Of a DNA stretch of 64,000 nucleotides, positions 1 to 64,000 are shown one piece after another. The translations under genes and the position numbers were made by a program. Under the pieces are notes generated by a model. It searched no databases. It was not told the origin of the DNA and worked only from the letters and a program-made list of their open reading frames with translations. Positions within the stretch are counted from its first letter, which is position 1, and each line of letters begins with the position of its first letter. This stretch comes from Phallusia mammillata (lineage: Eukaryota). The stretch is taken from the NCBI GenBank assembly GCA_965637545.1, contig OZ281499.1:14074001-14138000 (forward strand), in the 5' to 3' direction.

Positions 1-120
1 TTTTGTGTACTTTTACACCACTCCGACTACAAAGCGTACTAAAAGTATCCTGGTTATTAGGCGCGCAAATCAACAAACTAGTATTATTTTGCCAACTGTT
101 CACAAAAAGTCCCTGTAAGC

Positions 121-375
121 GTGTTCAACGTTCGTCGCAACGTTCACTCTCTCGTTCAATTTCACAAAGTTATAAATAGCATTGGACCATCATATTTACA
201 AAGCTGCATTCCTGAATACATTAAAAACTTAGTTAAATATGACTTGCGTAACCCCCTCAAAATCCAACCCATTGCGTGTACCCAAAACTATCCGCTTATG
301 GAATGATCTTCCAGAAGAAATCCGATCGATAAAATCTGTTTCAGTTTTTTAAAATAAAGTTAAAAAACTTCTTTA
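121..375 (+). pseudogene. 3' fragment of a non-LTR retrotransposon ORF2 (CR1/L2/Jockey-group C-terminus), degenerate
   Basis: Reads FHKVINSIGPSYL...; after a frameshift it gives WNDLPEEIRSIKSVSVF*NKVKKLL, matching the WNxLPxxIRxxxSxxxFKxxLK motif that ends LINE ORF2. Confidence 0.55.
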
Positions 376-384
376 CGCATCCAG

Positions 385-1597
385 TCAATCTCTGCCTGCA
401 ATACTGCCATTGAGGAACCTCCACAAACACAATAAATGTAATGATCTGCATGGCAATATTGCCTGATACTGAAGTGATTCCAGGTCAATAACATGATTGT
501 TTGAACAGCATGTACTTGTGTTTATTAGAAACAAAAAGTGACAGTGTAGCATTACATGAATAAAATTGAAATGAAAGAATCGAGAAAACAAATAAAACAC
601 AAAAACGTTGAACAAATTTACAATTGAGTTGTTCTAAATAACCATGTGAGGTGGGTAATAGACAGAAACACTAATGCACATAATACAAACACCATGTACA
701 GTTTTAACACTGAATAAAAATGTAATTGTTAAGTGCCTAAGGCTGATTGTACCTTTTTCAGCTTTACAGCAGTCAAATTTGACCTGTAATTTTGGTCACA
801 ATGCTCCAATTTGGACTTATTTTGTGTGTCCAGCAAGCCTCCTTTCTGCATCATGGTTTTGGTCTGTCGCTTTGTAATGAGGACACTGGTTCTTATTTTG
901 TTTTAAATCTGTAATTGAAAAATGAATATGTAATATTGGGATGGTTAATTGAAGATGCAAACCATAAAACCTTACAAAATGAGTTGTACAAAACATGTGT
1001 TTAGGTACAATAAAGTTGTCATTGTTTTAAACATAAATGAAAATCACCCTAATGTCACCAGTTAGAAATTATAAATTATTTTATAAAGTGTAAACCTACG
1101 TTAATCACAGATCTTACCGTATTTTTATGAAGCTCCAACGTTTTCTTTTCATAAAAATCATATCAAAAAATGTTTTGCACCTTTTCTAAGATATGAAACT
1201 TCCATTTCAACTGTTGTCCACGTTTCAATAAATTCTTGCAATGTTTCTTGATGTTGTTATGCTACTTTATCAAATAAACAAATTCCAAACTGTCCGTAAA
1301 TTAGGAAATCCAAACATTTTGAGGTTATATTGCAAATTTACATTAAAAACAGCATAAATGACAGGCGAAAATTGTTTGTCGCAAGGTGTCGCATAGCGCG
1401 GCGTGACGATTTTGCTGAGTCAGACGTCTTTTTTCTTACGATTTTGACGCATTCTCTCGTATTTGCGTCAGGCTTTAGCGAGGACACTTCGTAATATCAA
1501 ATACTTTACCGAGTTCCTCGCTCGTTAACTCCTCGCTAAAGATTTTTTTACCGAGCTCGGTAAGTAAGCGAGCGAGGAAGTGTTCATAATGCCGCCC
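385..1597 (-). mobile_element. Harbinger-family non-autonomous element, copy A1 (one terminus plus ~1.2 kb)
   Basis: Terminus GGGCGGCATTATGAACAC reads leftward from 1597 next to a CAG/CTG trinucleotide. Colinear and homologous with 48487-49972 in inverse orientation. The same terminus at 1719 leads into a Myb/SANT gene. Confidence 0.6.
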
Positions 1598-2008
1598 CAG
1601 TACTGTGGAAACAGATATGTAACAGATTATTTTTGTAGCAGCTTACTTGATTTTCCCTTCTGGGAGAAAATCTTTGTGTAAAACTGTAATCAGTCCAGAT
1701 AAAGATTTATCAGTTCTGGGGCGGCATTATGAACACTTCCTCGCTAAAATAATTTTTAGCGAGGACTTAAAGAGCGAGAAACTCGCTAACGTAGTTGGTA
1801 TTACGAAGTGTCCTCGCAAACGCCTCGCTAAAGCCTGACGCAAAAACGAGAGAATGCGTCAAAATCGTGAGAAAAAAGACGTCTGACTCAGTAACATTAG
1901 CACTGATCTAGAAAAAAGCCTGGATAGCGCAACCAGGCGTTACGATTAGGGGATTTTTGAAGCCTGTGCGTAGGCTTTGCCGCCATATTGGAAGGATCGC
2001 CTGGTACA

Positions 2009-2760
2009 ATGGGCAAAGCAGGTACACGATGTTGTGCATTCGGTTGCAACAAAAGAATAGCTAAAAAGGAAGAAGTAAAGTGACGGCGAAGGCAGTGATG
2101 ATGAATAGAGATGTACAAAGCGCAGATATCTCGTACATTTCACAAGTAGGATATATTTTTGACATTTTTTTGAAAATTGGGGTGGCAACTGAGGCCATAG
2201 GCGAAGCTGATTTTAGTTGTATGATGTTAGTGTTTGTTATATAACTACAAGTTTTTTTACCATTATATTTGTACAAGACAAGCAGACCTTCTTCACAGTC
2301 ATACATTGTGGTGTAGTATTACCTATTTATCCAAATGATGTATACATTTTGTCAAATCCTGTGGTGTAGTGGTTTATCACATTTGCTTCACGGCAAAGGA
2401 CCCTGGTCCGATTCCAGGCAGGATTATTGAGTATACAATCACTTGGTTATGTGCTCTATTTAATGTTGTCCAATTGGTAATTTATTCTTAATTCTAAACT
2501 CGCAAGAACTCCAGTTTTTTATAACTATTTTACACACATTTTCATTTGAGGTAGAATACATTTGTCTAGATTTCCATCTTAATCTGACTGTCGAAAAGTC
2601 TGCACATTGGTAGGCAAACCTGAATTCCAAGCAAACACTTACTTGTTTGCTCAAACCGTTTTTTTACAGAAATATATAAACCATGCTGGCCAAATTATCA
2701 CTCTAAGAGAGGATGCAGTTTCCACAAGATTCAAGAATTTACCCATACATCTACAGCAAG
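2009..2760 (+). pseudogene. THAP zinc-finger exons of the P-element transposase (degenerate)
   Basis: MGKAGTRCCAFGCNKR...RTFHK|gt, then RFPS...LVGKPEFQANTYL...TLREDAVSTRFKNLPIHLQ, matching THAP CxxxGCxN / FHxFP / LKxDAVPTIF. Contains stops and frameshifts. Confidence 0.7.
2355..2426 (+). tRNA. tRNA-Val(CAC)-derived pseudogene
   Basis: Acceptor stem AATCCTG/CAGGATT plus discriminator A. D arm GTG..AGTGGTTT..CAC. Anticodon stem TTTGC/GCAAA with a 6-nt loop TTCACG (one nt short). T stem CCTGG/CCAGG with loop TCCGATT (TTC mutated). No oligo-T terminator downstream. Confidence 0.7.
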
Positions 2761-2900
2761 TGATAATTAAATTGTATTTATTGAAATGATGAATTGAAAC
2801 ATTAAATGTAATACATAAATGAATGAAAATATATTTAAGCAACAACTGAGATTCACAAGTTCGGGAAATGTTTATTTCCAGGCCAAAATCAGTGTTGAAA

Positions 2901-2938
2901 AAACAAATTAATTTCGCTAAAAAACATCTTCAGTGTCT
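2901..2938 (-). ncRNA. Minimal type I hammerhead ribozyme motif (PLE-associated), slightly degenerate
   Basis: Minus strand: AGACA-CUGAAGA-U-GUU(UUUU)AGC-GAAA-UUAAU-U-UGUUU. Stem I is 5 bp, stem II is 3 bp with a G-U pair, stem III is palindromic (AAAUUAAUUU), cleavage triplet AUU. Confidence 0.55.
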
Positions 2939-3129
2939 AGAAAGCAATAAAAGCGATTAAAAATAGAAAAGGCATTGAAAATAGAAAAATCTAAAGTTTC
3001 CTTTGCACACACAATCAATCCTCAACTGAAAGCCCAACAGACTAAACTGACTGGACACGCAACGAAAGATAAGAAAACGCACGAAAGATAAAGACGTAAA
3101 AGCGTAAAAGGCGAAGGAAAAAACACGCG

Positions 3130-5557
3130 TCACTTACACCTCGGTAAAACCATTTTTTTAATGTTTATTTTTGCATTGATTTTGTTTAGCCATTTGTCTT
3201 CGGCTAAATCCAGGTCAGCAGTACGTGGCTGTTCAACAAACACGGCACAATAGCAACTTTCAATTGATGGCTTTTTCGCAAACTCGTTTGGGTGTCGTTC
3301 TTTATAATGGTTTAAAAGCGCCGTCCCATCATCGCGCTGCGAAGTGTCAAACTTCGCCCAAATGGCGCGGTGACCCCACCACCGAGTTGCAAACCGATTT
3401 TTTGTCTGGCCTACATATTGTTCTTGGCATAAGTTGCAAGTGGCGACGTAAATGCCATAACTCCTACATGTCAGATGTTGCAAGATCTTAAATCTGCGCA
3501 TCGGGGTTTGCAGAAATGCGGTATTTTTAACCATGCCGGTTTTGTGGTTTCCATGGTTGCCACATAGAGCACAATGCCCGCAGGGATAGCATCCTAATGG
3601 AGCGCAATGGTTTAGTTGCCCTAAAGCAAGTTTCCTAGGGCGTAAAAACAGTTGTTGTAGGGAGGGTGGTCGTTTATATGTCACCATACAGTTGGGTTTA
3701 AGTGCCCTTTCTTTATCTGTAAGGTGCAGTAGCGCTGGAAATTCGGAGCCCAAACGAGTTTCTTTGGTCTTTCCTTTACACACGCAGGCCCCACGAGAGG
3801 GGGGTGCAGCCGGTGCGCCGCACCGGGGCCCATGAGAGTCTAGGGGGCCCATAATTATTAAGTTGAAGATTACAGGGTGATGAAATGTGCGCGAATTTTA
3901 GCGAGATCTCTTATTGATGTTTCTACTTTATTGTGCCACAGTTGTGTCCGTTGTTTGGTAAGAATTATGCACATTTGCGCTGACTACATAGTGCTGGTGA
4001 GTTTTCTGGACGTAGCATTTGTTACACGTATTTGATTTGGTCACAGCTTTGGTAGTAAGCGAGGTACTTTATTGGATCATATTTGTTAACGTACATAAAC
4101 GATAAAGCGACAGTTATGTGTGTGTGTGTGTGAAGACGTTTACTTTGCTCTCTGCCTTCGACCCTTCGTATTAACATTTTTAATTGGTCTGTACGTACCT
4201 GTGAAAATTACCGTCAAAGCAGTTATTATTTTAAACAAATTAGCAGTAATGGGGTCTCATGTCCGACTTAAGTCACATTTTTCGAAAGCTTGACTTGACT
4301 TGAGTCTTCTCAGCTGTGAAAAGTCTTGGCTTGACTCGGTATACCAACAAAAACAGGAAATCTTTTACCTGATAACCTGTTCAGTTGGCTTTAACCAAAC
4401 AATAGCAGAACTTTACTGTGCGATTTGTAGGTATTTTTGTTGGTATACCGAGTATATATATTTTATATTTTTGTGGTCATTTCATCCGGCCCTCGACCAT
4501 ATTTTTTGGTTTGCGAAATCGTATTGGTAACTTTGTAACATTCAAAAATTAAACTACTCCCTACGAAAGTTTTCCTGTCGCGATATGTGGAATTGATATT
4601 ACCTTGTTTCATAAGATTACAACGCCTATGATTGATTCAAAGCCAGTTTGTTACATCACAGACAAGACTACAAGTGCTCATTGTGCGCAAACAATTGCCT
4701 TCCTAGGTTACTTGTGACGTAATATACAAGCATTGCTCGTAAGATGAGACTAACTATATCAGGGGACGGCAACCACTGGCACGCGTGTCAAGGTTGGCAC
4801 GCTAGGAGGTATTTTATGGCACGCCAACCGATTTGTGTGTTTACATTGAAGTAACAATTTAACCTGTTACACTGCTTGTTTATAGTTTTTATCATGCCAT
4901 GGTCTTAAAATTCAGCCTTTGGCACGCGTCGCCTAAAAGATGGTTGCCGACCCTTGAACTGTACAGTTTAACAGTCGCATTACCAGATTTTGGGATTGTA
5001 GAAATACCATGTCTTGGCGCTGAAAAAAGTTTGTGGTGACCCCTGGTTTAAGCGAACACAGTACATGTCAAGACCAATATTTGCTTTTGAGCGTTTACTT
5101 TGTTGTACGAACGCTATAGTGCATGCAGTAAAAATAATTTTAGGTTTTTAAAACTGTAAAGGTTTGACGTTATTGTCCAAGCTGTTTAATGAGTGCGGCT
5201 AGCTTGCTTTTGTTTGTTCTTTTGGCGAATAAACGTATTAAACGCTTGATCATCAGCACACAAATAGTGTTCAAAGGGGGGCCCAGAAATTGACTTGCAC
5301 CAGCATATTTTTTTTCTCTCCAGGGCCCTGTACACACGTACTGTTCTTGGAGTGCCTTCTGTATTCATAACGCTGATCTTTCCAAGCTTTTGCCTCTTCA
5401 ACTACAGCAGCAGTCATTCTTTTGGAAAAACCCGAGCAGCTCGCCTTTAACTGCAACCTTTTCAGGCTGTTTGTGTAATCTGCATACAACTGGTTAAGAT
5501 ATCTTAGCCGAATCGCGTCACCCCGTACAATGGACCGAAAAGTTGGGGGCTTCAACA
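3130..5557 (-). pseudogene. PLE ORF C-terminal half (RT thumb + Cys-rich linker + GIY-YIG endonuclease), interrupted
   Basis: PPTFRSIVRGDAIRLRYLN...KAW in 5331-5557. After removing 3785-5330 and one TSD copy it continues KERPKKLVWA [frameshift] EFPALL...YKRPP...CGHCALC...YGIYVATCNLCQEQYVGQTKNRFATRW. Homologous to the 9822-11177 ORF. Confidence 0.85.
3785..5330 (+). mobile_element. Non-autonomous hAT element (~1.55 kb), copy 1
   Basis: 8-bp TSD TACACACG at 3777-3784 and 5331-5338. Termini CAGGCCCC.../...CAGGGCCCTG. Second copy at 42675-47217 in inverse orientation. Contains an older MITE at ~4760-4956 that is present in both copies. Confidence 0.9.
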
Positions 5558-5559
5558 AA

Positions 5560-6190
5560 CAACTCAGCTACTTAAAGAGGCATGCAATCGCCTTCTATGG
5601 AGAAGCAGTATCACAAAAAATGGCAATTGCCAAAACCAAGATCCTACCAATATTTTAAAAGTGATAAATAATATTCGCAGGCCTAAAAATAAGAGAATTT
5701 CATATTTTGCAGTTATTAGAAAGTATAATTACGAAAACCAGAATCCAAAATGATCATGATTATGCAGATGTTCCAGCAACACAAACATTATCTGTCTATA
5801 AAACAGGAAAGATAAACAAAAAACAAACCTGTTTGATTTGCATTGAAGCACTCGGTTCACCAGCGTAACTACACTTTGCCACGAAACAGAAAAAAGATTT
5901 AAATGCATGTCACTACAGATAGCAAATTACCAAAAGGCAAAGGAATATTAGAAGCAATAGCATTGCCAGTGTTGATGGATGTTCCTCATTCCAAAGTGTT
6001 CCAGGGACTGATCATTCATTTGATTGCCCTGTTATGGACAATTATAAATTTGAGCTAATTAAAATGATATCCAAATGCTACACAAAAGTTAGACTTCACC
6101 ATCTTGCTCAAGGAACCGCAAATGTCAGAAAAATCAATGGAGACAATATCAGAAAAAGTAGAACAAAGTAGTTTTTTTTATTCCTCAGTT
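5560..6190 (+). pseudogene. THAP9/P-element transposase C-terminal region, degenerate
   Basis: TTQLLKEACNRLLWRSSITKNGNCQNQDPTNIL, DHDY, KQTCLICIEAL, ELIKMISKCYTKVRLHHLAQ...GDNIRKSRTK. These match THAP9-family NPTxxQFxxAYKRLL/GNC/HDY/LIKxIxxxYxxIRxxH motifs. Confidence 0.75.
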
Positions 6191-6769
6191 ACGATTTGAA
6201 ACATGCAATAAAAGTTATTTTTTGGGTTTAATGCATGTTCCATCTTTGTCAAATTGTCTCTTTTTAGATAAAATAAGCATCAACAATTGCATAAATACAT
6301 GTATCTTCGCTGCTAAATACCTACGTAGGTAAATTAGCAAAAATGTAAATCCGACGACATCAGCAATTTCTCTCCACAGAAGCGCGTAATATGCGTATAT
6401 ATTAAGAGCAATATATTTAATACAACCTGAAATCAACATAAAAATATGAAACACAACATAATAACTTCGCACTAACACTGCATTTAGTCCAAATAACGTT
6501 CTGATGGCTGCCACCGCCTAACGCCAATATGGCCGCCGTACCCTCCATGTAGGCTTCACTTTTCCGCTTGAATGCGCTATCCAGGCTTTTTTCTAGATCA
6601 GTGAACACGAAGTCGCGCTATGCGACATCTTGTGAAAGACTTTTTGTGTTGGTTGTTGAGCTTCACGTGGCATTATTTTTCAAGTTTTACGCCAAATAAT
6701 TTTATTTCTTGTGTTTAGTCATTGTGTAAACTTTCAGTAGAAATTTCTTTATGGATACAAAAAGCAGTA

Positions 6770-7140
6770 AAATTGTAAAAAGGCGATCTCCAAGATAGAC
6801 AGCCGTTGAAGTAGAAGCATTAGTTAATGCAGTGGAAAAACATTCGAAATGCATTCTGGGTTCATTTTCACCAGAAATTACAGTTGTTTCAAAACAACAA
6901 GCTTGGCATGATAAGATTTCTGCACAATATTTTTTTACTGCTGTACATAGATTATGATATTTTACAGGTCAATTCATTTAATATCAGTGGTGTTAATCGC
7001 ACAATTGAGCAAGTGGAACATAAGTGGTGGGATTTAAAAAGTGTTGCAAAAAAAATCAGTGTCGGAATGGAAAAAAGAATCAACTAAAACAGGCGGTGGT
7101 GTCAACAAAGCTATACCACCTTCAGATGTTCATTACCAAA
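6770..7140 (+). pseudogene. Harbinger Myb/SANT-like DNA-binding protein (NAIF1/MSANTD-like), degenerate
   Basis: KRRSPR*TAVEVEALVNAVEKHSKCILGSF...KQQAW; after an intron, RTIEQVEHKWWDLKSVAKK...TKTGGG. Confidence 0.7.
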
Positions 7141-7174
7141 TCATTAACATAATTGGACAACAGGCAGTCTATGG

Positions 7175-9038
7175 CAGGATTCCGCAAATACTTTTTGGCG
7201 CGACCCTAAAAAAATGCTCTAAATTCTCGCGACCCAAGCATTTTGTTAGCATGTAAGTTTGTCGAAAATACTAAGCAACTAGATATCAATACTAAGACTG
7301 CTATAATGCTATTGTAAGTTGCTATTTTCTCGCACAAAATAAAGCGAAACTCAGCACATACAACAGGAGGTAAACGAAGGTATTTATTCCAACTAATGAG
7401 AACTGTGGGCTCTGTGTTGAGAACACAACAAATCAATTCGAGGTTTAATTCAAGAGACGGCAAGCCGAAGATCGTTCTCTGCTTCTAGTCTTGATCTGTA
7501 TTTGCTTTTAATAAAGTTAATGCAGAAAACGTCCTTTCACATAAGTATGTAGTTCCAAATGGCAAAAGAACATTCATTGCAGCCGCTGATAACTGCGGAT
7601 ATTCTTTTGCGACTGAAATCCAAAATTCAGCCAAAGTCCTTTTAGTATCAAAGGCAATATTTAAACTGCGATCACTTGACAGGTCATCCAATGCTTCAAT
7701 CATATCTGATGCTAGATGGTGAGTATTTGATACTGTGAATGGTGATACTATCCAGTCAGATTGTTGTGGTGTGGTGTCTTCGGGAAAATATTTCTCAAAC
7801 CATTGACAAAGATTATTAAGATGACTAATTAAAAAAAAATTGCTTCACAATGTTTTCGCAAAAGTTATTTTCTTCTATAAAGTCGTTCAGCTCCGAAAAC
7901 ATATCAAGTCTTCCAGTTTCAACCCTTTCACTCCCATGAAAATTCATAACTTTGTAGTCTTGTATCCACTGCTAAGAATATGTCTTTTCCTGTGCATGTT
8001 CCAGACATTGCCACGCACGTCAGTAATTCTTCTTCAAGCTTCTTTTGTCGATTCATAATTTGACAGATTGCAATAACAGCAGGTTTGATGAGTGTTTCTC
8101 CGATGGTGTGAGGTTTTTTATCTTTTGCGATTAAATATGCTAATTCATACGATGCCTTTTGAGATTTTTCCAAGATTGTGAGGTGATTTATTATGGTTTT
8201 CCTTTGACTTAACAATTCCTTTTCTAATGGGCGAAAAAAAGCTGTTGGTTTGTCAATTAAATTCGGATGCTTCGTTGTAATATGGCGTTCCAATTTCCCT
8301 GCTTTCAGACTTTCGTTGGCAAGAACCCCGGAGCAAACAACGCATTGAGGACGTGGCTCATCATTTATAAGAATACACGTGAAACCAACGTTTATAAATT
8401 TTTCGCTGTACTTTCGCTTGTGCTGGTTTGAGAGTCCTGTTTGAGATGACATTTTTTGTCGGGCGCTCATCCCCACTGCTGGAAGATGCAAAGATTTTTG
8501 CGGGTACATCCTGTGCGAAGTTGTAAGCCGAAATCCATGTTTTTTTATATTTATGCAGACATTGAATAAATCAGTCAAACCACAGTTTGGCAAGACACGT
8601 GTTTGGTAAAATCACGCCAAGCGTTAGCAAAAAGTGGTATCGAATAACAAATTATTTGGCCCCTCCCAAAATTTTTGACTGCCTACGCCACTGCGTTAAA
8701 CAAAGCTTTATTACACAAACAAACTGCAATTGTCGCGTCACAACAGTACTTGTTGTAAAATCTTGAAGCTGTAACTGTCTTTGTTAGCTTTATTTGGTCT
8801 TTGCGTGGCTACAAAATGAATAGTTTATTTTTCCCAGAAAGTAGTAGTGATCTCATAAATCATATCAAATCAGCAAGCTCAGACTTCACATTAACAGAAG
8901 TATTGCTTGTGCGGTTATTCTTTTCTGTCAATTTTAGTTCTTTTCCATTGTGGTATTTTTCGCAATATTAAACGGTGGTCCGCCAAAAAAAAATTTTTTT
9001 TAAATTGGCCGCGAGCTGGAAAAGGTTGGGAAGCACTG
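7175..9038 (-). mobile_element. hAT Buster/Charlie (ZBED5/SCAND3-like) element, internally deleted
   Basis: Right terminus revcomp CAGTGCTTCCCAACC. Fragments KRKYSEKFINVGF...PQCVVC...LERHITTKH...KPHTIGETLIKP (7928-8593) and EFW...YPQL...LLPFGTTYLCERTFSAL (7485-7703). The catalytic middle is missing. Left end degenerate, no TSD found. Confidence 0.8.
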
Positions 9039-9052
9039 CGATAAATAATATA

Positions 9053-9455
9053 TTAAAAAATAATTTTCCGGTGCCGGGGCTCTTTAACAACCCCAACCGA
9101 TACACCGAAATCGGTCAACATACGACGGATTATATCTGTTAACCCTGGTATGTAAGGTAAGGTGACGAAGGCACGTTCTTTGTACTGGATCTGTTTCCGT
9201 GAAACCTTTTTATGATCACGGAGAATCCACTTCGGGTAGCCATTTAACCGCAGGGCCTCATTTACCCTGTGTAATTCCGATTGGAGCAATGCAGGGTCTG
9301 TCGTCAAGCGTACGGCCTGGTCTTTGCTTTGACAACAGCCCTTTTCTGGTATAATGGATGATGAGATTTAAAGTGTAAATAGCGCGTTGTACTGATCTAG
9401 AAATGGTAGACTGTTGTTGCTTTCCATTTCCATAGTGTAGTATTGGACTGTTTCA
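9053..9455 (-). pseudogene. Penelope/Poseidon-type RT C-terminal fragment
   Basis: YTMEME..NNSLPFLD, RYLHFKSHHP, ELHRVNEALRLNGYP, FVTLPYIPGLTDIIRRML. Frameshifted; no GIY-YIG present. Confidence 0.75.
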
Positions 9456-9493
9456 TAAAAACAGATAAAAGCATAAATCGTTTCTTTTAATAA

Positions 9494-9539
9494 CAGAAAT
9501 ATATATTTCGCCTTAATAAATAGGCATCGTCAGTTTCTG
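9494..9539 (-). ncRNA. Minimal type I hammerhead ribozyme (PLE-associated)
   Basis: Minus strand: CAGAAA-CUGACGA-U-GCCU(AUUUAUUA)AGGC-GAAA-UAUAU-A-UUUCUG. Stem I is 6 bp, stem II is 4 bp, stem III is palindromic AUAUAU, cleavage triplet AUA. Catalytic core intact. Confidence 0.85.
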
Positions 9540-9821
9540 CAAAAAAGCAAACATGTAAGGGGCTGTCGGTAAAAGTAGTAAAAAATAAATAAAATAGTTA
9601 AAACACTTATAAATTTTTTTAAAATTTTAAACTGTACAAATTAAACAACTGCGAAGCACAGAGGCAAACCACGACTAGCGAGTGGCCACAAGCGACACGA
9701 GAAAAGGCAAGAAAAAAGAGACGTGATAAACTGATAAGCCATTACAGAACACGGTGGGAAGTAAATAAACCTCTAGGCGTGAAGAAACAAAACATTAAGG
9801 GGTAGAAACACAAAGATGGGA

Positions 9822-11177
9822 TTACCTCACGCGCGGCAGAATCATTTTTTGTATGTTAATTTCGGCCTTGATTTTGTTCAGCCATTTATCTTCAAAAATA
9901 TCTAAAAGATTGGGTGAAGGCATTTGCACAAACACAACAAAAAAACACAGGTGGATGTGCGGTTTACGCTTTAATATCGCACTATGGTTCTCCGCGTAGT
10001 GGCGCAGTAGCGCAGCTCGGTCATTGTTTGCCGAGCAATCGAACGTTTTCCAAGTGGCGCGATGGGTATTCCACCGTGTGGAGAACTTGTTCTTGGTTTG
10101 ACCAACATATTGCTTGCCACACTTGCGGCAAGTGGCCACATAAATGCCGTAGTTGCGACATGTTAGATTTTGGCAAAGTTGGATACTGCCTGTGGGCGTT
10201 TTTAAAACGGTGGTATGGTACACCATAGTTTGGTGACTACCAAAATTACCACATAGTGCGCATTTTCCGCATGGACTTGAAGAGCCTGTGCCGTTGTCTT
10301 TGCCTGCCTTACCGATGGACAAAACTTTGAAGTTGGATAGAAAGTGTGCCAGTGTGGGTGGCCTTTTGTATGTAATGGAAGCCAAAGGTTCCATAGCTTT
10401 CTCTTTTTGAGTTAATAAAACACAAGCAGGGAATGCCGTAGCCCAAACAATTCGATTTTGAGGTCTATTTTTGTCTTCCGGCCCAAACCTTTCTTTCCAA
10501 CCCTCTGCGATGTGTAGCATGTCTTCCGTCATTCCTTGATGAAAACCAGAGAGCAAGCACTTCTCCCTGAGTCTGTTAAGACTGTTACGGTAATCTTGGT
10601 CTAGTTCGTTTAATCGACGCATGCGAATCGCTTCGCCAAAAACTATCGATTTAAAAACCGACGGCGGGTGGTGGGAATGACCGTTTAGAAAACTACGTCC
10701 TTTTGCAGTTGGTTTGATGTAGTCCCTTGTTATGAAACCTTTAGGTGAACTTTTTGTTGTGATGTGGTTTACGTCAAGAAACTCCAAAGCCTTGCCTTCC
10801 TCCTCAGTTGACACTGCCCTGAACGTAAGTGTCAGCCCGTAGTTTTCAAAACCCTTTTTAAGTGAAGTTTGTACTTGTTTCGTATTTTCGCTCCCGGATG
10901 ATATCCATAATATGTCATCTATGTACCTTTTGAAAAGATGAACACCACATATCACATCCCTGAGTGACTGAACGATGTAGTGGACGGCAATGTTTGCAAC
11001 CGAAACTGAATGGTTGACGCCTGTGACAATGCCGCTAGTTTGCCTATAGTAAGCATCCTTGAACTCAGTCACTACATTACTCAAGCAGAACATAACAAGT
11101 TGAGTGAGTAGATTTCTTCCTTTGACGCTAAAATTGGTATGTGTGCTCAAAGCTGAAGATAACGCTTGCTTTACCAA
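9822..11177 (-). CDS. PLE reverse transcriptase (partial) + Cys-rich linker + GIY-YIG endonuclease, 451 aa, 5'-truncated
   Basis: YRQTSGIVTG, RYIDD, LEFLD, HHPPSVFKSIVFGE, CGKCALC, YGIYVATCRKCGKQYVGQTKNKFSTRW. No internal stop. The N-terminal RT is absent, so this is not a complete gene. Confidence 0.9.
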   Translation of the reverse strand: MVKQALSSALSTHTNFSVKGRNLLTQLVMFCLSNVVTEFKDAYYRQTSGIVTGVNHSVSVANIAVHYIVQSLRDVICGVHLFKRYIDDILWISSGSENTKQVQTSLKKGFENYGLTLTFRAVSTEEEGKALEFLDVNHITTKSSPKGFITRDYIKPTAKGRSFLNGHSHHPPSVFKSIVFGEAIRMRRLNELDQDYRNSLNRLREKCLLSGFHQGMTEDMLHIAEGWKERFGPEDKNRPQNRIVWATAFPACVLLTQKEKAMEPLASITYKRPPTLAHFLSNFKVLSIGKAGKDNGTGSSSPCGKCALCGNFGSHQTMVYHTTVLKTPTGSIQLCQNLTCRNYGIYVATCRKCGKQYVGQTKNKFSTRWNTHRATWKTFDCSANNDRAALLRHYAENHSAILKRKPHIHLCFFVVFVQMPSPNLLDIFEDKWLNKIKAEINIQKMILPRVR

Positions 11178-11179
11178 TT

Positions 11180-11445
11180 CGCGGCGAAGGTTTGGATATA
11201 GGGCTGTTAGAGCTTGTTATAACGGAGTCTCGTTTACTCGATGATTACAGCGTTAAAGACAGGATCACATGGACTCATGAAGAAATACATAGGGGCTTAA
11301 GATTTGTTTGGAACAAACATACGTTAGATTCAGAGGTTCCATTTACAAACAAATGTATGGCACGGCCATGGGCTCTCCTGTGTCAGTGGCCGTTGCCAAC
11401 ATGGTCATGGAGTCTGTGGAGGAACGTGCCTTGCAAACTTTTGTC
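11180..11445 (+). pseudogene. Penelope/Poseidon-type RT fragment (motifs upstream of YxDD)
   Basis: RLLDDYSVKDRITW... [frameshift] CLEQTYVRFRGSIYKQMYGTAMGSPVSVAVANMVMESVEERALQTF. Confidence 0.8.
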
Positions 11446-11449
11446 CGCT

Positions 11450-12200
11450 GCGTTGCGACTGTGGATTCTTTTGGGGTAATGGTAAGAGTGGGGAATTCCT
11501 CTACTTCAATGTCCTCTTGGGGGCAGTCACGGTCTCTGTGGGCAACTTTCGGCAGAGAAAACATTGTATGGGGTGATTGCCATTGCACTAAGAATTTCAG
11601 GCCCTTGCTCTGACATTCTTCGGTATCGGGTTTTCCCCGAGGTCGCTTGTTCTTACTTCGAAGATTCTTTTGCCATTAATTTTTTTATATTACGGATCCC
11701 GCGATTTATAATATTTTCGTACCTCCCTGTGTCGTCGCTCGAGTTGGTATAATATTGGTTCCCACTCAAGCCTGTTTGGTACGTGCTCGATCAGAACATC
11801 GGTAAACTCCGGGTCATGCAGTTTGGCATATTCTACTTCTTTTATGGTATTTATTCTTTCAGCAAGTGCTTTCTCTTTTGATGTACACAGGTAATAATCG
11901 GTTCGGCCATAAAACCTCTCGACGATACCTTCTATTGATTGCAGAGGGAACATTATCTTCTCTAACCATATGTAAATAAGCATCCGGGTTTTCCTGGCGG
12001 GAAATTTCACCCTAACTTCTGTTTCCCGTGAAAAGGATGCAGTGGGCCCTGCTGTGTCTCCGCCCACAACTCTGTTCCTCCCACGCTTCACGGGAGCGAG
12101 CCCTGTCTTGCACTGACAGCAGAAGAAGACGCCACCGATGCCAGAGGAGGAGAGCCGCCTGTGGCCTGCTGCCCAGGGAGACTCATGGAGAAGCCCGCAG
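11450..12200 (-). pseudogene. Degenerate ORF1/gag-like protein with CCHC knuckle (probably L1/Tx1-type non-LTR element)
   Basis: ORF 11690-12091 (133 aa) followed by CFLCRK [1-nt shift] VAHRDRDCP, which gives C-x2-C-x4-H-x4-C. Family assignment is inference. Confidence 0.5.
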
Positions 12201-12599
12201 GGGCATACCCCATGTTGTAATCAAAATATGACCCTCGACATTAAAAGGCGGGGTAACCACGCCACTTTTAGTTTGTGGTGCGACACATACCTTTGAGGGT
12301 AAAAATCCAATGCTTTTTTTATTGTAGTATGGCATTGTAGGCATTTGATTTGATGTTGGACAGTTTTTCGTGTGTAAAATTTTCATTTCTTGTTTGTGCC
12401 GTTCTATTGTTTCCGAATGCACTAAGTTTAGACATTTCTCGGGAATCAAATCAAACTGACTGTCTTTATTTACTCTTTTGAAGACTTGACCTTAATACAC
12501 TTTTGAAAACTTGGCCTTCGCCTCTTAATTTTTGCTATAAAATTTTTGAAAATCTTTTTTTAAAATAAAAACTCAATACAGTAGTTGTTATGAAATATA

Positions 12600-12672
12600 T
12601 TTTTATTTGGTCGGCATCTGAGTAGGCCTTTTTCTTGGTCAATTGACTGTAACGACAACTTCGCCCACTGTG
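12600..12672 (-). mobile_element. Single Transib/Chapaev-like terminus (CACAGTG)
   Basis: Minus strand begins CACAGTGGGCGAAGTTGTCG at 12672. No partner end or transposase seen. Confidence 0.3.
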
Positions 12673-13729
12673 CCATAGGCATAGCATAACGTTTCCATTG
12701 ACTAAAGAACAAGTATTCTCACATTTCTCACGAATACATTTTTCCTCTTCGCGCTGATTTGTTACAAAATTTGTGATGATATTGATTAGATCTGGAAACG
12801 ATTTGCTTTTCCAGTTAGATGCAGATTTTAGAACGTAAATATTTGATTCGGAGTTGTTGTTTGTTCATTGGGGCACATTTTTTCACAAGTGTGCGCTGCG
12901 CAAAAGGTCGAACTTGTCTAGAAGAGTTGATTCAAGCGTCGCACGCTATTGCTAGCAAATCGTAGCATCATGTATTCGGCATGGACTGTTGCCAAACTAA
13001 AACTTGAGTTGTACAAAAGAGGTGCAAAAGCAACGGGTAAAAAGGCTGAATTGATAAACAGGTAATGTATTGATTCATTAAGAATAGTTTATTAATTTAC
13101 CAAAGTGAGTGAGCCATTTTCTTTATAGTGCTTAGAATTAGGTGTGTGCTGCAAATGATTTAATTTCTTAATTTACTCTTTTTGTCCATAATGAGGTTTA
13201 TTTTTAGCACCAAAAATTTATCCAGATAGAGTTAAGTTTGCTACAAACATGTTTTGGTAGGGGATCACAGTGCATGAAAGGTTGAGATTTGAGAACCACT
13301 GACCAAAGTGCTAAATGTGTTGAATGTTCCTGAGATTAACATTTTCATATTGGTTTTATCATTAGGAAATAGTTATATGTAAAGGCATCAAGCTCATAAA
13401 TAATAAGCTGCAGACAGTGTGCACTGTTTCAACCTATTAGGGTTTTATAAGTGCAGCTGGTGACAAGACAGCCTAACGGCACACAGCTTGGGAGTAACAG
13501 GCTAAAAAGCCATTCCTCACCTGTTTGTTTTAGCCAAATGAAAAACAAAACAAATTCTCTGATGTTTATATCTGTTGCTATCTGCAAATCTGCTTTTATA
13601 AGTTCAGTCAGCCATCACAGGCATGCGAGTTTTTCTCTCTTTAATTGCTAATTTTGAAAATACACAAACAAACAAACAAAAGACCTCATTAATCAAAAAC
13701 ACCTTTTCCAAAGAATCGCTTGACAACCT

Positions 13730-14090
13730 CAGTGTCAAGTTATAATTATGACGTAGTGTCAACCGTGTCAAGTCTTATCCTATTTAAGAACACTTATCTT
13801 CATAGAAATCTAATACAGTGTCAAACGAAAAAACAATCATGGGGTTCTACCACAATGCAGTGTAACACACGACGGAAAAAAGGCAGAAGATTTCTGCTGT
13901 TTGCATTTTCTGCCCTGTTCAGCAAAGCAAGTTATAGTTTTGATGTAGCGTCAACCGTGTCAAGACGATCTTAAGCAGTGTCAAGTCAATGTTAAGCAGT
14001 GTCAACCGTGACAAGCAGTGTCAACCGTGACAAGCAGTGTCAAGTCAGTGTCAAGCGGTGTCAAGTCACTGTCAACTGTCAAGAGTCAAT
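13730..14090 (+). repeat. Dense array of GTGTCAA/GTGACAA heptamers (likely subterminal repeats of a hAT-like MITE at ~13440-14106)
   Basis: More than ten GTGTCAA-like units, e.g. GCAGTGTCAACCGTGACAA in tandem. Bracketed by TAGGGTT (13440) and CAACCCTC (14100). Confidence 0.65.
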
Positions 14091-14729
14091 TTTTGGTCAC
14101 AACCCTCACTCCAAAAAATAGCTGTGTTATGTGTCTATCTCATACTTATCATTTATTTATCAGGTATCTAAAACTGAGGCAAAGTTAATTGAAAGGAGGG
14201 ACTGTCATGCAAAGTGTCACATTCAACGTGAGTGGCGGCTAACAGCTTCACGATTTGGAGATTAAATTAATTCAACTGTTTGAAGGGATATGAGCAAGCT
14301 CTGCACTTCAATGTATTCCACTGCAAACATTCAATCAAATGCCATTATTCATGGAAAGACCAATAAGTCCATTGGTTTATCAAAGTTTTCTGAAGATTCA
14401 GGAATTGCAGTTCTTCCTTGTGGTCTTGTCTTATCCCTATTTAGCTGCAACACCTGATGGTTTAGGTCAGGGTTGTCCAAAGCCTGGCCCGCGACCTCCT
14501 TCAATGCGGCCCGCCGCCTCTTCTAGAAAACTTTTAAAAATTACCGTATATCCTCGCATATAAGCCGACCCTAGAAAAACAACCTTAAAATGGTAAATTT
14601 ATAAAAATCCGCATATAAGTGACATAACAACCAAGTATGAAGACAATGGTAAAGAGGCATTGTTATTGTTTATTACGTAACTTAAATTTCTGCCTCGTAC
14701 GTCTTATGCTAGTTTTCAACAGTTTAGCC

Positions 14730-15677
14730 CAGGGGCGGGCAACTTCTCCAGTCGGCGGGCCTGATATGGGAAAATGAAGTACTTGGCGGGCCGGATCCCT
14801 GAAGCGATACATTAATCGCGTATTTATCCAGTGATTTAAAACGGATTTTTGACCACCTAAACCAGGGGTGGGGAACCTTTTCGTTTATAAAAGCTACCTA
14901 ACGATTTATCGACACTCGTGTAGGCCGCATAGACTATTTCCCAGGCCAAGGGCAGTGATGTTCAAACTTTTTGACTTACACAATGGTCGTTTTGCTATTT
15001 CCTCGTAGTTTGTAGGACTTACGGTCCCAGCTAATTAAAATTCCTCACTACATTTTCATCTTCACTACAACATTCAGGATTTATTTAACCTAGAAATTGC
15101 TGAACCTGGAGTTTTTGGTAGTCCTAACTATGGAAATCGCTTTATGTACCACTATGGGACCACATGGGTCTTGTTTGAACACATGGGTTTTGCCCTGGAA
15201 CTAATCAAAAAATAATCTGCAATAAAGTCAAAAATACGTTTCTGTCTATTTTTTTCAGCGCCTGGTGCAGTCGGTTATATCAACATCTTAAAAATGTATT
15301 TTGCCATCGAAGGCCGCACTTAGTGCCCTGAAAGACCGCATGTGGCCTTTAGGCCGCAGGTCCCCCACCCCTGCCTGAACTAGGCTATACGTGTGGAAAC
15401 AAAGAAAACCGTTAAAGTAGGACACACACGGTTGGTAGTTATGTCGTAACAATGGACGTATGGTGCAATGGTAACAACGGCGGGAAATTTTTTTGCTATT
15501 GGGGAGCGTTACTGTGCGTTACAACTGTAATTTGACGTAGTAAGCAAGTAATGGGGGATTGCGGCAGACTGTGGCCGCGGGCCACATTATCATGTAAGAC
15601 CGGAAACTGTCCGCGGGCCGCTCAAAATCCCGTCGCGGGCCGGATCCGGCCCGCGGGCCGTATGTTGCCCACCCCTG
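14730..15677. mobile_element. hAT MITE nested in the 5' region of the 14468-18017 element
   Basis: TIR CAGGGG(C/T)GGGCAAC, 8-bp TSD GTTTAGCC (14722-14729, 15678-15685). Confidence 0.9.
14863..15373. mobile_element. hAT MITE nested inside the 14730-15677 MITE
   Basis: TIR CAGGGGTGGGGA. Flanks CCTAAAC / CCTGAAC (imperfect TSD). Confidence 0.75.
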
Positions 15678-15886
15678 GTTTAGCCCAACCCTAACCGGTA
15701 CAATGTAGCCTTTGAAAATGAGAAAAGTTTATCTCGAAACGTCAGGCATTTCTAAATAAAATGTTTTCTGCAATATTGGCTGTGTGCTTTATGCTGAGAA
15801 TATTCTTTATAATTTCAGTTTTACTTAATCCTCCATTACATTCTGTTTTATTCTTTCTTTTCAGACTTAGTGCCACATTTTTTACG

Positions 15887-17668
15887 ATGGCTCAGAAAAG
15901 AAAAATCTCTGATGAAAAACGTAAATTCAAGGATAGTTGGGAATTGAGATTCCTGGTGAAAGAACAAAGTGGTCGAGTTTTATGTTTAATTTGTAATGAA
16001 ATGATATCTGTTATGAAAGAGTACAATGTACAACGACACTACAGCACTCTTCATGTCACTGGCTATGATAAATACACTGGTGAGGCGCGGCGAGCCCTAC
16101 TCAATGATCTCAAATCAAACCTGCGTAAGCGCCAAGAAAACATGTTTCAATTAGTGAAGCCTTTGTCTTCTACAACCATTGCTTCTTATGATGTATCACT
16201 TTTGATGGCTAAATCCAAAAAGGCATTCTCTGACGGTGATCTCATTAAGCGATGTGCAATACCTATGGGAAAGGCCATGGGCTTTAACGATGCAGCTCGT
16301 GGGTTTGAAAAAATTCCACTCTCGCATCAAACTGTTGCTAGACGTGTTGAAGAGCTTAGCAATTTCGTTCAGGAGAAGGTCATGAATCAAATTCAGCAGT
16401 GTGTTTATTTTTCTCTCGCTCTTGATGAAAGCACAGATATAAGGGATGTCAGCCAGTTGCTTGTCTTTATTAGAAGTATTGACTCACAGTTTAATGTCAG
16501 TGAGGAGTTACTCGGCTTACTCCCACTTTTTACCACTACGAAAGGATCTGATATTTATGAAGCGCTGAATTCTTTAGTGAGCAAGTATGGTGGATTTCAG
16601 AAATGCTCTTGCATCGTTACAGATGGTGCCAAATCAATGACTGGAGCTAAAAGAGGGGTTATAGGGTACTTGAGAGATGCTGGAGTCGACTGCCCAATGC
16701 TTCATTGCATTATTCATCAAGAATCGTTATCTAGTCGCTGTATACGTTTATCTGATGTGATGCAGCATGTAATGAAAATTATTAATTTCATTAGAGGCGG
16801 TAATAAAGCGCTGAGACATCGTCTATTTGTTGATTTCTTGAAAGATTTGGATACAGAATTTTCTGACGTTTCACTCCATTCTACTGTTCGTTGGCTTAGT
16901 GCTGGGAAATGTTTGCAGCAGTTCTTCAGTCTGCGTAATGAGATTCTAAACTTTTTAGAAGAACTGAATGCAGACACTGATGGGTTTAAAGGTTTATTGC
17001 AAGACGTCAACTTTCTGAAAGGTCTAGCATTTTTCACGGATATTACTCAGCATCTGAATAAGCTCAATTTAAGTTTACAGGGTAGGAATCAAACAATTGC
17101 TTCTCTGTATGGTTTCATAGATGGCTTCCGCAAAAAATTATGTCTCTTCAAAAGTAATCTGCAAAGTAACATTCTGATTCACTTTCCAAGTTGTGACGTT
17201 ATTTCTAAAGAAATAGAGGACAATAACTTCTGCTGCTTTGTTGAAACTCTTGATACCCTGATTGAAGACTTCAACAAGCGATTTCAAGATTTCCGGCACC
17301 TTGAGAAAAACTTCAATGTATTCAATGCTCCGCTGACTATAACTATATCAGAAGCCGATGACGATTTGCAGCTTGAATTGTGTGACTTGCAAAGTGACCA
17401 GTTTTTATTAAGCAAAGCTACACTGCCAATCACTCAATTTTGGCCTCTTCTTTCTGAAGAGCATTATCCTAATTTACGCCGTTTTGGATTGCACTTGCTG
17501 TCAATGTTTGGCAGTACCTACCTTTGTGAAGCAGCATTTTCCGCAATGAAGTCGATTAAATCCAAAGAGAGGAATCTACTTAAACAAACATCTCTCGAAG
17601 CCTCCCTTCGTTTAGCCTTAACCTCAGTTGAGCTGGCTTCCAAAATACAGGCACACCCATCTCACTGA
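15887..17668 (+). CDS. hAT transposase, GTF2IRD2/SPIN-like, 593 aa, apparently intact
   Basis: MAQKRKISDEKRKFKDSWE, BED-like CLIC...RHYSTLH, LALDESTD (D1), VTDGA (D2), HCIIHQE, VRWLS, FGSTYLCEAAFS (E). No stops. The ATG at 15887 is preferred over 15761. Confidence 0.93.
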   Translation: MAQKRKISDEKRKFKDSWELRFLVKEQSGRVLCLICNEMISVMKEYNVQRHYSTLHVTGYDKYTGEARRALLNDLKSNLRKRQENMFQLVKPLSSTTIASYDVSLLMAKSKKAFSDGDLIKRCAIPMGKAMGFNDAARGFEKIPLSHQTVARRVEELSNFVQEKVMNQIQQCVYFSLALDESTDIRDVSQLLVFIRSIDSQFNVSEELLGLLPLFTTTKGSDIYEALNSLVSKYGGFQKCSCIVTDGAKSMTGAKRGVIGYLRDAGVDCPMLHCIIHQESLSSRCIRLSDVMQHVMKIINFIRGGNKALRHRLFVDFLKDLDTEFSDVSLHSTVRWLSAGKCLQQFFSLRNEILNFLEELNADTDGFKGLLQDVNFLKGLAFFTDITQHLNKLNLSLQGRNQTIASLYGFIDGFRKKLCLFKSNLQSNILIHFPSCDVISKEIEDNNFCCFVETLDTLIEDFNKRFQDFRHLEKNFNVFNAPLTITISEADDDLQLELCDLQSDQFLLSKATLPITQFWPLLSEEHYPNLRRFGLHLLSMFGSTYLCEAAFSAMKSIKSKERNLLKQTSLEASLRLALTSVELASKIQAHPSH

Positions 17669-18711
17669 ATTTTAAGTAAACTGTACCGTTTTACGTACTT
17701 CCTTAAATATTTTTTACGAATAAATTTATGGTTTATTCTTATTCATACTTGTCAGTTATTTTTAAGGTTTCCTGGTCTACTGACGTTGCTCAAAATTTCC
17801 AAAACTCTCTTATTCGTAGTATTCACATCTTAGCTTCTTTAATCTATTCCCCAATATGTTTTTATGATAAATATAAAGATTCATTTACACATGTACGTGT
17901 TTTACTTTACATCTGGTACGGTGAGACAGTGTATAAGAGGAAAAATGTCAACTGCGGCCCGCGATCTAATTTCCTTGCCGAATGCGTCCCGCGTCCCATA
18001 AAGTTTGGACAACCCTGGTTTAGGTTATGATTAGCATTGTTGAAATTAAATGTCCATATAATGGCCGCAACTCTAAGATGGAAGCAAACAGTTGCTTTCC
18101 ATTTTTGGAAGCCAGTTTTGGTGTCCTTCAGTTTAAAACAAGCCACAAATACTGTAAACAAGTTCAGGGTCAAGTTGCGATATGTATATATTGTTATTTT
18201 ATTGTGTATACATATTGTGATATGTTTGTGCAAAAACCTAGAAGGGTGGCTTAGCACATATTGCCCTTGCATGTACACTGTAAACTATTTGAAAAAAGTA
18301 ATATATTATTTCATATTGGGTCCCATATCACACACACTGTCTTTTATAACATTAGTTGTTCAGTAGGCAGAAACTCATGGGTCCCCATAGATACAAAGTT
18401 GTAAATCAGGGGTCTCAAACTTCCTTGAGGGTCAAAAATTTTTTTTAAGTTAGTCGAGGGCCGCACTTTTGGAACGTTTGTTCGAGTAATAACAACAAAA
18501 ATATTATGTGCTTGAAAACATTTTTATGTGACAAACAGTGTAGCAAAGTGAAAGAACCAACTATACTTTACTCTAACTATACGCGAAAACAATGGCCACC
18601 TGAGTTAAACACTTATATTTTAAAAGTTGGTTCGCGGGCCGCACAAAAACCCTTGGAGGGCCGCAATAATGCATTTCAAGAAATAACCATGTAAAAGTTT
18701 GGTATTATAAG

Positions 18712-21524
18712 TAGGGTTGGCCCGATACCAATATTTTGAACCGATACCGATACCCGATATTTTACCCCAAAAGTACTGCGATCCGATACCCGATACTTTA
18801 CAAACAAGCAAAAACATTTTCAAACTGATGTATTTGTAATGTGTTTTCCCATCACAGTTAATTTAACAACACACTCAGTCTAATAAATCACTTAAACAAA
18901 ACACACCATTTTAGTCTTAGCACCAAGAAACAACACTAAACTACTGGCACTAAACATTTTTTTACAGTAATCAGAAATTGAAATGAGTAATCTGTTATCA
19001 TTTCACACATTGTGCTTGATGACAATAAGTTTGTTTACATTTTCTGGTGACAAACGGTTTCTTAAAGGAGACACAATATTACCAGCAACAGAAAATAATC
19101 GCTCACAAGCAACACTACTGGATGGCAGGCCTAAAAAACATTTTGCTAAATCAAATAATGCAGGAAAATTTGCTTTGTTAAGCTTCCAAAATTCACAAAC
19201 ACTTTCCCCAGTATCCACAACTGGAGACCGAAGGTAGGAATATAAACTTCATTGCTACTGTCCCTGTCCTCTGTGTTTGACAAGTTAAGGTTACTCCACA
19301 AACTAGTTATGTTGCTTTTGTGGACATTTGAATTTTCTTTTTGCTGGGCAGGTTCCTCATCAGAAGATGACTGGTCCTCATTTATTTCTGTACATGTAAA
19401 TATTGCTTGGCCCCTTTTCCTCCTTTTGATTGCTTGTTGAAGCAGTGTTCTACCAACATCTTTCATCAAATCATTGAAAGGTCTATCCTTAAATCTAAAC
19501 AAACAAACAGTGTGAGAAAACTTTTAATCAAAAGTTTAATGCAAAAACATACCGAGGGTCCAAAAATGTGACCATAATTAGCTGTTTATCAAATCCCTGA
19601 ATTCTACGTTCAATGTCCTGTGAACAAACATAACATGAGTTCAATACACATACTTAACTGCTACCACAAACCTACCGCTAATATTGTCCTCTTCATCGTT
19701 TCAATTCCTGGCATGCTAAGCATTTCCAGTTGTTTTGAAACAGCCATCACTGTTGGAAAAATTTCAGAGGCAAAACCATCTTCTTTGCTCACTTGCTCAG
19801 TTGCAGTTTTGAATGGCCCAAGAAGTTCTATTAACTTTGTGATTTGTACCCAATCACCAGCTCTTATGTCACAAGGCAGGTCAAATTCAGATGCATACTG
19901 AACCAAAGAAACTTTGAGTCTCTGGAAGCGCTGAAAAGATTTCGACACTTGGTCACAACTTTTACATGCTGCAAAACGTCTTACCTCCAACATTGCCAGA
20001 GTGGAATTCCAGCGTGTATTATTGTCAATCACAAGTTTGAGTGGAATTGTTCCACTGCACTCTTGAAACTTTTTGAAATTGGAACTTGCCAATGTGGAAT
20101 GGTGGAAGTGCCCACTTATCCGACGTAATTTCGCCAATAAATCCTTAACTACTTTCTGGGAGTCCAACCCTTTTGATACAATTAGATTTAATACATGGGC
20201 TGAGCAACTGAAGTTTGCAATTTCCAATTTTCTAAATAAAAACTGATTGTTAAGGCCTTATAAACCCAATAACATAGTCTAGTCTTCCCTACTTAGCTGC
20301 AGACACCATATTACTGGCACCATCTCTTAATATCGCACAAACTTTTCCATCAATTTTCCATTCAACAAAAATATCTTTTAAGGCATTGGAAATCGCCTCT
20401 CCTGTGTGACTGCCTGGAAAACCTACAGCACCAATAACTTTGTTTTGTCTCACAAAATCCTCATCAATCCAATGCAATGTTACACCAAGATAGCCTTCTG
20501 TCTAAAAAATTTGATGTAACAAGAATTAAATCCATATCAAATAAACTAACTCAAAGGTATGCTTACTTGACATGAACTCCAAATATCTGTGGTCACAGAC
20601 ACACTATGTACATTAAATAAACTTTTCTCAATTTTTGTTTTAATTTCTGTGTATAAACCAGGCACCAAAACAAAGGAAATCTTGGCGCTTTGGCAGTTGA
20701 AAACGTGGACAAGCAACTTGACAAAATTTTTTGAAACCTTCATGTTCAACTATGCTGAATGGTTGCATATCCTTGCATATCATTGTGCACAAACTTCTTT
20801 CTAACTGTTGGTGTTTTGGGCTGTCTTTGGCCAGCCTTCCAAGTTTCGAAAGAGAACATCTTATGTCTGCTTGATTTTTATTCCCAACTGTTTGGTTTCC
20901 AACCTGACTGACTTCTGCTGCTCTCATAGACAGAAAAATGTCTCTATGCCTACACTGAAGATGTTTTAGCTGGTTGGAAGTGGACCATGACCTAGAACTA
21001 TTACCACCACGGGCAAGAATTGCACCACAATGATTGCATGTGCATTTAGACAAATCAGTTTCGGACTTCATAAAATGATCCCACACAGCACTTTGATTTT
21101 TGCAAGCCATTTTTACAAGTTCACCTAAAGGCATAGAAAATAACATGTCACTGATAACACTGGAAATGTCTAAATACACTTGGATGGAAATGTGTAAATA
21201 CACTAAACTTAGTGCGTTGTGACGCTTGCTCGCAATTAACGCGGGCCTAAAAAACGTGTTGCGGCATTAAGTCGCTGTAGCGAATAAGGTCATCTTATTT
21301 CATTAAATCCAAAACGAACGCGTTTTTTAAATGTAGTCCCATAAATATTTTATCACAGCCGATGGTTGTTTTTTTTGCCTCCTTTCATTTTCAATTTTAC
21401 ACATAATAAAGTCTCAAAAAAAGTATCGGTACTTGTACTGATACCGCTAAAGTATCGGACGAGTACCGATACTGCTCGAAGCATCGGGTATCGGCGCCGA
21501 TACAGTACTATCGGGCCATCCCTA
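18712..21524 (-). mobile_element. hAT element (Ac/ZBED1/ZBED4-like), full termini
   Basis: TIR TAGGG(T/A)TGGCCCGATA, 8-bp TSD ATTATAAG (18704-18711, 21525-21532), subterminal CCGATAC arrays at both ends. Confidence 0.95.
19003..21110 (-). pseudogene. ZBED-type hAT transposase, multi-exon, frameshifted
   Basis: BED finger SAVWDHF...CNHC...KHLQCRH, SVTTDIWSS, LRDGASNM, CSAHVLNL, TRWNST, PSSSVACERLFSVAG...RNRL. Deletion/frameshift after RFQLPK. Confidence 0.85.
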
Positions 21525-21594
21525 ATTATAAGGTCAAACACAGTGATTGGTACTGAGCATAAACAAAACATGCTATGTGGAGTACAAACTATCT

Positions 21595-22160
21595 AAAATT
21601 CATTCCATTCGGACATTTTCAAGGTTTTTCTATTGTATGTTCCATCCGAAAAAAGTGAAAATAGGCTAGGGGTATAATAGCAAAAAATTAGGCTAAAACA
21701 ACAATCAGCTGCTATTACCGGCAAATTGCACAAGCTGTCCTAAATTCATTCAATTCAGACTTTGTTAAAAAACTCACCTATTGTAGGGGGCTAGTGGGGT
21801 AAATGATATGGCTGCAGGGTCGAACACAAGAACCAGCACCTATAAATGGCATACTCTACACGCTTTCCAGTTTTATCCAATTCAGACATTGTTTAAAAAA
21901 TTTAGCGGGTAAATGTTGGGGCTACAGGTTGGAAAACAACAATCAACACCTAACAGTGGTACAATGAACAAACTGGCCAAATTTCATCCCATTCGAACAC
22001 TTCTTAAACAAGTCACCCTTTTTAGGGGGCTAGTGGGGTAACTAATTGGTCTCTAATCCTAAGCTAAAAAATATCAAACCACAATAACCCAATCAACAGT
22101 CCTGTAAATTTTGTCCAAGTCGGCCAATGTTTAAAATTTTGACCACTGGGGGGCTTTTAA
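21595..22160. repeat. Diverged ~120-bp tandem repeat (about 5 units)
   Basis: AAATT(T)CAT(T/C)CAATTC(A/G)GAC-like motif recurs at ~21600, 21740, 21870, 21980 and 22105. TAGGGGGCTAGTGGGGTAA occurs at ~21784 and ~22023. Confidence 0.55.
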
Positions 22161-22211
22161 GCAACAACCGTTGATGCCTCTGACGTCATGAGGCTGTTAA
22201 CACCCCTCTAA

Positions 22212-23100
22212 GGGTTCGTTCAAATACAGATTTGGTAACTGGTATCCAAAACTTAGTTTCGTAACTTGAAGTTCACAATAGGGTTCGGTCTGGTAACTAG
22301 CGATGAAACCACAGCGTTCAAACATAGAAGTCCCAAATTTGTTTTGAAAACTGCCGTCCAAACCAGAGCGTCCAAATTGGCCGCGTGGTTTCTAACTTTT
22401 GCGTTCACCAACAGCGCGTATCGCTTTCAAGTTTGGCATTTTTCGTTACAAAAGGCGCAATATGAACGCTTCGTTGTCACAACAGTTTGAAGTTGTTGTA
22501 CCGGCTTTTTGCCCCGACATCAGACGGACGTTACTTGTGCATGCAAACGCAAGCGACTTTTAAAACTTTCAGTTCATTTGTATTTGAAGGTTTTGACAAA
22601 TATAGCAATGGATTCAGCAGCTTTAAGTGTAAAAACGCGAGGTGTTTAATGGTCGGTAGAGGAAATTGACTTCCTGATTGACCTGTGGGCAGATGAGTCA
22701 GTTTAAAGTATGATAAAAGAGGACAAAAGCAACAGAGAAATATTTATGCTCATTGCAGAGCAGATGAGTTCAAAAGGGTATCAGAGAGATTGCCACAGTT
22801 GCATTAAAAAGATGCAGGGTTTAAAGAGAGAGTATAGAAAGTTTAAAGATATGTCAACAAGAAGTGGGCAGGGTGGTGAGCCAGTTATTCCAAGTGCCAT
22901 TGCTAAACATTACCCAAAATCGGGGGATAAAATATTGAGAGATTCCCCACTTACAGCCCCTTGACTTTTGATTTCTCAGTCACCAGAAGGTATGTTTGAC
23001 AAACAAATGATTAGCATTATCTGGTGTAATTTTGTTTAATTAATTGTATGTGATTACAGATAGCAGTGATTCCGACACTCCACGTAAAAGGGGAAAAAAG
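22212..23100 (+). mobile_element. Harbinger fragment with degenerate trihelix Myb/SANT gene (22608-22880)
   Basis: TAA|GGGTTCGTTCAAATAC terminus. WSVEEIDFLIDLWADESV*...NREIFMLIAEQMSSKGYQRDCHSCIKKMQGLKREYRKFKD (Myb_DNA-bind_4-like), with stops. Confidence 0.65.
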
Positions 23101-25189
23101 CGTAAGTGTGTGTTCCAAATTTCACAGCGATTACTTTTACAAAAAAGTGGTTAAATTATCAAGTGTAGCGGTCACGTGCTTTCAAACCATCATTTTGGTA
23201 CTTTGGTTTGGCTAAGCATTAAGTAATGGAAAATTTTAACTTTGCAACCATGACTTTTCGTTCCATGGAATTCATATGCTGCTTTTGCGACATATGGTAT
23301 CGAGCGGTGTAACTTTACTGTTCCATCGGTTCTCACGATTCAGTAACTATTGGAAGCACATATTCAGTGTCGTTGTTACATGTTCCCGTCTTACTCATAT
23401 GTTCCAACAGCCTGACCATAAGACAGGCTGATGCGTAAACAGAGTGTTTCGAAATAGTTGTGCAATCCATTGCAGTGCTGCATATCTTTGCAAACGTTTA
23501 ACTTAAAACAAACTAATAACTGATGTGAGTAAAAGAAGGTACTGTTCTGGAATGATGGCACGAAAAACGAGTTTCAGTTTAAAAGCCAATGTTTATCGTT
23601 GATCTCTCTTTTTCCATCGTATCCTTTCATTGAGATAAATGAGACTTGATGTGTGTTGCGTAACCAGAATAAAATACAAGAACTAAATTGATCTTTTGTG
23701 GACCATGTCGGCTCTATGCAGCAAGCGTTAACAATCGTAATAATGAACTTACTCGCTACTGCAGACGACCGATACGAGCCACGAGACGCAGAAGAATTAA
23801 CGAGCTTTCGAGTAAACAATAACACAGCACGCGCGCACCCTCGTCCCTGCAAATTGGTGCCATCCGATTGTGGTTCGGCCACGCATTTGAAGAAACTGCA
23901 ACCAAGACACCACCAAGAACATTGCATTCTACTCGGAGATCTACAGGAATCACGTCGCCAAGATCAAGCTGGCACATACATTGACCGCCTTGTAAAGTAC
24001 ACTGTAAAAAAAAACTCGTAAATTTTACTGGAAAAACATACGTAATCTTTTACGGACTCGATACGTAAGTTTTTTTTACGTCCACGTGACCGTAATTCAA
24101 GCATGTTCTGATATGGATGAATGCGTTATCCAATCAGAATCGCTCAAAATGCAGACTGCATTTATGCGCGACCGCGGAGGTTCTGTGTGAGCGTAGGTTG
24201 CTGCTGGCAGATGCAGATAGTGTTACTTTTTTAGAGTTAATGTTAGGTTTTATTTTGTACGGTGTTTACAGTTGCTGTATACAGAGAGAGGTGCAGATTT
24301 TTTTTTTACAAAACGGTAAATCTTTTTTGATTAAAGCTAAAAACTTCTGTAATGGACTTAAGTTTAGTGTGTAGTGTAGAAATATGTGGGAAAGGTTTTG
24401 ATTGCCTGAAATAACTTATAAAACATACAAAGCATTATATACGACAAGGTTATGAAATTCAATGTCCTGTCGATAAATGCTCAAAGACGTACAGTATCAT
24501 ATCCTCTTTTACATCACGCTTGTCTCGCTGTCATAGCAACTTGCATTGTATTGGCCGCCATGATACAAGTCTCAATGATTCAAGCTCTGGCAGTCAAATT
24601 CATTTTGTTATAATTAATCAAATTGCTCATGCTTATCCACATTATGATGTTTACAAATTGGATCATTTTCAACGTTTTGGTTTATTATGTGTTTGTATTG
24701 ATAGTTTATTTTTGAGAATTCCTTAAACTGTGTACAACATTGAAGTTATGAGTGTTTTTGTCAACGTTTGATATGATCAGGGTTTTAAACTTTTGTTTCT
24801 AACAGAAAATGGAGGAATACTTAAAAAAACATTGCCAGAACTGTAAACCAATGAAACAAAACTTAAATTATGTTTGAACCATTTAAGCAACCTGGGTGTT
24901 ATTACCACTGATGATTTTCAGCATTTGGAACTGGATGATTTGCTTGTCCAGTTTACACTGGTGCAAGCAAGAAAATTGCTTAAAACTTCCTTGGTGAATC
25001 AGGGTAAGTAAAAATGGTTCCTAAAGCTAATTTGTTTAATGATTAAATAGATGGTGTTCAGTGGATACATGAGTACACAGTACCTTGGGAAAAAGGTTCC
25101 GGGGCTTTAATGAATGTTCTTCAAGAAAATCGAGTACCCAATGCCATTTTGAGAAAAGAAAAAAAAATTTTTGAGAAAAGTAAAACACA

Positions 25190-26300
25190 ACAACAGTATG
25201 TAGAAAAAAATTATTAATAAATGAGTCGAAAAAGGTCGAAGTATTTCATTTGGACAACATTTAAGTAAAACTGGTTATAACAATGACTACTAACTAACAC
25301 ACTTGCTATTCAGTCATTAATATGGTCATGTATCATTTAAGTACCTTATAGCCACAGTCAGCATTTTCAACATATTCCATTACACGTCACAGATTGTAAT
25401 TGCCACACAAAAAATAGCCATAAAGCTTTTTCCTTGTATCATAACTGACAAATTCAACAACCACATTACATTTGCGTCAGAACTTGTTTATTCAACATCT
25501 TTTCTAATTTCTTGTGTACAACTATTAATTGTTTGTAAGTTTCTTAACTGCTAAACTTGCTGCTTTATTTGGTGGCAAATAGCTTATAATTCCTTTTTTG
25601 AAGTACAAAACTCTGCAAGGTTTGAAAATTACAACACTCTCACTTAAATTTAAACCATATTATTAAACCTTGTGCTTCTATTTTACAACCAAAATGAATC
25701 ATAAAGCTATAGTTTAAGCAAAATAATTGATAGCTTCTTCCTTGATTTCCAAATGACAACCAAGAAACTGTTTTTTTTCTATTTAGTGCTATCACTGCAA
25801 GTGCAATTCTTTTTGGAAATAATGGTGTTCCTTAGAAAAGTTTGCATCCTTTTCAGTGTTGACATCCTTTTCAAGAACCGTTTTGCCTTTGAGAGACTCA
25901 TGGAAATGGCTGGCTAACTGGCTTTTCCTTTTAAAGTTTCAGTAACTTTTCTAACAACAGGATATGTTTGGTGGTCACTACTATCTCCCCTGTAGAATGT
26001 TCACTCTTCAGAAACATTTTCTGTGAAGCAATTTAGCAGCTACTGTTTAAAGAAACATAACATGTCCATTATATCAATACACATGATTGCACTTGGTTGC
26101 AAATACTGTCCACATGGTGTGTTAAGAAACCAAAACTTGAAATTGTCATCACTAAGGTATTTCAAACTTCCTGTTGCTTGTGCAATTGTTTGTTCTGCAT
26201 TTAATATTGCCTGAATTTCAGTGAGGCATTTAACTTCACAGTGTAAGTAGTTCTTGTGGTTGCGATGTTTTATCCCAGTTTTCTTAACTTTTTATTCAGG
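25190..26300 (-). pseudogene. Heavily decayed hAT-like transposase relic (ZMYM1/THAP12-like?)
   Basis: ATGSLKYLSDDNFKFWFL..QYLQPSAIMCIDI resembles the hAT AxGLLxxL..F.F..L..LQ...DI segment. Many stops. Confidence 0.35.
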
Positions 26301-26790
26301 TTTTTATTATAAAGGTTAATCGTGACTTTTCAAAGTGTTAGATCAAAGAGATTATAAAACATGAGTGGAACCTCTGACGTAACAATGGACTTTTCCTTCG
26401 TCCTCCGTCACGGTTCAGTGCATAGAAGTTTGTTCAACATTTTGTGTGTCGTTTGCAAAACGAGCCGTATGTGTTTGTAATTAACATCGCATGTTGCGAA
26501 TTTAGTGCGAAAGGCAAAAAAAATCGCCTATAGCAGTATGGTGGTACTAAATGTTGTTTATTTTCGTTTATTCGCACTCTTCTACGGACGGGATGGCAAG
26601 AGACCTTGGTTTCATTTAGTCAGCCACTGCTGATATACAAAGAAGCAAAGGGACTAATTCCATCTTACAAAACTGTAAAAAAATGCTTTATGAACATCAA
26701 GCAAATTAGGTCTTTGCTTAAGTTTTGCGTTTACATGCTTAAAGTTTTTACGAAAAAATGTAAAATTTCGTGCAAAAATAAACCTTTCTT

Positions 26791-26963
26791 ATATAAGCTA
26801 TTGCTGCCAGGCATAGTATCAAGTTTAAAGAGCTCTTCTGGCAAATGTGATTTTATTCCGACGTTTCGACGTCCTATACAGGTCGTCTTCATCAGGGTGA
26901 ACCTGATAGGACGTCGAAACGTCGGAATAAAATCACATTTGCCAGAAGAGCTCTTTAAACTTG
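26791..26963 (-). mobile_element. 173-bp PLE-derived mini-insertion: hammerhead motif plus inverted copy of its own 3' half
   Basis: 13-bp direct repeat ATAAACCTTTCTT at 26778-26790 and 26964-26976. 61-bp perfect inverted arms 26817-26877 / 26906-26966 with a 19-nt loop. Confidence 0.8.
26858..26897 (-). ncRNA. Hammerhead ribozyme motif (PLE-type, GAAACGUC core)
   Basis: Minus strand: CC-CUGAUGA-A-GACGACCU(GUAU)AGGACGUC-GAAA-CGU-C-GG. Stem II is 7 bp with an A.A mismatch, stem III is palindromic ACGU, triplet GUC. Stem I is only 2 bp here. Confidence 0.8.
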
Positions 26964-29900
26964 ATAAACCTTTCTTGCAAAATGACTTTCATAAAGCTTC
27001 TGTTATAATCTTTAAATTCTGCAACCAGCAAAGATAAGTGCGATTTTTTAACGTTCTTGAACTTTCATTACTTGCCAGGCATGCAGTCTGATAAGCTCTA
27101 ACAGGGCAAAAAAGTTCAATTACTTATTTTTTTAATAAACATGTCTAAGCTCTTTTGTTTACACATTGTGATATCTGGATGCCATAATTAATTAGATTTA
27201 ATGTTACTTGCAAAAGATAAATTTTCACAGCTGTCGGACACTGTTACAAGTTGTTTTATTTCTTGGAAGACAGCAGCAAACAACCAAAGATTGAATACCC
27301 ATCAACGTTAAGTAAGTTTTAGGCAACTACCAGCACAAAAGAAAGTGATTTAAACTTGTACTTTAAAAGCTTTTGAGCTCTTTTACAGGCCTAAATGAGC
27401 ATAACAGAAGTTCAAAGTTAATTTGACGACGAAGTTCAGCTTTTTTTCAAGTGTTTGTTTGTTGTTTATTCTGAAATTGCAGTGAACGCCAGAGGAAAAA
27501 TCAGCAATACTGAGAAGTTGCATGTCAGGGATATCACCATAAGGCACTTAGTCCATGAAGCACAATGGTTAGCAGCCTTCTTACACTACCAACATGAGTG
27601 AGCCACTGAGTGAAAGCTTGATAGTCTGTCTGGAAATGATTGTAAACTGATAAAGTTCGGTGTTCTGTTTTACACAAAACATTTCAAACATGCCTTGAGC
27701 TTATATTGTATGTATCATACAGTTCATGGCTTTGTATTTCATTTTTGATACTGGCTCCACACAATATTCCAACTGTTCATATTCAATATTTAGATCGGAT
27801 TGATACAACAACAAGAAACAGAAGTATCTGTAAAATAATAAAAAATAACACAGTATTCATAGTATAAATCTGTTACAAAATGTAGCATTAAAAAACAAGT
27901 TATCATGCACTCTTGTCATATTATTTTGTTTTCATAATCAAAACTGTTTGCTAATGGAAAGTTTGTAAGTTTTAAAAATATAACCCCTCATATACTTACA
28001 TGCCTGACAAACTATTTATTTATTAGTCATAAAAATAACATAAGTTCTACAGTGGGAAAGTACATGGCTTTGTCCGTACTGAACATATGTTAAATCCATC
28101 TTTCAGTTAAATATCATGTGAAACAAGCCATCCTAAAGGAAGTTAAAAAACGTACAAATTACCGTACATTGCAAGATAACTTCATTTTCTCTCATTTGAG
28201 AGTACCACATGTGAATTTTGCCAAATTCATGTCACTTTATTGGGGTAATAAACCACTCTAAGTACATATCTCAACTGAAAAACTTTGTCATAATACCTGA
28301 GATGCTTTATTGTAGAAAACCAACCCAGTGACTGTCTTGAAACTTTGACTTACTCGTTTCACATTATACTATATATAGCCATCTTATATCGCAGTTTTTA
28401 TAGGTTTTACAAAAATACTACAACCATAAGACAAAACGTAACATCATTTTTCAGCCAACAATTAAATCCTAACGCCTGACGACCGAATATCTCGTTTTGA
28501 ACTAGCTTGCAGTCTGCTATCCTGTACATACAATTTCAGCGAAAAACATGCAAAACTTCTATGCACTGAAGCGGAACGGCGTACGAAACTAAATTACGCT
28601 TAACAATGCAAATAGTCACGTGACTTGCCGAAGTTTCATCTCATGTTTTTAATACTCTTTGGTTAGATGACCTTTTTCAACACTTTCTAATTCAATGATA
28701 ACTGCAAAAACTGAAGCCCACTTACAGTCATCTTAAAAATTCACGACTAACCTTCAAACAAATAAATTAAAAAAGGTAAAAAAATTGTTTAACTGTACTG
28801 ACCGTCAAACCTAGAATATAGCAAACGGGTTTGGTTTTGGAGCACAATATAGACCCGGAACAGATAACACAACTACAGCGGCCGGTTCACACGCTGCGTG
28901 ATTGGTGGAGCTGCGCGAGCCGCAGCACCAAGTCGCCTATTTCGCCCGGCATGTAGCTTTTCCAAGTGCGCATGCGCACAAGTGCAAAACGTCACGATTC
29001 GTCATGAAACTGGAGCTGCAGTTCCACCATAGATAACATATTAATGCCATAATTTTTTTTAAAAAATGAAAACAATGCCGATCAAGGCGGAAATTATACT
29101 TAGGTTATCTGTATTGTTGTGGTAGGAATAATAGGTGAAAATATCTAGGGGGTGCTGCAGCTCCGCAGCACCCTAGCACGAGCCGCCCCTGCAAATGATA
29201 CAAAATAAGTCTACTTTTCATGCAGTCCAAACAGCGCAGTTTAGTTTTTTCCATATGTGTATTTGTTGACATTTGTGCAAACATTTCAGTTTACGGAGAG
29301 GCCAGGAAGAAAAAACCTTGAGCGCATTGCTTATTTGGTTGTTTCCAAATATCCAACATCATTCAGAGATGTTATTGGAGGCATTCCTATGGGTGATGGC
29401 CACAACTCAATTGCAAACCAGCTGTACTACAGATGGGAAAACGTGATACGCAAAAAAAGAAAACTGCAGCATTTATCTGATGTCCAAAGTTCTGCAAGTA
29501 AAAAAACTCCGTATGGTGTCAAAAATTGGTTGGTTCCAAACAAAACCCAAAACCGAACTTCTTTGCAAAATTGGTTATTGGAAGAGTTTAAAAGAGCAAA
29601 ATCTGAATGGGATATGCAACATACCAAAAACCTCATGAAGCAAACTTACTTCATGCAACGGGAATTAATTAATAAAAACTCCCCTGTCCAAATGGTGCTG
29701 ACACAATGGCCATTTTTGACAGAGGCCGAGTTTTTACTTTTCCATTTTGGGAAGCTATTGGAAAAAGACCACGCAGAACATCTGCCATCAACCATTGCTC
29801 ATCGCAGCATGGAGGTGTATAGGTGAGCAAAGTGGAATTATTGCACTTTTGGTTTCTCATCTACTTTGTTGAATCTTGCTTCAGGTCACTAAAATTAAAT

Positions 29901-30711
29901 GCTCGACCAAGTGTGGAAACAGTGCTAAAATCCATTAAGCACCAATGCTCCCAATTTGAAAATAACGATGCAAAGTCATCTGAAGTGGTAAGCCTTCTGG
30001 CTGCTTTTTTTAAGGAAGAAGGCAAGACCATTCTCAAATATTTCAAGGTAAGTGCTGCATTTTTTGATGACAGTGCACAGTTCACTTCTAACAAAAATGC
30101 ACTTTGTGTCTAGGATGAGTATCAGTTAAGCACTATTATAGAAGAAAGCGAAACTACTCCTTATGTTATAGCAATTGATGAGTTTGCAATATACATTCTT
30201 GTATGTATGTGTATGTTTTAAGTACAAACATTTTTATTCTAGGGGACATGCCAGCAATTGCCAAACATTTTAAGGTCATTGTTGAAAAAAACATAGTAAC
30301 TTCTTGCAGTGACCTGTTTCTTGCATTGTCATGCTGTATTGCCACCTACTTCATATTCAATATTGAGTATCCAAAAAGTGCATTGGCAACTTTGGAGTTC
30401 ATGCAAACATGAAGTACAAAAGCCATAAGTCTGTTGGGTCAGGTAGTGTATTTTTTTCTTTTTAAACTTAAGGGCATGTTGGTTTTAACCACAGGTTTTG
30501 ATTTAATTGTGATTTATTATGTTTTTAGTTGTAATTTTTTATGTTAATTGAAGAAAAAACATTGCATAGTTTGATTTTATGTGTAAAATCTATTGTTTAT
30601 TCAAATAAAATTATAATGACTGTTATGTTTTTTTGTATGTATAGGTATTTTGTGGAAATCAATGCACCCGGAAGCAAAACTTCAAAAAAAGGAAAAGTTG
30701 TGGGATACATC

Positions 30712-32332
30712 TGTAGCGACCCCAACGCTTGCTAGGTCTAATTCTTTATTGAGTTATAGTGATATTAAAGTGATATGGTATCTTTCGAAACAACATGTAT
30801 ATATATACGTACAATTGTCAACGACAAACAGTCAACAAAAGGTGACAACATATGGTATACAGCTGTGTGGAATTACATGCTTGAGGTGTTGATTGATTTA
30901 CTTGTCAAATACGTTTGTACAGATCATAATCCCACATAGGTATCCCCCCGGACAAGTGTTTTCTGTATAATGGTACAAATTACGATTGGGGTAAATTTGG
31001 TAAAAGTTCGACTTTTCACATCACCAAACACGTAAGCGACCGCCGCCAAACAGTTCTTTCCTATGACCATTGCGCGCTCTTTTGTTCTTCGGATATGTCT
31101 TTTAAATTGTTCAACGACTTGTACATGCTTGGTCAGTGTCTTCATTGGTGTACAGAGGTCGACATGATTGTTTGTTTTCTTCAGCGTGGTCATTTCTTCA
31201 GCGGTGCTTGCTTGTGTATTGGTGCATGTTACTTGGTCTTGTCCGGATGAAAAACTTCAAAAACAAAAACATAAACAGCAAAATTGCGGCAAACGTATTG
31301 TGATAACTATTTAGTGTAGGCGAAGGGTTACGTCAAAATATTGGTAATCCGGCCAAACAAGAAATTATGTGTTTGTACGTTGATAACAGTTTGCAAAGTT
31401 CTCTACACCCTAATACTAAGCTCAACTCGCTAGCTTTGAGGCATCACGAATTTGCTTTGCGAGGAGCTGACGATCCCTAATGCAAGGATTTACAGACCGT
31501 GGGATCAGACAGTAAAAATGAATGAATGAATGCAATGTGGCAGCCTTGCGACCTGCTTAATACGATTTCCCACATAATCGCAACCTCAGTGAGTCGAGGG
31601 TTTCTAAAGATGACATGCCGGCGAGTTTCATTGATCGCTCGGTGTGTGCGTTTTGCTCATAAACAGCACATTAAGTAGATTGTTATTCCACCGTATCAAA
31701 CACAAACGTTACATATTTCTTCATGCAAGTTATAGTTAAGTTGACATTTTACAACTACCGTACACCAAAAAGTTATCAAAGCTTTAGACAATTACGCAAT
31801 AAATTAAATTTTGACATATCCCAAGTTTGGGCTAGGCGTTGGATCTGAAAAGTGTAAATAAATGCAACATAACATAGAGTTAGGCGTAGCTTGGTAATAC
31901 AACATTCATCAAAATGCAAACTTAACTTTGATCGTTTTTAACAAACAACATCGTCATCGACGTTGTGGTCCATTCTGCTTTGTCCGCTTCTTTGTGCTTG
32001 TTTTCCATTTCCATATCGACTTTTGCTACTTTCAGTCACGTCGCTGCTTGGTTGGTTGAAGTATCAGAAGGTGTTGCGGGTTCTGATCACGTCGGGGTAT
32101 CACCAGTTATGTAGCGCCCCCAACGCTTGCTAGGTCTAATTCTTCATTGAGTTATAGTGATATTAATGTGATATGGTATCTTTCGAAACAACATGTGTAT
32201 ATACGTACAATTGTCAACGACAAACAGTCAACAAAAGGTGACAACATATGGTATACAGCTGTGTGGAATTACATGCTTGAGGTGTTGATTGATTTACTTG
32301 TCAAATACGTTTGTACAGATCATAATCCCACA
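30712..32332 (-). mobile_element. Non-autonomous LTR retroelement (TRIM/LARD-like), copy 1
   Basis: Direct TG...CA LTRs at 30712-30936 and 32110-32332, 4-bp TSD CATC. PBS at 32086-32105 matches the tRNA-Trp 3' end ATCACGTCGGGGTCACCA with a 2-nt insertion. G-rich PPT next to the other LTR. No gag/pol motifs. Confidence 0.9.
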
Positions 32333-33126
32333 CATCCAAAAGTTTTGCAATTAAGCAACATTATGCAGGCATACAAGCAATAATATTCTGGATTTTTGCA
32401 ACAATAAAACACAGTTCTTGAAAGCGTGTTGTATTGCAATGCAGTAGAATTGACAAACTTGTCAGTAAAAAAAACTGCCAGGACTTTTCCCTGTAGATTT
32501 AACAGCAGGTTATTCAGTGAATTTAACTGGCCAGGTTCCGTAAAAATTACGTGTACAGACATGTAAAACAGAAGAAAATAACAGGGGAATGCACGTATAT
32601 ATTTACTTGGGTTTCCACAGTAAAATCTACAAAAGTGCCGTAAAAAAAGCTGCCAGAAGTTTTCCCAGTAAAAATTTAACAGTGTAAGCGTACTTGATAT
32701 ATTTCTATACTTGGCAAATTTCCCCTGTGTGCATGTTTTTTACTAAACGCTATTGTGTAAACTAAATTTTGATTGACTTTGTATCATTGGAAAAGACAAG
32801 CAAGTTTGTAACATAAACGGTGCATTGTAATTATTAAACGTTAGTGTGTTGAAGTAATTTCACTAAATAATTTTGTAACATAAGAAAACACAAGCAAGTT
32901 TGTGAAATAAAGTGTGCATGTTAAATAATTGTTTATCATAATATGTTGTTGCATGCTAATTTATGTGCTGCATGTGCATGCACTGAAATTTTGAAAGAAA
33001 CAAACATATACACACATACCACCGTGGATCAGTTTATACAGTCAGTGACATTTGGTCGCTCAGGAAAAGCAAAAGTGTGTCGCAAAAGAAAGACACACTT
33101 AGTAGTGGTCCTGCAGCAAAAGTAGA

Positions 33127-34050
33127 ATGGCTCGTTCAGCCGAAGACGCTACAAAAACCAAGACCACAGATGTCATTTTGTTCGCCACTGATGAGTCAAA
33201 TTCCGAGGAGTTTCGTCCAACTGCACCAAGTAGCTCGACGCAATATTTAAATAAGGAAATTAACGAGGTTAAACACAACATGTCGACCACGCTGTCACAA
33301 CATGTAAATGATACCTTACAAAATTCCCTTGAAAACGAATTTAACGCCATGCGGTATTCGTTTCTAAAATTACCTCTTCTACGGAACGAGGACAATGAGA
33401 TTTCGAGCTACTTTAAGGTGTTGGATAGTTTCTTTTGCGCAAGCAAGATTTTCGATGAAACTTTGCGACATTCCTTGTTCGTTGCTACTTTACATCAAGC
33501 TCAGAGCAGCTTTAACTCGGTCGTCGGATTCGGAAACGCCTTATTCTGCTCTTAAAGATGCCATGGCAGAGCAAGTGTATGGGCGCAATAAGTTATCTTG
33601 GTTCAAAACGTTCAACAACATGACATTTCTGGATTCCAAAGAAGCTCCCAGTGGATTAATGAGGCGACTTAGCTGCCTGTCCCCGCAATCCCAACAACGA
33701 TCCTTTATTTAAGGACATTTTTGAAGACAAATTCATGTCTCTCTTGCCACAACACGTTCAACCTATCGTGAAGGCATTGTCTTTTAATTCCTTGGAGGGA
33801 ATGGGAAAGTTTTGTGATCGCTATCACGATCCAGAACAATATCAAGGTCCGTCAAATAAGCGACAAAACTCAAAAGTTGACCAACTATCAGCAAAATTTG
33901 ATGAGGTTATTTCTACCATGTCAAGAAATGCACAACCAGCAACGAGGCCTTCTCTTGGGATAAATAATAACTTCCCCGACAATATGTGCCGTTTTCATCA
34001 ACGCTGGGCGATCAAGCAATAAAGTGTGAAGGGCCGTCTTGTTCCCTTTA
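33127..34050 (+). pseudogene. Gypsy gag of CsRn1/Kabuki type, frameshifted, not followed by pol
   Basis: KLP..YFKVLDSFF..IFDETLRHSLFVATL..PYSALKDAM..PSGLMRRLSCL..FMSLLPQHVQPIV..GKFCD, plus the C-x2-H-x9-C-x4-C-like motif CRFHQRWGDQAIKCEGPSC. Confidence 0.7.
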
Positions 34051-35710
34051 CAACCTGCATAACTCCACCCCTGAAGAGTTTCTGCATGCCAGCAATTAGT
34101 CCACTAGATGAAGTTGTTTATTAACAAAATCTGGATTGTTGATGAAACTCGTCACGACCCTTGTATATTACTGTACATACTTTATGGTGATACAACATAC
34201 GATGAACTTTTGACGTCCATTCGCCTGCAATCGCTTCCTTATTGCAATATCCATCCGGACAAAAACATCGTCCGCAACAACTAAACATGCTAATGTGCTT
34301 TTTCACAAATGCCAACTTCGTTTCGGACAACCAGTCCTTTTTCTATCTGCTTTCCAAATATTACGACGTCTATCAATGCGCATCCGTTTTATGCGGACAA
34401 GTCCCTTTTAATGAAGATATACGAAAGTGGAATCCTTACGTCCAAAAAAACCTCGAGTATCAACTATCTGCTCTACCGACGAATTTTCTGTAGAAACTAT
34501 CTAACACGTCGATAAGTACAAAGCAGCTAACGAGTAGAAACTGTCTGCTCCATTGAAGATTAAACAAAAGAACTATAGTTCAGTAGAAACAATCTACTTT
34601 AATGTCGACCAAAGGCAATTAGCTGAGTAGAAACTATCTGCTTTGTATCTTGAGTACAATGGCTCGCACGAATAAGTCATTTTCTGTGTACTATAAGTCG
34701 CGTCGAGCCTTTTGCAACAATACCCTTACATATGGGTAAATAGACGAACCGCAACTGATCACACCGAGCATTCTCGACGTGTGTGCAAAAAGTCATTTTT
34801 TTGTCAAGTCGATCGTGGCCAGGTTGCAGACAAGCAAGTGTTCCGAAACTACTGTCCCTATCATGTCTTAAACGTCTGATCAAATAATATATGGGTGAAC
34901 ATTTTCAACATATGCCAATCGTAATTAACACCCTCGCTCTCCCGCAAGAGTAAAAGCATGTACGGCAATCGCTGCTTCTACAACTGCTATTCAGTACGGC
35001 AATCGGTGCCTCTACAACACCGATGTTCACATCGCAAGGCACGTGGAATGTTCATCGACTGCAAAAGCGAGCGTGCCGAGTTAAAGTGCACAATCCTCGC
35101 TCAGTTCAAAGCACAAAATCACAACACAACTATACATGTTACGTGCTTGCAAGTTAAGTTAAATTTGCATGTTGTTGTGTTTGAAAATTAAGTTTGCATG
35201 TTGTTCTGTTTGCAAGTTAAATTTGCATGTTGTTGTATTTTCATGCACCCTTTGCACAATTGTCAAGTATGGAGATATTGCCGAAAATTAAAAACATTTT
35301 TTTAAAACAATTGCGATAATTAAATTGGGAAGTGAATCAATTTACGGCAGAGCACGAGTTAATTTTCGTGTTTTTTAATTGCATCGTATGTTTGTCAATC
35401 GTTCTTGTTTATCATCCAGTACACAATTGTATTTTATATGTTTTTCTCACAAAGCCCATGGAGGGCAGGAACCATTTTTCGCTATATTTGCAATGTGATT
35501 GTATCGTGTGTAATTTCGTATCGTACAGTACGTCTTTGCCGCCATGACTCTTTACTCCTACCCTGTATTCATATATAGAACACAGTTAAACCCTCTAGCG
35601 CCGGAGTATTTGTAGCGGTCAGGTGCTTTCAAACCATCATTTTGGCACTTTGGTTTGGCTAAGCATTAAGTAATGGAAAATTTTAACTTTGCAACCATGA
35701 CTTTTCGTTC

Positions 35711-37539
35711 AATAATTTTTCATATCCGGACAACGGATATTTGTATTTTTGCTATCCGGTTAACGGTAGTTGCGTGACAAACCACTTTTCTAAATTTGCT
35801 TGATAAGTCTATTACAAAGTTATCTTATAATGAAAAGTTTATTTTTAAATGTTTGCGATGTCCTGCACAAAACAATTTTACACGTTACTGTTGCAGTGCG
35901 TTTCTAATGAAGCACAACGCATCGATTGTAGAGTCGTTTAAACGGGAACGGAGTTTTGTAGCAAAGAGTCCACATGCACTAAATGCCCTTTCAGCTTCCA
36001 CAGAAGTGGGCTGAATAGTAAGAAGGGCTTCATATAAAGCTTGGAGATTAGCTGGCCTTTTTCCTGAAGCTTCAAAAACTTCACATTCTTTTTGGACTGT
36101 TAATCTGTTGATATTTACGATATTTGAAGGCCGAGTTGCAGGGAGGCATGTTGACCTGATTGCTCTATCAAGTTCTTCTTTTAGAGACCTCGCCGATATT
36201 TCCTCACGCACAGTAGAAGCCATTGATTCCAACTGGTCGCCATCAACAATTTCTGCGGCAGTTTCCGTTGCTCCAACTCCCAGCAACCTTTGCATCAGGG
36301 TTGCCGTAAGAATGATCACGTTTGTTCTGTTTCCGTATTCGCCAAACGTGTCGAGTTTGCTCTCCACCGTAATTGGAATCGAACAAGTATTCAATCAAAT
36401 GAACAAGACCAATGTTTCTTCAACTACTGCTAGATGATAACCATGCGCAAAACATAACTGATGCATGCAAGGAACCATTCTTCCAAAACTCTTCATTACA
36501 CTAGCTCCATCTGTCGTAGTTGCAACAATATCTTTCATTTTCAGACCAAACTCATCTAATCTTTCCATTACCAATTCTTGCACTTTTTTAGCTGGCAAAC
36601 GGCCTTTTATTCTTGCCATTCCCAAATTAATGTGGCCAGAATCGTAATGCAAGTTTAAGATCATGTATCTTCTGCTTCTTGTGCTTGTGTACTCTTTAAG
36701 TGTAATAGAAAACAATTTTCCCGTCAGTTTTTCCGTTTCAATCTGCTTACGTTTTTCGCTTTTGAGTATTTGGTAAAATCTCATCACAAGATTTCTGACA
36801 CTTTGTGCTGTCTGTGGCAGGTTGTATCCTCTTGCGAAGAATGCCTGCCTCATTTGCTTATTGGTAGCAATTGTTTTGAAAGAAATTCTGTCAATAGCTG
36901 CCAGCTCTGCAACAACTTTCTCTAGCGTATCTTTGGTTGGTTTAAAAAAGTGGTCAATCATGCTGGTTCCTGAAGAATTACCGGCTGTTTCCGTTAAAGA
37001 ATTCAGTTGTGTTTTAATCTTTTTTGCATCTACTTTAATCTTATGTTTTAACTGCAAGTGATTCCTCATAGCTCCTGTCGATCCACCTTTACAGGAAACA
37101 GTATTACAGGAATACAGGGTTTTCGCTTTTCAAACGCTTGAATTCCATTTTAATTTCCTCCTTTACTCAATCACTTGCAAAGAATACACTGTCTAGTTCA
37201 CATCTTACGATACATGAATCTCCAGTGATAACTTCAATAAGCTTTGTTATATTTTGTGACATAATAATACTTCAATTGATTCGTTGATTTTGTCAATTGT
37301 AGAGAAAGGGCAATATAAAGACGCGCTGTAAACACTTACCATAAGATAAACAGGACGTTGTTAGCGATTTTTATAACTGCAAACAGACTTTTGATTTGCA
37401 AAAATGCTTAAAAACGGATCAAATGCTTGCGCAGCACTATCTCTTGTTAACCGGTTAACCGACAAGAAAATATACGGATATCGGATAACAAAAAACCTTC
37501 GGTTAATCGGTTATCCGATATCCGGATAATTCAACCCTA
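35711..37539 (-). mobile_element. hAT element, internally deleted, one terminus lost
   Basis: Right terminus revcomp TAGGGTTGAATTATCCGG with GGTTAACCG/CCGGATA subterminal arrays. Transposase pieces FSITLKEYTS (D1 replaced), TTDGASVM, CFAHGYHLAV, PTSVEAERAFS...RSRL. Confidence 0.85.
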
Positions 37540-37551
37540 TCCTCTCAAACT

Positions 37552-38045
37552 TTGAATTATCGAATATTTCACGACTGCTTGCCAGTCTTAACCAAATTTA
37601 CCTATATTTCCCTTGATAACGACACGCAGTGTCCTTTCTGTCGAAAGCAAACTGAAACCATTTGGCATATATTTGCAGAATGTAAATTCATCAAACCCAA
37701 TTGGCAAAACATTCAAAAAATTATGAACAAAATTAGTGGCAAAACAATACAATTTGACATAAATTTGATAATTGACATAAAAATTACGGCTTCCCTGGAA
37801 TACTGGTCAGAAATTATTATTTACTTAATTACTATAGCCAAACATGCGGCCGAAACAATTTTCATTTTGAAAATATTCCACCACAAGTTAATGGCATAAC
37901 ACAAACATTTAGACGGAGCATTTTTTCTCGACTTTCTTTTGAAAAAAACAAAAACGTATGGATCAAACCTTTTTACCAGTATTCCAGGGATTGAGGGAGG
38001 CTATGGGATAGCCAGCCATATTCCGCCTAATCAATTTTATTTTTC
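37552..38045 (+). pseudogene. L1/Tx1-type LINE 3' fragment (zf-RVT region)
   Basis: NYRIFHDCLP...CPFCRKQTETIWHIFAEC matches the C-x2-C...ET-x2-H-x4-C motif at the end of L1/Tx1 ORF2. Confidence 0.75.
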
Positions 38046-39399
38046 TTGCCCCCCCCCCCCCTTTTTATTGTTTTCTATGGCCTCATAGAATGGTGCAAAC
38101 ATAACAACAAGATGAAAAGAAAACTACGCAAACCCAATTTCCATTACTTAATTGCGACATCTCGCGGCGAGTATTTCCTAGCGCTTTTTCGCTTTTGTTT
38201 ACCACATGTACCTACTAAATTCTGCTACAACAAAACCTCCTAAAATATGATGGTGTTGTTGCATTCTTTTGGTTGTGCTTCATTTATGCGATCTGCAGTT
38301 GTTGAAAGTTATAAATTAGACAACTAAACAAAAGTTTTGTTTTACCCACCGTTCGTATCTTGCTTCCTTTTGTTTCCTTCCATGTTATATGTCCAATTTT
38401 CCTACTTTTGCACCACCTCATAACCAAAAGACTTAACTTAAAGGAAAAAATTATACGCTGCTGTGCTTTATAACCTTTATGTTTTGTACTCTTTTGTTTT
38501 CAATCAGTTTTTTCCCTTTGGTTGTTTCGTGTGTTGTTTTTCGCAATACAAAAAAATCGTTCAAACACAGCTCACTTCAACACGAGCAAATCTTTCGCCT
38601 TTTACTAAAGATTTCCGTGGAGTGGGGTATTTTCAAGAGTCTTTGCTATTTGTTCGTTCCAACACAAGTTTTCGCAAAATGTTATGACACTTTTGGCACG
38701 AAAACACGTGAATACGAACGGAAACTTGGTTTCATAACAACTATAGGAACAGAATATGTTTTGATACTTTTTCGTCAAAACCATTCGCGTGAACGCGAAG
38801 GAGGTTTGGGAACATGACGTAATCTTATGGTTGAATAGCCACGATTTGCACGATTTTGCCAAAACGTCGACCGTTCATTGCCCGTGGTTCCAAACTTGCA
38901 CGTGTCGGAAAAGATGTGGTGTTAGGGTGTTTATGGGTGACACTAAAACGCTGAATGGGCGGGAGATGGGTGGCGGGACGTCGCGAAAACCGCTAAATAT
39001 CGGGTAAATTGCTGACGGTTAGTGCTATAAGGGTTGGGTTGAGGTTTTACAATAGTATATGAATCAAAAAATGTCCCTGCCTAAAACTTATTCAGCTGTT
39101 TCCTGACATTCAGAAAAAATGCTTGGGCGGGAAGTCTCCCTCGGCCGCTTAATGTTTCCCTCGGTCGCGGAATGTATCCGGGGGAATTATTTTTAATGAT
39201 TTTCTATTATAAAACGTTATCCAAACCGCTCACTCGGTGAACATTTTGGTTTGGGAAAGTCAACAGTCTTTGAGGTACATATGTATTAAAAACAGCAGGT
39301 AAAATGGACACACTCGCATGGCTTATCATACTAATAGAATTTTTTTTTTTTTTTGAAAAAAGGTTACTATTGAAGTGTGCAAACTACAAAAGTAATTGT

Positions 39400-40450
39400 G
39401 AAAACGCTCTTCATGGACGTTATGAGGTACCAGCAGAACATTGCTACAAACTGCAATACCTTTCTTCATTGAAAAAGGAATGCCCAATTGTGTTGGTGCA
39501 GTGGATGGGTGTCATCTTGCAATCTCACAACCAGCAGAAAATGGACCTGATTACTCCAACTTAAAAATGTTTTACTTACGAAGCATGCAGGCAGTTCAGA
39601 CTATAAAGGAAGGAAGGTAAAAATGTTTTTGGTATGCCATGACAAATACAATAAAGCTTGTTAACTACCAGGTATTCTCCTAATTGCATCCTTGTCCTGT
39701 TACAATTGATTGTTATGTGTTTTATTATGTATGTCGTGTTATTTTTAGATTTGTTGATGTTGTGATTGGGTGGCCTGGCAAGGTGCATGATGCTCGAATG
39801 TTAGCTAACTTTCCACTTGACACAAAAGCAGAATCTGGAAGCATGTTTCCACAGGTAAGCTACATGTGGTGTGAAATGAGTGAAAATTTGGTAAATTTTT
39901 ACAATACTTTGCTTTCCAGAGCAATATGATAATTGAAGACAAACATATTCCATACTATATTATTGGAGATGGGGCCTACCCATTAAAAAAATGGTTAATG
40001 AGTCCATATGCCAACACACAAAATAACAGTCAGGTTGATTTCAACAGGGTGAAAATAAGTTTATGGTAAATTAAGGTGCTAGTTACCAAGGATTTTTTTG
40101 AAAAGCAAGTAATGTACTTTGGTACAAAGTTAGCAGTTATTTCCCAGGATGTATGCTACAACTGACAGGCCTAGCAGGCATAAGCTGCAGTGGCTAGGCC
40201 ACATTTGTAATGGGTGGGGTTAATTGATATTTTGCAGCATTGTGTAGAAATAATGAAGTAAAGTTGTACATAATTACATTTTAGAAATTGTCCATTGCTA
40301 GAAGAGTGGTTGGGCAAGCATTTAGTCGCTTAAAACAAAGATGGAGGTGTTTGCTGAAACGATGCGATGCAGGTCCACGCAATGCCACAATCATAATAGC
40401 AGCATGTGTAGTATTGCATAATATTTGTGAGGAAAATGATGATTAAATTC
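39400..40450 (+). pseudogene. Harbinger DDE transposase relic, intron-containing
   Basis: PNCVGAVDGCHL, DVVIGWPGKVHDARML, IIGDGAYPLKKWLMSPY, AFSRLK.RWRCL, IIAACVVLHNICE. Frameshifts present. Confidence 0.8.
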
Positions 40451-40485
40451 CGGATCATAAACCACCTCTTTTAGAGAACTTAGAC

Positions 40486-41251
40486 CAGGGGTGTCCAACC
40501 TTTTTGGCCAAAGGGCCACACGCGGTTTACGAACGATTGCGCGAGCCACTTGAGTGTTACTGCTAATTTGGAATCGTAGAAATAGCTGTCTTATAATTTC
40601 TAATCAAAATCCTCACATCGAAATTCTAATCTTAGAAATGTGTAGTATCCTCGTTTACAGTTATAAAAACAATAAACACACCAAGATATAGTTAAGTCAA
40701 CAAAGTTTTTCCCACACGTCGACATTTCAATGTGAAGTTTGGCACTGTTTTTCTCCGACAAGTTTGGCAATATTCGGTGAGATGTAGCAATACGAAGCGA
40801 TTTTTTCATATGGCTGTCAGAAATTACTGATCTTACGGGGGATTTAAAGTCACATGTCAACCTTTCTTGGAAAGTTCTGTTAGCGTTATACTTGCTTTTT
40901 GTTTCCTGTTTGGCATAATTTATATCACTGCAGAGTGCGGAAGATGTTTTACTGCTAAATGCGTTTTGCGCGAGAACCAAGAAACATTACTGACTGACTC
41001 TTGAAGCACGAGTCAGATTGTGACGTAACAATGTAGAAATTGTGATGCGTAACAATGTGCATTGTGACACAATAAAAGTAACTTGAAGTTGTGTATTATT
41101 ACTCAATTAACAAACAATCAATGCCAATTTTTCGGAATGAAATTTCGCCATAAATTACGAAGGAGATTAAGTTGCCAATATGAGTCATTTCAAAAAAATA
41201 CCACGCGGGCCACTCACAACCTTCGTGCGGGCCACGGGTTGGACACCCCTG
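40486..41251. mobile_element. hAT MITE
   Basis: TIR CAGGGGTGTCCAACC at both ends. Flanks ACTTAGAC/CCCTACGG do not form a clean TSD. Confidence 0.7.
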
Positions 41252-44163
41252 CCCTACGGCTTCAGACAAGGCTGGGAATTTTGCCAATGTCTTCCGAATT
41301 AAAAACCCTCCAATATATTCAATGGTGTCGTTTTCAAATGCCTTTATTTGTCCATATGAGCACATTGTGACTGGTTCTTTGGTTTGATGAACAATTTTTG
41401 TACTGTTTTGCGTTGAGGCACAAATGCACAATAAAGGAAACTTGCCTACAATTTCATCTTTGTTGTTGGTTGTGCAAATGTTTTAAGCAAACTACCCACC
41501 AACTCCAAACCTGCGTTCGACAACTTCAATTTTAGATTCATTTCTGTTATGAATTGAGCTGGAAATGTAGATGTCTCAGTGCTCAATACACTTTGCTGTA
41601 CAGAAAAGCCGGCGTCAGCTAGAACATCAATTTCACCGTCCATATTTTCGAACAGTAGGTCCCTTATAACTTTCTCGAGTAAATTTATGATTTTTTTCCA
41701 TTGTTTTCGATGTCTATGACCCAAATTTTTGTGAAAAAATGTAGTCTTCGCTACCTACGCCAGCCATTTTCCCGGTTTCTATCCAGCCTCGGTAAGCGTG
41801 ACGAATTGAAACGTCACAATGAGTTAGCCTTCCTCTGTATAGTGTTCTTTGGTGGTATTCAGCGTCCACGGGGATTGGCGCAAAATGGCCTATAATCACA
41901 CAGGGGTTTGCCTCGCATGTGCATTTATCGTTTTTTTTGCGTTTATATGCGTGTGTCGATTTAAGGCAGTGGTTCCAAACCGTTTTGTAGACACGAACCC
42001 CTGTTATAAATTTTATAGTTCCGCAGACCCCAAACGTAATTTGGTCTTGTTATGTTTTTCGTTTCCTGCATTATACGTTATTATACTTTCGCCTTTTGGG
42101 GCAGAATTTTATTCAACCTTCACAGTCCTTTAATCTCAATAAAGTTCTGTACAAACCCCAGGTTGGGAAACCACAAGGTGAAGTAATCCTGGCCTTCTAG
42201 TGTTATGCTCGTCATATCCGCCATTTTGTTTCACCTGTTTTTTTTACTTCGATCCTATGTTTCTACCTGTCTCTAACCCAGGGGTCTCCAACACGCGGCC
42301 CGCGGGCCAGATGTGGCAATTTTCCGTGGCCCGTGACGTTATTAGCAAATGAAAAAATAGTATTGTTTCGTTAAATATGACCAACTTTGTTTGTTTTACT
42401 CAACCGTGGAGTGTTCAAGAAAGAAAATGTAATGAAACTTTAACTCACAACCATATATCCTCACTACGTTAAAGAAATTGAACCTTTGTGATACATAACT
42501 ATGATGAAATAATGCGATCTTAGTCTGGTCATCAAGTGTAAACTCAGAAAACCGTTTAGTTTTTGTTTACTGTGTAATTTTATTTTACGTATGAGGAACG
42601 TTTACGCTTATGAAGACCAACCAACATTTCATTATATTGAGTAGGCCGAATGGACTATTTTAGGTGCCCAGGACCAGGGCCCTGGAGAGAAAAAAAATAT
42701 GCTGGTACAAGTCAATTTCTGGGCCCCCCTTTGAACACTATTTGTGTGCTGATGATCAAGCGTTTAATACGTTTATTCGCCAAAAGAACAAACAAAAGCA
42801 AGCTAGCCGCACTCATTAAACAGCTTGGACAATAACGTCAAACCTTTAGAGTTTTAAAAACCTAAAATTCCTATATTTTTACTGCATGCACTATAGCGTT
42901 CGTACAGCAAAGTAAACGCTCAAAAGCAAATATTGGTCTTGACTTGTACTGTGTTCGCTTAAACCAGGGGTCACCACAAACTTTTTTCAGCGCCAAGACA
43001 TGGTATTTCTAAAATCCCAAAATCTGGTAATGCGACTATAGTTAAAGGGTCGGCTACGTTTTAGGCGACGCGTGCCAAAGGCTGAATTTTAAGACCATGG
43101 CATGATAAAAACTATAAACAAGCAGTGTAACAGGTTACATTGTTACTTCAATATAAACACACAAATCGGTTGGCGTGCCATGAAAAACCACCTCGCGTGC
43201 CACGTGCCAGGGGTTGCCGCCCCCCGGTATAGTTAGTCTCATCTTATGAGCAATGCTTGTATATTACGTCACAAGTAACCTAGGAAGGCAATTGTTTGCA
43301 CACAATCAACACTTGTAGTCTTGTCTGTGACGTAACAAACTGGCTCTGAATCAATCATAGGCGTTCTAATCCTATGAAACCAGGTAATATCAATTCCACA
43401 TATCGCGACAGGAAAACTTTCGTAGGGAGTAGTTTAATTTTTGAATGTTACAAAGTTATCAATACGATTTCGCAAACCAAAAAATATGGTCGAGGGCCGG
43501 ATGAAATGACCTCAAAAATATAAAATATATATACTTGGTATACCAAAAAAATACCTACAAATCGCACAGTAAAGTTCTGCTATTGTTTGGTTAAAGCCAA
43601 CTGAACAGGTTATCTGGTAAAAGATTTCCTGTTTTTGTTGGTATACCGAGTCAAGCCAAGACTTTTCACAGCTGAGAAGACTCAAGTCAAGTCAAGCTTT
43701 CGAAAAATGTGACTTAAGTCGGACATGAGACCCCATTACTGCTAAAAACACACACACACACACACACACGCACACACACATAACTGTCGCTTTATCGCTT
43801 GTGTACTTTAACAAATATGGTCCAATAAAGTACTTCGCTTACTGCCAAAGCTGTGACCAAATCAAATACGTGTAACAAATGCTTTTATAACGTCCAGAAA
43901 ACTCACCAGCACATAATGCGCAAATGTGCATAAAGCGGGATTCACACCAGACGCGTTAAGCGACAAGCGTCGCGATTTTGCGTTAGGCGTCAAGCGACGT
44001 ACCATTCACACACGACGACACGCTTGTCGTGACGGCACGATTTTCTCAGTTGAAGCGTCAAGCGTCGGAGTTAAATCAGATTTAACTTTTCCGCTTGACG
44101 CTTCACATTTAAAGTATCTTGGAACAGCAGAAACCTTGGTTATAAGCAGTATAGTCACTGAAA

Positions 44164-45141
44164 ATGGAGTTTAACGAAATGCTCATTCAAATGGTACACG
44201 ATTCTCCGTGTATGTACGATGCTCAGCATTGTAACTATAAGGACAGCAAGCGAAAGGAAAACATTTGGAAGAACATCAGTCAATGCACTGGTCAATCAAG
44301 TAAGTTAGTTCAATTACTCTTTACAGAGCATGCACATAACTCTACAAATTCACTCTACATATACATATGTTACAGTGGATGTTTGTATGAAACGTTGGAA
44401 GGGCCTAAGAGACCGATTTTTGAAAGAAAAAAAGAAACAAGAGAGTGCCAAAAAAAGTGGTGCAGGAGCTTCAGCCACATCAACTTGGGAACACTATGAT
44501 GCACTTACATTTTTGAATGACCATTTAAGGCACAAGTTGTATGTCAATTAATGACATTATTTAACTGATTACTGTAACCTGCTAAATAATTTTGCATACT
44601 TTGTAGGACAGTTGGTAATGTGCCTTCAAGCCCTGCAGTTCTTGATATTACACAAGATGATGCAGACACAACTGATGGTATGAATAATCATTAAACATGT
44701 ACTTTTTATGACTTATGTGTGTGTTTTTGATTTTATGTTTAGAAATGATTACACTTGAAGTTGTAGATGATCCCCCTGTCCCTAACATATCTACCTCTAC
44801 ACCAAGTACTTCATCTAGACCAGCTAAGAAACGAAAATGTTCAGATCGCATAGAGTTTGAGGTTAGCAAAATTAAACCACTGATATATGTTGTATTGTTG
44901 TCATTATTGATCTTCCCATATTATGTTGTAGGAAGGCATTTTAAAAATGTTACATGAAAATAGAACATCAGTAGAAGAAATTAAAGGCTTGAAACCAAAC
45001 CCATCAAAAGATGGTCAATTCATCAACTTTGGAAATGTTGTTGCCAACAGTTTGAAAAGCATGACAACAGACATAGCATATGAGGCTATGAGTGACATAA
45101 TGCAGTATTTGTCACAGAAATTTAAACCTTCCACTGATTAA
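44164..45141 (+). CDS. Harbinger MADF (Myb/SANT-like) protein with BESS-like C-terminus, 5 exons, ~232 aa
   Basis: Exons 44164-44299, 44376-44538, 44607-44677, 44743-44861, 44932-45141 (699 nt). All introns GT-AG and the frame is open: LIQMVHDSPCMYD...KENIWKNI...CMKRWKGLRDRF...WEHYDALTFL...FINFGNVVANSL. Confidence 0.85.
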
Positions 45142-45310
45142 TTTGCTGTTTTTTTTTGTTCATTATCACTTCTTTCTGTGCAAACTTACATTCCACAATT
45201 GGTAATGTAGCATACATGAAAATGGTTTATTGAAGAACATAAACATGAAATGGTGTATTGAAGAACATAAAACATACACATGAAGCTAAAAAGTACAAGC
45301 ATGTATACAC

Positions 45311-46728
45311 TTACAGTCGATTAACTACATTATTTTGCCATGAAAGTTTGCCATTTTCTGACAAGAAATAATCCTTAAATGTATCCCTAATTAGAGCAGC
45401 TTCATGAGCATACATATTTGTACCCATTCTACCTATGGGTTGGAAGTTTGAGGAGTTTTGAATTTCATATCGCCATTCTCCAAATATCATATTTCCCATT
45501 CTGTCTTCCCGGTCAACATATGTTGGTGCACAATACATTCTTTCATTTTCCAAAGATTGCCTACTTTTTATCTGTAAAAAGTTATGTAAACAACAGGCAG
45601 CTTTTGTTATGGCAATTGCTTTTTGGGGCTCAGCTATAATAGATCTTCTGAATATTCGCCAGCGAGTGGCTAAAATACCAAAGGTATTTTCAATGACCCT
45701 TCTGGCACGTGATAGACGGTAGTTAAAAACACTTTTATCAAAAGGAAGTCTCTTTCCTGGGTAGGGTCTCATTAGGTTGGGTCTTAGAGGAAAAGCAGCA
45801 TCACCCACAATACAGTAAGGGACAGTTATATTGGTTTTTGGAATACATTCAGCAGCAGGCATATTTAAATCATCATTCATAAATTTTTTACCGTATTCAG
45901 AATTGGCAAAAACACCCCCATCACTGTGTCTGCCCGAATCACCAATATCTAACAAAGTAAAGCAATAATGTGCATCACATACAGCCATTAATACAATGCT
46001 ATGTGTTCCCTTGTAGTTAAAATATTCAGATCCAGCATTTTTGGGGGCCTGAATGACCACATGCTTGCCATCTATGGCACCTAAACACATTGGAAAATCC
46101 CATAAATCATCAAATTCCTTTGCAATTATTTTCCATTCTTCTGAACTTTGTGGGGGTTTAAGGTATTCTGGCTGCAATACAGACCATATTGCTTCACAAG
46201 TTTCATTGATGATTTGGCACACAGTTGAATGGCCAACTCTGTAACTCAAGGAAATGGTTGCTTGAGAGTCCCCGGTGGCCAAAAACCTGTAATAAATGTG
46301 GTCATATTAAAATAATGAACTTGCACATTAATCAACAAACAAGTAAAACCCACCTTAGCGTAATTGCGAGTCTTTGTGCAGATGAAATTGATTTTCTCCA
46401 GTGGGTATCCTTTTTGCTGATCAAAGGTTCTACTTTCTGGAGTAGTTCATAGAAAGTTTGCACATCCATTCTAAAGTACTTGTGAAAGCTTTGATGGTCA
46501 TTCTGCATGTTTTTCACCAAGTTAAACTCACCCATTTCTTCTCTGTCCTGAAAGATTGGACGAACCCATACTCTGCATATAAACTAAAATCCTCAACAAA
46601 TTGATTTAGGCACTTTGATAGTGAAATATGTCTTACCTTCTTGGGTAAATAATGTTGCGAACAAGTATCATGATAAGAATCAATTGCTGTTCCAGCAACA
46701 ATAAAAGCAGTAGGTCAATTCTATCCAT
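45311..46728 (-). CDS. Harbinger DDE transposase, 3 exons, 428 aa, apparently intact
   Basis: Exons 46728-46637, 46572-46354, 46286-45311 (1287 nt). RVWVRPIF, FRMD..TF..LL, LAITLRFLATG, GAIDGKHV, YFNYKG..SIVLMAVCD, SDGGVF, VGDAAFPL, RARRVIENTFGIL, LHNFL. Confidence 0.92.
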
Positions 46729-47899
46729 TTTAACTGTTCAGTGAAGATAAAGGCTGATTTTGCATCACAACAATACCTTTTTGCAGCATGTACCGTCGTC
46801 CGCTTTGACGCCTACCGCGTAGTGTGTGTGTAACCCCTTGTCGCTTGACGCTAGACGTGACGTTTATCGGTTGACGCGAGTGTCACATCGCCAACGCCAG
46901 ACGCTTGACGTTTAACGCGTATGTCTGCATAGCCCTTAATTCTTACCAAACAACGGACGCAACTGTGGCACAAAAAAGCAGAAACATCAAAAAAAGAGAT
47001 CTTGCTAAAATTCGTGCATGCACCAACGTAACAATCATAAAACTTGTTGCATAGAGATGCACTACAAACAAATCAAACTCCACATTCGGCAATTAGCATC
47101 AACATTTTTCAGTTTTAAAACAATTTTAAAAGTACACATTTCACCCTGTAATCTTCAACTTAATAATTATGGGCCCCGGTGCGGCGCACCGGCTGCACCC
47201 CCCTCTCGTGGGGCCTGCCCAGGACGGTGATTTTCATAAGAAACAAATTGAACTCGCGGTCAAAGATAAATCCAATGCTAAAGTCAATTAAACGCTTTTG
47301 CAAAACTAAATCTTAACCTGCTGAAAGTAATTTTCAGTTTTACCACTGCAGCATTTAAGATTCATTCCACCTGGATATTATTTGCTTGGTAACGCATATC
47401 AATGATCTAAAAGCGGTTTGTGACATCACAGACAAAACTGAGTTATGAATTATGCGCAAACAATTGCTTTCACTGATGATTGTGGTGAAATAAAAAGCCT
47501 TGAACACGCAAAAAAGATTTTAAAGACATAACCTCCTGAAGGTCAACGAAAATAGCGCCTTCAATCATTCAAGAACCCAAAACTTTGGTTTGGAAAGAGC
47601 AGGCGTAAAGTGTTAATAGAATGGTGTAGCATGCAGTATCAAGGCCTTTGAAAGTTTTAAATCTCAGGGCGCATGTGGCCCGCGGCTTCAAGGCAGATCA
47701 AAAATTGGCCCTGGACAAACTTTTGAGTCGGAGACCCGTGCTCTAACCCAATGGATCTCAACCTTTCGTGGATGGTGGCTCACTAAAACTAACTTTTTGG
47801 CCTCATGGCCCCTTTCAAGTAACCCTGTAGGTCATGTGACCCTTTTAAAAAATTTAAATGGCAACACATGTTGGAATTCGTTACTAATTTAGACTTTAA

Positions 47900-48470
47900 A
47901 CAGGTTGAATACAAATTGAGTAGAGTGGAAAAGGCTGCCTAACACTCATTGGTGGTTACAAAAGGAACGAGGGCTTTTAGAGTCATCTTGGAAAGATTGT
48001 CCCATTTCTATCCAAAAGTCACTGCAGCACATATCTCGGTGAAGAAGTTTTGCGCCACCATCGTTAATCATATCAATAAACTCTTCTTGAATTTCATTCG
48101 ATTCTGAAGGTAAATCGTTTAACTTGAGTGCAAATAGGGTGTTAATGAAACGGTGCAATTTGTCCAATTCCTGTAAATTTGGAAAATAATGTAAGATTTC
48201 TCACTGCGAATAGACATGTGTCGTTTCACCACTTAATAATATCATCCTTTGCTTCAAGTTCGTGGTTATCCAAAAATTGATTTAAGCTCTGAAAAGGGAG
48301 CAAAGTTTTTCTTTTCCAATTTGGAAGCCACGGCACTATTTTCGTATTGAAACTTTTCATGGGAGTGAAGAGCGTTTGTTTCTTTTCCTTGCAGAGCCAG
48401 GTATACGAAGTTGACAGATTCAAAAATGTCAACAGAAAAAGAAGCATAAAAAAAACTATTGTCAGAAAAG
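47900..48470 (-). pseudogene. Buster/ZBED5-like hAT transposase C-terminal fragment
   Basis: KSFNTKIVPW...FQSLNQFL, and EIQEEFIDMIND...SDFWIEM. Similar in type to 7485-7703. Confidence 0.55.
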
Positions 48471-48486
48471 GTACTGTGTAGTTCTG

Positions 48487-49972
48487 AGCGACATTATGAA
48501 CACTCGCTCGCTTAACGAGCTCGGTAAAAAAAAAAAAAAAAATCTCCAGCAACTCGGTAACGTATTTGCGAAGTGTCCTCGCACACGCCTCGCTAAAACC
48601 TGACGCAAATACGAGAGAATGCGTCAAAGACGCCCGACTCAGCAAAACCGGTAAGTCGCGCTTTGCGACAAACATGTTGCGCCTGTTATTTGGGCTGTTT
48701 TTAAAGCATTTTGCGATATAACCTCAAAATGTTTGGACTTCCTACAGACAGTTTGGAATTTGTTACTTGGTAAAGTAGCACAAAAGCAAAGTAGACAAGA
48801 GTTCAAATGGAGGTTTCATATCCTCAAAAAAGTGCAAAACATATTTTGGTATAATTTTCATGAAAAGAAAACGTCGGAGCTTCATAACATTACGATAAGA
48901 TCTGTGATTAACGTAGGTTTGCACTGAATAAAATGCTTCACAATTTCTAACTGGTGACATAATAAACAATGACCACTTTGTAATACTTAACACATGTATT
49001 GTACCACTCATTTTATAAGGTTCTAAACCAGTGGTTCCCAACCAGGGCCCTTGGCCCCCCAAGGGGGCCACGAGCTGTGGTCCGGGGGGCCACGGGCGTA
49101 GATTCACCAGAAACACCCACTAAAAACCATTTTCTTTTTAACATCATTCCCCAATTTAATCGACTATTTCACATACTATTTGTCTATAGTGAGGTTTTTT
49201 ACAAATACAGATTCTTATTTACGCTACTGAACCTGTTTAAAGCCGAAATTAGTACCAAATTTCAACACGAGATTTCCATTTACATTTTTAGGGGGGCCAC
49301 AGGTCCTGTAGGGTTACTTGAGGGGGGCCATGAAGCCCAAAAGTAACTTTTAGGGGGCCACGGTCCACGAAAGGTTGGGAACCACTGTTCTAAACCATCC
49401 CAGTATTACATTTTCTTTTTTCAATTACAGGTTTTTAAAACAAAATAAGAACCAGCATTCTCATTACAAAGAGACAGACCAAAACCATGATGCATAAAGA
49501 GACTTGCAGGACACACAAAAAAGACCCAAATATGTGCTAAAACAGCAAATTGGATGCAAATGATCATTGCATTGTGACCTAAATTACAGGTCAAATTTGA
49601 CTCTTGTAAAGCTGAAAAAAATGACAACCAGGCCCAGGCAGTTCATAAAAATTACGCTTTTATGCAGTGTTAGTACTGTATTGCGTTTGCATTATGTTTA
49701 TTAGTGTTTCTGTCTATTACCCACCCCACATGCTAGTTTAAAACGACCCAATTGTCAATTTGTACAATGTTTGATTTTTTTTTTTTTTGCCTCTTATATT
49801 TCAATTTTATTTATGTAATGCTACACTGTCACTTTTTGTTTCTAATAAACACAGGTACATGCTGTTTAAATAATCATGTATTGAAATTGAATCACTTCAG
49901 TATCCAATATTGTGCAGATCAGTACATTTATTGTGGAGGTTCTTTAATGGCAGTACTGCAGGCAGGGATTTG
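48487..49972 (+). mobile_element. Harbinger-family non-autonomous element, copy A3
   Basis: CTG|AGCGACATTATGAAC terminus. Colinear with 385-1597 (inverse) once the 49029-49387 MITE is removed. Confidence 0.65.
49029..49387. mobile_element. hAT MITE (359 bp)
   Basis: TIR CAGTGGTTCCCAACC, 8-bp TSD TTCTAAAC (49021-49028, 49388-49395). Absent from the homologous site in copy A1. Confidence 0.92.
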
Positions 49973-50123
49973 GGACACATTACAAAACGGACAAGTATTT
50001 TGAAAAATAGAACAAACACATGGCAATCTTATAAACTTAACACAACATAACTGTTGTATCAATAAAAAACAACCAATTTTGACACGTCCATCTTATAGCT
50101 GGAGTGTTAAAGGAAAATGTAGA

Positions 50124-50460
50124 CCCAGCAGACACACGACGTCCTATAGATATCGCGACGTCGAATTGACGAATTTCGCCGTTCCGTCGTTGTCTGTCCG
50201 TTATAACTACGTCTATTAGACGTCCAGTTTTGGTAAATATCAGACCAAACCAGAGGGTCAAAGTTTGGACGTCTTGTCGACTTACATATTTGGTCGAAAT
50301 ACGGGCCAAGTCACATGTCATTTGTTTGGACGTCAAAATTTTACGTCGGTCACTTATGAACTGGTTATCGTCCATCGACGTCCTTGAACGTAGAAATTGT
50401 AACTGATTTTCGACGTCATTTTTTGGTAATTTGGAGTACATCCAATAAAGGTAAAAATGT
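50124..50460 (+). mobile_element. One end of a CCC-type CMC/EnSpm non-autonomous element
   Basis: Starts CCCAGCAGACAC, followed by many GACGTC subterminal motifs. No partner end seen. Confidence 0.45.
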
Positions 50461-51296
50461 TTATGTGATTTGAGTCCGAGAACATTGAAAACTTGGCATA
50501 AAGTTGTGTCGTGACAACGATGTTTTTCAACAAACCTTTCTTTGCGATTTCAAAAACACTGTACTTTAGAGTGCAAGTTAAATGGATTTTCTGCAACAAG
50601 AAACATTTTTTCTTCACATCGCAAAAATATTCCATGAAGCCTTTTGTTCCAGCTCCCTTGGGCATCGATGCAGTCAAGTGGAAAAATCATTTGATGTTTG
50701 ACTCCGCCACAGCGGTTATCGCTGCAATGTTTATGTCGGGATTAGTGATGTCGCGGACAGAGTTTTTTAAAATTTTGTTCGCACCGCAAAATTCCAAGCT
50801 GTTCGCAAACCGCACCGAAGCTGCAAAACTTATCAAAAGTTTTGTTGACACTGCTCCGCACCGCATATAATATTGTACCATAAACCCCTACATCAGTTCC
50901 TAAACCTGTAATGCAAAACATGCAACATTAAACATGTATTAATGTTATCTTAAAAATCAACTAGTTTGCATGAAATAGTCAAACAGCAACAGCATAACAA
51001 AGTCATAAATTCTTTAAACAACAAATAACAAACCAACAATCTTAAAATAAACCACTACTCCTTTAAAAAAACTATTCAAAAACACAATTGCATTAATTGA
51101 ATCTGGGTGCAACTGATTCCACCTTTCTTCATACACTCTCGCAGCACATGAAAACACCCTTTCTGAAGAAGCAGATGAGCAAGGTGTTGAAAGAACACTT
51201 TTTGCAAACTTTGCAAGCTTAGGAAACAATGAACTTTGCTGGTTCCAAAATTTAATTACATCAAAACCTCCTAAATGATTTGCATATGTTGTGCAC

Positions 51297-51635
51297 CGCT
51301 GGCGCCCACTTATGGGGAGGCGGGGAGGCGCCGCAATTTGCTGTGTAAATAAAAAACATGGTTGAAACCAACCAAACGACCTAGAAACGTAAGAAACGAT
51401 TATTATAATGGCTTTTTAGACGCATGTGCGCCTTGTTGCGGAAAAATAAAACATGCTTTGTAATAATTGTTGCGGGGAAAGAAAAATGTATTACTGTATA
51501 GTTGGGTCGGCATCAGCTGCTAATGCAAAGGGTGTAACTTGTGACGTTAGGTGACATCCGGGCTGAAAATATTTCCGTCTTTACCGAGTTATAAAATTCT
51601 GCCTCCCCGCCGATTATAGCAAGTGGGCGCCTATG
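51297..51635. mobile_element. hAT-type MITE (339 bp)
   Basis: TIR core GGCGCCCACTT, 8-bp TSD TTGTGCAC (51289-51296, 51636-51643). Confidence 0.88.
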
Positions 51636-52379
51636 TTGTGCACTCAGAAGAAAAGTCAGCATGGATATATTTTGTAACCTCATCATAAGTTTGTTCAGTA
51701 TTTGGAGTATCAGCATAGTCATTAAAATCTAATGCAAAGTCACACTTTCTCTTTTTTTGTGTAACATTTTGGTACATATGGTCAGTCGACAGCATGGGTT
51801 GAAAATCACTATTAGAAGAAGATTGATTCACATCCAATTTTTCCCCTTACTAAATTTGGGACTTCCACTGCACATTCTGCAGGTAGAACTGACAAACTTT
51901 TAAACTTAGGAAATAGAAAAAGGGCAATCTTGTAGGTGTCAAGACTTGGCCATTTGCTCTTAATCAATTGAGTGCATTTTAATTTTAACATTTTCAACAC
52001 TATAGTATTCGTTGGCAGTGTTTTACAGTGGTCCTGTAATTTTTTTTCCACAAAAGCACACCATGAATGGTAGGATACTTGTCACCTTCCATTGCTTCCG
52101 ATACTTGTTTGAAAGGCAAAAGAAAATTAATAAGTTCATTCATTAATACAATGTCAATATTTTCAAGTCGAGATTGTTGGCCTTTCTCAATCAAAAGAGT
52201 TTCTATTTCATCAAACACCTTGTTTACACTGATTAGAACTGCAAGTTTTGTGTTCCATCTTGTTTCACATTCCTGTATAACTGAACTAGTCAGCAGACAA
52301 GCAAGGCCGCTCCGTTTTAAGTAAGTAACTAAATCTTTCACTTCTGAAAGCAGTTTCACAACAGAACTTATTTGACTAT

Positions 52380-54282
52380 TGTAGCGACTGATCACTTGCT
52401 AGATCTATTCCTTAATTGAAAGTCCGTTTTTTGCACAATTAAATCCGTAGTGACTTTGTATTGGTACAAAAGTAGAGTTGAGTTATAGTGATGATATTAT
52501 AGTGATATCGTATCGCTTGAAACAACATGTATATATACGTACAACTGTCAAAGACAAACAGTCAACAAAAGGTGACAACATATGATATACAGCTGTGTGG
52601 AATTAAATGCTTGAGGTGTTGATTGTTTTACTTGTCAAATACGTTTGTTCTGATCACAATCCCACATAGGTATCCCCCCTGACAAGTGTTTTCTGTATAA
52701 TGATACAAATTACGATTAGGGTAAATTTGATAAAAGTTCGACTTTTCACATCACCAAACACATAAGCGACCGCCACCAAACAGTTCTTTCCAATGACCAT
52801 TGCGCGCTCTTCGTTCTTCGGACATAGTCTTTTAAATTGTTCCACGACATGTACATATGCTTGGTCAGTGTCTACGTTGGTGTACAGAGGTCGACATGAT
52901 TGTTTGTTTTCTCAGCGCGGTCATTTCTTCAGCGGTGCTTGCTTGTGTATTGGTGAATGTTACTTGGTCTTGTCCGGATGAAAAACTTCAAAAACAAAAA
53001 TATAAACAGCAAAATTGCGGCAAACATATTGTGATAACTATTAAGTGTAGGTGAAGGGTTATGTCACAAAATCGGTAATCGGTCCAAACAAGAAATTATG
53101 CGTGTGTACGTTAATAACGGTTTGCAAAGTTCTCTACACCCTAATACTAAGCTCAACTCGCTAACTTTGAGGCATCACGGATTTGCTTTGCGAGGAGCTG
53201 ACATTCCCTAATGCAAGGATTTGCAGACCGTGGGATCAGACAATAAAAATGAATGAATGCAATACAATATGGCAGCCTTGCGACCTTCTCAGAACGATTT
53301 CCCACATAATCGCAACCTCAGTGAGTCGAGGGTTTCTAACGATGACATGCCGGCGAGTTTCATTGATCGCTCGGTGTGTGCTTTTTGCTCATAAACAGCA
53401 CATTAAGTAGATTGTTATTCCTCCGTATCAAACACACAGGTTACATATTTCTCGGTACAAGTTATAGTTAAGTTGACATCTTACAACTACCATACACTAA
53501 ACAGTTATTACGGCTTCAGACAATACGCAATACATTAAATTTTGACATATCCCAAGTTTGGGCTAGGCGTTAGATCTTAAAAGTGTAAATAAATATAACA
53601 TAACATAATGTTAGGCGTAGCTTGGTAATACAACATTCATCAAAATGCAAACTTAACTTTCATCGTTTTTAACAAACAACATTGTCATCGAAGTTGTGGT
53701 CCATTTTGCTTTGTTCCCTTCTTTTTGCTTGTTTTCCATTTCCATATCGATTTTTGCTACTTTAGGTCACGTCGCTGCTTGGTTGGTTGAAGTTAGAAGG
53801 TGTTGCTGGTTCTGATCACGTCGGGGTATCACCATTTACGTAGCGACCCCGACGCTTGCTGGATCTAATCCTTAATTGAAAGTCCGTTTTGTGCACAATT
53901 AAATCCGTAGTGACTTTGTATTGGTACAAAAGTAGAGTTGAGTTATAGTGATATCGTATCGCTTGAAACAACATGTATATATGCGTACAACTGTCAACGA
54001 CAAACAGTCAACTAGATCTAATCCTTAATTGCTAGATCTAATCCTTAATTGAAAGTCCGTTTTGTGCACAATTAAATCCGTAGTGACTTTGTATTGGTAC
54101 AAAAGTAGAGTTGAGTTATAGTGATGATATTATAGTGATATTAAAGTGATATCGTATCGCTTGAAACAACATGTATATATACGTACAACTGTCAAAGACA
54201 AACAGTCAACAAAAGGAATTAAATGCTTGATGTGTTGATTGTTTTACTTGTCAAATACGTTTGTTCTGATCACAATCCCACA
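52380..54282 (-). mobile_element. Non-autonomous LTR retroelement, copy 2 (same family as 30712-32332)
   Basis: LTRs 52380-52666 and 53839-54282 (the latter with an internal duplication and TG>CG start), 4-bp TSD CTAT, tRNA-Trp-like PBS at 53815-53834. Internal region colinear with copy 1. Confidence 0.9.
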
Positions 54283-55384
54283 CTATAATAGGTTTCATCA
54301 TACAGTAAAGTTTCTTCATTCTCCTCTTTATCATTGCACTGAATACTTGCACGTTTTATTCTAAAGACATGATACAATACAGTGTTTAAAATATGGTAGC
54401 CAGTTAAAAACCTCTAATGCTTTTTTTACATTTGCTCCTCTATCAGACACAAAAGTAACTGATTTCATCAACTCCATTGTAAAACCATACTTTATTAAGC
54501 TTCTTACCAATTCGTTTGTAATATAATCTGCAGATTTAACAGATGGAGAAAATTGCTCACAAAATATGGCACTTTCTTCGATCCACTGTGCAGTACATGA
54601 CATATAGCTTTGTTTTTTATGGCTATCTGTCCATAAATCAACAGTCATGCCGACTCCTCCATTGCAATGTATAGCCTGATTTAATTTTGCAATCAAATTA
54701 CCTCTTTCCTCTGCTGCTGACTCTTACATACTTGCTGATGGTATTTCTTGAAGGCAAAACACCTGAAACATTCACCTGTCCATATTTTGCGCCTACATTG
54801 ATTAAAGTCTGTGCAAAGTTCTTCATTCCACTTCATTCTTGTTCCACATGTCTGGCTAAGTGGGTTGTGCCTGTCGTGTGGCTAATATACTTGAAACACT
54901 TCAAGCACTGTCTGCATGCTAACATCGGAAGTTGTTTGGAAGCCGAAGATTCTGCTCCTGCCTTCTCTGCCACTATGCCAAAAGTGTTCCAAATGCTAGA
55001 TTTTCCGCATTTTTTTTATAATACAGAGCTCGCCTGCCTCCAAACTTTTTTTGACTTAGCAAAAATACCAAAAAAAAAAAAAAAATTGATAACAAAAAAA
55101 TCGAATAACCCTAATTTAACGTTTACGTGTACTCTAAAATTCTAAAGGCATACAACCAATTGTTATTTCACAATAGCTCTGCTTAATCATGACAGAAAAA
55201 CGTATCAAACCTGTGTACATAAAAGTTGAGAACTTCTTTAAAGCAAAAGTAATTACACAAGTTGCACGGCGTGCGGCATTGACGCTGCATAAAAATTTAT
55301 TAATGCCGCGGCCGCGCATAAAAAAATACCTCAAAAAATTGCGCGGCCGTCACGGTAGAGCTACTAACGGAGTGCCTCCTTGGA

Positions 55385-55920
55385 CAGTGGTTCTCAAACT
55401 TTTTTGTGCGCGACCCAAATCTGAGCTTTATGAACTTGTTGCGACCCAAGCCTCAAACATCAAAATATGTGTTTTTTATTTCTTGTAACTTACGAATACC
55501 TACTTGTCCTTGAATGCTAACTGTTACATCTCAAGTTCAGTTTCGCATGATTAACCTCGTATCATTCCCCGTGCTAACACGTTACAATCGCCGTGTGCGT
55601 AACCGAATGTTGGAAGGCTATTGTCTGTATGTTGTAATGATTGGTTCATTTTGCCGAACAACGTGGTCGAGTGAGGCTGTATTTCGCTATGGTAGTACAG
55701 TAGCTGGGTGCCATCTAAACTCTCAGAAAACCACTTACTTATGATGCAATACTCCAAGGTTACGAAGATAAAGCCACATAAAATGCGTTAGTTACAATAA
55801 TTCAGTCATGACTAGGAATTGGAAATACTTGAAATGAAAAAGTTCATTTAGGCAGAAATTGAATCACCATAGCGCGACCCATTTTTTTACCCTGCGCTAC
55901 CCATACTTTGAGAACCAATG
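55385..55920. mobile_element. hAT MITE
   Basis: TIR CAGTGGTTCTCAAA / revcomp CATTGGTTCTCAAA with GCGACCCA subterminal motifs. No TSD found. Confidence 0.7.
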
Positions 55921-56297
55921 GGGAGATCCAAAAGTGCTTAATTTTCGATAGGTGGCGCAATGGAGCATTCACGCCAAAATGAAAAAAAAAAAAAATTCGC
56001 GCCAAACAAAAATTATTTTATAGAAGGGTTTGATTTAGTATATTTTTTTTATCTGTTTTTAAACTATCTGGTTTGATTTAGTATATTTTTATGTGTTTTG
56101 ACTGTCTGCATTACAATAATGCATTTCAGGTAAAAATTGACATAAAGTTAACAAACTGTAATGTGGGGAAAATTTGTATGGGGGATGGGGGAAGTGAAAG
56201 GGGGGGGTAGGGGAATTAAAAGACAGAGTTGGAAAAAAGTAAGTGTTAGATAGTTTGAACAGTTGAACATAAAATTAAATTGTTGTGTTTGTTGCAG

Positions 56298-57308
56298 ACG
56301 AAAAAACCAATTAATACTGGCAGACAAAAACGGTGAGATTTTATGATGAAATGTTTTGTGTGTATTTCATGGTTAATGTATTCATTATTTTTCAGATTCA
56401 TACCGTACAAAAAAATTGTACGCCTGCAAAAGTAAGTGAACTATCTTAAATGAATTCAAATTTTGATGAGAAAATAATTTTACACATAAAACATTTATTT
56501 GTAGGCAAAATATAATTCCTCGACATTCAAGGTAAGCTACAACATTGCATAAATTTTTTCTTGCCTATATGACAAATTATATTGTTTGCAGATGGCTATC
56601 CAGGCATTTATTTTTTTTAAGGTTTATTGTTTGAAGTAAGGTTGATTTTTGTAATATTTGATGAATAGAAAGTTGTAACAGTACTACTAATGGCACACTA
56701 TGTTTTTTTACACACAGGGAGAACAATAAAAGTAACTCAAACTGTAAGTTTGTATTGTAGACTTTTTAACTTGCAAATGTTGTAACAGTACAACTAATGA
56801 CACACTATGCTTTTTTACACACAGGGAGAACAAATAAAAGAAACTCAAACTGTAAGTTTGTATTGTAGACTTTTTAACTTGCAAATGTTGTAACAGTACT
56901 ACTAATGACACACTATGCTTTTTTACACACGGGGAGAACAAATAAAAGAAACTCAAACTGTAAGTTTGTATTGTAGACTTTTTAACTTGCAAATGTTGTA
57001 ACAGTACTACTAACGACACACTATGCTTTTTTACACACAGGGAGAACAAACAAAAGAAACTCAAACTGTAAGTTTGTATTGTAGACTTTTTAACTTGCAA
57101 ATGTTGTAACAGTACTACTAATGGCACACTATGCTTTTTTAGACACAAGAAGAAAAAGTGGTTTGAATGTAAGTATGGGTACAAACATCTTTCAAAAAAT
57201 ATTCTTATACTAAACTGTTTGTGTGCTTTGCAGAAAACAAGGAATAAAAGTTTATTAGCAGTTTGTGGCTGTATGATATTTGATGACAGTTTAGGACAGA
57301 AATGGTGA
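56298..57308 (+). other. Putative microexon gene (about ten exons of 26-44 nt, 60-82 nt introns), product unknown
   Basis: Successive YAG|exon|GT(A/G)AG blocks at 56298-56332, 56396-56431, 56505-56531, 56592-56635, 56718-56743, 56825-56851, 57041-57067, 57143-57168, then a last exon from 57234. Confidence 0.6.
56672..57140 (+). repeat. 108-bp tandem repeat, ~4.3 copies; each unit is a 27-nt microexon plus an 81-nt intron
   Basis: Period measured from ACTTTTTAAC at 56761, 56869, 56977 and 57085. Each unit contains GTAAGT, TACTAA(T/C), a T-tract and CAG. Confidence 0.92.
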
Positions 57309-57742
57309 AATTTTTTTGCAAGGTGTTTAAAAAAATTGTGAGAATTCCAACCACACCCATGAGGCTCTCATTCGTGGTCGTTGGCATTTTTGTTTACCCA
57401 GACGCCTCGCCAGTAGCCATATGAAACTGGGGGTTCTTAGAACCACACCATTTGAGCGTTCGAGCCTTTAGTTTTAGCAACCGTCCTAGGCTTTCGGTTA
57501 ACCACATCTTTTGAGCGTTCAAGTCTGCAGAAGACAGATTGGTTAACCACAACCAGTTAGGCGTTTAAGCAAAAATGCTTATTGGTTAACCACACTCAGG
57601 CGTTCAAGCAAAAAAAAGCTGTTCATAAACAAATGAGCTTTTCGGACATTGGAAGGAATATTACCATCTCTTTCTTATTGAAAGCCAAAAAAATAAATAA
57701 CACAAATTGCACTAATTTTTGCGCAACCGGGTGACATGGCAA

Positions 57743-60700
57743 TTAGGGACAAATGAACCTTTTGTCTGAAATAGGACACTGCGAAATGTCAAAGCAACTG
57801 GTGTGAAAACCTTGTTTACATCTCATACATGTAATCCAGTCACTTTTCGCCATGCCGATAGTTTTTACATGTTTGTCAGTCCCACACATTTTACATTGAT
57901 CTCTCTCTAGTTTGCCTTGAAGGCAGTTACCAGATATAAGGTTAATATCACACACCAATCACCAATTGGTTTTGAATGTCAACTGCCAAAAGAATCCAAT
58001 GGCGGTGTGAAGGGTTCCATGGAATAAAAATAAGCTTTTTATCGATTAGAGACATATCATGCCAAAGCTTTCCAATAGGTCTCATATTTTCCAGGAGTTG
58101 TGCCATCATAGTACAAACATACAATGTATGGTTGTTGGCAGACACTATTTGCCACAAATAGCTGTCAATTACATCGCCAAACAGCCATCCAACTACAAAG
58201 TGTTTGTCAAATATTTTTAAAAGTTGTTCTTCAAGTTTTGGTAAAGTTTGTTCCAGTGACTTTAACTCCAAAATTGAAAGCGAATGATGTCCATTTACTA
58301 AAATCTTTTCATTGACTTTGTACCTGTTAAGGCTGTCCAAACTAGGTGTAAAACATTTTGACCCTGTTGACAAATTGACCGTTCCAGAAGTTTCGTTGTA
58401 TACTGGGGACGGCAAAGTAGTCACTTGGTGCAGTTGCTGCATAGTATTTGCAAAAGCTCCCACTCTTGATGTAAATGGGTTTGTCTTTGGTCGTTTACGG
58501 GGAAGCTCATCACCACTATTAGACAAAGGCATCTTTCTTTTTGTTGCACCAAACTTTTGTTCTGAAATTTGGGAAATTCTTACATGTTTTTAATGTCACT
58601 TAACAAATCATTAAATTTCTTTTTTTTTTAAATTACAAATCATAAAAGTATTTGTGGGTGACTTTTTAAATGTCTCTGAAGACAGTAAATAAGTTTCAGG
58701 AACATCAGAGATGCAATTACTTGCTATAGCTTCTTCATCTGATTTTGTTGCACTTATATAGTTCACAACATTTGGATCCAACACCATGTGAACAGAGTTG
58801 TGATACCATTCTGGTAAGCTGGACCAATCAACATCATCATACTTGTTAAACACAGCAAACATGTGCTTGCATGGCAAGAAGTGTCGTGTAAAATCTGCAC
58901 ATGTGCATTTGGGAAATTCATCCCTTGATCCAAATTGAACGGTGTATATTTGGTTAGTAGAATCACTTTTAACTTTTTTGATAAAGTACTTCTGAAGTTT
59001 AACATTATCTAACCAAAATACACTGCACTGAAAATTTGTTAATGCTGTTTGATAACTTTGCTCGCTTTCAGCACTTGCTATAGCTCTCATAAATGCTAAA
59101 ACTTCATCTTTGTTATCTCGAACTCCATTTTCTGACTTTTTCACCCAGCGCTCCCATACTTGCTCACGATGAAAGTCGCAAATTAATACATTGCAATTTA
59201 CAAAAGTATTAAATTAATACCTTATTCTTGTCACTAAAAATGTATATACCCCCATGTTCAGCAATAGAAAGACATATAATTGTGCTTACCTGAAAATACA
59301 CTTTCAATGGCATGTATTTCAGCATCACATTTGTCTGTCATGAAAAATGAAGGTTTCCAGGCAAGTGTCCATTTTTAAAAAATTGAAAGAGCTTCTTCAA
59401 TATTGATTTGCCTTTCATTTTAAGTGATAAAACTTGCAACAACCTGGTAGTTTACGTTTGTCTTAACACACAAAAAAAATAAGGGCAGAGCATACTTCCG
59501 ATGTTTTATAAGTGGCATCAAGTAACGAAATGTCTTGCCCATAACGAAGTAGAAGTTTGCGCTGCCAATGAAATTAATGGACAAATAGCATGGTTTGTTC
59601 GGAAGCAATTACAGGAGCTGTTATTTCATCGGTAAGATCTCAAGAAGTGTTTTGGTAGAACTGGAAAATGGCCGAGAAAAGATTTTGTCTTCTGGATCAC
59701 CAGCCTTGACCCACTCATCAACCAAACATTGGACATTTGTCTGATCCATTTTTGCAAGCTTACGTTTTAAAAATGACCTGTAGAAGTGACTCTCAACATC
59801 CTTTCTTGTTGGAAAAAATCTCCGGTTTGTGCTTGATGGTACATCATCATTTTTAAACAGCTCATGTATCACAAATGATTTTAAGCCTCTCATAATCTCC
59901 CCAATATTACACACACCTTCATTCACCATTTCATCAATTTTTGTAATGATTCGTTTGTCAACCATTTGAAGAAATCCTGCTGACTAACCCCTGGCACTGT
60001 GGTTTTTTTCATGGCACGCCAACCAATTTGCGCGTTTATATTAAAGTAACAATTTATCCGGTTACACTGCTTGTTTTCAGTTTTTATCATGCCATTGTCT
60101 TAAAATTCATCCTTACATGCACAAAACACACTGCTTTCTCTTTATCATCAATATTTGTTGGCACGAATCACTATAATTTAGAAAAACGTTGGCACGCGAG
60201 GTCATTAACACATGGAAATAACAAGTAAATTGGCACGCGTCGCCTAAAAGGATGCCGACCCCTGCAATACGATATCCAACAAATTGCAAGTTTTTTTTGT
60301 TTAATTTTGATTTTTGTGTTTGGAAAACATACTTCTCCAATAACATGGCCAACATGACCGTCGCTGCTTGGAAAGGCAATACTACAGGCACGTTCCTTCA
60401 ACAGAGACTCATCACTATCTTTTAAAGCCTTGCGAATAAATTTAGCTGATTTTTTCCTTTGGTGTTCTGATCTGGTGACTTCCTGATATTAAACAAAGCA
60501 AAAAATAAAATTTGTCATACTGATAAAGCATTAATATACTTACACAAAATTGGGGAAATCTCAGCACTTCCTGTATAAATATTTTTGCTTCGCAATTGCA
60601 TTTTTTTGTACCTTGAATACACATCTTTTTTTGGCAGGATTAGGATGGTCAAGTAACTATAAATGGCGACAATGCTATTTTAAAAACCTTGCTTGTAGAT

Positions 60701-60830
60701 TGAGCCATGAGACACCATTATACCGGATTGGGAATGCATGGCTTGCGTTTATCATTTCCTTCTTTGTTGTAATCTTTGCCATGTTGGCACTCCAGCCACA
60801 CACTTTGTACAATAACATATGGGACTAAAT
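57743..60830 (-). pseudogene. MULE transposase-fusion gene: CaRF-like domain, DDE core, SWIM, Ulp1-like, PHD; multi-exon, frameshifted
   Basis: WLECQHGKD, GTKKCNCEAKIFIQEVLRFP, HVGHVIGE, DKRIITKIDEMV...NRRFFP (CaRF-like); LLDATYKT..LPLFFLCVKTNVNYQVVASF, FMTDKCDAEIHAI, CDFHREQ (MULE); CTCADFTRHFLPCKH (SWIM); WLFGDVIDSYL..IPWNPSHRHWILLAVD (C48/Ulp1-like, partial); CKMC..WITCMRCKQGFHTSC..FICP (PHD). Confidence 0.8.
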
Positions 60831-60917
60831 CTTTTCCCCAGTGTACATTACCTTTTGAGATATCTGTGCATAAAAATGAAACATTACCACTTTTATACAT
60901 ATAAATATTTACTACTG

Positions 60918-61883
60918 CAGGGGTGGCCAACCCGCGGCTCGCGAGCCGCATGCGGCTCTTCGCCTGGTTTTATGCGGCTCTTAAGTTTTTGTCGAAGTTT
61001 GGAGCCATTGTGTATATTTGGGTAAGTATGTGGCGATCTGGTACAAAAATCGTTAAATTTAAAGTAAAGCTTTAACAATTTTGCTTTTGAACAAACTTAT
61101 TATCGGCATGGACACAAACCTTGCCTTAAAACTGTAACTTTATGTGGCAAACGGCTTGATTATGATGGCATATATTTAATTGTGAACAATGAATGGTTGC
61201 TCATTGTTGCGTACAATGCGAATGAGACACGAAGCAACAGCGATATTTACAACAAATGTGTTCCAAAGTAAATGCTTCAATCCGTTGTTTTTCGGGTTAT
61301 GACGAATGTTATATTTTATCGGTAGTTTGTGTTGGGTTTGAATTGAGCGATTGTGGGTGGTGAATGCATTAATGACGTCGCAATGAATTTAGTTTCGCCA
61401 CTTTGCACTTGGGGCACATGCGCGTTAGGTGTTTGGGGCGCGTGCGCGTTAGATGAAAATACCGCAAGTTTTTTCAGCAGGGAAAATCTTTTAAATAAAC
61501 AATTTTGGTCAAGTTAGCCTTCAAATTGGCAATGAAAAAATATTTTAGCAATTCACCAGAAATGAATCTCAAATGAAAAAAGGGGTATTTTAATTCATAT
61601 GTTTTTGTTTGATGGATTCTTTGAAATGAGAGTTTTGAGTGAGAGACAGTGTTTGCACTGACCATTTATTGTTGAAAATGACTGGCCCGTGGTCTGTACA
61701 AGTCAAATTGTGTCATTATTATGTTGGTGTGCGACATTTAGAATAGATCTGGCTAAGCACAGGTCTCCGTGTGTGAGGAAGGGACGAGTCATTTAACAAA
61801 TGTGCTTATGTGTATAATGTGGCTCTTTGTGGTAACACAATAAAAAATATGGCTCTTCGGCTTTGACCGGTTGGCCACCCCTG
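60918..61883. mobile_element. hAT MITE (966 bp)
   Basis: TIR CAGGGGTGGCCAACC, 8-bp TSD TACTACTG (60910-60917, 61884-61891). Confidence 0.92.
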
Positions 61884-61907
61884 TACTACTGCATTTCATA
61901 CTTAATC

Positions 61908-64000
61908 TGTTGACAAAATTATCAACAATAAACATACCATGGAACTTTTTTGAGTATTAAGCGTGTCCGGTTAAGAATGAGCCGTGACACGCCCAAACGA
62001 GACAGGTAAACACAACGCAGGAAAAAGGCAAAACGAGAAAAAAGGCGTTTCTTGCAAACGTAATGCGTGTCGTCACCACACAGCTCCCCCCAGAAACGAC
62101 TTTTAAATTTTACGAGGACGTCCCCGTTTTTTTATATTTGGGGTTGGCAAAGGCTGCGAAATATCAATTATTGCTGGCTTTAAACGGTCAATAGACACAG
62201 TTTGTTGCTTTCCCCGACATCTAAAACAAAATATTTTTCATTGCGCTGTCGAACCTTAAAAGGACCTTCATAAGGAGGATTTAGTGGAGGTTTGTAAGAG
62301 TCCTTACGAACGAAAACAAGTTGACACTGAATAACAATTGTGGTACAGAATGTTTAGGGTTACAATGGCGTGATGTTGGCACTGGTAGCAATCTCGACAG
62401 TGCCTTGCGCAACGTTCGCACATATTCGTTCGGCAGGGGTTCTTGGTGTGTAGGTGGAATGAAATCTTCTGGAATTGGTATGGTTGAGCCGTACACCAAT
62501 TCTGCACTGGAGGTCTTCAGATCTTCTTAGGGTGAAGTGCGTATACCCAAAAGCACCCATGGTAACTCGTCGCACCAATTTACGTCCTTAAGTCGTGCAA
62601 CTAATGCAGTCTTGAGGTGCCGGGGAAGCGTTCAACCAGGCCATTCGCCTGTGGGTGAAATGCGGTAGTGCATTGATGTTTGGTGCCCAACATTTGCTTC
62701 CACAGACTTCCTTCCACAGATTGGACGTAAATTGTGGTCCTCTGTCTGATGTGATAAGACTGGGAACTCCAAATCTGGCGATCCAGTGAAAAGCTATTGC
62801 CCTTGCACAACTAGCGGTTGTGGCTTCTGCCATTGGAACTGCCTCCGGCCATCGTGTATAGCGATCGACTATTGTAAATAGATACTTTGCACCTCGTGAT
62901 TCAGGCAAAGGGCCGACAATGTCTACATGTATGTGGCTGAATCGTATATTTGGAACAGCAAACTCTTCCAGTGGCGCCTTCATGTGACAATGAATTTTCG
63001 ACCTCTGGCATTCGATGCATTGCTGCGCCCATAAGCGAACTTCTTTGTTAATTCCATGCCATGCAAATTTGTCGGACATAATCTTCTGTGTAATACGCAC
63101 AGATGGGTGACATAATCCGTGTATAGCATTAAACACCTTTCGCTTCCAGCTTGAGGGGACTATTGGTCGGGGAGAACCGGTGGATATGTCACATAATACA
63201 ATAGTTTGCGAAGGACCAATGGAAACATCTTCTAAATCCAGCGATGTCACAGCTGTGCGATATGCTTCAACTTCGTCACAATGTTGAGCTTCTGCTAACT
63301 GATGGTAATCCAAATCGATTGTTTGTTGTCGGACTGATGCCATGTATGACCGAGAAAGGGCATCTGCTACGACGTTGTTCTTGCCTTTTGTGTGCTGCAC
63401 ATCAGTTGTATATTCAGAAATATTTGTCAAATGCCTTTGCTGTCGAGCTGACCAAGGTTCTGCGACTTTTTTAAAAGCAAATGTCAATGGTTTGTGGTCG
63501 GTGTATGCTGTGAATGCTCTTCCTTCCAAAAAATAGCGAAAGTGTCGAATTGCTAGATGCAAAGCAAGTAGTTCTCGGTCGAACGTACTGTATTTCTTTT
63601 CAGCTTGTCTTAATTGACGACTAAAAAACGCAAGAGGCTCCCAGGAGCCATTAACCTTTTGTTCTAGTACCCCGCCTACAGCATGATCGGATGCGTCCGT
63701 GGTTAATGACACAGGTGCTTGTGGCTGCGGGTGAACAAGTGTCACTGCTTTAGCTAAAGCATTTTTCGCCTCATCAAAACTAGACTGCAGTTCTTTTGTT
63801 TGGGCTTTTTTTATAGAGCTTTATAAATGGGTAGCATAATGCTTGCGGCCGAAGGAATAATGCGGTGGTAGAAATTTACCATTGCTGCAGACCTTTAATT
63901 GTGTTTGGGCGTTGAAAGCGTTGAATGGCTGCTACCTTGCTTGTCAGAGGTTTAGCTCCGTTTGCATCAATGTGATGACCAAGAAACTCAATGTGAGTTT
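61908..64000 (-). mobile_element. Gypsy LTR retrotransposon (CsRn1/Kabuki-type), 3' part; runs off the window
   Basis: PPT GGGGGGAG at 62091-62084, LTR starting TGTGGTGAC at 62080. The far LTR end near 61908 (TGTTGAC on plus) is tentative. Pol lies upstream. Confidence 0.85.
62140..64000 (-). pseudogene. Gypsy pol: RT end, RNase H and integrase; frameshifted
   Basis: FLGHHI; TDASDHAVGGVLEQ, EKKYSTFDRELLA, TDHKPL, NVVADALSR; HGLCHP...CIECQ; HVDIVGP, IVDRYTRWPEA, SDRGPQFTS, HPQANGLVER; VSIDRLKPA. Confidence 0.92.

What the first reader, a model, noticed from the sequence alone, without database searches (positions are those of the whole stretch)
56636..57168. Tandem amplification of a complete exon+intron cassette (108 bp = 27-nt microexon + 81-nt intron)
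Seen: each repeat unit carries GTAAGT, a branch-point consensus TACTAA(T/C), a T-tract and CAG around a frame-preserving 27-nt exon (GGAGAACAAA(T/C)AAAAGAAACTCAAACT). Unit 3 has lost its acceptor (CAG>CGG at 56930-56932) and unit 1 is 26 nt. Inference: a snapshot of exon-number expansion by unequal crossover, with one copy already silenced; skipping would give 9-aa length variants. A repeat masker would call this a plain minisatellite.
Basis: partly seen in the sequence, partly recalled or inferred. Interest (0 to 1): 0.8.

Follow-up and report, generated by a model that had tools for sequence, protein, structure and literature searches.

The report
Tandemly repeated tiny exon-plus-intron unit
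A 108-base repeat in this (reportedly sea-squirt) genome looks like a 27-base exon plus its 81-base intron copied about four times inside a gene made of tiny exons, but no RNA has yet been seen from it.

Summary
A 108-bp tandem array (56672-57154, 4.5 copies, 96% identity, no indels) is the only such array in the window.

The array sits in register inside a + strand chain of 11 exon-like pieces (56161-57311). These have GTRAG donors, pyrimidine-AG acceptors and 59-82-nt introns. No comparable chain occurs elsewhere in the window or in 12.8 Mb of simulated sequence. The minus strand has no donors here.

Spliced, the chain gives one ORF of 137 aa or 83 aa, depending on the exon-4 donor; pI is 12 for the 137-aa model. 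The repeat exons read WRTNKRNSN, not the frame-1 reading GEQIKETQT. The 26-nt first unit is needed for that frame, so it is not a defect.

Two DNA runs hold a form in which the last repeat exon abuts the next exon, so predicted intron 57068-57142 is exactly missing.

Transcription was not found: no RNA run holds the locus. Rivals tested and not supported: minus-strand coding repeat and small-RNA host.

Verdict: probably a real exon+intron cassette amplification. Activity is unproven. It is a small-scale member of a known kind, tandem exon duplication.

The parts
56672..57154 (+). 108-bp tandem array, 4.5 copies
   Evidence: Tandem Repeats Finder: 96% matches, no indels, score 882
56161..56238 (+). 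Exon 0, coding part from an ATG. A possible acceptor lies at 56129. The donor is AAA|GTAAGT at 56239.
   Evidence: the 5' end is not defined
56298..56332 (+). Microexon 1, 35 nt. Acceptor ttgttgcag, donor GTGAGA.
56396..56431 (+). Microexon 2, 36 nt. Acceptor tatttttcag, donor GTAAGT.
56505..56531 (+). Microexon 3, 27 nt. Acceptor tttatttgtag, donor GTAAGC.
56592..56635 (+). Microexon 4, 44 nt with the strong donor GTAAGG at 56636, or 30 nt with the weak donor GTTTAT at 56622. It begins with ATG.
56636..56717 (+). Intron 4, 82 nt. The 5' half is unique. The 3' half, from 56672, is the first repeat copy and carries the branch motif, T-tract and CAG.
56718..56743 (+). Repeat exon U1, 26 nt (one-base deletion). 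It reads ENNKSNSN and shifts the phase from 2 to 1.
56744..56824 (+). Repeat intron, 81 nt: GTAAGT ... TACAACTAAT ... TTTTTTACACACAG
56825..56851 (+). Repeat exon U2, 27 nt, reads (W)RTNKRNSN
56852..56932 (+). Repeat intron whose acceptor is CGG (56930-56932) instead of CAG
   Evidence: The CGG version is also present without difference in a contig of run X2 covering 56878-57013.
56933..56959 (+). Repeat exon U3, 27 nt, identical to U2 but without an AG acceptor. It is predicted to be skipped, making a 189-nt intron 56852-57040.
   Evidence: the outcome is inferred
56960..57040 (+). Repeat intron, 81 nt, with branch motif CTAAC
57041..57067 (+). Repeat exon U4, 27 nt. It carries a T>C change that is synonymous (AAT>AAC) in the open frame.
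57068..57142 (+). Intron 8, 75 nt, the last partial repeat copy. Its acceptor has moved 6 nt upstream (TAC>TAG) while the old CAG became CAA. This intron is exactly absent from a DNA form seen in runs X1 and X2.
57143..57168 (+). Microexon 9, 26 nt. Its first 12 nt are still repeat-derived. The donor is AAT|GTAAGT.
57234..57311 (+). Exon 10, the last coding piece. The stop TGA is at 57309-57311. AATAAA lies at 57243. A high-copy element starts at 57339.

Best explanation
The 108-bp repeat is a whole splicing unit that has been copied head to tail. Each unit holds the 3' half of a short intron (branch motif, T-tract, AG), a 27-nt exon, and the 5' half of the next intron (GTAAGT...). Two neighbouring copies together rebuild a complete 81-nt intron, which matches the 59-82-nt introns of the rest of the locus. 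The array lies inside a + strand transcription unit made of about 11 tiny exons (56161-57311).

The most likely origin (inferred) is unequal crossing-over or replication slippage with breakpoints inside introns. Ongoing homogenisation would then explain why the inner units differ at only 2-3 positions, while the first and last units share an older variant (TGGCA).

If spliced as the signals predict, each full unit adds nine residues (WRTNKRNSN) to a small, very basic product. The product is 137 aa with the weak exon-4 donor, or 83 aa starting at the exon-4 ATG with the strong donor. Unit 3 has lost its AG. It should be skipped, which keeps the frame, or it may disturb splicing. The 26-nt first unit and the 26-nt exon 9 bracket the array and set the frame in which the 27-nt units are open.

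Shown here: the repeat, the signals, their register, the strand asymmetry, the ORF, and a DNA form that lacks intron 8 exactly. Inferred: that the locus is transcribed and spliced, that the product is a protein, and the fate of unit 3.
For: - The repeat is real and unique in the window.
- Exon chain: six consecutive microexons pass one rule, and the chain is broken only at the CGG of unit 3. The best chain elsewhere in the window is 2, and the best in 200 simulated 64-kb sequences with the locus's composition is 3.
- Four of the chained exons (E1-E4) share no sequence with the repeat, so their splice motifs are independent.
- Strand: 11 GTRAG on + and 0 on minus in 56000-57400. Seven of the window's 23 GTAAGT lie in this 1 kb.
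- Introns are 59-82 nt. The repeat introns have CTAAY with its A 27 nt (21 nt in intron 8) before the 3' splice site.
- ORF: 137 aa with the short donor (reached in 0 of 5000 exon-wise shuffles) and 83 aa with the long donor (P about 0.01). The frame is open across E1-E9 in 2.9% of shuffles.
- The one-base deletion in U1 removes the TAA that a 27-nt unit would show in the incoming phase.
- The U4 variant is synonymous in the open frame.
- In the last partial unit the acceptor was relocated (new TAG, old CAG lost) rather than simply lost.
- Runs X1 and X2 each hold a contig at about single-copy depth in which 57067 is followed directly by the first 15 nt of exon 9. This is a GT..AG-exact loss of intron 8 with no microhomology. 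The aligned left side is 27 letters, the exon length.
Against: - No RNA. None of 12 RNA-like runs from 4 studies holds sampled 31-mers of the locus or of exon 10. Two of them, when laid, cover only a 33-nt high-copy piece outside the locus. This is weak evidence: mRNA made of exons of 36 nt or less shares almost no 31-mers with the genome, the runs are contigs, and their tissues are unknown.
- The second DNA form keeps the ORF but shows 2 synonymous against 7 non-synonymous changes, and exon and intron SNP density look alike, so no constraint is visible.
- A further DNA form skips 56169-56448, which would remove E1 and E2.
- The product is low-complexity, and its A-rich exons make K/N/R codons cheap.
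- The neighbourhood is transposon-rich, and a high-copy element begins 28 nt after the stop.
- The intron-8-less form also lacks 57158-57222, which is not splice-like, so it is not a clean cDNA copy.
- The mononucleotide shuffles used for the ORF test are a lenient null.
Confidence: 0.55

Rival explanations
1. This is a dead or decaying copy of a microexon gene. The splice signals and ORF are inherited from a once-active gene (or from a paralogue elsewhere), but the locus is now silent, and the 108-bp array is simply a minisatellite growing in a relic.
For: - No RNA was found.
- One acceptor is already lost.
- No excess of synonymous over non-synonymous differences between DNA forms.
- Structural variants remove exons.
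- Transposons lie on both sides, and a high-copy element starts 28 nt after the stop.
- The only AATAAA before that element lies inside the ORF.
Against: All 10 donors and 9 of 10 acceptors are intact, and the ORF is unbroken in both DNA forms. The acceptor of the last unit was replaced, not lost. The RNA data are too thin to show silence.
Confidence: 0.25
2. This is an ordinary non-genic minisatellite whose unit happens to contain splice-like words. The surrounding 'exons' are chance matches in AT-rich DNA.
For: The DNA is AT-rich (33% GC here), where GTAAGT, T-runs and AG are common. There is no RNA. Genome-wide multiple testing softens the chain statistic.
Against: The chain includes at least six independent, non-repeat splice-site pairs in register, all on one strand. 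Nothing comparable occurs in 12.8 Mb of simulated sequence. There is also an ORF of 137 aa and a DNA form with exact loss of one predicted intron.
Confidence: 0.12
3. The array is a coding repeat on the minus strand. Its 36-codon unit (LCVKKHSVSLVVLLQHLQVKKSTIQTYSLSFFYLFS) is open for 158 codons (56708-57184).
For: The ORF exists, and the unit length is a multiple of three.
Against: - Any stop-free frame of a 108-bp unit is open through the whole array. The chance that at least one of six frames is open is roughly a third (my estimate).
- There is no ATG, no minus-strand donor in 56000-57400, and no acceptor next to the ORF.
- No homologue was found among 8000 scored candidates.
- Pfam gives only sub-threshold matches.
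Confidence: 0.03
4. The locus is a non-coding host gene whose repeated introns each deliver a small RNA (mirtron or snoRNA), as in repeated snoRNA host units.
For: The unit is a repeated exon+intron with very short, poorly constrained exons. Another note of this scan describes repeated non-coding mini exon-intron units in this genome (not checked).
Against: Rfam gives no match at E up to 1 on 55800-57700. The introns fold no better than shuffles, with z from +0.07 to +2.9. No C/D or hairpin architecture is seen in the repeated intron.
Confidence: 0.03

Closest known systems
Tandem exon duplication (duplicated exon with its flanking intron halves; source of mutually exclusive or additive exons; reviewed for human in PMC9741552)
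   Same: A segment holding an acceptor, an exon and a donor is copied head to tail inside a gene. The copies stay in frame.
   Different: The unit here is only 108 bp and is present 4.5 times at 96% identity, so it behaves as a minisatellite. The copies would be added one after another, not chosen one at a time. Expression is not shown.
Exon-bearing VNTRs and iterated exon-intron modules (from my own knowledge, not checked here: human LPA kringle IV-2 repeat; spider flagelliform silk gene with homogenised introns)
   Same: Exon number is set by the copy number of a repeated exon+intron module. Introns are homogenised together with exons.
   Different: Those modules are hundreds to thousands of bases and encode folded domains or long motifs. 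Here a nine-residue microexon sits with a near-minimal intron. Copy-number polymorphism was not demonstrated.
Schistosome micro-exon genes (MEGs); PMC4350168, citing DeMarco et al. 2010
   Same: Most of the putative coding region lies in very small exons, many of them symmetrical, so skipping would give products differing by a few residues.
   Different: MEGs are described as restricted to platyhelminths and as secreted (PMC4350168). This genome is reportedly an ascidian. No clear signal peptide is seen. Only 5 of 9 internal exons are multiples of three. No homology could be tested.
Ordinary minisatellite
   Same: It has a 108-bp unit, a few copies, high identity, and edge units more diverged than inner ones.
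   Different: The unit boundaries and content are in register with a one-strand chain of splice sites and an ORF that extend into unique flanking sequence.

Membership tests
Tandem exon(+intron) duplication / exon-bearing VNTR | Head-to-tail copies of one segment at high identity | tested here: met
   Period 108, 4.5 copies, 96% identity, no indels
Tandem exon(+intron) duplication / exon-bearing VNTR | Each copy carries acceptor, exon and donor in register with the gene's other exons | tested here: met
   Three of four full-length exon copies have CAG, and all have GTAAGT. The chain continues into unique exons on both sides. Unit 3 has CGG.
Tandem exon(+intron) duplication / exon-bearing VNTR | Copies keep the reading frame | tested here: met
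   The units are 27 nt. The ORF stays open through all units and flanking exons.
Tandem exon(+intron) duplication / exon-bearing VNTR | Copies are present as exons in mature RNA | tested here: inconclusive
   No RNA run holds or covers the locus. The only indirect sign is a DNA form with exact loss of intron 8.
Tandem exon(+intron) duplication / exon-bearing VNTR | Copy number varies among individuals | tested here: inconclusive
   Contigs of X1 and X2 leave different holes in the array (56926-56979 and 56764-56871). Collapsed repeats and filters can explain this.
Schistosome-type micro-exon gene (MEG) | Most of the coding region in very small symmetrical exons | tested here: inconclusive
   There are nine internal exons of 26-44 nt. 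Five are multiples of three (36, 27, 27, 27, 27) and four are not (35, 44 or 30, 26, 26).
Schistosome-type micro-exon gene (MEG) | Secreted product with a signal peptide | not tested
   No signal-peptide tool was available. By eye, the 137-aa model has none, and the 83-aa model starts with a short hydrophobic stretch (MAIQAFIFFKVYC).
Schistosome-type micro-exon gene (MEG) | Sequence kinship with a MEG family, within the platyhelminth range | not tested
   The spliced protein has no reference, and long typed letters are barred. By other agents' notes the organism is an ascidian. PMC4350168 says MEGs appear restricted to platyhelminths.
Small-RNA host gene with repeated intronic snoRNA or mirtron | Intron holds a structured, recognisable small RNA | tested here: not met
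   No Rfam match at E up to 1. Intron folds have z 0.07-2.9 against shuffles.
Minus-strand protein-coding repeat | ORF with relatives or gene signals on the minus strand | tested here: not met
   No homologue, no Pfam hit above cut-off, and no minus-strand donors.

The most novel reading that the evidence does not exclude
A tunicate has a micro-exon gene of the kind so far described only in flatworms. In it, a complete microexon plus a near-minimal intron (108 bp) acts as a minisatellite. Slippage or unequal crossover would then directly change exon number and add or remove a nine-residue basic motif. One unit is already knocked out by an AG>GG change, and a DNA copy lacking one intron records that the splice really occurs.
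Probability: 0.35. Interest if true: 0.55.

Novelty: new member of a known kind. Interest (0 to 1): 0.4.

Why it matters
If it is transcribed, this locus would show exon gain at the smallest possible scale. The repeat unit is barely larger than one minimal intron plus one microexon. Ordinary minisatellite dynamics would therefore write exon-number and protein-length variation directly. A single point change (AG>GG) would show how a new exon copy is switched off.

It would also be a convenient natural substrate for testing intron definition on identical, tandem 81-nt introns in an ascidian. It would extend micro-exon-gene-like architecture outside flatworms.

If the locus is silent, it is a tidy example of how a repeat masker's 'minisatellite' can hide gene structure, but nothing more.

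Tried and rejected
1. Minus-strand coding repeat. The ORF 56708-57184 has no homologues, no Pfam family above cut-off and no minus-strand splice signals. Rejected.
2. Mirtron or snoRNA host. No Rfam match and no excess folding. Rejected.
3. Whole locus as an old array of the same cassette. The donors are 94-108 nt apart throughout, but the older cassettes share no sequence beyond the splice motifs. The even spacing is better explained by uniformly short introns.
4. Paralogue or intronless copy inside the window. None found by blastn or junction patterns.
5. Expression. Two index searches and one laying of four runs found no RNA.
6. Look-alikes in the scan's notes, by sequence and by relatives: blank.
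The Atlas search with a hAT transposase gave no useful taxon. The species name rests on other agents' notes only.
8. Not done: any database search with the spliced 83-aa or 137-aa product. The pieces that do have references are too short for the length window of the protein searches.

Full report
**What is there**

Reading 56300-57500 and running Tandem Repeats Finder confirm a 108-bp tandem array at 56672-57154. It has 4.5 copies, 96% matches and no indels, and it is the only long-period array in the 64-kb window. The 33-nt exon+donor string occurs three times with at most one mismatch, against zero expected.

Put in the register of the GT, three full units start at 56744, 56852 and 56960 and differ at only 2-3 of 108 positions. 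The array is flanked by two partial copies:
- The 3' half of the intron that begins at 56636.
- The intron that begins at 57068, together with the first 12 nt of the next exon.

The first and last copies share a variant (TGGCA) that the inner three lack (TGACA). This is the usual picture of an array homogenised in its middle.

**Is it more than a minisatellite?**

The array does not stand alone. On the + strand, GTRAG donors lie at 56239, 56333, 56432, 56532, 56636, 56744, 56852, 56960, 57068 and 57169. Each is preceded at 26-44 nt by a pyrimidine-rich tract and AG.

This defines exon-like pieces of 35, 36, 27, 44 (or 30), 26, 27, 27, 27 and 26 nt between a first piece ending at 56238 and a last one starting at 57234. 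The introns are 59-82 nt.

The evidence that this chain is not chance:
- With one simple rule (GTRAG; YAG after at least 8 of 15 pyrimidines; exon 15-60 nt; intron 50-120 nt), this locus gives a chain of six consecutive microexons, broken only at the CGG of unit 3.
- The best chain anywhere else in the window, on either strand, is two. The best in 200 simulated 64-kb sequences with the locus's own composition is three.
- The four upstream microexons share no detectable sequence with the repeat unit, so their signals are independent of the repeat.
- The minus strand has no GTRAG at all in 56000-57400. Seven of the window's 23 GTAAGT lie in this 1 kb.

I take the exon chain as real sequence architecture, not chance. 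My rule is loose and the genome is large, so chance is not formally excluded by this test alone.

**Reading frame**

Joined as the signals predict, the pieces give a single open frame.
- With the weak exon-4 donor (AAG|GTTTAT at 56622), the frame runs from the ATG at 56161 to the TGA at 57309-57311. The product is 137 aa, pI 12, with 37 K+R against 4 D+E.
- With the stronger donor (GAA|GTAAGG at 56636), translation would start at the ATG that opens exon 4 (56592) and give 83 aa.
- Both enter the array in phase 2 and read the 27-nt units as (W)RTNKRNSN. In frame 1 (GEQIKETQT) unit 1 has a stop.

The one-base deletion in unit 1 is what lets the frame pass. A 27-nt unit entered in phase 2 reads ...AAC AAA TAA. 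The 35-nt exon 1, 26-nt unit 1 and 26-nt exon 9 together sum to a multiple of three.

In exon-wise shuffles, with the three identical units shuffled as one:
- An ATG-ORF of 137 aa never appeared in 5000 trials.
- An ORF of 83 aa or more appeared in about 1% of trials.
- A frame open across E1-E9 appeared in 2.9% of trials.

The null is lenient because shuffling breaks A-runs. This is therefore moderate, not strong, support for coding.

**Reads**

Both run searches found only two holders, X1 and X2 (one study). These cover exons and introns alike and behave as DNA. Twelve RNA-like runs of four other studies hold none of the sampled words, either of the 1.3-kb stretch or of exon 10.

I laid 55900-57500 on X1, X2 and two RNA-like runs, X3 and X6. 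The RNA-like runs cover only a 33-nt high-copy piece at 55924-55960 and nothing of the locus. Transcription is therefore not shown.

This negative is weak, for four reasons:
- A message made of exons of 36 nt or less shares almost no 31-mers with the genome.
- The runs are contigs, not reads.
- Their tissues are unknown to me.
- For the ascidian named in other agents' notes, the public RNA work I saw (MorphoSeq, PMC7237864; ANISEED releases, PMC5753386) centres on embryos and development, so these runs may well be embryonic.

The DNA runs add three things.
1. A second sequence form differs at about 4% of sites in exons and introns alike. It keeps the ORF, ending one codon earlier, but has 2 synonymous against 7 non-synonymous changes. 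No constraint is visible; the numbers are too small to exclude it.
2. Both runs hold a form that jumps from 56168 to 56449. This is not splice-like and would remove exons 1 and 2.
3. Both runs hold, at about single-copy depth, a contig with an exact intron loss. In it, 57067 (the last base of unit 4's exon) is followed by ACACAAGAAGAAAAA (the first 15 nt of exon 9, 57143-57157) and then by 57223 onward.

In that third form the first jump removes 57068-57142, exactly predicted intron 8, GT to AG, with no microhomology. The aligned left side is 27 letters, the length of the exon. That is what an intronless neighbour on the left would give, though I cannot see the contig itself.

The second jump (57158-57222) lies between two similar 11-mers, GTGGTTTGAAT and GTGCTTTGCAG. 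It looks like a slippage deletion, not a splice.

I read this as a DNA copy, either a paralogue or an allele, that has lost one predicted intron precisely. The usual cause of such a loss is a spliced RNA intermediate. It is the only evidence here that the predicted splice has ever happened, and it is indirect.

**Rivals**

- Minus-strand coding repeat. The minus strand is open for 158 codons through the array. That follows automatically from a stop-free frame in a 36-codon unit. The ORF has no ATG, no splice signals, no homologue among 8000 scored candidates and only sub-threshold Pfam matches.
- Small-RNA host, with the repeated introns delivering small RNAs. This fails: no Rfam match at E up to 1, and folds no better than shuffles.
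- Dead gene relic. This remains a serious alternative. Transposons crowd the locus (hAT, Penelope-like, gypsy-like, Harbinger, MULE). A high-copy element begins at 57339, 28 nt after the stop. The only AATAAA before it lies inside the ORF. One acceptor is already lost.

**How it most likely works**

Shown: a segment running from mid-intron through a 27-nt exon to mid-next-intron is repeated, so that adjacent copies rebuild complete 81-nt introns of the size class used by the whole locus.

Inferred:
- The array grew by unequal crossover or slippage.
- Each unit is recognised by intron definition and adds nine basic residues.
- Unit 3, with GG for AG, is skipped (a 189-nt intron, frame kept) or, if its intact donor is still used, causes retention and a stop.
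- In the last copy the acceptor was moved 6 nt upstream (TAC>TAG) while the old CAG became CAA. This looks like maintenance of a working acceptor.

**Comparison with what is known**

The mechanism is tandem exon duplication (PMC9741552 for the human cases). From my own knowledge, it also matches exon-bearing VNTRs such as LPA KIV-2 and the iterated exon-intron modules of spider flagelliform silk. The difference is scale: a minisatellite-sized unit with a microexon and a near-minimal intron, and additive rather than mutually exclusive use.

The gene architecture resembles schistosome micro-exon genes. These are described as built from very small symmetrical exons and as apparently restricted to platyhelminths (PMC4350168). 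Membership is not claimed here, because secretion, homology and alternative splicing are untested and only five of nine internal exons are symmetrical.

**Earlier notes of this scan**

These are unchecked by me unless stated.
- The scan noted the same locus as a candidate microexon gene for a very basic protein (s1-375496). I re-derived that model independently.
- Notes name the genome as the ascidian Phallusia mammillata.
- Notes mention retrocopies in it (s1-395739).
- Notes mention a locus with 'tandem 27-nt exon units' on another piece (s1-375574).
- Notes mention about 20 kb of repeated non-coding mini exon-intron units (s1-375403).

If these hold, such cassettes are a recurring theme of this genome, and the intron-less DNA form may belong to a paralogue.

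**Verdict**

The cassette reading is the best explanation (0.55). A silent relic is next (0.25), then chance (0.12). Expression, copy-number polymorphism and the fate of unit 3 remain open.

It is a new, very small-scale member of a known kind. Interest is 0.4, and would be higher if junction reads are found.

I did not search with the spliced protein.

Noticed in passing
window 57339-57640: A high-copy element starts 28 nt after the putative stop, with summed contig depth 10,000-42,000 against about 270-560 for the locus. It has internal sub-repeats of the form AACCACAC...GAGCGTTCAAG. It may be the terminal region of the neighbouring MULE-like element (57743-60830, minus strand) or a separate MITE. 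Loose ends of other genomic copies begin at 57339.
   Followed up: partly
window 55924-55960: A 33-nt piece has extreme depth in the DNA runs (about 190,000) and is the only part of the laid stretch present in the RNA-like run X3. It is a very abundant, transcribed repeat fragment.
   Followed up: no
window 56168-56449: Both DNA runs hold a form at about single-copy depth that jumps from 56168 to 56449 (280 bp, ends AA..TA, not splice-like). It would remove putative exons 1 and 2. It could be an allele, a paralogue or a diverged stretch.
   Followed up: no
window 56477-56478: All contigs of both DNA runs read TA where the window has AT. This is a possible assembly slip or a third allele, and it lies in a putative intron.
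   Followed up: no
window 52400-52660, 53860-54010, 54030-54290: Three near-identical copies of a segment of about 170-260 bp (CTAGATCTAATCCTTAATTGAAAGTCCG...) lie within 2 kb. A 20-bp tandem duplication of its start is at 54012-54051. They are probably terminal repeats of a transposon or nested insertions.
   Followed up: no
window 15761-17668 (+), 9822-11177 (-), 62588-63745 (-), 45311-46282 (-), 57948-59144 (-): The window is mostly transposon ORFs: hAT/FAM200-like transposase; RT plus GIY-YIG (Penelope-like); RNase H plus integrase (gypsy-like); DDE_Tnp_4 (Harbinger-like); and SWIM with a weak Ulp1 match (MULE-like).
   Followed up: partly
window 57158-57233: The last 11 nt of exon 9 (GTGGTTTGAAT) and the last 11 nt of intron 9 (GTGCTTTGCAG) are alike at 8 of 11 positions. 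A DNA form in both runs has the 65 nt between them deleted.
   Followed up: partly

Follow-up and report, generated by a model that had tools for sequence, protein, structure and literature searches.

What kind of gene is built from a chain of exons each only a few tens of nucleotides long? The question is raised by positions 56100–57300 of a 64 000-nt stretch of the Phallusia mammillata genome (contig OZ281499.1; the whole stretch is called the window below), where donors of the form GTAAG or GTGAG and pyrimidine-rich AG acceptors follow one another across introns of 59–82 nt and the short exons measure 26–44 nt. An initial annotation, made from the letters of the DNA, had proposed a microexon gene for a small, very basic protein, with a host gene, an accessory gene of a transposable element (TE), or a spliced non-coding RNA as possible identities. 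Our analysis indicates that the locus is very probably a decayed member of a family of protein-coding microexon genes carried as passengers, or second genes, by DNA transposons.

All parts of the gene lie on the forward strand. A conserved TGCATTTCAG acceptor (56120–56129), 6 nt upstream of the ancestral start codon, is a candidate spliced-leader trans-splice site; it is kept in the window, in copy L002, and in the hAT-type copies L005, L006, L010, and L011, and an AG is likewise present 5–11 nt upstream of the ATG in copies F and G. The start exon, e0 (56136–56238, followed by the donor GTAAGT at 56239), for which the initial annotation had found no firm candidate, was recognised through alignment of nine paralogous copies; its limits draw on 11 aligned and translated copies and on an ORF scan of the spliced model, and its ATGs at 56161 and 56185 share the frame of e1–e4. 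There follow e1 (56298–56332, 35 nt, with the basic segment TKKPINTGRQK), e2 (56396–56431, 36 nt, RFIPYKKIVRLQ), e3 (56505–56531, 27 nt, KQNIIPRHS), and e4 (56592–56635, 44 nt by alignment and lengths), which includes a run of eight T residues at 56611–56618. The next part of the gene is an array of exon-plus-intron cassettes (56672–57154), in which TRF counts 4.5 copies of a 108-bp tandem unit that are 96% identical, each unit consisting of an 81-nt intron and a 27-nt exon. The array exons are e5 (56718–56743, 26 nt), e6 (56825–56851, 27 nt, GEQIKETQT in frame 0), e7 (56933–56959, 27 nt), and e8 (57041–57067, 27 nt, GEQTKETQT), the last of which is joined without an intron in the processed copy L013 described below. 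In the same frame 0, the penultimate exon e9 (57143–57168) reads TQEEKVV up to a TGA stop (57164–57166). The last exon, e10 (57234–57265), is 3′ untranslated sequence with an AATAAA at 57243–57248; the processed copy ends with GCAGTTTG and then 10 A residues, which implies a poly(A) site at ∼57265, 17 nt past the AATAAA. The initial annotation had described nine short exons with canonical signals, and eight of the nine acceptors agree with that description; the remaining one, in front of e7, reads CGG instead of CAG, and for that reason e7 is probably skipped.

Genome-wide search with the locus retrieves at least 20 loci of common layout on contigs C3, C6, and C8. At least 10 of these paralogs repeat the exon–intron layout with all GT and AG dinucleotides retained at merely 55–88% identity, all GT/AG sites of e0–e4 being retained in 10 copies, and paralog introns measure 57–91 nt. 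Since the layout recurs with every GT and AG in so many diverged copies, the exon–intron pattern exceeds chance by far. The initial annotation had proposed a comparison of paralogs, asking whether splice sites and frame are conserved and whether the gene travels inside a TE. Both the splice sites and the frame of exons 1–4 prove to be conserved, and the copies do travel in TEs.

The mature transcript has left a trace on another chromosome. L013 (G000:C3, minus strand, 1583→1193) is a copy of 391 nt that lacks introns; along the minus strand it contains, in order, GGAGAACAAACAAAAGAAACTCAAACT twice, ACACAAGAAGAAAAAGTGGTTTGAAT, AAAACAAGGAATAAAAGTTTATTAGCAGTTTG, and a tail of 10 A residues, and it is flanked on either side by TGAAAATT, an 8-nt target-site duplication (TSD). 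Its final 112 nt correspond to e6/e8–e8–e9–e10, with junctions exactly as predicted; e8, e9, and e10 are 100% identical between L013 and the window, which in a whole-genome search is the sole intron-containing locus matching the 3′ exons of L013. The intronless joint is also found in DNA run X1. At its 5′ end (L013:1568–1583, minus strand) stands the 16-nt ATTCTATTTGAATAAG, the spliced leader published for Ciona (PMC1488885), which occurs 3860 times in the genome (reversed control, 0), a count in keeping with an ascidian. With its spliced leader, exact exon joints, A10 tail, and flanking TGAAAATT, L013 is the retrocopy of a trans-spliced, cis-spliced, and polyadenylated mRNA, and its structure shows splicing and polyadenylation of the gene. 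The microexon gene of the initial annotation is borne out. We had also considered L013 as a 5′-truncated retrocopy with a GAAAAT TSD, a reading dropped given the spliced leader and the TGAAAATT duplication. As a separate observation, 3860 copies of ATTCTATTTGAATAAG are far above expectation from spliced-leader RNA genes alone; many precede non-GT sequence, as in retrocopies or repeats headed by the leader, and two identical examples of this kind lie in locus F, adjoining the Mutator-like (MULE) sequence there.

L013 resembles processed pseudogenes of the LINE type in being intronless, with a poly(A) tail and a TSD, and its 5′ end is full, spliced leader included; it departs from them in 263 nt of 5′ sequence for which the assembly offers no recognisable source. 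These 263 nt (L013:1305–1567, minus strand), which separate the leader from the array exons, have no other genome match at E ≤ 10, show no significant similarity to e0–e4, and share no collinear 11-mers with the window. Since this part is unmatched in the assembly and not significantly like e0–e4, the RNA source of L013 may have been a lost or unassembled sibling, or a chimera, rather than the window locus itself. L013 keeps the family frame 0 open over 68 codons, and a database search with this 68-aa ORF gave no relatives. Array-like pieces (AEQLNEN, NAEKEN) occur within the 263 nt in frame with the tail, with three in-frame stops further upstream.

Is the spliced transcript a coding one? In copies A, B, C, E, F, and G, e0–e4 are open and encode 64–69 residues, with e0 of 66 or 81 nt, e1 of 32–36 nt, e2 of 36 nt, e3 of 27 nt, and e4 of 31 nt. 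The encoded head has the pattern ME..F.NC......M, then a basic stretch, then RF[IL]P[YF]..LQ[KR]...IP...[KR]WL.[KR]..F[FL]. The peptide that the initial annotation had read from exons 1–4 was reproduced, and its TKKPINTGRQKRFIPYKK...RWLS..FF portion is the coding frame conserved across paralogs. Its continuation fared otherwise. The phase after e4 is 0; the paralog array exons are 18, 24, 27, or 30 nt long, every one a multiple of 3, and in hAT-type arrays frame 0 (AATGTAGAAAATGAAACT) is open, with stops in both remaining frames. The proposed basic continuation (ENNKSNSNWRTNKRNSN...QKW*) lies in a frame other than the one frame open in paralog arrays, and its coding extension to 57306 runs past the mRNA end at the poly(A) site (∼57265), before which that frame has no stop. 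Nor did a ninth T at 56611–56618, offered as one way to reach that frame, find a counterpart: an X1 contig matching 56574–56665 without differences has eight, although X1 may be the assembly's own sample.

To define the complete product, we applied a splice rule that is blind to reading frame, in which each donor GTAAGT is paired with the nearest AG that follows a pyrimidine and lies 55 nt or more downstream. The rule yields complete ORFs of 116 aa in copy A, 114 aa in copy B, and 105 aa in copy G, and all three frames close within the penultimate exon, a few bases short of the final junction. A splice search that maximised ORF length had produced models over-extended through spurious sites, and homology-anchored models together with the frame-blind rule were used instead. 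The head has a pI of 10.4–11.2 and the tail, in A and B, a pI of ∼4.2. The family protein is thus predicted to be basic in its head and polar in its tail (acidic there in the hAT copies) rather than uniformly basic, as had been supposed. On inspection, the N-termini (MENFVFQNCTIQSITMREGGVKRKR.. and MEVNFNNCSVANLFMGGGGKK.., each followed by the basic region) have no hydrophobic core.

Substitution patterns argue that these frames are used. Between A and E, which represent two hAT-borne lineages, dN/dS is 0.16 (synonymous changes at 17/36 sites, non-synonymous at 18/156; Fisher p = 6e-6), with 8, 8, and 19 differences at the first, second, and third codon positions; between F and G it is 0.43 (∼11/40 and ∼22/167 sites; Fisher p = 0.03). 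On these counts, the family is under purifying selection. It is quite unlikely, by comparison, that the family as a whole yields a spliced non-coding RNA, or is just cis-acting transposon sequence, with open frames that are incidental. The third-position bias and the low A–E ratio speak against it, as do ORFs that persist intact though exons are only 55–82% identical, paralog array exons that are all multiples of 3, and a stop that always falls in the penultimate exon within a few nucleotides of the last junction. On its side are the A-rich, low-complexity composition, introns conserved at least as much as exons, a neighbouring non-coding block that is the most conserved part, and a blank in three probable RNA contig sets of the species, X3, X6, and X8, which have no contig on 55971–57338; this blank does not prove silence, spliced 27-nt exons being hard to match by contigs, and over 55800–57500 the contigs of these sets match flanking high-copy repeats only. 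The intron comparison is a peculiarity of the family. Identity between A and E is 0.82 in exons and 0.885 in introns (p = 0.045), and every pair compared leans the same way: in A/E, F/G, and A/F (L010, L005, L003, and L008) the short introns are better conserved than the exons, despite the concentration of changes at third positions. Constraint on the introns or faster synonymous change could each lie behind this relation, which is unusual for a constrained gene.

The protein-coding family is found in two kinds of carrier. One is a hAT element of 5033 bp with the terminal inverted repeat (TIR) CAGTGGCGGCTCGTGC and the opposite end GCACGAGCCGCCCCTG. Copies A, B, and C are 98.5–99.3% identical across a discrete unit of ∼5 kb, and their 8-bp TSDs differ (CATCTGAA, AGAAATAG, and GTGACCAC); copy A occupies G000:C6:22749869–22754901. 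The unit contains, in order, the microexon gene, a conserved block, and an opposite-strand transposase ORF of 644 residues with a DUF4371 domain (PF14291) and a hAT dimerisation domain (PF05699); 8-bp TSDs, short TIRs, and this dimerisation domain place the carrier of copies A–E in the hAT superfamily. In every hAT copy that keeps the 3′ end of the transposase (at least 13 loci), the gene or the block adjoins that end, and there are also short non-autonomous hAT derivatives without the gene. Array exon number varies even among elements 98.5–99% identical overall. A second, diverged hAT-family remnant (∼77%) lies within the window itself at 25710–29191, with its right TIR at 29176–29191, and no microexon module was detected beside it.

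The nearest database transposases to that of the hAT carrier are from arthropods, at 72–83% protein identity. In the carpenter bee (a 2.77-kb element with TSD GTAGAAAC) and termite hAT loci, the microexon gene is absent, and the TIR lies ∼170–200 nt from the transposase stop; an 8-mer at the Xylocopa locus that resembled a left TIR proved to be flank sequence. Since the related bee and termite elements lack it, the 2.4-kb module is an acquisition of the hAT family. The transposase (L029:1303–3234, minus strand; copies at G000:C6:22.75 Mb, C6:13.76 Mb, and C3:13.75 Mb) has its 72–83% protein identity with elements of a lanternfly, a termite, carpenter bees, and crustaceans, and nucleotide identity to the bee and termite copies is 78–81%; these values suggest horizontal transfer of the hAT element between arthropods and the tunicate.

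The second carrier is Mutator-like, and the window copy belongs to it. Window-type copies (the window, F, G, H, and I) adjoin a convergent gene with MULE, SWIM, Ulp1-like, and PHD domains. In the window this is a fragmented transposase gene on the minus strand (57743–60951), ALS2CR8/CaRF-like with SWIM, Ulp1-like, and PHD domains by Pfam search of its ORFs, of which the region 57966–59986 is collinear with G, H, and I at 84–91% identity; the internally deleted copy F is collinear with the window transposase region at 85–90% identity. Copy G, at about G000:C6:6.606–6.613 Mb, measures 6.7 kb and has 63-bp TIRs (98% identity) that begin with GGTAGAGCTACTAAC, a 10-bp TSD (CCCCTGCGAG), and domains PF10551 (MULE), PF21056, and PF04434; its long TIRs, a TSD within the 9–11 bp of Mutator-like elements, its MULE domain, and its SWIM finger assign it to that superfamily. 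The same 15-mer that opens the TIRs of G occurs once in the window, as an exact match at 55354–55368 (plus strand), and marks the outer end of the left TIR; the inner part (..CCAAAAGTGCTTAATTTTCGATAGGTGGCGCAA.., ∼55921–55970, plus strand) is separated from it by an insertion of ∼550 bp. The right TIR is not present in the window. A right boundary shared by the window and F at 60919 was examined as a TIR, and none lies there; a later insertion accounts for it, the true ends coming from comparison of G and H. A search for the MULE gene outside this species gave just two matches, both to short contigs. The suggestion of a TE accessory in the initial annotation thus had the right context, with paralogs lying inside hAT and Mutator-like elements bounded by TIRs and TSDs.

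Around the inner TIR part, the interval 55857–55970 has a summed contig depth of ∼200,000–265,000 in DNA run X1, against ∼270 in neighbouring single-copy sequence, or ∼750–1000 times single-copy depth, and it appears in the probable RNA contigs as well. It probably represents a large family of MITEs that arose from the MULE.

Between the microexon gene and the convergent transposase gene lies a conserved non-coding block of 283 bp (57338–57620, plus strand) with three to four same-strand repeats of the form (GG)TTAACCACA-N5-8-GCGTTCAAG. The block is 85–90% identical between MULE-borne and hAT-borne copies, against 55–70% for the gene itself. Its TTAACCACA-N5-8-GCGTTCAAG repeats occur nowhere else within the elements, and their number differs among copies. 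A search of the block against Rfam gave no match. The block also stands alone at dozens of loci.

An origin of the module outside the hAT family, implied by the bee and termite elements without it, would also be expected of a host gene fragment captured by transposons in the manner of Pack-MULE transduplication, without any role for the element. We regard this as extremely unlikely. Pack-MULE inserts have an identifiable transposon-free parent and usually evolve neutrally; here, no transposon-free parent locus is among the matches, and the copies examined lie in or beside hAT or MULE remnants. The gene has its whole coding sequence, start and stop included, and a poly(A) signal of its own, a second superfamily carries it too, and its dN/dS of 0.16–0.43 and its retention in every autonomous hAT copy examined fit a sequence under selection within the transposons. 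A second gene of the element accounts better for these observations, and since it is kept in two superfamilies while insect hAT relatives lack it, the distribution points to a gene that helps transposons generally rather than one transposase.

The copy in the window, unlike the intact paralogs, is degenerate. In e0, the ancestral ATG has become ATT (56136–56138), a TAG interrupts the ancestral frame, and the conserved N-terminal ME..F.NC motif is lost. Exon e4 is 44 nt long where intact paralogs have 31 nt; the additional 13 nt are an insertion that shifts the frame and leads to a TGA at 56632–56634. Exon e5 is 1 nt short of the 27-nt unit, and family frame 0 meets a TAA there. The canonical spliced model holds a single ORF of 72 residues, from the ATG at 56161, with a pI of ∼12; it ends in e4, with five junctions downstream. 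The window copy is accordingly best read as a pseudogene whose splice signals are largely intact. It would yield at best a 72-aa basic peptide, from an mRNA that would be prone to nonsense-mediated decay, given a stop in e4 with five junctions downstream.

That 72-aa ORF is nonetheless one ground for supposing that the window copy still works, making a short basic peptide (the 72-aa, or a 64-aa, head up to the TGA at 56632–56634) or, through a weak donor after 56621, a basic protein of 114 aa. An ORF of 114 aa does follow from the alternative donor, the splice sites of e0–e6 and e8–e10 are intact, and the changes of +13 nt in e4 and −1 nt in e5 offset each other in length and restore the family frame, with the TGA still between them; this compensation may be a sign that some selection still acts on the window copy. 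Continued function is unlikely all the same. The start codon and N-terminal motif of the ancestor are gone, and the e4 stop exposes the mRNA to decay. The donor needed for the longer product (AAG/GTTTAT) is weak and used in no paralog, and the frame that it opens lacks a stop before the poly(A) site and meets stops in the arrays of paralogs. An insertion interrupts the host element, of which only the left TIR lies in the window, and the nearest relative, L002, is itself broken, being truncated within e4.

A degenerate member of a coding family is thus the reading that we carry forward, and the intact layout would be as follows. Downstream of a probable spliced-leader trans-splice acceptor, e0 would supply the ATG and e1–e4 would complete a very basic head of 64–69 aa. 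A variable tandem array of phase-0 exons of 18, 24, 27, or 30 nt, each with its own intron of 68–82 nt, would then encode a polar low-complexity tail, a penultimate exon of 23–27 nt would hold the stop, and the last exon would be untranslated. The gene is placed close to one end of the transposon, on its inner side, and converges on the transposase gene, with the tandem-motif block between them, and the window copy occupies an old, interrupted Mutator-like element. The array presumably grows and shrinks through unequal recombination, and skipping of array exons would preserve the frame.

From its composition and context, the family product may be a nuclear accessory factor that binds nucleic acid or chromatin and aids the transposon. 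A more specific proposal, which we consider doubtful, is an accessory protein of a new type, exchanged between Mutator-like and hAT elements, whose basic head would recognise the TTAACCACA..GCGTTCAAG block, whose tail length would be set by the recombining array, and which would counter silencing or open chromatin as VANC proteins do. VANC anti-silencing proteins are encoded by the VANDAL (Mutator-like) elements of Arabidopsis (PMC5735166, PMC10398659), and they target tandem repeats that lie in the non-coding DNA of these elements (PMC5735166). Both VANC and the present gene are non-transposase genes of a Mutator-like transposon accompanied by a block of short tandem motifs in non-coding DNA; the present gene differs in its animal host, its microexon architecture, and its presence in hAT elements as well, and the two are likened by context alone. 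That the family protein might bind the tandem block, as VANC does, is pure conjecture.

Second genes are familiar among DNA transposons, including mudrB of MuDR, TnpA of En/Spm, and the Myb-like ORF of PIF/Harbinger elements; hAT elements are classically single-gene. Like these, the present gene is an extra ORF in an autonomous TIR element, kept through diversification of the family; unlike them, it is common to two superfamilies, encodes a protein of 105–116 aa with basic head and polar tail, and is built from microexons. To our knowledge, transposon accessory genes are well known in plants (VANC, mudrB, TnpA) and rarely described in animals, and our literature search on transposon-borne microexon genes found nothing relevant.

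The initial annotation had pointed to the microexon genes (MEGs) of schistosomes, which are host genes for secreted proteins with signal peptides and have introns of up to 5 kbp (PMC10526429). The likeness stands for architecture and goes no further. Both have the bulk of their coding sequence in very short symmetric exons (here those of the array; e1–e4 are short but not individually symmetric), both form multi-copy families, and in both exon skipping that keeps the frame is possible. The present gene, in contrast, has introns of 57–91 nt, tandem cassettes, and no hydrophobic leader, and it is borne by transposons rather than being a host gene.

We thus describe one small gene, made almost entirely of microexons, that purifying selection maintains in two unrelated superfamilies of transposons within a single genome. 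The locus also offers a clean natural example of expansion and contraction of a tandem exon-plus-intron cassette. For genome annotation it carries a warning, namely that the microexon “genes” of this family are transposon cargo and that the copy in the window is probably a pseudogene.

The surroundings of the locus are of similar character, the window as a whole being largely transposon-derived. Reverse transcriptase and GIY-YIG ORFs of Penelope-like elements lie at 9822–11177 and 3130–3852 (both minus strand), a Harbinger DDE ORF at 45311–46282, and a Gypsy-type RNase H/integrase ORF at 62588–63745. Within this transposon-rich stretch we also find a U5 spliceosomal RNA gene at 38563–38667 on the plus strand (Rfam RF00020, 65 bits).
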